Assembly: GCA_052147435.1 (NCBI GenBank)
Contig: JBKQKP010000055.1
Span: 1-32,000, forward strand
DNA: 32,000 nucleotides
Reading direction: 5' to 3'
DNA from: Polyangiaceae bacterium
GTDB taxonomy: Bacteria > Myxococcota_A > Polyangia > Polyangiales > Polyangiaceae
The position numbers and the translations under genes are program-made. Below are positions 1-32,000 of the stretch, in pieces (position 1 is the stretch's first letter; each line of letters begins with the position of its first letter). The notes under the pieces are model-generated. The model saw only the letters and a list, made by a program, of their open reading frames with translations, made no database searches and was not told the DNA's origin.

Positions 1-234
1 CTGGGGGCCGCCGATGCGTGTCGGTTCCCCTGCCGAGATCACGCAGATCGAGCTCGCGATGTCTTGAGTGGCGGTCGCCGCTGCTGAGGGAAAACCGCCC
101 CGTTCGAGGGGACGCCCCTACGGTCCAGAGGCAACACGTGGGTGTTTTGCCTACGGGATCGAGTACGCGGATCGCACGGTATCCATACGGTGGAAGAGAC
201 TGCGGAGAACCCCGGTCGGCCATGGCTCTGGTCC

Positions 235-555
235 ATGGACCGCACCTTGCTGCCCCAAGGGGGAGGATCGGAGGAGCGCGTGGACACGCTCGTGGATCCC
301 GTCGAGATGGTGTCGTCATCGCACATGCCCGTAGCCAAACGGGACGGCGGGGCTCCACCGCGCGCGGCCCGATCTCTCCAGGGGGACGCCCCCCGCGCGT
401 CCTTCCCGAGCATCGACCCAGAGGCACAGGTTCAGTGGTTTTCGCGGGTCTTCGAGGACGAGCCGGCGACGTCGCTCGACATCGAGATCTCCTGGGACGA
501 AGAGGGGGGAGACACCGAGCCCACACTGGTGCTCCGCCGGCGAACCCACAGCTAG
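235..555 (+). CDS. hypothetical small acidic protein (106 aa from ATG 235; the ORF opens at 142, so the start is uncertain)
   Basis: In the frame of ORF 142..555, third codon positions are mostly G/C from ATG 235 to the TAG stop. No recognisable domain. Confidence 0.3.
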   Translation: MDRTLLPQGGGSEERVDTLVDPVEMVSSSHMPVAKRDGGAPPRAARSLQGDAPRASFPSIDPEAQVQWFSRVFEDEPATSLDIEISWDEEGGDTEPTLVLRRRTHS

Positions 556-616
556 GCGGAGCAACGAGGCGAACGAGACGTGTGGCGCGCGTGCCGATCC
601 GGGATCATGTTCGTCA

Positions 617-1783
617 ATGATGATCCCCGAGCGTGTCATCGACCTACCGCGCGCCCGTGCCCGACTCGGTGAGCGCGCCGCCCGCTTCGTCGGCTTCCTC
701 GACCGCGTCGACCCGCTCGCCGACGCGGCGGTCGCCACGATCGACGACATGCCTCGCGGAGTGGGCTGGCGCTTCATCGAGGAGGCGAGCGCGCGCGGTA
801 TCGCCTCGACCCCCGACGCGCCGGAGGCGATCAAGGCGCTCTTCGCGCAGATCGAGGAGACGCCCGTCTGGCTCGACTGGAAGACGATCGACCGGGCCGG
901 CGACATGCTCCTGCGCGCAGGGCTTCTCGGGGGGCTCGTCCTCGGTCTCAAGTCGCTGGTTCACGGGTACGCGTCGCCCGCAGGGAACAAGCCGCTGGTC
1001 CTCACGGGCCGGCTCGAGCAGCAAGCGTCGCGGCGGTTGAACGAAACTGCGCGCTTCGTCCAGGCCGTCTGCCGCGCTCGCGGAATGCGCCCCGGAGCGG
1101 ACGGCTGGCAGATCGCGATTCGTGTCCGCCTGATTCACGCGCAAGTGCGCCGGATGATCTTGAAGAGCGGCCGCTGGCGACCGGAGCTCTGGGGCGCGCC
1201 GATCAACCAGCATGACACGGCGGGGACGTCGCTCCTGTTCTCGCTGTCGGTCATCGTCGGACTGCGCTCGTTCGGAGTGCAAATCGACGATGTGGAGGCG
1301 GAGAACTTCCTCCAGCTCTGGAGGTTCGTCGGTCACGTCCTCGGGATCGAGCCCGAGCTCGTCCCCGCGTCGATGTACGACGCGACTCGCCTCGCCGACT
1401 TGATCCTCGCGGTGCAAGGGCCCCCAGACGCCGACTCACGCGCACTAACGCGCGCGCTCCTCGAGCATCCGCTTCAAGACGCGAAGACCCCGGCCGAAGC
1501 ACGCGACATGGGGCGTCGGGTCCGCTTCGCGCAGGGGATGTGCCGGCACCTGATCGGCGACGAGCTCGCCGACGCCCTCGCCGTCCCGCGTACCCCCTGG
1601 CGGCTGGTGGTGCCGCTCATGCAGCGTCTCGTGCGCGGGGCGGAGCTGGTTCGCTCGACCGTCCCGTTCGCGGACGGCCCGGCGATTGCCGTCGGGAACC
1701 GCTATTGGGATCGGGTGATCGAAGTCGGGCTCGCCGGCGCCACGGCGGAGTTTGCGCTCCCGGAGCGGCTGGTCGCAGCGTAA
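617..1783 (+). CDS. oxygenase MpaB family protein (DUF2236)
   Basis: 388-aa ORF. Its length and the motif block WQIAIRVRLIHAQVRRM...WGAPINQHDTAGT are typical of the MpaB/DUF2236 family. Tandem ATGs at 617 and 620. Confidence 0.7.
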   Translation: MMIPERVIDLPRARARLGERAARFVGFLDRVDPLADAAVATIDDMPRGVGWRFIEEASARGIASTPDAPEAIKALFAQIEETPVWLDWKTIDRAGDMLLRAGLLGGLVLGLKSLVHGYASPAGNKPLVLTGRLEQQASRRLNETARFVQAVCRARGMRPGADGWQIAIRVRLIHAQVRRMILKSGRWRPELWGAPINQHDTAGTSLLFSLSVIVGLRSFGVQIDDVEAENFLQLWRFVGHVLGIEPELVPASMYDATRLADLILAVQGPPDADSRALTRALLEHPLQDAKTPAEARDMGRRVRFAQGMCRHLIGDELADALAVPRTPWRLVVPLMQRLVRGAELVRSTVPFADGPAIAVGNRYWDRVIEVGLAGATAEFALPERLVAA

Positions 1784-1811
1784 TCGCCCGGGGCGTGGTA
1801 CGTCAGGCCCC

Positions 1812-2333
1812 ATGGGACCGAAGGAACGATTGGCGAAGATCGCCAAGGGGGGGCTCTCCGTCGATGCCGCCGCGCGCGCGTACGACCGGAGGGTGAAAGG
1901 GGCGCAGCTCGCCGACGAAGAGCACGCGCAGGCCGACGAGCTCGACGCGACGATCGAGGCGATGTTCCTCATGGCCGCGGTGGACGGCGCCGTCGCCGGC
2001 CAGGAAGTGGCGCAGCTCGCCGGGACGATGCAGGCGATGCTCGACACGCAGGATCGAAAAGGACCGATCGACCTCGACGCCACGCTGGTCGACCTGAGCC
2101 GCCGCCTCGAGCGCGACGGGTGGACGGCCCGCCTGGACGAAGTCGCCCGCCGCCTACGCAGCGAGGAGGCGCGCTCCTTCGCGTTCCGGCTCGCGGCGGC
2201 GGTCGCCTTCGTCGACGACCAAGTCGTGCACGCCGAGGCGGCCGCGATCGACGCGCTCGCCGCGGCGCTTGCCCTCTCGAGCGACCTATCCCAGCAGATC
2301 CTGCACGACGTGCGCGACACGCTTTTCGGGTGA
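1812..2333 (+). CDS. TerB-like (tellurite-resistance TerB / DjlA N-terminal type) domain protein
   Basis: ORF 1752..2333. The internal ATG at 1812 (MGPKERL) avoids overlapping the upstream gene. The segment IEAMFLMAAVDGAVAGQEVAQL and a second repeat FRLAAAVAFVDDQVVHAEAAAIDAL resemble the paired-helix TerB fold. Confidence 0.55.
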   Translation: MGPKERLAKIAKGGLSVDAAARAYDRRVKGAQLADEEHAQADELDATIEAMFLMAAVDGAVAGQEVAQLAGTMQAMLDTQDRKGPIDLDATLVDLSRRLERDGWTARLDEVARRLRSEEARSFAFRLAAAVAFVDDQVVHAEAAAIDALAAALALSSDLSQQILHDVRDTLFG

Positions 2334-3707
2334 CGATGCGACCGTCGGCGTCTGACGCCGAACGCGCATCCACAGCCCGCCGAGCGGGCGCAGCGTGACG
2401 ACAGGCTCAGGCTCGACGCGCCGCCCCGGCTCGAGCTCGAGCCGGTAGCGCTGCGCGATCCGCGCGAGGATCATCTGCGCTTCCATCATCGCGAACCCCA
2501 TCCCGATGCACATGCGGGGCCCGCCACCGAACGGCAGATAGGCGAACTTCGGCCGCTTCTCCACCTGGTCGGGGGCGAATCGCTCCGGGTCGAAGCCCTC
2601 GGGGTTCTCCCAGTACGCCCGGTTCCGGTGGAGGAGATACGGCGAGAGCGCGACGAGCGACCTGGCCGGGACGCGGCACCCGCCGACGACGTCGTCCTCC
2701 AATGCCTGCCGCTCGAGCGCCCACACCGGCGGGAAGAGGCGCATCGATTCCTGCACAACCATCGTCGAGTACTTGAGGCGCGGCGCGTCCTCGGCCGTGG
2801 GGGCCCGGTCGCCGATCGCAGAGCCGACCTCGCGCCGCAGGCGACGCTCCACCTCGGGATCCTTGGAGAGGAGATAGAACGTCCACGCCAGCGCGTTCGC
2901 CGTCGTCTCGTGCCCCGCCATCACCAGGGTCATCACCTCGTCGCGAAGCTGCGTATTGGTCATCCCGCGGCCGTCCTCGGTCGCCGCCATGAGCATCGCG
3001 AGGAGGTCCATCGCGTCGGCGTTCTCGCCGCGGCGGCGGGCGTCGATGATCCGGAAGACGAGCGAGTCGAGCGTCTTCAGCGAGCGCTTGAAGCGGAAGT
3101 TCTTGGGGGTCGGCAGCCACTGGGGAGGCTTGATGACCGCCTCGGCGTAGTCGTTCGCGTGGTGAAGCGCGACACCGAGCGACTCGCGGATGGTGTCCGC
3201 CTCCGAGCCCACGGCGGTGCTGAAGAGGGTACGGGCGACGATGCGGAGCGTCAGGTTCATCATCTCGGCGTGGACATCCATCACCTCGCCGACGTGCTCT
3301 TCCCACCTGGCGAGCATGCGTTCCGTCTCGTCCACCATCGCGGTCACGAACGACGCCACGCGGTCGCGGTGGAACGCGGGCTGCGAGAGCCGCCGCTGTC
3401 TGCGCCAGAACTCCCCTTCGCTCGTTACGAGCCCCTCTCCGAGGACCAGCTTGAGGCCCTTGTAGTTCGGGCTCTTCGTGTAGTTCTTGTTGTTGTCCAC
3501 GAGGACGTGGTGGACAGTCTCCGCGCTGTTCACGAGGAAGTACTTCGCATGGGCGAAGCGCATCCCGACCACATCGCCCATCTCGGCGACCTGACCGAGG
3601 AGGTCGATCGGGTTTCGCCTGAGCTCGAGCAGGTTCCCCAGGAACGGCAACCCCGGGAGTTGCGGGGCCTCGATCGCAGACACCGGTACCGTTGCAGCTT
3701 GAGTCAT
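2286..3707 (-). CDS. cytochrome P450 monooxygenase
   Basis: 473 aa. Haem-binding loop FGGGPRMCIGMGFA, I-helix AGHETTA, and ExxR (ESMRLFPP). Confidence 0.95.
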   Translation of the reverse strand: MTQAATVPVSAIEAPQLPGLPFLGNLLELRRNPIDLLGQVAEMGDVVGMRFAHAKYFLVNSAETVHHVLVDNNKNYTKSPNYKGLKLVLGEGLVTSEGEFWRRQRRLSQPAFHRDRVASFVTAMVDETERMLARWEEHVGEVMDVHAEMMNLTLRIVARTLFSTAVGSEADTIRESLGVALHHANDYAEAVIKPPQWLPTPKNFRFKRSLKTLDSLVFRIIDARRRGENADAMDLLAMLMAATEDGRGMTNTQLRDEVMTLVMAGHETTANALAWTFYLLSKDPEVERRLRREVGSAIGDRAPTAEDAPRLKYSTMVVQESMRLFPPVWALERQALEDDVVGGCRVPARSLVALSPYLLHRNRAYWENPEGFDPERFAPDQVEKRPKFAYLPFGGGPRMCIGMGFAMMEAQMILARIAQRYRLELEPGRRVEPEPVVTLRPLGGLWMRVRRQTPTVASSPEKRVAHVVQDLLG

Positions 3708-3738
3708 GTCCCGCCGCCCTTCTCGAGTGTGTCACCAA

Positions 3739-3790
3739 GAACGTGAGACGAGCCTCACGTTCCATCGAATCTGAGGGTATCCTCACATTC
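3739..3790. promoter_or_regulatory. candidate TetR operator(s) in the P450/TetR divergent intergenic region
   Basis: Perfect inverted repeat GAACGTGAG-N6-CTCACGTTC (3739-3762). A second small palindrome TGAGG-GTAT-CCTCA lies at 3772-3785. The half-site CTCAC(G/A)TTC recurs at 3754-3762 and 3782-3790. Confidence 0.5.
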
Positions 3791-3813
3791 TGTCAACCCA
3801 CGGAGTACAGCTG

Positions 3814-4563
3814 GTGAAGAGAAAAGATTCCGCCTCGCCTCCTTTGCCCCCCCCCGACGCCACCCTGTCGCGACGAACCCCGCTCCAGGACCGGAGCCGT
3901 CGCCGCGTGGAGCAGATCCTCGACGCCGCTGCGCAGGTCTTCGCCGAGCGGGGGTACGACGCCGCGACGACCGAGGAGATCGCGCGGCTCGGGGGGACGT
4001 CGATCGGGTCCGTCTATCAGTTCTTCCCCAACAAGCTCGCCATCTTCAACGCGATCGCCGTCCGCTACATCGAGCGCTGCCAGGCCCTCTTCGACACATT
4101 CATGACCCCCGCGGCGATCCACGAGCCGTGGCAAAACCTCCTCGGCCACGCCATCGACGGCTTCGCGGCGCTCAACCGAAACGAGCCTGGCTTCCGCGCG
4201 ATCCTCGTCAACTGGCGCATCTCGGCCGACATGCTCCTCGCCAACGAAGAGGTGAACCGCGAGTTCGCCCGCCGCGCCGAGGTGGTCCTCTCCGCGCAGG
4301 CTCCGAGCCTCACGCCGGCGCGCCGCACGCTCGTCGCGACGGTCATCGTCGAGGTGGTCTCGGCGATGCTGCTCCTCTGCGTTCGAAGGCCGAGCGCCGA
4401 TTCGGACACGATCCTCGCCGAGGCCAAGACGCTGCTCTTCCGCTACCTCGAGCCGATCGTCACCGAGAACGCGCGCGCGCCGGCAAAGAAAGGCGGGGCA
4501 GGAGCAGCTCGCGCAAGAGGCACAAAGAGCCCCCGCACGCAGCCGAAGGCTCGCCCGCGCTGA
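3814..4563 (+). CDS. TetR/AcrR family transcriptional regulator
   Basis: 249 aa with a GTG start. N-terminal HTH RRRVEQILDAAAQVFAERGYDAATTEEIARLGGTSIGSVYQFFPNKLAIF. Divergent from the P450. Confidence 0.9.
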   Translation: MKRKDSASPPLPPPDATLSRRTPLQDRSRRRVEQILDAAAQVFAERGYDAATTEEIARLGGTSIGSVYQFFPNKLAIFNAIAVRYIERCQALFDTFMTPAAIHEPWQNLLGHAIDGFAALNRNEPGFRAILVNWRISADMLLANEEVNREFARRAEVVLSAQAPSLTPARRTLVATVIVEVVSAMLLLCVRRPSADSDTILAEAKTLLFRYLEPIVTENARAPAKKGGAGAARARGTKSPRTQPKARPR

Positions 4564-4566
4564 GCC

Positions 4567-5538
4567 TCAGCGTGTAGCCGAGCAGCAGCGAAAGCCGGTC
4601 GAGTAGTCGTGGTAGTCGAAGTCGTGCGCGGTCGTGCGGTACGTGCACCCTTCGCCGTTGATCGACGTGTCCAGGTAGTAGCCCCCCTGGAATGTCCCGT
4701 CGGGGTCACTCGTCCACTCGTGGAGATTGCCGACCATGTCGTAGACGCCATAGTCGTTCGTGCACCCCTTGTGAGCGCCCGTGCGCGCGAGCCCGCCGTC
4801 GAGCTGGTTCAGGCGCGGATCGTTCATTTTTAGGGGATCCCAGTCGCTCGTCTCGGTGAGCGCGCCGCCCCCCCAGATCGCGAGCATCGGGCTTCGCCCC
4901 GCGTCGTTGCAGCGTCCCCGCTCGCGCGATTCGGCATATCCGTACAATCGCGGCTTCGGTCCGACGCACGCCTTCCGCCACTCCATCGGCGAGCAGAGCC
5001 GCTTTCCGGCGCGCTGGCAGGCGACGCTCGCCTGCGAGCCGCTCACGTACCCCTGCGGGAAGACCCCCGGCACGCTCGCCGCGCGCACGTCGTGGCCGTC
5101 AACGACGAGGAACGGCGAAAACGGTCGGTCCCCCGAAGGGCTCATCTCGACCAGCGTCGCTTCCCAGCGATCGACGCAGAAGCGCCCCTCGATCGACGCC
5201 ATCTCGGGCGGACACCGCCCCCCTTCGACGGGGGGGAGTAGCGAATCATCGACCAGGAGCGACCCATGCGGGGTCGTGTCCGCAGACGCCGCGAGCGTGG
5301 GGCGGGCCGTCGGCGCGGTCGAGTGAGCCGCGAGCGTCGTGAGCGTCTTCTTGTGCTTCTTCCGCTTCCCATGCGCCGGCTTCTTGTGCGGGGTCGTCGC
5401 CGCTCCGGGGGCGCGCGCCGCGGGCGGAGCATCGACCGTGGTCGCCGTCGGCTTGCTCTCCCCACTCGCCGCGGACGCGGCCGAGAGGCCGACGATGGCA
5501 GCTAAGGAAGCGAGGGCCGCTCGGCGGACGAACCACAT
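4567..5538 (-). CDS. secreted formylglycine-generating-enzyme (SUMF1/FGE-sulfatase) domain protein
   Basis: ORF 4567..5589. The internal ATG at 5538 gives the signal-peptide-like MWFVRRAALASLAAIVGLSAASAASG. C-terminal motifs are RLCSPMEWRKAC, GNLHEWTSD and GFRCC. A low-complexity basic linker is present. Confidence 0.8.
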   Translation of the reverse strand: MWFVRRAALASLAAIVGLSAASAASGESKPTATTVDAPPAARAPGAATTPHKKPAHGKRKKHKKTLTTLAAHSTAPTARPTLAASADTTPHGSLLVDDSLLPPVEGGRCPPEMASIEGRFCVDRWEATLVEMSPSGDRPFSPFLVVDGHDVRAASVPGVFPQGYVSGSQASVACQRAGKRLCSPMEWRKACVGPKPRLYGYAESRERGRCNDAGRSPMLAIWGGGALTETSDWDPLKMNDPRLNQLDGGLARTGAHKGCTNDYGVYDMVGNLHEWTSDPDGTFQGGYYLDTSINGEGCTYRTTAHDFDYHDYSTGFRCCSATR

Positions 5539-5625
5539 TGGATCCGGAGAAGTACCGCCAGATCGGTCCGCACTGGGAAAAAAGCGCACGAAATGGGTGC
5601 GATATGCAACTACCGGGGCCCGCGC

Positions 5626-6345
5626 CTACGGGGACGGGGACTGGGTGGACTCGCGAATCATCCTCGAGAGCCCATCGAGCGCGGAGGGGGGAATCTCGTG
5701 TCCCCCTCGGAACGGGACCCATTTCACGTCGAGCCCCGCCCTTACGAGGAAATCACGGAGCCCCTCCGCTGCCGCAAACGGGAGGATCGGGTCGTTCTGT
5801 CCGTGCGACACGACTGCCCGCAGGCCTTTGCGCGCCGGCGCCAACGGTCTCCACTCCGGCTCGGCGATGAGCGTTCCCGAGAGGAGCGCCAGCCCGGCGA
5901 GCGGCATCTGCGTCCGGAGCGCCACGTCGCACGCGAGCATCGCCCCCTGCGAGAATCCGCCGATCACGAGACGGGAGGGGGCGAGCGTTCGCCCGAGCTC
6001 ACCGAGCAGCTTGATGACGCTGGTGCGCGCCTCCGTCAACCCCTCGGGGACCGACTGCGTGCGATCGATCACCTCGCCGGTCATCATCGCTCGCTGCATG
6101 CGCGCCATGTCGATCCACCACCAGGCGCGCCCGTTCATCGCTTCGGGCCCGAGATCGAGCGGAGCCTCGGGAAAAGCGAAGCGCACCTCGCGCGGCACGT
6201 CGAGCACGCGCGCGAGCGGCACGAGATCGGTCCCCGGAGCGCCGAAGCCGTGCATGAGCACGACGAGCGGTCCGTTGCCCCCTCCTTCGCGGTCGGTGCC
6301 CCCCGTGAGGCGGACGCGGAGCCCGCCGAGACTCTCTTCTCGCAT
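5626..6345 (-). CDS. phospholipase/carboxylesterase family alpha/beta hydrolase
   Basis: 239 aa. Nucleophile elbow GFSQGA, the VVLMHGFG oxyanion region, and C-terminal GGHEI. Confidence 0.8.
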   Translation of the reverse strand: MREESLGGLRVRLTGGTDREGGGNGPLVVLMHGFGAPGTDLVPLARVLDVPREVRFAFPEAPLDLGPEAMNGRAWWWIDMARMQRAMMTGEVIDRTQSVPEGLTEARTSVIKLLGELGRTLAPSRLVIGGFSQGAMLACDVALRTQMPLAGLALLSGTLIAEPEWRPLAPARKGLRAVVSHGQNDPILPFAAAEGLRDFLVRAGLDVKWVPFRGGHEIPPSALDGLSRMIRESTQSPSP

Positions 6346-6381
6346 GGCCTCTCGTTAGCAGACGCCGCACGGCGACGCGAC

Positions 6382-7887
6382 TCAGCCCTTATCGCTCCCG
6401 TCACGTTTGTCGCGTCTCTCCGGCAAGACGGCGAGCGGCTTCGGATCGTAGGCCCGCGGCCCCTCGATGGAGTCCCACGCGAGCAGATCCGCGACGGGGC
6501 CATGCTCGGTCGTCCGGATCACGAGGTGCGTGCGCGCCGCCCTGTACTGCGACGTCTCGTCCGCCTCTTCCTCCGCCCAGGAGCCGACGTTGATGTACGT
6601 CGTCGCGCCGTCGTTCACGTCGACCCGCTGCGGCACATGCGTGTGCCCCATGACGACGAAGGCGGCAGGAAAGAGCTTCGCGAGGTGCTGCGCGCGATCC
6701 GCGAGGAACGCGTCGGGCTCGATCTTCCGCTGGCTCGAGAGGTACCGGTTCGCCAGAGACCAGGCGACGAGCACGCACGCCGCGCCCCACCAGCGGTGCC
6801 CGTGGTTCCAACTCGCGATGGCGACCCCGACGAGCGCGAGCGACGCGCCGAGGGCCAGTGCGAGTCGATCGAGAAGGACGCTCGCGAGGATCCCGCGGAC
6901 CGAGTGCGTAAGGGGGGGGACCTGCAACGCAATGAGCGCGCGGAGCCGGTCCATGCCGATACGGGACGCTTCGGCGAGGAGCGCGACTCGCTTCTCGTGC
7001 TCCTCGCGGAGCTTTCGCGCCGCGTCGGTGAAGTGCTCGCGCCGCAGTCGGAAGAGCTCGATCACGGCGCTCGTGAAGCGCCACGCCAGCCGCAGGAGCC
7101 CGCGCGCTCCGAGCCCCACCGCGAACGAGATGTAGTCGAGGAGCCCCTGCGTCTCGTGACCGTGCTCCTTCATCCCCTTGGTGGGACGCACCACGTACCG
7201 GAGGAACACCTCGGTAAAACCGCGCGCGATCCGCCGCGGATCGAGCGGCGAGAGCGGCGCCATCACGTAGTCGGTCGCGCAGAACGCGTCGTACTGGTGG
7301 CCGTGCTCGATGTACGCGACGCCGTCTGCCCAGAAGAACCACGGGTTGAACTCGATGCGGGCGAGAAACTCGTTCGCGTCGATCTCGGGGTTGGCCAGAA
7401 TGGCGAGGCGGGCGAGGATCTCCTTGAACTCGGTCCGCACCGACTCCCAGTGGAACTCGATGTCGTGGTTGCCGTGCACCATCGTGAGCGCGTGCCCCTT
7501 GGCGACGAACTCGGCGATCGCCGCGAGTACCTCGGAATGGCGCTCCGCGACGCGCTTCAACTTCGCGCGCGAGTGGTCCGAGGAGTTCCCGAGCCCGTGC
7601 GCGAGCTCCTCTTCGCTCGGATCGGTGTCCAGCTGCGCGCGCGACCCTTCGGCCGCCATCGCGATGCCGATGAAGTCGATGAAGTCGCCGGCGATGACCG
7701 CCCTCCACCGCTCGCCCGCCGGAGCGACCCGGGCGTAGTGACGAAAGAGCGCCGTCAGATCCTGGTCGACCCGCTTCGATCGGCGCGGCGCGGCCCCAGG
7801 GGCTGCACGATCGTTAATGTCGCTGCCCAGATGTACGTCGGAAAGGATGAGGAGCGTCTCTCGCGGTGCTCCCGAGGGGGCCGCCAT
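6382..7887 (-). CDS. metallophosphoesterase with C-terminal membrane-associated region
   Basis: 501 aa. Calcineurin-like motifs LSDVHLG, AGDFIDF, GNHD, and a C-terminal GHTH. Hydrophobic segments around ILASVLLDRLALALGASLALVGVAIA. Confidence 0.85.
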   Translation of the reverse strand: MAAPSGAPRETLLILSDVHLGSDINDRAAPGAAPRRSKRVDQDLTALFRHYARVAPAGERWRAVIAGDFIDFIGIAMAAEGSRAQLDTDPSEEELAHGLGNSSDHSRAKLKRVAERHSEVLAAIAEFVAKGHALTMVHGNHDIEFHWESVRTEFKEILARLAILANPEIDANEFLARIEFNPWFFWADGVAYIEHGHQYDAFCATDYVMAPLSPLDPRRIARGFTEVFLRYVVRPTKGMKEHGHETQGLLDYISFAVGLGARGLLRLAWRFTSAVIELFRLRREHFTDAARKLREEHEKRVALLAEASRIGMDRLRALIALQVPPLTHSVRGILASVLLDRLALALGASLALVGVAIASWNHGHRWWGAACVLVAWSLANRYLSSQRKIEPDAFLADRAQHLAKLFPAAFVVMGHTHVPQRVDVNDGATTYINVGSWAEEEADETSQYRAARTHLVIRTTEHGPVADLLAWDSIEGPRAYDPKPLAVLPERRDKRDGSDKG

Positions 7888-7893
7888 ACTGAG

Positions 7894-7922
7894 ACTATGG
7901 TGGCTCGAGCACCGCGTAGCAA
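7894..7922 (-). promoter_or_regulatory. possible sigma-70-type promoter giving a leaderless metallophosphoesterase mRNA
   Basis: The minus strand reads TTGCTA-17 nt-CATAGT-ctcagt-ATG. The -10 hexamer ends 6 nt before the start codon and there is no Shine-Dalgarno site. Confidence 0.25.
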
Positions 7923-8153
7923 GGTGCGCAGCAAGAAATCTCGTCGAATGACGCAGACTTCGCGCGGCGTCATTCCGGGTACGGGGTGTAAGTTACGGGA
8001 ATCGTGTCGGCGCCTGTAGTCAAGATCCCGCCCGGATGAGCCCGGGACCAACCGCGACAGGAAGGGCACAGAGCCGACCCCCGGCGCCCCCGAATCGCCC
8101 CGAGGACCCCTCTCGAGCCCCCTCCGAGCCACGCCCGGAGCGTCCGCGCCCGG

Positions 8154-8179
8154 AAGTTATCCCCAGAAGTTTTCCCCAG
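8154..8179 (+). repeat. tandem 13-mer AAGTTATCCCCAG / AAGTTTTCCCCAG
   Basis: Two directly abutting copies (8154-8166 and 8167-8179) with 12/13 identity. Confidence 0.9.
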
Positions 8180-8280
8180 CCCCTGTGAACGAGACGGGAC
8201 GCGCAACGCGCTCTCGATCGCAATCGCTGAATCGCATCGACGCTGAAGCTCGTGTGCGAGCGAGGCGATCACGGATCAAG

Positions 8281-8580
8281 AACTCGAATTGTCTCTCGAG
8301 TGACTGGCGTTGAGGACAGCAATTTCATCGATCGATGCGACTCGATGATTCAAACAGAAAGCCTCACATCATTCACAACACTCAAACAGTATAGTGACGA
8401 ATGCAATTCTCGCATATGCACTTTCAAATGCCATATTGGCGCGCCGGCGCGGCCCCCACAAACCACTCAGTCCTGAAGAATCCGTAGGAAACATGTGGAA
8501 AGCCCGCAATAAAAGAGGTGGAGAACCTGTGGAGAAGAAAATCGACTTTGCAACGTTTTTTTTCTTTCATTTGAGCGCTG
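8281..8580. promoter_or_regulatory. AT-rich island (about 46% GC by hand count) with repeated motifs; probable promoter/regulatory region
   Basis: My count is 139 G+C in 300 nt, against about 70% in flanking genes. It contains (T)GTGGA(A/G)AA three times (8493-8501, 8517-8525, 8529-8537), TATAGT at 8390-8395, a T8 run at 8556-8563, and TTGACG at 8582-8587. Confidence 0.5.
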
Positions 8581-8863
8581 GTTGACGCAAATACGTCCTT
8601 ACGAAGTTCGCGGCACATCACGCCGCGGGCAGCAGTCGGTCACGGAAGCCGTCTTGGGCGCTGCGATCGAGGGGTTCGGGAGGGGGGAAGCAACCAACCT
8701 TTCGTTCCGTTCGATTGAGCCGCACCGGATGCTTGGCTCGTCATGCCGGGCATCACGGGGTGGTTGAAAAGGCGCAGGCTCTCCCAATCTGCAAAGCGTC
8801 GGTGTTCTTCGGGGCACAGGTGCTGCGTGGACGGAGGCCCGATTGGGTGGGAGCGAGGAGCAA

Positions 8864-8884
8864 TCCTCGGGCTCAGACAAGCGC
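8864..8884 (+). repeat. copy 1 of internal 21-nt repeat TCCTCGGGCTCAGA(C/G)AAGCGC
   Basis: 20/21 identity with 9324-9344. Its TCCTCG is the 3-prime arm of the hairpin CGAGGA-GCAA-TCCTCG (8854-8869). Confidence 0.85.
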
Positions 8885-9323
8885 AGGTACGGTGGAACGC
8901 ACCTCGGTCTTCGTCGGAACGCATCGCCCTTCGCGGGGAGGTGCGGGAACCGGAGGCCTCAACGGTGGCTCACCCCCCACGTTCGCGTGGGAGTGAATCA
9001 CCCGGTGCAGGCAAAACGCGCGAGAGGTTCCGCCTCTCGTAGCACTGCCCGCACGACGAAAGGGGTGCGCGGTACCGGTTCGAGGAGGGGCCTCGCCCGT
9101 CGAAACGTCGGCGCGAACCTTCACTCGAGTCGGTCCGGTCCGCACAGCGCATGCTTCTTCGGAGGCAAGCGCTGCGCGGCTCGTCAGCCCGTGCCGTCCC
9201 CGCGAGGGGGCGGACGAAGGTGAAGGCGGTAGGAGGGTCGTCACCTCCTAACGCAGCACGAGGAAACGAAGCAGCTCGCGGTGGGTGCCCGTGCATCGTC
9301 GTATTGCAGAAGTTGGCAGAACG

Positions 9324-9344
9324 TCCTCGGGCTCAGAGAAGCGC
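9324..9344 (+). repeat. copy 2 of internal 21-nt repeat
   Basis: 20/21 identity with 8864-8884. A matching CGAGGA lies 59 nt upstream at 9259-9264. Confidence 0.85.
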
Positions 9345-10955
9345 GCAATCGGTATCGGTCGGGTCGAAAGCCCGCGCGGCATACGAGGCGCGTGAACGGG
9401 AGCCTGACCATCGGAGTCGCTCAGGCGCGCAAGCGCAGGAGCACACCGGTGGCAAAAGGGGGGCGGCTCATCGAAGCTCGGCGATCCTCATCACGTGAGC
9501 GCCGCGTCTATCGATGAAAGCAGCGCAGTTTCGTCCGTGCTTCGGCGCGGGCGGGGTGTGCGTCGCGTCTGCTGGCGGAAGGCACCCTGGATCGGCAAAG
9601 CGCACGCCTTTCACGAGGCCCCCGCGGAACCGGTCTTGGCGGCCTCCGAGCCAATGCGTGGGATGTGAAAAAAAAGCGGCCCACGCAAACAGCACGGAGG
9701 AGGCGACAGGGGTGTCAGAGGCGGTCGGTCATCGGTTTCGCACGGCGGAAGAAAACGCCACCGAGTGAAAACCGTCCGGTCGCCGAAGTGGGAACCACGC
9801 CGTGAAGCATGATTCCCCCCGGCCTCGTTCGCATCGGGCGGCCCCGAGCCTCCCGGTGCCTGGTTCGCGCGTCTTCGGACGGGCGAAGCGGCGCGCGAAG
9901 AACAGACGTTCGCGTGAACGAGCACGGAGCCGCAAGGTTCCGGGACGAGAGCGACCCTCGGACGAAGCGTAACGAAAGAAGCGAATCGCACGGGTCGGTC
10001 GTAGCGCTGGGAAACGACGAAGTACGAGTGCTCGAGTTGGAACGGTTTCGGAGTGCAGAAGTCGATCGGACGCATCGCCGGTCGCGACGCCCGTGGGCGC
10101 TACCAAGCGCACCTCGGATACGCGCGACCTAGCCCGGAAGAGTCGCTTGCAGGGCGTTTGACGCGCAGTGCAGCGGCGATATCGAGCGACAACGGTGCGC
10201 GGGCCATCGAAGCGTTTTCTAACCACGGAGACGCGGACTGGTCCTTACCGCACGCGCAAGCCTCGTCGGGATCGCATCCGGAGGGGTGCGGGCTCGGGGA
10301 CTCGGGAAGTCCCAGGGCCGCGAGCGCGCGGCAACCGATACGATGGAAGGGTGTCCGGGTCGTGGATGCGCCCCCCTAAACCAGGGGCGTGATTGCGGCT
10401 CTGGCCTTGAGGGTGAATGCAACGCGAGCCTCACGGCGCGCGGTGCCGCTGGTGGCGCAGCAACGGAAATGCGCTCATCGGTGCCTTTGGGGCGACGGCG
10501 ACACTCAGAGGTTGGGACGGTTTCGGAGGCTCCTCCAGCCGCGTTCTCCTTCGGGAGGCACGGTGCGGGGGGTCGGCACCCACGGCGCGGAGCTCCACTA
10601 ACTGCGGGGCAGGCGTCGGCGATGTGAGGTCACGGCGCTTGCGTCGGGGCCACACGGGGCGGTCGCGAGCCGGGAGGCGTGCGACACGCGGAGTGCACTG
10701 AGATCGTAACGACTGAAGCGGGCGACGGTTAACCGCCCTGCCCCTTTTGCTTCTTCGCTCAGCCGCGCGAACGGCGGGCGTCGAACGAAAGACTCCGAGA
10801 CACGCTTCGGTGATGCACGAGCGCGCGCTCCCGCGATTTGGTTCGCGAGGGTCCGTGCCGTGGAGGTCTGCGGTGGAGGCGCTCTGGCGCGTCCGTCCTC
10901 GAAACAAGGTGAGCTCTACCCCCGTGGTAGGTTCGCCGCAGGCAAGTGACTTCGG

Positions 10956-10998
10956 CGAAGGCGACCCCGGGTGACCGGTGGTCGCCTTCGTTCTTTTG
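10956..10998 (+). terminator. rho-independent terminator (plus strand)
   Basis: Perfect 11-bp stem CGAAGGCGACC (10956-10966) / GGTCGCCTTCG (10980-10990). The inner CCGG/CCGG pairs cap a GTGA loop. The hairpin is followed by TTCTTTTGT. There is no U-tract on the opposite strand. Confidence 0.8.
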
Positions 10999-11066
10999 TC
11001 CCGTGCTTTCGACTTGTTCAGTGGTCAGGCCCGTGGCAATTGCACTACCTCCGGCATCCAATTGGA

Positions 11067-12992
11067 ATGAGCGTGTCTTTCTTCGCAAATCGGCCCCGCA
11101 TATTGCCCGGCGATCCCCTCCCCTTCGGCCGCGCCGCGCTGGCGCTCGCAGAGGCCATCATCCCGGGGTCGGCCAGCATTCCGGCCGCGGACGAAGTCAC
11201 CGTCGCGCTCGCTGACGAAGCGCTCGGCCTTTTCCACCCCGGCCTGAAGAAGGCCTTTCGTGTCGCCCAGGGCACGCTCGACGCCGCCGCGATCGCGCAG
11301 AAGGGGCGTCCGTTTCACTCGCTATCCGCCGCAGCGCAGGACGCGCTGGTCCGGCGGTGGGAGCAAGACCCCGTCCTTCGAATGCCGCTCGGGTTCGTAT
11401 CGCTCATCTACCGCTTCGTGCACTTCGACCGGCCGCGCGTCTTCGAAGCACTCGGGGGGGAGCGTCCCGAGGAGCCGAAGCTTGAGCAGCCGCGATGGCT
11501 CCAGCAAGTCCACCGGGCCGACGACTGGGCGGAGGGGGATGACGTCGAGTGCGACGTCGTCGTGATCGGGACCGGCGCGGGCGGCGGGGTTGTCGGGCGG
11601 GAGCTCGCGGAGCGCGGGCTCGCGGTCGTGTTCGTCGAAGAGGGGGAGCACTACCGCCGCGACGCGTTCAACGGGCGCTCGCTCGAAACGCACCACAAGT
11701 TCTATCGCGGCGCCGTCACGATGGGGAACGCGCCGATGCCCATCTTCATGGGGCGGCTCGTCGGCGGGTCGACGGCGATCAACGGCGGGACCTGCTTCCG
11801 GACGCCCCCCTGGGTGCTCGATCAGTGGTGCGAGGATCTAGGGACGAGCGATTTCGCCCCCGAGGCGATGAAGCGCTTCTTCTCCCGCGTCGAGGACACC
11901 CTTCAAGTCGCGCCGACCGAACGCCGATACATCGGCCCGATCGCCGACGTCATGTCGCGCGGCTGCGACGCCCTCGGGTGGCACCACTTCCCGATCCAGA
12001 GGAACGCCCCGGGCTGCAACGGATCCGGCTTCTGCGACTTCGGCTGTCGCACCGGGGCGAAGCGGGGGACCGACATCGCGTACGTTCCTCCGGCGCTCGA
12101 GCGAGGCTCGCTCCTCCTCACGGGTCTTCGGGCAGAGCGCGTGATCCTCGAAGGGGGGCGCGCGGTGGGAATCGAAGGGCTCACGAAGAGCGGACGAGCG
12201 CTTCGCGTGCGAGCAAAGACAGTCGTCCTCGCCGGTGGGTCGGTCCCGACGCCGCTCTTTCTACTGAAACAAGGACTCGGCAACCGGAGCGAGCAGGTCG
12301 GGCGGAACCTCGTGCTCCAGCCGAGCAGTGGTTTTTCCGCGCGGTTCGACGAGAAGATCAGCGGGAAGGACCACGTCCCGCAAGGGTACGCGTGCGACGA
12401 GTTCGGCCGCGACGGGATGCTGATCATGTCGGCGCAGCCCGACGTCAACGTAGCGGGCGTTCTCTTCCCGTTCTCGGGGCAGCGGCTCATGGAGACGCTC
12501 GGCCGCGTCGATCACATCGCATCGTTCGCGCTCCTCCTGCGCGACTCGACGGCGAACGGGCGCGTCTGGCGCGACGTCGCAGGGCTGCCGGCCGTCACGT
12601 ACAACGTGACCCGCGACGACATCTCGCGGATACACCTCCTGATGACGCGCGCGGGAGAGATGTGCCGCGCCGCGGGGGCGAAGACGCTCTATCCCATGGC
12701 CCTCCGGCGGCAGATCATCGAGGGGGACCGCGCGTTCGACGAGTTCCGCAAGACGCCGTTCGCACCGGCGGAGATCGTGTGGTCGAGCTACCACCCGATG
12801 GGGACCTGCAAGATGGGGCGAGATCCGAAGACGAGCGTCGTCGGGCTCGATCACCAGGTGCACGACGTCCCGGGGCTCTACATCGCGGACGGGAGCACGG
12901 TGCCGAGCGCGCTCGGGGTAAACCCGCAGATGACGATCATGGCGATGGCCACGCGCGCGGCAGAGAAGATCGCGGAAGCCGTTGGCGCGTGA
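11067..12992 (+). CDS. GMC family FAD-dependent oxidoreductase with N-terminal extension
   Basis: ORF 10971..12992. The first ATG (10971) sits inside the terminator loop, so ATG 11067 (MSVSFF) is preferred. Rossmann motif VVVIGTGAGGGVVGRELAERG and C-terminal HPMGTCKMG...ADGSTVPSALGVNP. Confidence 0.85.
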   Translation: MSVSFFANRPRILPGDPLPFGRAALALAEAIIPGSASIPAADEVTVALADEALGLFHPGLKKAFRVAQGTLDAAAIAQKGRPFHSLSAAAQDALVRRWEQDPVLRMPLGFVSLIYRFVHFDRPRVFEALGGERPEEPKLEQPRWLQQVHRADDWAEGDDVECDVVVIGTGAGGGVVGRELAERGLAVVFVEEGEHYRRDAFNGRSLETHHKFYRGAVTMGNAPMPIFMGRLVGGSTAINGGTCFRTPPWVLDQWCEDLGTSDFAPEAMKRFFSRVEDTLQVAPTERRYIGPIADVMSRGCDALGWHHFPIQRNAPGCNGSGFCDFGCRTGAKRGTDIAYVPPALERGSLLLTGLRAERVILEGGRAVGIEGLTKSGRALRVRAKTVVLAGGSVPTPLFLLKQGLGNRSEQVGRNLVLQPSSGFSARFDEKISGKDHVPQGYACDEFGRDGMLIMSAQPDVNVAGVLFPFSGQRLMETLGRVDHIASFALLLRDSTANGRVWRDVAGLPAVTYNVTRDDISRIHLLMTRAGEMCRAAGAKTLYPMALRRQIIEGDRAFDEFRKTPFAPAEIVWSSYHPMGTCKMGRDPKTSVVGLDHQVHDVPGLYIADGSTVPSALGVNPQMTIMAMATRAAEKIAEAVGA

Positions 12993-14651
12993 TCAGCGGA
13001 AGAACTTCCGCACCGTCTCGACGCGCCGCCGCATGAGGAGCGGCAGTTTCCAGGCGCGCATCAGCTTCATGATCTGAGCGTCGGCGAGGATCTCCCCCAT
13101 CTCCCAGAGGCTCCGATCGTACGGGAGCCAGAAGGGCTCGGGCGAAGTCGCCTCGTCGGTGATCAGGGCACGCGGACGGACGAAGGTGGCGAGCGACTCG
13201 GGGCCGTTCGCGACGCCGAAGCCGGTCTCGCGCGTACCGCTCCAAGGGAGGGCGGCGATCGCGCCGGAGAAAGAGTGGTTGTTCACCGTGACGACGCCGA
13301 ACTCGAGACGCTCGGCGAGGCGCTCGGCTCGCTTGACGTCGCTCGTCCAGATTGATGCGCCGAGGCCGTAGCGGGAGCGGTTCGCGAGGCGGATCGCCTC
13401 CGCGGCGCCGTCCACTCGGACGACCGCGAGCACGGGACCGAACGTCTCGTCGTCCACGATCGCCATCCCCTCGGCGCAGCGGTCCGCGATCGTCGGTGCG
13501 AAGCCGAGCCCAGCGCCGACGGGCGAGCCACCGCAGACGATCGTCGCCCCCTTCGCCTTCGCGTCCGCGACGTGCGCGATCACGACGTCGAGCTGCCGCT
13601 GGTTCGCCATCGGCGCGATGTCTGCGACCTCGCACGGGCCCACGCGAAGCCTCGTCCACGCGCTGCGGAGCCGCTCGACGAACGCGTCGGCGATTCGCTC
13701 GTCGACGTACGCGACCTCGATCGCGCCGCACGCCTGCCCCGCGTTGCTGAGCGACCAGTGCGTGATCCCCGCGACGGTGCGATCGATGTCGCAGTCGGCG
13801 AGGACGATCGCTGCGTCCTTCCCCCCCATCTCGATGCTCGAGGGGATCCCCCGCTCCGCACACTGGATACGGACCTTGCGTCCGGTCGCCGGCGAGCCGG
13901 TGAAGACGCACGCTTCGATGCCGGCGTCGATGAGCGCGGAGCCGACGTCGCCGGCCCCCTGCACCACCTGGACGAGCCCCTCGGGGAGCTCGGCGGCGAG
14001 GCGCTCGATGAGCCACGTGCTGGTGCGGGGCGTGTACTCCGACGGCTTGAGGACGACGCCGTTCCCCGTGAGGAGGGCCGGAATGATCGGGCGACAGATG
14101 CCCGAGACGGGGAAGTTCCACGGCGCGATGACCCCGATGACGCCGCGCGGGACCATATCGACGCGCGCGCTCTTCTTCGGGAAGACGAGCGGGTTCAAGC
14201 GGACGGAGCGATGCATGGCGTGCTCGACGACGCCGGCCCATCCCCCCACGGCGTCGAGCGGGCCCAGCGCCTCGTTGAAGATCCCCTCGACCTCGACCTT
14301 CCCCATCTCGGCGCGCGCGAGCTCGACGAGCTCCCCGCGGCGCGCGAGCACCCCCTTGCCGGCGCGCTTCAGCGCGGCCACGCGATCGGCGAGCGGGCGA
14401 AGGCGCCAGTGCTGTTGCGCCGCGCGAGCCTTCGCGACGGCGTCTTTGACCTCTTCGACGGTGGAGACGCGGACCGGCTCGAGCGAGCGGCGGTCGTTGG
14501 GAGATACGGGGTTGATCTCCTGAGGCTTCGCCTTCACGTCCTTGGCGTGCAAGGTGATCGGCTTCCCGTTCCCGTTGGTATGGGCGTGGCTCAAAGTGGC
14601 CGGACCATGCCACGCCGGGGGGCCCGGGGCCAGTGTCCAGTCTGACTTCAA
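12993..14651 (-). CDS. NAD(P)-dependent aldehyde dehydrogenase family protein
   Basis: 552 aa. Motifs APWNFP, VLKPSE, catalytic Glu in EMGGKD, and catalytic Cys in NAGQACGAIE. Its stop codon abuts the GMC stop with no spacer. Confidence 0.9.
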   Translation of the reverse strand: MKSDWTLAPGPPAWHGPATLSHAHTNGNGKPITLHAKDVKAKPQEINPVSPNDRRSLEPVRVSTVEEVKDAVAKARAAQQHWRLRPLADRVAALKRAGKGVLARRGELVELARAEMGKVEVEGIFNEALGPLDAVGGWAGVVEHAMHRSVRLNPLVFPKKSARVDMVPRGVIGVIAPWNFPVSGICRPIIPALLTGNGVVLKPSEYTPRTSTWLIERLAAELPEGLVQVVQGAGDVGSALIDAGIEACVFTGSPATGRKVRIQCAERGIPSSIEMGGKDAAIVLADCDIDRTVAGITHWSLSNAGQACGAIEVAYVDERIADAFVERLRSAWTRLRVGPCEVADIAPMANQRQLDVVIAHVADAKAKGATIVCGGSPVGAGLGFAPTIADRCAEGMAIVDDETFGPVLAVVRVDGAAEAIRLANRSRYGLGASIWTSDVKRAERLAERLEFGVVTVNNHSFSGAIAALPWSGTRETGFGVANGPESLATFVRPRALITDEATSPEPFWLPYDRSLWEMGEILADAQIMKLMRAWKLPLLMRRRVETVRKFFR

Positions 14652-14699
14652 CCCGGTCTCGGTCGCCCTCCGCCGCTATCCCGCGATCCCGTCAGGCCG

Positions 14700-15605
14700 C
14701 TACGCCGTCGAGACCGTTACCTCGACATCGGCGTCGTTCGCGACCTCGTCGAAGCTCCTCTTCGGTGCCGGCTCGGAGTGGGCACGCGCCGCGTGCTCGA
14801 GCCCCATGACCCGTGCGGCGGCGGAGAAGACGGGGCGGAGCGCCCGAAGCGGGAGGTTCGCGGCGATCACGCCGAGCGTGACGATCTCGAGCTCGTCGCG
14901 CGCGGTGAACGGCGCGCGGGGATCGACGAGCTCTTTGTGAAGGCGGGCCTCGTCGACCGCCGCGCGGAGACGGGCGGGGACGTGGGCCTGCCAGGCGCGC
15001 GTGTCGATCGCGCTCCGGAGCTGCCAGGGCGAAAGGATCGGCGGGCGCGTCGTGCCGAGAACCGCGCAGCGGTCCGCGAGCAGGATTGCGAGCAGTTGGT
15101 CCACGAGCGCCGGTTGCAGCTCGGAGTCCCACGGGATCCGCGCCATCGCTTCGTCCCAAAGGTCGTGCACCGGCCCGTAGACGACGACCTGGCGCGGATC
15201 GAACGCGTCTTCGACGCGCTGCGCGTCGATGGCCGTGTCGACGACCGAGTCGATCAACTCGGCCTGGAAGGAGACGGATCGGCGGAGCCCTTCGCGCAGC
15301 GTGAGCCCCGTCAGCGATCGCGTGATCGCATCCCGAAGGTCAGGGCGCTGCTCGATCCAGAGCAGCCGTTCGCCCACGGGCCAGCGCGCGCACAGCTGCG
15401 CGGGCGCCCACCACGGCACACCCGCGGCGCGCAGGTCGATGAGGACTTCCGCCATCACCTGGAGCGTCGGCCACCGGGCCAAATGATCCGTCGCCTCTCG
15501 CTGGAGCGCCTCGCCGTCGGCCTCCCGTGCGTGCGCCAGCGGCGGCGGAGCGCAGAGGAGAGCGCTGGAAGGGCCTCGAGTGGTGGAGGGCGGGGGATTC
15601 TCCAT
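14700..15605 (-). CDS. hypothetical protein
   Basis: ORF 14700..15713. The internal ATG at 15605 (MENPPPS) is preferred to avoid overlapping the divergent gene. Coding-like composition and no recognisable domain. It lies 48 nt upstream of the aldehyde dehydrogenase on the same strand. Confidence 0.5.
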   Translation of the reverse strand: MENPPPSTTRGPSSALLCAPPPLAHAREADGEALQREATDHLARWPTLQVMAEVLIDLRAAGVPWWAPAQLCARWPVGERLLWIEQRPDLRDAITRSLTGLTLREGLRRSVSFQAELIDSVVDTAIDAQRVEDAFDPRQVVVYGPVHDLWDEAMARIPWDSELQPALVDQLLAILLADRCAVLGTTRPPILSPWQLRSAIDTRAWQAHVPARLRAAVDEARLHKELVDPRAPFTARDELEIVTLGVIAANLPLRALRPVFSAAARVMGLEHAARAHSEPAPKRSFDEVANDADVEVTVSTA

Positions 15606-15703
15606 CTGCACCACCACGAGTGGTGCAGAAAACGTGCTCGCGATGACAAGGGAGCGCGAGATGCAGCGGCGCTCTGGGCCAACCTCGCCTATGGTGCGCG
15701 GCC

Positions 15704-17845
15704 ATGCGCGCAACTCCCTTCGTGTTCATCTTTGCCGCGTCAGCGCTCTCCTGCGCACCCGCGCCCGCCGCCCCGTCCGCGAGCCCCGCCGCGACCGCGC
15801 CGTCCGCCACGACGCCATCCGTGGCAGCCGCACCCGCGCCTGCGCCGTCGGCGCGAGCAGGTATCGCGATGCTGACGGCTCCTCCCCCGCCGCTCGGCGC
15901 AGACCGCGTCTCCTTCACGCTCCACAAGTTCCTCGCCGAGGTGGGCTCCGAGCGCGACACGTACGTCGCGACCCCCGACGGCGGGACGGAGGCGAAGGCC
16001 GTCTTCTCCTATCGCGATCGCATGGCCACGGTTCCACTCGCGGCGCGATACGATTTCGGCCCCGACGGCTCGCTCGAGGAGTACGAGGCGTGGGGGCGAA
16101 CGTCGCGCTTCACCGTCATCGACGAGCGGATCGACGCGCGGCACGGCGCGTTCGAGGTGTGGCACGACGGCGCCCGCAAGACGGTCGCGCGGCCGGACGG
16201 GGTCGCGGTCGCGCTCTCCGGCTACGCGCCGATGCTCGGGCAGGATCTGATGCTCCGAGCGTGGAACCAGCACGGGCGACCGGCCAAAATGGCGATGCTC
16301 CCCGAAGGGGAAGTGGCGATCGAGGCACGCGGGAGAGAGACCTACGACGGCCCGTCGGGGAAGGTCACGCTCGAGCACGTCGCCGTGAGCGGCCTCGTCT
16401 GGGGCCGCGAGGACGTCTGGCTGGACGAGAAGGGTCAGCTCGCGGCGGTGGTGACGCGCGACGCGGAGTTCGATCATCACGAGGCGGCGCGCGACGGCTT
16501 CGACTCGCTCCTGCCGCAGCTCACCACTGCGGCGGGCGCAGACGGCGTGGCGTGGCTCGCGGGTGCGGCGAAGGGGGCCGAGCGGAGCGGCTCGGGCATT
16601 CAGGCCTTCGTCGGCGGAACGCTGATCGACGGGACGGGGCGGCCCGCGGTGAAAGACTCGGTCGTGGTGATCGACGGGGACCGCATCGTCGCCGCCGGAC
16701 CGCGCGCGAAGGTCGCGATCCCGGCAGGAGCGACCACGATCGACGTGACCGGCAAGTCGATCATCCCTGGGCTTTGGGACATGCACGCGCACGTCGAGCA
16801 GGTGGAGCAGGGGCTCGTCTATCTCGCCGCCGGCGTGACCACGGTGCGCGACCTCGGCAACATCATGGGGTTCATCACCGGCATTCGCGACGCGGTCGAC
16901 GCCGGGAAGGGGCTCGGCCCGCGCGTGCTCGTCGAGGGAATCGTCGACGGGAGCGGGAGCGCTGCGCTCGGCACCGTGAGGATCAAGAAGAAGGAGGACA
17001 TCGCTCCGACGATCGACATGCTCAAGAAGGCCGGCTGCATCGACGTGAAGATCTACTCGAGCATCGATCCGGCGCTCGTGAAGCCGATCGTCGCCTATGC
17101 CCACGCGCACGGCATGGGTGCCGTCGGGCACGTCCCCTTCGACATGACGTCGCAGCAGGCGATCGACGCCGGGTACGACTCGATCAGTCACATCGACTAC
17201 TTGCTCGACGCCGCGCTCCCGGAGAAGGAGAGGAAGGGGCTCTCGCGTGAGAAAGCGCTCGAGCGGCTCGCGGCGATCGATCTGGCGTCGCCCGCCATGA
17301 AGCACGAGCTCGCGTCGCTCGTGGCGCACCACGTGGTGATCGACGACACGCTCTCGCTCTACGAACAGGGGCTGCACACCGAGGCGGAGGACGCGAAGCG
17401 CGAGCCCGGCATCGCGACCCTCCCGCGCGAGCTCGTCGCGACGCTCGGCGGCATCCCGCCGTCGCTCGAGGCGAAGGGGGAGGCGGCGTTCGGAAAATAC
17501 GTCGCGCTCCTCGCAGAGCTTCACAAGCAGGGCGTCGTCGTCGTGCCCGGTACGGACATCAACGTGCCCGGTCACTCGCTGCATCGCGAGCTCGAGCTGT
17601 ACGTGCAGGCGGGCTTTACGCCGATGGAGGCGATACAGGCGGCGACTCTGGTGTCCGCGCGGTTCATGCACCGGGAGAAGGATCTCGGGACGATCGAGGC
17701 GGGGAAGCGCGCCGACCTGGTCGTCCTGAACGGGGACCCGCTGGCAGACATCAGCAACGTACGGAAGACTGCGCTCGTCGTCTCGCGGGGGCGAGCGTAC
17801 GACTCGGCGGGGCTCTGGAAGCTGGCCGGATTCCGACCGCTGTAG
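15704..17845 (+). CDS. secreted (possibly lipoprotein) amidohydrolase family protein
   Basis: 713 aa. N-terminal MRATPFVFIFAASALSCAP followed by an Ala/Pro/Ser linker. Metal-binding HxH in PGLWDMHAHV. C-terminal GTIEAGKRADLVVLNGDPL is typical of amidohydrolases. Confidence 0.85.
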   Translation: MRATPFVFIFAASALSCAPAPAAPSASPAATAPSATTPSVAAAPAPAPSARAGIAMLTAPPPPLGADRVSFTLHKFLAEVGSERDTYVATPDGGTEAKAVFSYRDRMATVPLAARYDFGPDGSLEEYEAWGRTSRFTVIDERIDARHGAFEVWHDGARKTVARPDGVAVALSGYAPMLGQDLMLRAWNQHGRPAKMAMLPEGEVAIEARGRETYDGPSGKVTLEHVAVSGLVWGREDVWLDEKGQLAAVVTRDAEFDHHEAARDGFDSLLPQLTTAAGADGVAWLAGAAKGAERSGSGIQAFVGGTLIDGTGRPAVKDSVVVIDGDRIVAAGPRAKVAIPAGATTIDVTGKSIIPGLWDMHAHVEQVEQGLVYLAAGVTTVRDLGNIMGFITGIRDAVDAGKGLGPRVLVEGIVDGSGSAALGTVRIKKKEDIAPTIDMLKKAGCIDVKIYSSIDPALVKPIVAYAHAHGMGAVGHVPFDMTSQQAIDAGYDSISHIDYLLDAALPEKERKGLSREKALERLAAIDLASPAMKHELASLVAHHVVIDDTLSLYEQGLHTEAEDAKREPGIATLPRELVATLGGIPPSLEAKGEAAFGKYVALLAELHKQGVVVVPGTDINVPGHSLHRELELYVQAGFTPMEAIQAATLVSARFMHREKDLGTIEAGKRADLVVLNGDPLADISNVRKTALVVSRGRAYDSAGLWKLAGFRPL

Positions 17846-17901
17846 CCGCGCAATGAGCGTGACGTCATCCACTCGGGTGACGTCTCGCCGGGCACGCGAC
17901 G

Positions 17902-19644
17902 GTGCGCGTGTGCCACAATCGGCCGATGGGCCGAAGCTCCTGCAGCACATGCCACGCCGATCTGCCGGCGATGGCGCGCTTCTGCCCATCGTGCGGGAAG
18001 GTCTCGGCGAACGCGAACGACACGCACCTCGCCGACACGGAAATTCAGCGCGGGCCCGTGCTCCCCGCCATGCGCCTCGCGCCGGGAACGCTCGTCTCGG
18101 TCTACCGCGTGAGAGACATCGTAGGCGAAGGGGGGATGGGGGTCGTCTATCGCGCCGACGACGAGGCGCTCGAGCGGACGGTCGCCCTCAAGTGCCTCCA
18201 CACCAACCTCGCCGGCGACGCGCAGATCCGCCGCCGCTTCGCCCGCGAGGCGAAAGTCCTGCGCAGCTGGGTGCACCCGAACGTCGTCGGCGTCTTCGAC
18301 TTCGTCGAGCACGAGCACCTGCTCGCGATCGTCATGGAGTACGTCGCCGGGAAGAGCCTCGTCCACCACCTCGCGAGCTGGCGCGGCAAGATGCCGTTCA
18401 CCGAGATCCGCGCCCTCTTCGGCGCGGTCCTCGACACCATGCAGGACGGGCACTCGCGCGGGATCGTGCATCGCGATCTGAAGCCGGAGAACATCCTCGT
18501 CGTGCACGGGCCGGACGGCCCGCGCCCGAAGATCGTGGACTTCGGGATCTCGAAGATCCTCGAGGGGACGAGCTACACCGTGAGTGGCGCGTTCCTCGGC
18601 ACGTGCAGGTACATCTCGCCCGAGCAGGTGAAGGCTCCCCACACGGTCGACGTGCGCTCGGACGTCTACTCGCTTGGGGTCACGCTGTACCAGCTCGTCG
18701 CGGGGCGCGTTCCGTTCGACGACGAGAATCACTTCGCGCTGCTGATGGCCCACGTCAGTCAGGCGCCGCCGCCACCGTCCCGCTTCCGCCCGGACGTGCC
18801 CCCCGCGCTCGAGGCGCTCATCCTGGACGCCCTCGCGAAGGATCCCGCGGCCCGTCCGCCGTCGTGCGCCGTCTTCCGCGAGCGGCTCGACGCCGCGCTC
18901 GCAGAGGTTGCCCCGGTGCAGGCGACGACCACGGAGCGACCGCTCGCGCCGGTCCTGCAGGACACGGGGGGCTACGAGATGGTCCTCGTCCCCGCGGGTC
19001 CGTTCCTGATGGGGCGCGCACGACGAACCGTTCAGCTCGATGCGTTTTACATCGATCGCGCGCCCGTCACGAACGAGCAGTTCGCGCGCTTCGTGAAGGT
19101 CACGGGCTACCACCCGAGCGGCGCGGGGGCGGGGCGCTTTCTCAGGACGGACGCGCGCGGGTCGAGGGGCGGGCAGCACGAGAAGCGCCCCGTTACTTAC
19201 GTCTCCTGGGCGGACGCCCAGGCGTACGCGCAGTGGGCGGGGAAGCGGCTGCCGACCGAAGCCGAATGGGAGAAGACGGCGCGCGGGACCGACGGGCGCA
19301 AGTATCCGTGGGGGCGCGCCGATCCGAAGCCGAGCCTCGCGAACTTCGATCGCAAGCTCGGCGGGACGACCCCCGTCGGCGCATTCCCCGCGGGCGCATC
19401 CCCCTTCGGTGCGCTCGACATGGCGGGGAACGTCTGGGAGTGGTGCGAGGACTACGACGATCCAGGCTTTTACGCCGACGGCCCGGCATACAATCCGTGC
19501 AACACGAAGCCTTCGCCGAAGGTCGTGATGCGCGGCGGAGCCTGGATGTTCGGGCCACGCGCGCTGCGGACGTTCGCGCGGACGAGCTACTCGCCGGAGT
19601 ATCGCTTCGCGGCGGGAGGGTTTCGCTGCGCGCGGACGGCGTGA
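17902..19644 (+). CDS. Ser/Thr protein kinase fused to a C-terminal FGE-sulfatase (SUMF1) domain, with an N-terminal zinc-ribbon
   Basis: 580 aa (alternative start ATG 17926). Zinc-ribbon CSTCHADLPAMARFCPSCG. Kinase motifs GEGGMGVVY, VALK, HRDLKPENI, DFG. FGE-domain motifs YIDRAPVTNEQF, RLPTEAEWEKTARG, GNVWEWC, GFRCAR. Confidence 0.9.
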   Translation: MRVCHNRPMGRSSCSTCHADLPAMARFCPSCGKVSANANDTHLADTEIQRGPVLPAMRLAPGTLVSVYRVRDIVGEGGMGVVYRADDEALERTVALKCLHTNLAGDAQIRRRFAREAKVLRSWVHPNVVGVFDFVEHEHLLAIVMEYVAGKSLVHHLASWRGKMPFTEIRALFGAVLDTMQDGHSRGIVHRDLKPENILVVHGPDGPRPKIVDFGISKILEGTSYTVSGAFLGTCRYISPEQVKAPHTVDVRSDVYSLGVTLYQLVAGRVPFDDENHFALLMAHVSQAPPPPSRFRPDVPPALEALILDALAKDPAARPPSCAVFRERLDAALAEVAPVQATTTERPLAPVLQDTGGYEMVLVPAGPFLMGRARRTVQLDAFYIDRAPVTNEQFARFVKVTGYHPSGAGAGRFLRTDARGSRGGQHEKRPVTYVSWADAQAYAQWAGKRLPTEAEWEKTARGTDGRKYPWGRADPKPSLANFDRKLGGTTPVGAFPAGASPFGALDMAGNVWEWCEDYDDPGFYADGPAYNPCNTKPSPKVVMRGGAWMFGPRALRTFARTSYSPEYRFAAGGFRCARTA

Positions 19645-19662
19645 GCGCTAAAGTCCCGCCCG

Positions 19663-21000
19663 ATGGACCTCTCCCAGCTCGCCAAGCTCCACAGCCACCA
19701 CGTCGCTGAGCTCCAGACGCGGTACGAAGAGGCGCTTCGAGGGTCGGCGCTCGACGCGGTGGTCATTCACTCCGGGTCGCTCCGCAAGCGCTCCGAGTTC
19801 GACGACCAGTACTGGCCGCTCCGCCCCGTCCCGCATTTTCAGCACTGGGCGCCGCTCGCGCAGCCCGACTGCGCGATCGTCGTCCAACCGGGGAGGAAGC
19901 CGAAGCTGGCGTGGCTGAAGGCGTTCGACTTCTGGGAGCAGCCACATGCGCCCGAGACGGATCACTTCGTGGCGTCGTTCGACGTCGTGGACATTCACCG
20001 CGTGGAGCAGGTGAAGGAGCTGGCGGCGAGTGGAGGTAGGCGCGTTGCCTTCGTCGGGGAGGACGCATCGCGCGCCGTGCTCTGGGGGATCGATCAAGTG
20101 AACCCGACTGCGCTCGTGAAGGCGCTCGACGCGCTCCGGACGACGAAGACGGCGTACGAGGTCTGCTGCCTCGAAGAGGCGAACCGTCGTGCCGCGAAGG
20201 GGCACAACGCGGTGCTCGAGGCGTTCCGCGCGGGGGCGGCGTCGGAGCTCGACCTGCATTTGCTCTATCTGCGGGCGACCGCGCAGGACGATCCGGAGAC
20301 GCCGTACAAGAACATCGTCGCGCTGAACGAGCACGCCGCGACGCTCCACCACGTGACCTACACGAAGCACCCGTCGAGCGCGCCGGCGCAGTCGCTCCTC
20401 GTCGACGCAGGAGCGGCGTACCAGGGGTATTGCTCCGACGTGACGCGGACATGGGTGAAGGGGACGGGGGCGACGGCGTCGGCGTTCGAAGCGCTCGTCG
20501 CCGGGGTCGAGGCGATGCAACAAAGGCTCTGCGGGGCGATCGCCGTCGGGATGCCGTACGAGAAGCTCCATGACGAATCGCACCGGCAGGTCGCAGGGAT
20601 CCTGCGCGACGTGGGGATCGCCTCGCTCTCGCAGGACGAGCTGGTGACGCGAGGGATCACGCGCGCGTTCTATCCGCACGGCCTGGGGCACTCGCTGGGG
20701 CTCCAGTGCCACGACGTCGGGTGCGCGCTCACGAAGCCACGCGCGGACAACCCCTTCCTGCGGAACACGTCGGTGATCGACGTGGGGCAGGTGTTTACGA
20801 TCGAGCCGGGGATCTACTTCATCGAGCCGCTGCTCGCGCCGGTGAGGGCGAAGGAGTCGAGCGGGATCGACTGGAAGCTGGTGGGCGAGATTGCGGCGTT
20901 GGGGGGGGTGAGAATCGAGGACGACGTGGTGGTGACGGGGGGGGAGAAGCGGGTGAGGAACCTGACGCGCGAGCTCTTGGCCGCAGGGGGCGGGAGGTAG
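19663..21000 (+). CDS. pepQ: Xaa-Pro dipeptidase (prolidase)
   Basis: 445 aa. The N-terminus is PepQ-like (LHSHHVAELQTRYEEAL...DAVVIHSG...DDQYWPLRPVPHFQHW). M24 metal ligands are present (HGLGHSLGLQCHD, TIEPGIY). Confidence 0.85.
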   Translation: MDLSQLAKLHSHHVAELQTRYEEALRGSALDAVVIHSGSLRKRSEFDDQYWPLRPVPHFQHWAPLAQPDCAIVVQPGRKPKLAWLKAFDFWEQPHAPETDHFVASFDVVDIHRVEQVKELAASGGRRVAFVGEDASRAVLWGIDQVNPTALVKALDALRTTKTAYEVCCLEEANRRAAKGHNAVLEAFRAGAASELDLHLLYLRATAQDDPETPYKNIVALNEHAATLHHVTYTKHPSSAPAQSLLVDAGAAYQGYCSDVTRTWVKGTGATASAFEALVAGVEAMQQRLCGAIAVGMPYEKLHDESHRQVAGILRDVGIASLSQDELVTRGITRAFYPHGLGHSLGLQCHDVGCALTKPRADNPFLRNTSVIDVGQVFTIEPGIYFIEPLLAPVRAKESSGIDWKLVGEIAALGGVRIEDDVVVTGGEKRVRNLTRELLAAGGGR

Positions 21001-21006
21001 CTCGGG

Positions 21007-21567
21007 TCACTCCCAGATCTTCGCGAGCGGAATTTCGAGCCCCTCGAAGGTCTCAGGTCGAAAGGTCTCTTCTCCCTCCAGCGACGCGGCGATCACGTAG
21101 GTGCCGTCGTGGAGCACCAGGCGCTCGAGCGTGCGCGCCTCGAGATCGACGATCCAGTATTCAGGCACGCCGAGCCGCGCGTACCAGCCGAGCTTCGTCA
21201 CGCGGTCGTAGCGGCGGCTCGACGGCGAGACGACCTCGACGACAAGGTCCGCGCGACCGCGCACCAGGCCCTGCTTCTGATCCGCCGAGATCTCGTTACC
21301 CGATCGATAGAATTGCAAGTCGGGCATGACGCCGCTGCGTGCGGAAACGCGGACCTTGTAGCCCGACGTCAAGCCCCTCCCTCCGTGCTCGCGCGCCCAT
21401 GGGCCGAGGAAGCCCGCGATGTTGAAGACGACCCCTTCGTGATCCACCGTCGGCACCTCGACCTCCACGAGCTCACCGTCGATGAGCTCACGCAGGTCGT
21501 CCTCTTCGAGAGCGATGAAATCGTCCCACGTGTAGGAAGCGCTCGCGGCGCTGGAGTGCGACGTCAT
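21007..21567 (-). CDS. Uma2 family (DUF820) putative endonuclease
   Basis: ORF 21007..21684; ATG 21567 is preferred. PD-(D/E)xK-like block PDLQFY...RADLVVEVVSPSSRRYDRVTKLGWYARLGVPEYWIVD. Confidence 0.8.
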   Translation of the reverse strand: MTSHSSAASASYTWDDFIALEEDDLRELIDGELVEVEVPTVDHEGVVFNIAGFLGPWAREHGGRGLTSGYKVRVSARSGVMPDLQFYRSGNEISADQKQGLVRGRADLVVEVVSPSSRRYDRVTKLGWYARLGVPEYWIVDLEARTLERLVLHDGTYVIAASLEGEETFRPETFEGLEIPLAKIWE

Positions 21568-21717
21568 GCTGGAAGGGTAACCCACGAGGCCACCTCGTGC
21601 AGGGGATGGGCCGGCAAGAGGGGACTGGAAAGTCGCGAGGTTACGGAAAGAGACGAGTGGCACGGCCGGAAACGGCGATGGCACGGCCGCCTAGGCACCT
21701 GGCGTCGGATGACGCGC

Positions 21718-21969
21718 CTACTTCGCCGCTCCGCCCCCAGGCTTCACCTCGACTACCTCCGCGCTCGAGCCGTTCATACAAAGCCCCCCGACGCAGTCGT
21801 CGAGCACGGTCACGGCGTCGCTCCGCTCAGTCGCGTGTGCCCAGAGCTTTCCGCCGAACGCTTGCCACGAGTTCATCGCCACGACGCCGATCACGCCCAG
21901 GACGATCGCGATCTCGATGATACGGCGAGCGATGCGTGGACGAGGCTTGGGCTCCCCGAGGCGGACCAT
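21718..21969 (-). CDS. small single-pass membrane protein, weakly Flp-pilin-like
   Basis: 83 aa. A basic N-terminus is followed by RRIIEIAIVLGVIGVVAMNSWQAFGGKL, which resembles the IEY-hydrophobic core of Flp pilins. It lacks a clear G/xxxxEY cleavage motif. Confidence 0.4.
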   Translation of the reverse strand: MVRLGEPKPRPRIARRIIEIAIVLGVIGVVAMNSWQAFGGKLWAHATERSDAVTVLDDCVGGLCMNGSSAEVVEVKPGGGAAK

Positions 21970-22051
21970 GCTCTTTGCCTACAATCGGGCAACGGGACAC
22001 GCAACCGGGAAAGATGGCCGAAGCAGGACGAAACGGGGGTAGAACGGCGGA

Positions 22052-22735
22052 ATGTTCGACCGCATGAAGCTCGAAACGCGCCTCCTCATCGCCCTCGGCG
22101 TGATGTCGCTCCTCGTCGTCGCCGTCGCGCTCTCGGGGCGGATGGGGCTCGCCCACGCAAAGGACACGACGCAGGAGATCCTGCTCAAGGACGCGCACCT
22201 CGCCGAAGAGGCTCTCGAGGCGCGTTCGTTCACGCTGCAGCTGCGCCGGTACGAGAAGGACTACTTCCTCAACATCGGCGCCCCCGCGGTGCAGGCCGAG
22301 TACCTCGTGAAGTGGAAAGACGCGCACGAAGCGCTGGTCGCGCGACTCGGAGATCTCGACGCGCTCGTCTCAAGCGCCGCGGACCACGACACGCTGCGGG
22401 GGATGCAAGCCGACCTCTCGGCGTACACAGCCGGCTTCGAGAAAGTGGCGGCATCGGTCCGGAGCGGAGAGCTAGCTACGCCGCAAGGGGCGAACCAGGC
22501 GATCACCGTCTACAAGGACACGATCCGCCGTCTCGAGAAGACGGCCGGGGCGCTCGGCGGCGCGAGCGATCACCGGATGCACGAGCGCGCGGCGCTCCTA
22601 GACGCGGACACCGGACGAACGAGCACGCAGATGACCATGACGGCGATCCTCGCCGTGGCCGTGGCGATCCTGATGAGCCTCTACTTCACGAAGAGCGGGG
22701 GCGAGAACGCAGCGGAGGACACGAAGGTCGCCTAG
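22052..22735 (+). CDS. 4HB_MCP-type periplasmic sensor domain protein with two TM helices and no HAMP or signalling domain
   Basis: 227 aa. The N-terminus MFDRMKLETRLLIALGVMSLLVV...LRRYEKDYFLN is typical of four-helix-bundle chemoreceptor sensors. A second TM helix (MTAILAVAVAILMSLYF) is followed by only about 15 residues. Confidence 0.65.
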   Translation: MFDRMKLETRLLIALGVMSLLVVAVALSGRMGLAHAKDTTQEILLKDAHLAEEALEARSFTLQLRRYEKDYFLNIGAPAVQAEYLVKWKDAHEALVARLGDLDALVSSAADHDTLRGMQADLSAYTAGFEKVAASVRSGELATPQGANQAITVYKDTIRRLEKTAGALGGASDHRMHERAALLDADTGRTSTQMTMTAILAVAVAILMSLYFTKSGGENAAEDTKVA

Positions 22736-24129
22736 TGACCGCCGCCCCCCTCGTCCTTGACCGCGTTCGCGAGCGCGATGAGGGTCTTCTTGGCGTCGCC
22801 CAAGACCATCATCGTGTTCGGCAGAAAGAACAGCTCGTTCTCCACGCCGCTGAACCCCGCGGCCATGCTCCGTTTGAGGACCATGACCGACCGTGACTGC
22901 TCGACGTTGAAGACCGGCATTCCGTAGATCGGGCTCCCGGGGTCCTTCTTCGCCGCAGGGTTCACGACGTCGTTCGCGCCGACGATGAGCACCGCGTCCG
23001 TACGCGCGAAGTCGTCGTTGATCATGTCGAGGTCGAACAAGTCGTCGTACGGAACATTTGCCTCGGCGAGTAGGACGTTCATGTGCCCTGGCATGCGGCC
23101 GGCGACGGGATGGATCGCGTATTTGACGTCCACTCCGCGCTTTTGCAGGAACGCAGCGAGGTCGCGCACGGCGTGCTGCGCTTGCGAGACCGCCATCCCG
23201 TACCCCGGAACCACGATCACGGTCTGCGCCGCCTTCAGCACTTCGGCGGCGTCGTCGATCGTTGCCTCGTTGAACGGGCGCGCCGTGCTCGACGGGAGCG
23301 CCGCGGACGACGCGATCTCCGTCCCGAACGCGCCGAAGAGGACGTTCGCGAAGGAGCGGTTCATCGCCTTGCTCATCAGGATCGACAGGAGCATTCCGCT
23401 CGACCCGTCGAGCGCGCCCGAGATGATGAGGACGTTGCTCCCGAGCGCGAAGCCGGTCGCCGACGCCGCGAGGCCCGCATACGAGTTCATGAGCGAAATG
23501 ACGACGGGCATGTCGGCGCCGCCGATCGGCAGGACGGCCATGATGCCGACCGACAAGCCGATCCCGCACATCGCGTAGAGCATCCACGGGTACGTGCCAG
23601 GGAAAACGATCTGCACGATGAGCAGGACGAGAGCGCTGATGAAGAGGCCGATGTTGATGAAGTTCTGCCCTTTCCACGTCACCGGCGCGCCCGTGATGAA
23701 GCCCTGGAGCTTGCCGAAGGCCATGTTGCTGCCGGTGAACGTGAGCGAGCCGAGGAAGACCTCGAGGCCGAGCGCGCCCGTCTCGAAGCGCGAGACGTGC
23801 CCCTGCGTCTTCCAGAACTCCGCAATGCCGACGAGCGCCGTGGCGGCGCCGCCGAACGCGTGGCTGAAAGCGATTCGCTCCGGCATCTTCGTCATCGGGA
23901 TCCAACCCGAGATCGCAGTACCGAAGCCCGCGCCGAGGACCATCCCGGCGATGATCCACTCGTAGGAGATGACCTCCGCCTTGAACAGCGTCGCCACGAT
24001 GGCGATGAGCATGCCGAGCTCGCCGAGGTACACCCCGCGCTTGGCCTTCTCGGGCGACGACAACCCGCGGAGGCATAGAATGAAGAGGATCGACGAGACG
24101 AGGTACGCGAAGTTGATGAGCTGGTGCAT
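22732..24129 (-). CDS. pntB: NAD(P) transhydrogenase subunit beta
   Basis: 465 aa. The N-terminus is multi-TM and the C-terminus is an NADP(H)-binding domain (GYGMAVSQAQH...VGANDVVNP). Confidence 0.95.
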   Translation of the reverse strand: MHQLINFAYLVSSILFILCLRGLSSPEKAKRGVYLGELGMLIAIVATLFKAEVISYEWIIAGMVLGAGFGTAISGWIPMTKMPERIAFSHAFGGAATALVGIAEFWKTQGHVSRFETGALGLEVFLGSLTFTGSNMAFGKLQGFITGAPVTWKGQNFINIGLFISALVLLIVQIVFPGTYPWMLYAMCGIGLSVGIMAVLPIGGADMPVVISLMNSYAGLAASATGFALGSNVLIISGALDGSSGMLLSILMSKAMNRSFANVLFGAFGTEIASSAALPSSTARPFNEATIDDAAEVLKAAQTVIVVPGYGMAVSQAQHAVRDLAAFLQKRGVDVKYAIHPVAGRMPGHMNVLLAEANVPYDDLFDLDMINDDFARTDAVLIVGANDVVNPAAKKDPGSPIYGMPVFNVEQSRSVMVLKRSMAAGFSGVENELFFLPNTMMVLGDAKKTLIALANAVKDEGGGGH

Positions 24130-24132
24130 TGC

Positions 24133-24453
24133 TCAGTCCTTCGCGTGGCCCGCAGCCTTGCCGACCGCTGGACCCTTGGATTTGAACATCCGAAGCATGC
24201 GGTCGGTGATGATGAACCCGCCGACGACGTTGGTGCTCGCCGCGAAGACCGCGATGAAGCCGAGGATCGTGGATAGCGGGTTGTTGTGCTCGCCGGCCGC
24301 CACGAGCGAGCCTACGAGCGAGATCCCGCTGATCGCGTTCGTCCCGCTCATGAGCGGCGTATGCAGGAGCGCCGGGACGCGCGAGATGACCTGGTAGCCG
24401 ACGAACCCGGCGAGGGCGAAGATGTAGAGGCCGAAGATCAGATCGTCGCTCAT
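24133..24453 (-). CDS. pntAB: NAD(P) transhydrogenase subunit alpha part 2 (membrane)
   Basis: 106 aa starting MSDDLIFGLYIFALAGFVGY. This is the last 106 codons of track ORF 24133..25848, whose upstream part is a shadow frame. The start overlaps the pntAA stop as ATGA (24450-24453). Confidence 0.9.
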   Translation of the reverse strand: MSDDLIFGLYIFALAGFVGYQVISRVPALLHTPLMSGTNAISGISLVGSLVAAGEHNNPLSTILGFIAVFAASTNVVGGFIITDRMLRMFKSKGPAVGKAAGHAKD

Positions 24454-25577
24454 GCGAGTCGCTCCTTCACCTTGGGGTGCACCACGTCGCCGTTCATCGT
24501 GACGAGACAGCCGGCGACGATCTCGTCCTTCGCGTCGAGCTTCCAGGCCCCCTCCTTGATGACGTGGAGGAGCAGCTTCTCGACGTTGCGCGAGAACATC
24601 TGGCTCGCGTGGAGGGGGAGCCGGCTGGGCAGGTCGAGGAGCCCCATGATGGTCACGCCGTGCTTCTCGACGACCTTGCCGGTCTCGGTGAGCGCGCAGT
24701 TTCCCTGCTGCTCGGCGGCGAGGTCGACGATGACCGAGCCGGCCTTCATCGACTTCACCATCTCCTCCGTGACGAGGATCGGCGCGCGCTGCCCGGGGAT
24801 GAGCGCGGTGGAGATGACGACGTCCGCCGTCTTCACGTGCCGGGCGAGCGCCTCGGCCTGCTTCTTCTTGTACTCCTCGCTGGTCTCTTTCGCGTACCCG
24901 CCGGCGGTCTGCGCGTCCTCGGCCGACTCGACCTCGACGAACTTCGCGCCGAGGCTTTCGACCTGCTCTTTTACGACCTTGCGCACGTCGAACGCCTCGA
25001 CGACCGCGCCGAGGCGCCGCGCCGTTCCGATGGCCTGGAGCCCCGCGACGCCTGCACCGAGGATCAGCACCCGCGCCGGCGCGATCGTCCCGGCCGCGGT
25101 CATGAGCATCGGGAAAAATCGGGGGAGCTCGGTCGCCGCCATGAGCACGGCGCAGTAGCCGGCCACGGTCGCCTGCGACGAGAGCACGTCCATCATCTGC
25201 GCCACGGTGGTCCGCGGGATGAGATCGAGCGCGAGGGACGTCATCTTGCGCGCCGCCAGGGCCTTCACGAGAGCCGGCTGATGGAGCGGGTAAAACGGCG
25301 CGATCAGCGCGGCCCCCTCCTTCATCGCGCCGATCTCTTCGACCGTCGGGATACGGACCCGCACGATGGCGTCGGCGCTGGCGAAGAGCGCCGCGCGCGA
25401 CGCCTCGATGGTGGCGCCGGCCCCCTTGTACTCGTCGTCGCTCACGTGGGCTCGCGCGCCGGCCCCCGCCTCGACCGACACGTCGATCTTCTTTGCCAGG
25501 AGCCGCTTGACCGACTCCGGCACGATCGGGACCCGCTTCTCGGCCGCGGCTTCGTCCCGCGGGACTACGATTCGCAT
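24450..25577 (-). CDS. pntAA: NAD(P) transhydrogenase subunit alpha part 1 (alanine-dehydrogenase-like dI)
   Basis: 375 aa. NAD-binding motif VLILGAGVAGLQAIGTARRLGA. A GGAGGAG Shine-Dalgarno site lies about 8 nt upstream. Confidence 0.95.
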   Translation of the reverse strand: MRIVVPRDEAAAEKRVPIVPESVKRLLAKKIDVSVEAGAGARAHVSDDEYKGAGATIEASRAALFASADAIVRVRIPTVEEIGAMKEGAALIAPFYPLHQPALVKALAARKMTSLALDLIPRTTVAQMMDVLSSQATVAGYCAVLMAATELPRFFPMLMTAAGTIAPARVLILGAGVAGLQAIGTARRLGAVVEAFDVRKVVKEQVESLGAKFVEVESAEDAQTAGGYAKETSEEYKKKQAEALARHVKTADVVISTALIPGQRAPILVTEEMVKSMKAGSVIVDLAAEQQGNCALTETGKVVEKHGVTIMGLLDLPSRLPLHASQMFSRNVEKLLLHVIKEGAWKLDAKDEIVAGCLVTMNGDVVHPKVKERLA

Positions 25578-25679
25578 TGCCTGGCTCCTCCGTGTACGAG
25601 GGATGGGGTACCACGATTTGACGCGAAAGAGCTGCGTCCTTCCGTGGCAGGCATTTTGCTCGTACGTCGCCGGCGCGCC

Positions 25680-28600
25680 TCAGAAGGCGTTGAGCTCCGC
25701 GAGGGCGCGCCCGCACTCCTCCGCCATCGTACGCACCTTCAGCTGCGTCGCCAGGTGGAGCGCCCGTTCGAGGACCGGCCCGGCCGTGCGTCGGCGCGTC
25801 GCCGCGAGGAGATGACCGAGCCAGTAGCGCGCGTGGAGCTCGACCCATGCCTCGCTCGCGGCGCGCGCGTCCTCCGCGAGAGCCTCGAGGCGATCATGGC
25901 GCTCGTCGAGGTAGGCGAGGAGCACCTCGTTGTGCTTCTGGTGCCGCTCCGCGCCGATCTCGGGGGCCATCCCGACTGACTGCTCGATCAGCGTGCGCGC
26001 GCGATCCCGCTGCCCCAGGCGAAGGTACTGCTCGCCCGCGTTGTGCAGGTGGGCGAACTCGTCGAAGCGTAGCCCTGCGCGCCGCGCGATCGCGATCGCG
26101 GACTCTGCAGCGTCGGCCGCCTTCGCGTATTCGCCCGCGAAGAGGAAGCAGAAGTAACGGTGCTTCGCACAGTGGGCGAGAGCGACGGGATCCTCTCGCG
26201 GCGGCTCGGCGCCGGCGGATGCCGGTGTAGAGAGGATCGCCTCTGCCCGACTCACCAGATCGAGGCCGCGAGCGAGGGCGGACCGTCCGCCGACCATGAC
26301 GACCGCCATGGAGAAGAGGAGCAGCATCTCCTGGCGCGCTCGAGGCTCCTCGGGGAGCAACGTCTCCTCGAGGAGCGCGACCGTGGTCCCCACCTCTCCC
26401 GCCCAGAACGAGACCTTGACGGACGCGTACGAAACCGACCGGAAGCGGTCCGGATCGTCCGTCGCGCGCTCGCTCGCTTCGGCGAGGAGCTTCTTCGCTT
26501 CGACGAAATCTGCGAGCGCGCCCATGGCGCACGCCGCGTTCGCGAGGGTGGCCGCGAGCACGGGGCCGTCGCCCGCCGCGCGCACGACCTCGAGCGCGGG
26601 CTCGAGCGCGGCGCGCACGATCGCATGGGAGGCGTTCGACGCCCCCTCGGGCGGTGGCCGGACGTAGCGGTCGAGCCCGAGGAGCACGTCGCGGGGGTCG
26701 ATGCTGCGGCTCGCCTCGAGGGCGATCGCCAGGCCGTGAACGCGCGCGGCGTTGGTTTCGACGGTCTCCGATCCCGCATCCCCCACGAGGAGAGCTCGCG
26801 TCGCGCAGCGCGCGGCGGCGTCAGCCTGCGCCCGGGAAGACCTCATCTCCGCCGTTCTCGAAAGACACGCAGCGGCGCGCGCGCGATCGCCCGCTTCGAG
26901 CCAGTGGAGCGCGACGACCTCGCCGTCCTCGTGGACCTGTTCGAGCCACCGCGCGGCGAGGCGATGACCGAGCTGGCGATCGCCGTCCGTCAGGGTGGCG
27001 TAGGCCGTCCCGCGCAGGAGCGCGTGGCGGAAGCCGAGCTCGCGCATGCCCGCAAACCGGGGGTGCTCCGACGGAGCGATCGCCTCTTGCTCGACGAGCG
27101 TGACGATGGCCGGCTCGAGCGCGGCCGCATCCTGCCCGACGAGCGCGCTCACCCCCTCGACGCAGAAGGAGTCGCCGAAGATGCTGGCAGCGCGCAGGAT
27201 CTTGCGCAAGCTCGGCTCGAGCCGCTCGAGGCGCGCCTGCGCCACGGCGATCACCGTCTCGGGGAGATCGTCGTCGCGCGACGTCGGCGAGCGCCGGCTC
27301 ACCCCGCGCGGTCGCTGGACCGCGGCGCGAATGAGCTCCTCCAGACAGAAGCCGTTCCCCTCCGACCTCTCCACGATCCGCTCCACGTCCTCGTCGAGCG
27401 TCTCGTCGCCCATCACGTCGCGCACCAGAGTCGCGCACGCGCGCTTCGGGATCGGCGGGAGGCGAATCTCGATCAGGTCGCGGTTCGCGAAGAGCGAGGG
27501 GAAGCGCTCGTGAATATCCGGCCGCGCGAGCGCGAGGATGAACGGGTTCGATCCCGCGCCGCGGCGGAGCGCGCGGTCGAGGAGCTTCACCGAGGAGTCG
27601 TCGCTCCACTGGAGATCCTCGAGGACGAGCACGACGGGTCGCTCCTTGCACCACGCGCGCAGGATGTCAGAGAACGCGCGCCCGACCTGGTCGGCCATCG
27701 CCGCGGCGTCGTTGCGCGCGGCGCGGAGCGGGAGGTGCTCCGCGTCGTCGAAGCCCGCGCCGATGAGCTCCCCGAGGAAGTCGCTCACTCGCGTCGCCTC
27801 CCCTTCGGGCACGAGCGTCGCGACGTACTGCCGGAGCCTCTTGCGCACCCCCTCTCGGGGCTCCCCGTCACGCAACCCGGCCGCTTGACGGATCGCCTGC
27901 GCGAGCATCGCGTACGGGGTCGTCGAGTGCATCGGGTCGCCGCGGCACATGAGGATTTGCGGGGCGTCGGGGCCGGCGCCGAGACGGCGCACGAGCTCGT
28001 GACGGAGGCGGGACTTGCCCGCGCCGGCGCCGGCCGTCACGAGCACCACCTTCGGTCCGTCGCCCCTGGCAGACTCGACGACCAGGCTCTCGAGGATCGA
28101 CAGCTCGCGCTCGCGCCCCACGCAGGGGGTAGGCTTGCCGAGCAGCGGCCGCGTGGGATCGAGCGTGAGGAGCTCGTGCTTCACGACGAGCTTGCCCGCT
28201 TCGCGTCGGATGTCGAAGCGCGCGGTGACGAGCGCTGCGGTGACGTCGTCGACCTCGATGCCCCGATCCGTCGAGCCCGCGCGGACGATCGACACCGCGC
28301 GCTCGATCACTTCCCCCATCGGGACGCGCCCCCCGGTGACCGCGCTCCCGGTCGTCAGGGCGAGGCTCGCGCCGGGGAACGTCTCGGCGACGTAGCACGC
28401 GAAGCGAACGAGGAGCGTTGCCTGGTCCGCGGCGCTGGCCCGCTCCGGAGCGAGCACGATCGCCATGCGATCGGCCAGGAGGTGGGCCCGCACCCCGAAA
28501 CGTACCGAAGACGAGTAGACCGGATGCGCGTCAGCGCGCGTCTCGTCGGCGTTCTGGGGGGTCGTCTTGTGCGGGGGGAGGACGACCACGAGGACCGTGA

Positions 28601-29489
28601 GAACCCGCCGCTCGCTCTCGGTGAGCGCAGGCGAGTTCGGGCGCACGCTCTCGACCCGCGGTTCCTCCTCGAGATCGGCGAGTCGACGCGCGAGCTCGGC
28701 GCCGTCGCGCGGGCGCCGTTCCGGCTCCTTCGCGACCATCCGGTGAACGAGCAGGTCGAGCGCAGCGGGAGCCTCCGGCCGAAGCTCGGAGACCCGAGGC
28801 GCGTCCTCGAGGAGGATCTTCGCGAGCACCGACATCAGGTGCGCTCCATCGAAGAGCCGCCGCCCGGTGAGGCACTCGAAGAGCACGCAGCCGAACGCGA
28901 AGACGTCCACCGTCGGCGCGACCTCGCGGTCGCCGCGCGCTTGCTCGGGCGCGATGTACCCGGGGGTGCCGATGAGAGACCCCGAGAGCGTGAGGACCTG
29001 CTGGGAAATGCTCGCGCGCGCGATGCCGAGATCGATGAGCTGGACGTCCTCGACCCTTCCGCCGGGCAAGAACAAGTTGCTCGGCTTCAGATCGCGGTGA
29101 ACGAAGCCTCGACCATGGAGATAGGACAGCGCGTCGGCCACGTGGCGCGCGAGCACGAGCGCATCCTCGATCGAGAGCGGCCCGTTCTTCAGGTGCTGCT
29201 GCAGATCGACTCCGTCGAGCCACGGCATGACGAGGTACGGCGCGCCGTCTTGCGTGACGCCGTTGCTGACGTACCCGACGATGTGCGGGTGATCGAGCTT
29301 CGAGAGGACCTCGACCTCGTGCGCGAAGCGGTCTGCGGGCCCCTGGTCGCGCTGGAGGAGCACCTTCAACGCGACGGTACGATCCGTCTTGCGGTCGCGT
29401 GCCTGGTAGACGACACCCATCCCCCCCGAGCCGGCGACCTGCCCGATCTCGAACCGACCTTCGACGACGTTTTCGGGTCGGACTGGCAT
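25680..29489 (-). CDS. Ser/Thr protein kinase fused to a STAND/AAA ATPase and a TPR-like C-terminal region
   Basis: 1269 aa. Kinase motifs GSGGMGVVY, VALKVL, HRDLKPSN, DLGIA. Walker A LVTAGAGAGKSRL. A Walker B-like motif VLVLEDLQWSD. A long helical repeat tail. Confidence 0.9.
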   Translation of the reverse strand: MPVRPENVVEGRFEIGQVAGSGGMGVVYQARDRKTDRTVALKVLLQRDQGPADRFAHEVEVLSKLDHPHIVGYVSNGVTQDGAPYLVMPWLDGVDLQQHLKNGPLSIEDALVLARHVADALSYLHGRGFVHRDLKPSNLFLPGGRVEDVQLIDLGIARASISQQVLTLSGSLIGTPGYIAPEQARGDREVAPTVDVFAFGCVLFECLTGRRLFDGAHLMSVLAKILLEDAPRVSELRPEAPAALDLLVHRMVAKEPERRPRDGAELARRLADLEEEPRVESVRPNSPALTESERRVLTVLVVVLPPHKTTPQNADETRADAHPVYSSSVRFGVRAHLLADRMAIVLAPERASAADQATLLVRFACYVAETFPGASLALTTGSAVTGGRVPMGEVIERAVSIVRAGSTDRGIEVDDVTAALVTARFDIRREAGKLVVKHELLTLDPTRPLLGKPTPCVGRERELSILESLVVESARGDGPKVVLVTAGAGAGKSRLRHELVRRLGAGPDAPQILMCRGDPMHSTTPYAMLAQAIRQAAGLRDGEPREGVRKRLRQYVATLVPEGEATRVSDFLGELIGAGFDDAEHLPLRAARNDAAAMADQVGRAFSDILRAWCKERPVVLVLEDLQWSDDSSVKLLDRALRRGAGSNPFILALARPDIHERFPSLFANRDLIEIRLPPIPKRACATLVRDVMGDETLDEDVERIVERSEGNGFCLEELIRAAVQRPRGVSRRSPTSRDDDLPETVIAVAQARLERLEPSLRKILRAASIFGDSFCVEGVSALVGQDAAALEPAIVTLVEQEAIAPSEHPRFAGMRELGFRHALLRGTAYATLTDGDRQLGHRLAARWLEQVHEDGEVVALHWLEAGDRARAAACLSRTAEMRSSRAQADAAARCATRALLVGDAGSETVETNAARVHGLAIALEASRSIDPRDVLLGLDRYVRPPPEGASNASHAIVRAALEPALEVVRAAGDGPVLAATLANAACAMGALADFVEAKKLLAEASERATDDPDRFRSVSYASVKVSFWAGEVGTTVALLEETLLPEEPRARQEMLLLFSMAVVMVGGRSALARGLDLVSRAEAILSTPASAGAEPPREDPVALAHCAKHRYFCFLFAGEYAKAADAAESAIAIARRAGLRFDEFAHLHNAGEQYLRLGQRDRARTLIEQSVGMAPEIGAERHQKHNEVLLAYLDERHDRLEALAEDARAASEAWVELHARYWLGHLLAATRRRTAGPVLERALHLATQLKVRTMAEECGRALAELNAF

Positions 29490-29538
29490 GGCGCGCCGAT
29501 GAGCATAGCCGCTCGGCTCACGGGAGTGATCCGGGTGG

Positions 29539-29567
29539 AAAAAGACGCGTCAGCGACGCGACTTTTT
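29539..29567 (-). terminator. intrinsic terminator-like hairpin overlapping the stop codon of the 54-aa ORF
   Basis: The minus-strand RNA reads AAAAAG-U-CGCGUC-GCU-GACGCG-U-CUUUUU. The 6-bp GC stem (29546-29551 / 29555-29560) is flanked by a complementary A5 run (29539-29543) and T5 run (29563-29567). Confidence 0.55.
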
Positions 29568-29714
29568 GCGCTTGCCGAGCGCCTTCACCTTCGGATTGTC
29601 ACTCGCGATGATCGTCGCGGCGGCGAGCGCAGACAGCGCGTTCGCCGCTTGAATGAGCTTCTTCAGCGCCTCGAGATCGAGCTCGACCGTCACGGTCTTC
29701 TTCTTCGCAGCCAT
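29550..29714 (-). CDS. unannotated 54-aa Lys/Ala-rich small protein (below the ORF-track size cut-off)
   Basis: Hand translation gives MAAKKKTVTVELDLEALKKLIQAANALSALAAATIIASDNPKVKALGKRKKSRR. The start context is AAGGAGGGTAATTTC-ATG. Third codon positions are mostly G/C. It lies 66 nt downstream of the YcaO stop. Confidence 0.6.
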   Translation of the reverse strand: MAAKKKTVTVELDLEALKKLIQAANALSALAAATIIASDNPKVKALGKRKKSRR

Positions 29715-29780
29715 GAAATTACCCTCCTTGCCGGGTCCCGGCGACGGGAGACTACCTTCTCGACGTCGCTCGGTGGGAGA

Positions 29781-31007
29781 TCACGAGCGGACGCCCGCGC
29801 GCGCATGATCTCTCAACCTCACGCCGAAGCGGGTCACCGCCTCGCTGAACAGCTCCATCCTCGGAACGATCACCCTCGCGATCTGCAGATCGTCCTCGGG
29901 CGCGGAGAACGCGACGCGGTACGCCTTCGCGAAGCCGAGCTCGCGGAACCTTCGCAAGACGAGCTCCTCGCACGCCTCCACGCTCCTCACCGTGGAGCCG
30001 TGATCGTCGACCGCCTGCATCGGCACCGCCTCCCCCTGCGAAGCCCTCCTCACGACCGACTCGACGAAGCCCCGCTTTCGGCGCGCGCTCCACCCGCGGT
30101 AGCGCGCGAGCATCGTGTCGAGATCGTCGCGACCGCCGTGGATGAACGAGAGCCGGCTCTGCGCGGCCTCCGCTACGGCGCGCACGAACGCCACGCTGCG
30201 GTGCGGATGGCAGCCGAAGCCGCCGTTGAGCAGGTGCGGGGCGCACGCATCGGGGTCGTGGATGATCGCGAAGAAATAGGGCACGCCGAAGGGATTTCTC
30301 ACCGTGCGCACGTAAAGCTCGAGATCGGCGGCGCGGACGGCCTCGACGAGGGAGCGGCCAGGCTCGTCGACCGTGGCAAGGTCGACGGGGACGCTCGTAT
30401 CGCGCACCACCTCGAACGAGCGAACGTCGCGCTCGATGACCTCGCAGAGTCCGTGGACGGTCGCTTCCTGCAGGGAGTTGCCCGAGGCGAGGCCGTTGGA
30501 GGTCGCCCCGAAGAGCCCGAGGAAGCGCGCGTGCGGGCGGAACGGGACAAACACCAGCTCTGCGGGGACTAGAGCGCGCTCGCATGTCGTGATCTCCTCG
30601 ACCTCCACGCAGTCGAGCGGGGCGTCGAGGCGGACACGCGCCCCCGCTCGCGGACACAGGTCGAGGATGGCCTCGGCTCTCGTTCGCCCGTCGAGCACGT
30701 CGCGCGCGGTCGCGCGCACGGTCGCGACGTGCGATGCCCCGGGCTCGGCGAGCGCGAGCTCGATCGCTTCCATGTAGGCGCCGACCTCGGCCTCGATCGG
30801 GTGGAGGCCTTTCCCAGCGCTCACGCAGAGCGAGCCCACCACGGCCGATGGGCGGATGCTCGCGTAGACCGGGATGCCGACGCGGTCGAGGCGCGTGATG
30901 TCGGTGACGCGCGAGATCCCGAGCCCACGCGCGCGGGCCTTTGCGCGCTGGAGCGTGACCTCCGGCGGGGTCGTGCGAAGGCTGGAGCTCAGGTGGACGG
31001 TGGACAT
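29781..31007 (-). CDS. YcaO-like family protein (ATP-dependent amide-backbone-activating enzyme)
   Basis: 408 aa. The N-terminus RAKARARGLGISRVTDITRLDRVGIPVYASIRP...SAGKGL...AEVGAYMEAIE and the central SNGLASGNSLQEATVHGLCEVIERD are YcaO hallmarks. Confidence 0.85.
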   Translation of the reverse strand: MSTVHLSSSLRTTPPEVTLQRAKARARGLGISRVTDITRLDRVGIPVYASIRPSAVVGSLCVSAGKGLHPIEAEVGAYMEAIELALAEPGASHVATVRATARDVLDGRTRAEAILDLCPRAGARVRLDAPLDCVEVEEITTCERALVPAELVFVPFRPHARFLGLFGATSNGLASGNSLQEATVHGLCEVIERDVRSFEVVRDTSVPVDLATVDEPGRSLVEAVRAADLELYVRTVRNPFGVPYFFAIIHDPDACAPHLLNGGFGCHPHRSVAFVRAVAEAAQSRLSFIHGGRDDLDTMLARYRGWSARRKRGFVESVVRRASQGEAVPMQAVDDHGSTVRSVEACEELVLRRFRELGFAKAYRVAFSAPEDDLQIARVIVPRMELFSEAVTRFGVRLRDHARAGVRS

Positions 31008-31141
31008 CGGCGGGGATCGGGGGGCGTCTTGGCGTCGCGTGTCGCGTCGGAACGCTAGAACGAATCTGGCCCCCTCGGTTTTTCGTCGCGTATCGCCAGG
31101 GGGTCGCTTTCCTGGCGAAACGACCCTAACGTGCCGCGTCG

Positions 31142-32000
31142 ATGTGGTCTCGAGGTTGGCGCGACGAGGTCTGGAGCAGCCTGAACGGAGGCACGAAACC
31201 CTGGGACTTGATCGTCGTGGGGGGGGGCATCACGGGGGCGGGCATCGTCGCCGAAGCGGCGCGGATCGGGCTGAAGGCGCTCCTCGTGGAGGCGCAGGAC
31301 TTCGCGTCGGGGACGTCGAGCCGATCGACCAAGCTCGTCCACGGCGGGCTCCGCTACCTGCGCGAAGGGCAGCTCCGCGTGACCCGCGAGAGCGTCGTCG
31401 AGCGCGAGCGGCTGATGCAGGAAGCGCGCGGGCTGGTTCAGCCTCTCGGCTTTTGGCTAACGACGTTCGAGGGGGACAAGATGCCCGGCTGGATGTTCGG
31501 CCTGGGGCTCGCGATGTACGACGCGCTGGCGGGCAAATGGGCGCACGAGAGCCACGACGCGAAGGAGCTCCTCAATCGAGTCCCCTCGCTCGGTGGGGCG
31601 AAGGTCCGCGGCGGTTACCACTACTTCGACGCGCAGACCGACGACGCGCGGCTCGTCCTGCGCGTCCTGCGCGAGGCGGTCGGGCGGGGCGCCGTGGCGA
31701 TCAACTACGCCCGCGCGACCGACGTGCTCAAGACGAAGAACGGGCGCGTGCGGGGCGTCGTGATCGAGGACGTGAGCGGCGGCCCGACGCGGTCGGCGGA
31801 GGTCGAGGCGCGCGTCGTGATCAACGCGACGGGGGCGTGGGCGGACGGGCTGCGGCTGAAGGTGGGGGCCGAGAAGCGGCTACGCCCCATCCGCGGGAGC
31901 CACCTCGTCCTTTCGGCGAAGCGCCTCCCGATCGCGCAGGCCATCAGCATGCTCCACCCGCGCGACGGCCGCGCCGTCTTCGCGATCCCCTGGGAGGGGG
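31142..32000 (+). CDS. glpD: FAD-dependent glycerol-3-phosphate dehydrogenase, 5-prime partial (runs off the window)
   Basis: Not in the ORF track because there is no stop in the window. Hand translation from ATG 31142 gives MWSRGWRDEVWSSLNGGTKPWDLIVVGGGITGAGIVAEAARIGLKALLVEAQDFASGTSSRSTKLVHGGLRYL, which matches the GlpD N-terminus. Confidence 0.85.
   Translation, partial: MWSRGWRDEVWSSLNGGTKPWDLIVVGGGITGAGIVAEAARIGLKALLVEAQDFASGTSSRSTKLVHGGLRYLREGQLRVTRESVVERERLMQEARGLVQPLGFWLTTFEGDKMPGWMFGLGLAMYDALAGKWAHESHDAKELLNRVPSLGGAKVRGGYHYFDAQTDDARLVLRVLREAVGRGAVAINYARATDVLKTKNGRVRGVVIEDVSGGPTRSAEVEARVVINATGAWADGLRLKVGAEKRLRPIRGSHLVLSAKRLPIAQAISMLHPRDGRAVFAIPWEG

Follow-up and report, generated by a model that had tools for sequence, protein, structure and literature searches.

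OLE, GOLLD, ROOL and raiA are bacterial RNAs of 200-800 nt whose function is unknown, and RNAs of this type have yielded membrane RNPs and RNA-only nanocages. OLE (ornate, large, extremophilic) is ~600 nt long and belongs to Bacillota; it acts as the core of an RNP and forms homo-oligomers (PMC12286853, PMC12265935). GOLLD (~800 nt) and ROOL (~580 nt) are often located in prophages, near tRNAs, and make RNA-only nanocages. Larger RNAs are the 16S rRNA (1.5 kb), the 23S rRNA (2.9 kb), and the group II introns with an ORF (2-2.5 kb).

We analyzed a window of 32,000 nucleotides from a Polyangiaceae bacterium (assembly GCA_052147435.1, contig JBKQKP010000055.1; all positions given here are those of the window). 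It very likely carries, at 8576/8606-10998 on the plus strand, a stand-alone gene for a ~2.4-kb ncRNA of a previously undescribed family. As a descriptive kind –not a homologous family– it meets the criteria of a large ornate structured bacterial ncRNA: it is longer than 500 nt and non-coding, presents a covariation-supported multi-domain secondary structure, and has transcription signals in the form of an upstream element and a terminator, the promoter itself being unidentified. The features are listed in Table 1.

Table 1. Coordinates of the RNA gene, its structural features, and its divergently transcribed neighbor within the window
Feature	Position	Strand	Evidence or description
Calcineurin-like metallophosphoesterase	6382-7887	-	Pfam; divergently transcribed; context only
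Conserved upstream element	8494-8540	.	Two direct TGTGGA-N-AA motifs: 8494-8502, 8528-8536
Promoter-proximal block / possible 5' leader	8541-8600	+	Conserved in 11 genomic homologues
RNA gene, maximal likely transcript extent ~2.4 kb	8576-10998	+	16 homologues, consensus pairs, hold-out, strand tests, contigs
Invariant 5' block	8601-8630	+	Hairpin CGCGGC-ACAUCAC-GCCGCG
Domain I, multi-branch	8612-9289	+	Closed by 8612-8641/9263-9289; UUCG-, GNRA- and GAAA-capped hairpins
C(UUCG)G hairpin	8796-8807/8812-8823	+	Consensus structure, covarying stem
GNRA hairpin	8854-8859/8864-8869	+	4 covarying pairs
C(UUCG)G hairpin	9140-9157/9162-9179	+	Consensus structure, covarying stem
Domain II	9290-10026	+	Closed by long-range helix 9290-9302/10014-10026; holds the family's most conserved core
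Most conserved core segment GGCGAUCCUCAUCACGUGAGCGCC	9480-9503	+	(Nearly) invariant in alignment A1
C(UUCG)G hairpin	9520-9540/9545-9566	+	20 bp, 11 covarying pairs
C(UUCG)G hairpin	9866-9873/9878-9885	+	6 covarying pairs
Inter-domain hairpin, then GCAGAAGUCG	10028-10056	+	9 pairs, 99% canonical, almost invariant
Domain III	10061-10344	+	Closed by 10061-10069/10335-10344
Domain IV	10349-10506	+	Closed by 10349-10356/10498-10506
Domain V	10510-10714	+	Closed by 10510-10526/10698-10714
C(UUCG)G hairpin	10544-10549/10554-10558	+	Consensus structure, covarying stem
3' hairpin series	10720-10937	+	Variable-length terminal loop ~10835-10844
Intrinsic terminator	10956-10998	+	15-bp bulged stem, GUGA loop, U-tract

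OLE is our working analogy for the mechanism of the 2.4-kb RNA. Both are stand-alone genes for large, intricate, and conserved ncRNAs, non-coding and with many conserved unpaired nucleotides. However, the RNA described here has no OLE match in Rfam, is ~4 times longer, is found in Myxococcota rather than Bacillota, lacks oapA/oapB-type neighbors, and displays no detected similarity to OLE in sequence or structure. With GOLLD and ROOL it shares being a large multi-domain, covariation-supported RNA with many tetraloops and no known function, as well as the discovery through long non-coding gaps and metagenomes. It differs from them in being chromosomal, syntenic, and 3-4 times longer, without a covariance-model match, a tRNA in the window, or similarity to phages, plasmids, or viral contigs. 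The size class, the domains closed by long-range helices, the G.U-rich helices, the frequent UNCG/GNRA tetraloops interchanging within their class, and the variable peripheral 'expansion' loops recall rRNA, as does an apparent high abundance in RNA assemblies, if the unconfirmed origin of those contigs is accepted. Nevertheless, there was no SSU or LSU match even at E<=10, and the RNA lies outside any rRNA operon, with its own terminator and a narrow-clade distribution. Finally, its total length and multi-domain fold resemble group II introns, but no domain V/VI or D1-D4 match was found in Rfam even at E<=10, it contains no reverse transcriptase or other conserved ORF, it interrupts no host gene, and, present as a single syntenic copy, it has an upstream element and a terminator of its own.

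The initial annotation had described a giant RNA of unknown family, and both terms held. Searching the whole window against Rfam 15 (4227 covariance models) retrieved no match at gathering thresholds. At E<=10, only five chance-level matches were seen within 7800-11200 (13.7-23.5 bits, where the thresholds are 50-70), and the highest-scoring one lay on the minus strand over the terminator. No similarity was detected by 'distant' blastn of 7888-11066 against plasmids and phages (50,697 phage records), a core 20-mer was absent from viral contigs, and the 32-kb window contained no tRNA or tmRNA. Neither an RNA of this kind nor its contigs were described in the full-text literature searched.

At the coding level, the region 7888-11066 is ORF-poor, as first annotated: no ORF there exceeds 165 codons, the longest overlapping one being on the minus strand (9729-10226, 165 aa), and wrong-frame ORFs in other parts of the window reach up to 1269-1470 aa. 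Neither codon periodicity nor an ORF above 165 aa was seen across 7681-11220. The difference in GC by codon phase was 0.24-0.62 within the flanking genes versus <=0.14 throughout 7760-11120. No other stretch of >=700 nt in the window has such low periodicity, and in 80 related loci (~1.4 Mb) such stretches never exceeded ~1.5 kb. Among homologues, no intact stop-free segment of >=35 codons was kept in more than 5 of 13, and no period-3 signal was found in the substitutions. We also searched a protein database with the concatenated stop-free translations of the RNA, aiming to catch spurious 'proteins' annotated over homologous loci, and none of the 8000 candidates was significant. A pseudogene or small-ORF reading was rejected on the lack of GC3 periodicity, substitution period-3, and conserved stop-free segments; the element has no coding potential. 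An intact protein gene at homologous loci would have refuted the initial annotation, and those loci carry none.

Conservation of the RNA extends along its entire length in at least 19 homologues, which belong to uncultured Myxococcota of soil and peat. Sixteen distinct homologues present 57-92% nucleotide identity from ~8520 to 11000, and three further ones (L109b, L113, and L114) are more divergent; all come from soil and peat Myxococcota assemblies, and the known distribution is narrow, a single clade of uncultured Polyangia-like MAGs. Where the neighboring metallophosphoesterase is 80-85% identical in protein, the RNA is 74-78% identical in nucleotides over 2.5-2.7 kb. The full 2.4 kb passed the conservation check whereas the adjoining spacer did not: 7940-8490 is unalignable, with 0 invariant columns. 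This corrected the extent of the region first delimited by its lack of ORFs, since conservation starts at ~8520 and 7888-8490 is unconserved spacer. The productive route to homologues was synteny via the upstream metallophosphoesterase, not via the downstream GMC oxidoreductase; the element was present in none of the 80 GMC-ALDH loci of relatives (GTDB species representatives). One 21-mer scan of metagenome contigs added 13 homologous contigs. Three coding-region contigs matched by the 21-mer (L098, L103, and L106) were dropped as chance matches.

The RNA is single-copy per locus and occupies a syntenic intergenic position. Its neighbors in the window are housekeeping-type enzymes, namely the metallophosphoesterase, the GMC oxidoreductase, and an ALDH, and neither dnaA nor dnaN was found nearby. 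The metallophosphoesterase is the syntenic neighbor in most homologous loci. The RNA adjoins it in L085-L093 and L113, whatever the gene on the other side, and lies ~8 kb from it in L114; in L094-L096, the spacer beside it is too short for the RNA. The downstream gene is the GMC oxidoreductase in the window and PepQ in L088, L089, L091, and L111, and the neighbors differ again in L113 and L114.

At the structural level, the stems are kept by compensatory substitutions. The consensus fold has ~797 pairs, 91.9% of them canonical versus 37-45% with the partners slid, and 287 consensus pairs presented compensatory changes versus 96-118 in slid controls. A limitation is that the structure was derived from the same alignment used for most of these counts, which a hold-out test mitigates. 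With the structure taken from 12 sequences and applied to five held-out ones, canonical pairs made up 83-86% in four of these and 70% in the fifth, the most divergent, versus 33-46% in the slid controls. When both sides had changed, 63-76% of pairs were still canonical, against 19-53% when slid. Domain II alone, 94.9% paired, had compensatory changes in 94 of its 187 pairs versus 24-40 in slid controls and 43.4 +/- 4.2 in shuffled ones (none of 500 reached 94), and domains III-V (alignment A3) had them in 59 of 198. A structure-blind scan for covarying stacks at a strict threshold retrieved seven, all of them helices of the predicted fold, and no pseudoknots or kissing loops beyond known helices. 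Its lenient threshold gave noise (19 in-structure stacks versus 18 others, none convincing).

For strandedness, the minimum free energy of 8600-9599 was -526.5 (z = -8.9) on the plus strand versus -425.7 on the minus strand, and that of 9600-10599 was -496.0 versus -432.8, i.e., the plus strand folds 63-100 kcal/mol better. G.U accounted for 13.9% of paired cells versus 2.8% for A.C. Since G.U lies far above A.C and the plus strand folds better, we conclude that the element is an RNA on the plus strand.

The hexamer CTTCGG occurs seven times (8807, 9157, 9540, 9873, 10549, 10805, and 10950) and its complement CCGAAG once (9783), exactly as first counted. A shuffled-sequence control did not reproduce this bias: 2000 dinucleotide shuffles gave a mean of 1.34, with P(>=7) = 0.0005 and P(excess >=6) = 0.001, and the remainder of the window presented no such bias (20 versus 32). 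The hairpins proposed initially, five with C(UUCG)G and one with GNRA, also held; each is part of the consensus structure and has a covarying stem. Across homologues, the loops interchange between UUCG, CUCG, and UCCG, or between GCAA, GCGA, and GAGA, and UNCG or GNRA tetraloops cap roughly 40% of the ~45 hairpins. Overall, the claim of a functional plus-strand structured RNA was supported by every refutation test that could be run computationally, including covariation, with abundant covarying pairs and a non-circular hold-out.

The fold comprises at least five independently closed domains and a 3' hairpin series, with ~800 base pairs. Their order and spacing are kept in all full-length homologues, and the divergent L114 and L113 have lost or shrunken whole sub-domains. 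In domain I, helices 8719-8737/8745-8764 and 9226-9236/9244-9254 present seven covarying pairs each. In domain II, the long-range closing helix covaries, as does a second one at 9818-9823/10006-10011, and the core segment includes an 8-nt palindrome, UCACGUGA (9491-9498); this segment is identical in the distant L114 and absent from L109b. The GCAGAAGUCG motif is repeated at 9305-9314 and is conserved in L109b. Domain III contains a nearly invariant ~80-nt stretch at 10247-10330, and domain IV a hairpin (10369-10389) with a conserved CUAAACC loop. The 3' series includes hairpins 10744-10765/10772-10791 (18 bp), 10816-10834/10845-10862 (five covarying pairs), and 10908-10915/10930-10937 (supported), and its variable loop holds an insertion of ~890 nt in L105. 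The helix at 9734-9767 is weak (64-78% canonical). A tandem or modular repeat origin was rejected, as self-blastn and TRF found three short repeated motifs only and no module duplication.

Upstream of the RNA, the second TGTGGA-N-AA motif sits within CTGTGGANAANAAA (8527-8540), which occurs once per locus in 20 of the 20 listed loci with the 5' flank of the RNA and in none of 94 other loci. It can be aligned even in L113 and L114, both divergent, where it is conserved as a perfect TGTGGATAA, and the window copy has one mismatch. The core of the upstream element resembles the reverse complement of the DnaA box TTATCCACA; the assignment to DnaA is inferred from sequence alone, with no binding data, and the box-like motifs fall outside the structured part of the RNA. 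Within the block that follows, where the transcript-like contigs begin, are TTTGCAA (8547-8553), a T-tract (8556-8567), and TTGACGCAAATACG (8582-8595). A sigma-70 consensus scan found no promoter, and sigma-54 spacing did not fit by eye.

The initial annotation placed the start at 8600, and this had to be corrected: transcript-like contigs have scattered 5' ends (8531, ~8576-8577, and ~8595-8606), and the RNA likely begins somewhere within 8576-8606 rather than exactly at 8600. Within the 5' block, 29 nt (8601-8629) are invariant in seven genomic homologues. The hairpin first proposed at 8606-8630 forms locally in a single-sequence fold, but the consensus fold pairs 8612-8641 with 9263-9289 instead, and the two are mutually exclusive. 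Covariation neither supports nor opposes this hairpin because the surrounding block is invariant. In L114, the block is altered (GCUCACGGCGUAUCUGGUCGCGGGC) and the hairpin mostly retained. At the other end, the perfect 11-bp-stem, U-tract terminator that had been annotated held. Its outer stem (10956-10966/10980-10990) encloses an inner CCGG/CCGG stem and is followed by UUCUUUUGU. Together with its T-run, it is conserved in all full-length genomic homologues, and it is the sole plus-strand terminator-like site within the element.

Evidence for a transcript, which the first reading left to RNA-seq, is indirect only. Six independent contigs of 2167-2414 nt lie wholly within the element, with starts at 8531-8606 and ends shortly before the conserved terminator, as expected of assembled transcripts; these limits coincide with the predicted transcript ends. 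A seventh contig fuses two family members. However, a metatranscriptome origin of these contigs is unconfirmed, and repeat-induced assembly breaks could also give ends at the boundaries. Without RNA-seq, we can only infer that the RNA may be transcribed as one unit and be abundant enough for full-length assembly from environmental RNA.

As for the mechanism, a promoter at ~8530-8600, of unresolved type, would drive a single transcript ending at the intrinsic terminator. By analogy, the RNA would act in trans via its three-dimensional architecture, and it may be an RNP scaffold, a catalytic core, or a self-assembling RNA like OLE, GOLLD, and ROOL; neither a cis-acting leader nor regulation by base pairing is inferred. 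Purine-rich segments that are conserved and unpaired (GCAGAAGUCG twice, GGAAGGCA, and CCGAAGUGG) are putative sites of protein binding or RNA-RNA contact, and the invariant palindrome in the core might be a protein site or a kissing or other RNA-RNA contact, which is inference only. No data identify partners, ligands, or chemistry, and a scaffold or ribozyme mechanism rests on analogy.

Among the alternatives, the one that survives best, although unlikely, is that domains I-V are several smaller RNAs clustered at one locus, either independent or separated after transcription. In its favor, the domains are self-contained and simply follow one another, the 5' and 3' ends are not connected by any helix with covariation support (the pairing 8587-8588/10938-10939 has only 2 bp), and whole sub-domains are lost or shrunken in L114 and L113. 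Against it, the sole plus-strand terminator-like site is at the very end, no conserved AT-rich blocks resembling internal promoters were noticed, each of the six contigs covers almost the full element, and domain order and spacing are conserved in all full-length homologues. Processing after transcription remains possible.

It is very unlikely that the RNA is a giant leader, comparable to a riboswitch in a 5' UTR, that controls the downstream GMC oxidoreductase in cis. RNA and gene share a strand, the RNA ends 70 nt before the gene, and the intervening terminator could serve as an attenuator. However, the downstream gene is inconstant (PepQ in four loci and others in two), the 80 GMC-ALDH loci of relatives lack the element, and the terminator is strong and invariant, with no competing conserved anti-terminator noticed. 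Also very unlikely, and effectively refuted, is a remnant –decayed pseudogene, dead mobile element, or ORF-less group II intron– whose hairpins come from high GC. It could explain the intron-like size and the tolerance of the ~890-nt insertion in L105, but not the full-length conservation beside an unalignable spacer, nor the massive compensatory covariation with its asymmetry of G.U over A.C; moreover, there is no residual codon periodicity, no intron domain V/VI match, and no repeats or phage or plasmid similarity, and the element is single-copy and syntenic. A DNA-level signal with incidental transcription (a replication/DnaA-related region or protein-binding array), suggested by the conserved DnaA-box-like motifs just upstream and the invariant palindrome TCACGTGA within the element, is all but excluded, since DNA constraint gives no strand-specific, G.U-tolerant compensatory changes over ~290 pairs, the box-like motifs lie outside the structured part, and there is no dnaA or dnaN nearby.

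Returning to a single stand-alone RNA, a bolder reading is possible, although less likely than not, in which it would be the largest structured bacterial RNA known outside rRNA and introns, an rRNA-sized multi-domain core of an RNP machine, ribozyme, or self-assembling architecture in soil Myxococcota, its transcription maybe coupled to the cell cycle through the conserved DnaA-box-like element upstream. If true, an RNA of ~2.4 kb would represent a new size class, ~3 times the biggest comparable bacterial RNAs, set apart by its rRNA-like domains, its ~290 covarying pairs, and its apparent, inferred high expression in soil. Long ORF-free and periodicity-free gaps in high-GC genomes are a productive route to giant RNAs, and this one, whose boundaries are well defined and whose alignment is ready, can be addressed directly by cryo-EM, probing, and genetics. 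So complex a molecule is suggestive of an elaborate role, e.g., catalysis, higher-order assembly, or a large RNP, in Myxococcota, a phylum with giant genomes and complex behavior.

The interval between the metallophosphoesterase and GMC oxidoreductase genes contains a single-copy, stand-alone, non-coding gene, whose plus-strand product of about 2.4 kb has been selected for an elaborate multi-domain secondary structure. The initial annotation had described this gap as free of ORFs, and the claim held: the longest ORF between the flanking genes is at most 165 aa, while wrong-frame ORFs elsewhere in the window run up to 1269-1470 aa (window GC of about 67-70%). The codon-phase GC spread was 0.24-0.62 within the flanking genes vs. 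at most 0.14 throughout 7760-11120, the sole low-periodicity stretch of at least 700 nt in the window. Across 80 related loci (about 1.4 Mb), no low-periodicity stretch exceeded about 1.5 kb. No stop-free segment of at least 35 codons on either strand was intact in more than five of 13 homologues, and substitutions among homologues lacked a period-3 signal (power-to-median ratio of 1.26).

In several homologous contigs (among L085-L093 and L113, loci of relatives), public gene callers have annotated the RNA with spurious "hypothetical proteins" of 200-390 aa that lack any Pfam domain. Thus, the family is now mis-annotated as protein-coding in databases.

Features of the RNA and its flanking genes (window positions)
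Feature	Positions	Strand	Remark
Metallophosphoesterase gene	6382-7887	minus	Pfam
Invariant 5' block and hairpin	8601-8630
Domain I	8612-9289
Domain II	9290-10026		closing helix with 4 covarying pairs
Conserved hairpin	10028-10056
Domain III	10061-10344
Domain IV	10349-10506
Domain V	10510-10714
3' hairpin series	10720-10937
Terminator	10956-10998
GMC oxidoreductase gene	11067-12992	plus	Pfam

The window matches contig JBKQSZ010000963.1 of MAG GCA_052143415.1, and the copies in two other assemblies are 99.9-100% identical and therefore contribute no variation. Metallophosphoesterase homologues at 72-85% identity led to loci L085-L093 and L113, and every one of them carries a homologue of the RNA (window ~8364/8472-11000); the metallophosphoesterase gene is on the opposite strand, and nucleotide identity is 74-78% across 2.5-2.7 kb. 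The far-side gene is PepQ instead of GMC in L088, L089, and L091. The nearest GMC oxidoreductase loci among GTDB species representatives (at most 67% protein identity; labelled Polyangiaceae, Myxococcales or Sandaracinaceae MAGs) had no homologue of the RNA region, though the GMC-ALDH pair was kept. In L094-L096 and L114, where the metallophosphoesterase is 67-69% identical, the spacer adjoining that gene is just ~260-390 nt. L114 harbors a distant, compacter homologue (160-954, minus strand) about 8 kb from the metallophosphoesterase, beside ABC-transporter genes and truncated by the contig end; its sub-domains are deleted, with profile positions 4-1236 squeezed into ~800 nt, and its core GGCGATCCTCATCACGTGAGCGC is identical.

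Scanning metagenome contigs with the invariant 21-mer TCGCGGCACATCACGCCGCGG retrieved 16 contigs, 13 of them homologues and three chance matches in coding DNA. After removing near-duplicates, 16 distinct sequences with 57-92% pairwise identity formed alignment A1; L113, L114, and L109:2229-3935 (L109b) are three further, more divergent family members. L109b (profile nhmmer, 90 and 29 bits) is far more divergent and fused to another copy of the RNA in a transcript-like contig. The contig could be a chimera in which assembly joined two expressed homologues, or the two copies could lie in tandem; under either reading, the family extends beyond what the 21-mer scan shows. Its distribution is so far narrow, within uncultured Polyangia-like soil and peat Myxococcota. 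The spacer at 7940-8490 has no invariant columns and is essentially unalignable, so it serves as an internal control for neutral DNA drift between these genomes.

The RNAalifold consensus of A1 comprised 797 pairs in 107 helices. Canonical cells reached 91.9%, against 37-45% when pairing partners were slid by 1-3 columns, and 287 pairs changed on both sides yet still paired, against 96-118. Forty helices, distributed from 8648 to 10937, combined four or more pairs, two or more of them covarying, with a canonical-cell share of at least 90%. Since this structure was derived from the same alignment on which it was scored, we ran a hold-out test with a structure from 12 sequences scored on five unseen ones. 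Canonical pairs amounted to 83-86%, and to 70% in the most divergent sequence (L109b), compared with 33-46% in slid controls. Where both nucleotides differed from the training consensus (94-111 pairs per sequence), 63-76% still paired; slid controls gave 19-53%, from only 52-96 such pairs.

Domain II (alignment A2, 9288-10028) had 187 pairs with 94.9% of cells paired; 94 pairs showed compensatory changes, a number that none of 500 shuffles reached (43.4 +/- 4.2), and slid controls gave 24-40. Domains III-V (A3, 10026-10718) had 198 pairs, 59 with compensatory changes. When all column pairs were scanned without reference to the structure, seven stacks of 5 bp or more with three or more covarying pairs emerged, all within the predicted fold; a more lenient scan gave no convincing pseudoknots. 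Among 45 hairpin loops, about eight are UNCG-type and about ten GNRA, and tetraloops swap within class across homologues (UUCG/CUCG/UCCG; GCAA/GCGA/GAGA/GUAA). The tetraloop hairpins proposed initially are all among those whose loops swap in this way.

Some short motifs recur along the RNA and are conserved across homologues: GCAGAAGUCG (9305-9314 and 10054-10063) and GUUGGRACGGUUUCGGAG (10036-10053 and 10511-10528). They might serve as paralogous binding sites, or an ancient duplication within the RNA might have left them behind; no longer stretch of internal similarity was found. The invariant segment GGCGAUCCUCAUCACGUGAGCGCC (9480-9503) contains the palindrome UCACGUGA and is identical in the distant L114.

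One contig, L105, is a population variant 99% identical to L111 outside an insertion of ~890 nt (481-1410, minus strand; window ~10835-10844). The insertion sits in one of the 3' hairpins, in a terminal loop that varies in length. With imperfect terminal inverted repeats (TGTCAAAGATCGCG... / ...GATCGGCGACAA), the insertion has the appearance of a small non-autonomous transposable element, and it showed no similarity to any other retrieved locus.

Several observations concern the strand. The minimum free energy of 8600-9599 was -526.5 kcal/mol (z = -8.9) on the plus strand and -425.7 (-4.2) on the minus; for 9600-10599, the values were -496.0 (-2.8) and -432.8 (+0.2). G.U made up 13.9% of predicted-pair cells vs. 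2.8% for A.C, and base skew was G>C and A>T throughout the RNA region. Within 8600-10998, CTTCGG occurs seven times and CCGAAG once; these counts and their positions, reported in the initial annotation, held exactly, and 2000 dinucleotide-preserving shuffles did not reproduce the excess (mean 1.34, P(>=7) = 0.0005). The terminator proposed there also held as described, and with its T-run it is kept in every full-length genomic homologue.

Six contigs (L097, L099, L100, L102, L108, and L112; 2167-2414 nt) contain the element and nothing else, starting at window 8531-8606 and ending at 10777-10968; L109, with one copy fused to a second, divergent member, is a seventh. We estimate at roughly 1-2% the chance that a random 2.3-kb DNA contig with the 21-mer starts within ~30 nt of a given point, yet six of 13 did so, which indicates a physical boundary. 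Assembled transcripts are the simplest reading, with the sample type unverified; the Ga-series identifiers of these contigs differ from those of contigs with flanking genes. Assembly breaks at a multi-copy repeat fit poorly, as the element was assembled single-copy within 28-199 kb contigs.

Upstream conservation starts at ~8494. Each of the 20 loci with the RNA 5' flank has a single copy of the motif CTGTGGANAANAAA (8527-8540), and the 94 other loci have none; downstream of it follow TTTGCAA, a T-tract, and TTGACGCAAATACG. The core of the motif, TGTGGA-N-AA, is a DnaA box (TTATCCACA) in reverse complement, perfect in L085, L092, L113, and L114 and with one mismatch in the window copy. A second DnaA-box-like copy lies ~33 nt further upstream (8494-8502), and a similar motif at 8157-8165. 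Only two matches with at most one mismatch exist in the 32-kb window, both in the intergenic region upstream of the RNA; the match count alone is not significant (12/100 shuffles). No sigma-70 consensus promoter for the RNA was found by scan. The unconserved spacer also holds two short tandem repeats at 8107-8179 (CCCCTCTCGAGC x2.1 and CCCAGAAGTTATC x2.4), not conserved in homologous loci.

Among alternatives, several clustered RNAs that each function on their own, or a transcript that is processed into pieces, remain possible but less likely. We regard three others as excluded or improbable. A DNA-level element is disfavored because the changes are strand-specific and G.U-tolerant, and the change of downstream gene from locus to locus speaks against a cis-regulatory leader. 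A pseudogene or dead mobile element is likewise disfavored by the covariation, the absence of periodicity and the lack of matches.

Regarding known families, Rfam 15 gave no match at gathering thresholds and merely chance-level matches at E<=10. No tRNA or tmRNA was found in the window, no tandem or modular repeat in the RNA, and no similarity to it in phages, plasmids or viral contigs. The RNA fails all runnable membership tests (Rfam covariance models, phage/tRNA context, intron features, rRNA models). It meets the descriptive definition of large ornate structured ncRNAs only, among which the largest known so far are 3-4 times shorter, and the literature searched held no earlier description of such an RNA. 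We rate the family as new and the size class as, in effect, new too, with a narrow known distribution and unknown function. By analogy with OLE, GOLLD, and ROOL (PMC12286853) and from its rRNA-like design features, we infer, without a test, that the RNA would work by virtue of its architecture, either by self-assembly or by providing an RNP with its scaffold or catalytic core, and that the palindrome-containing segment and the duplicated GCAGAAGUCG motif may be its contact sites.
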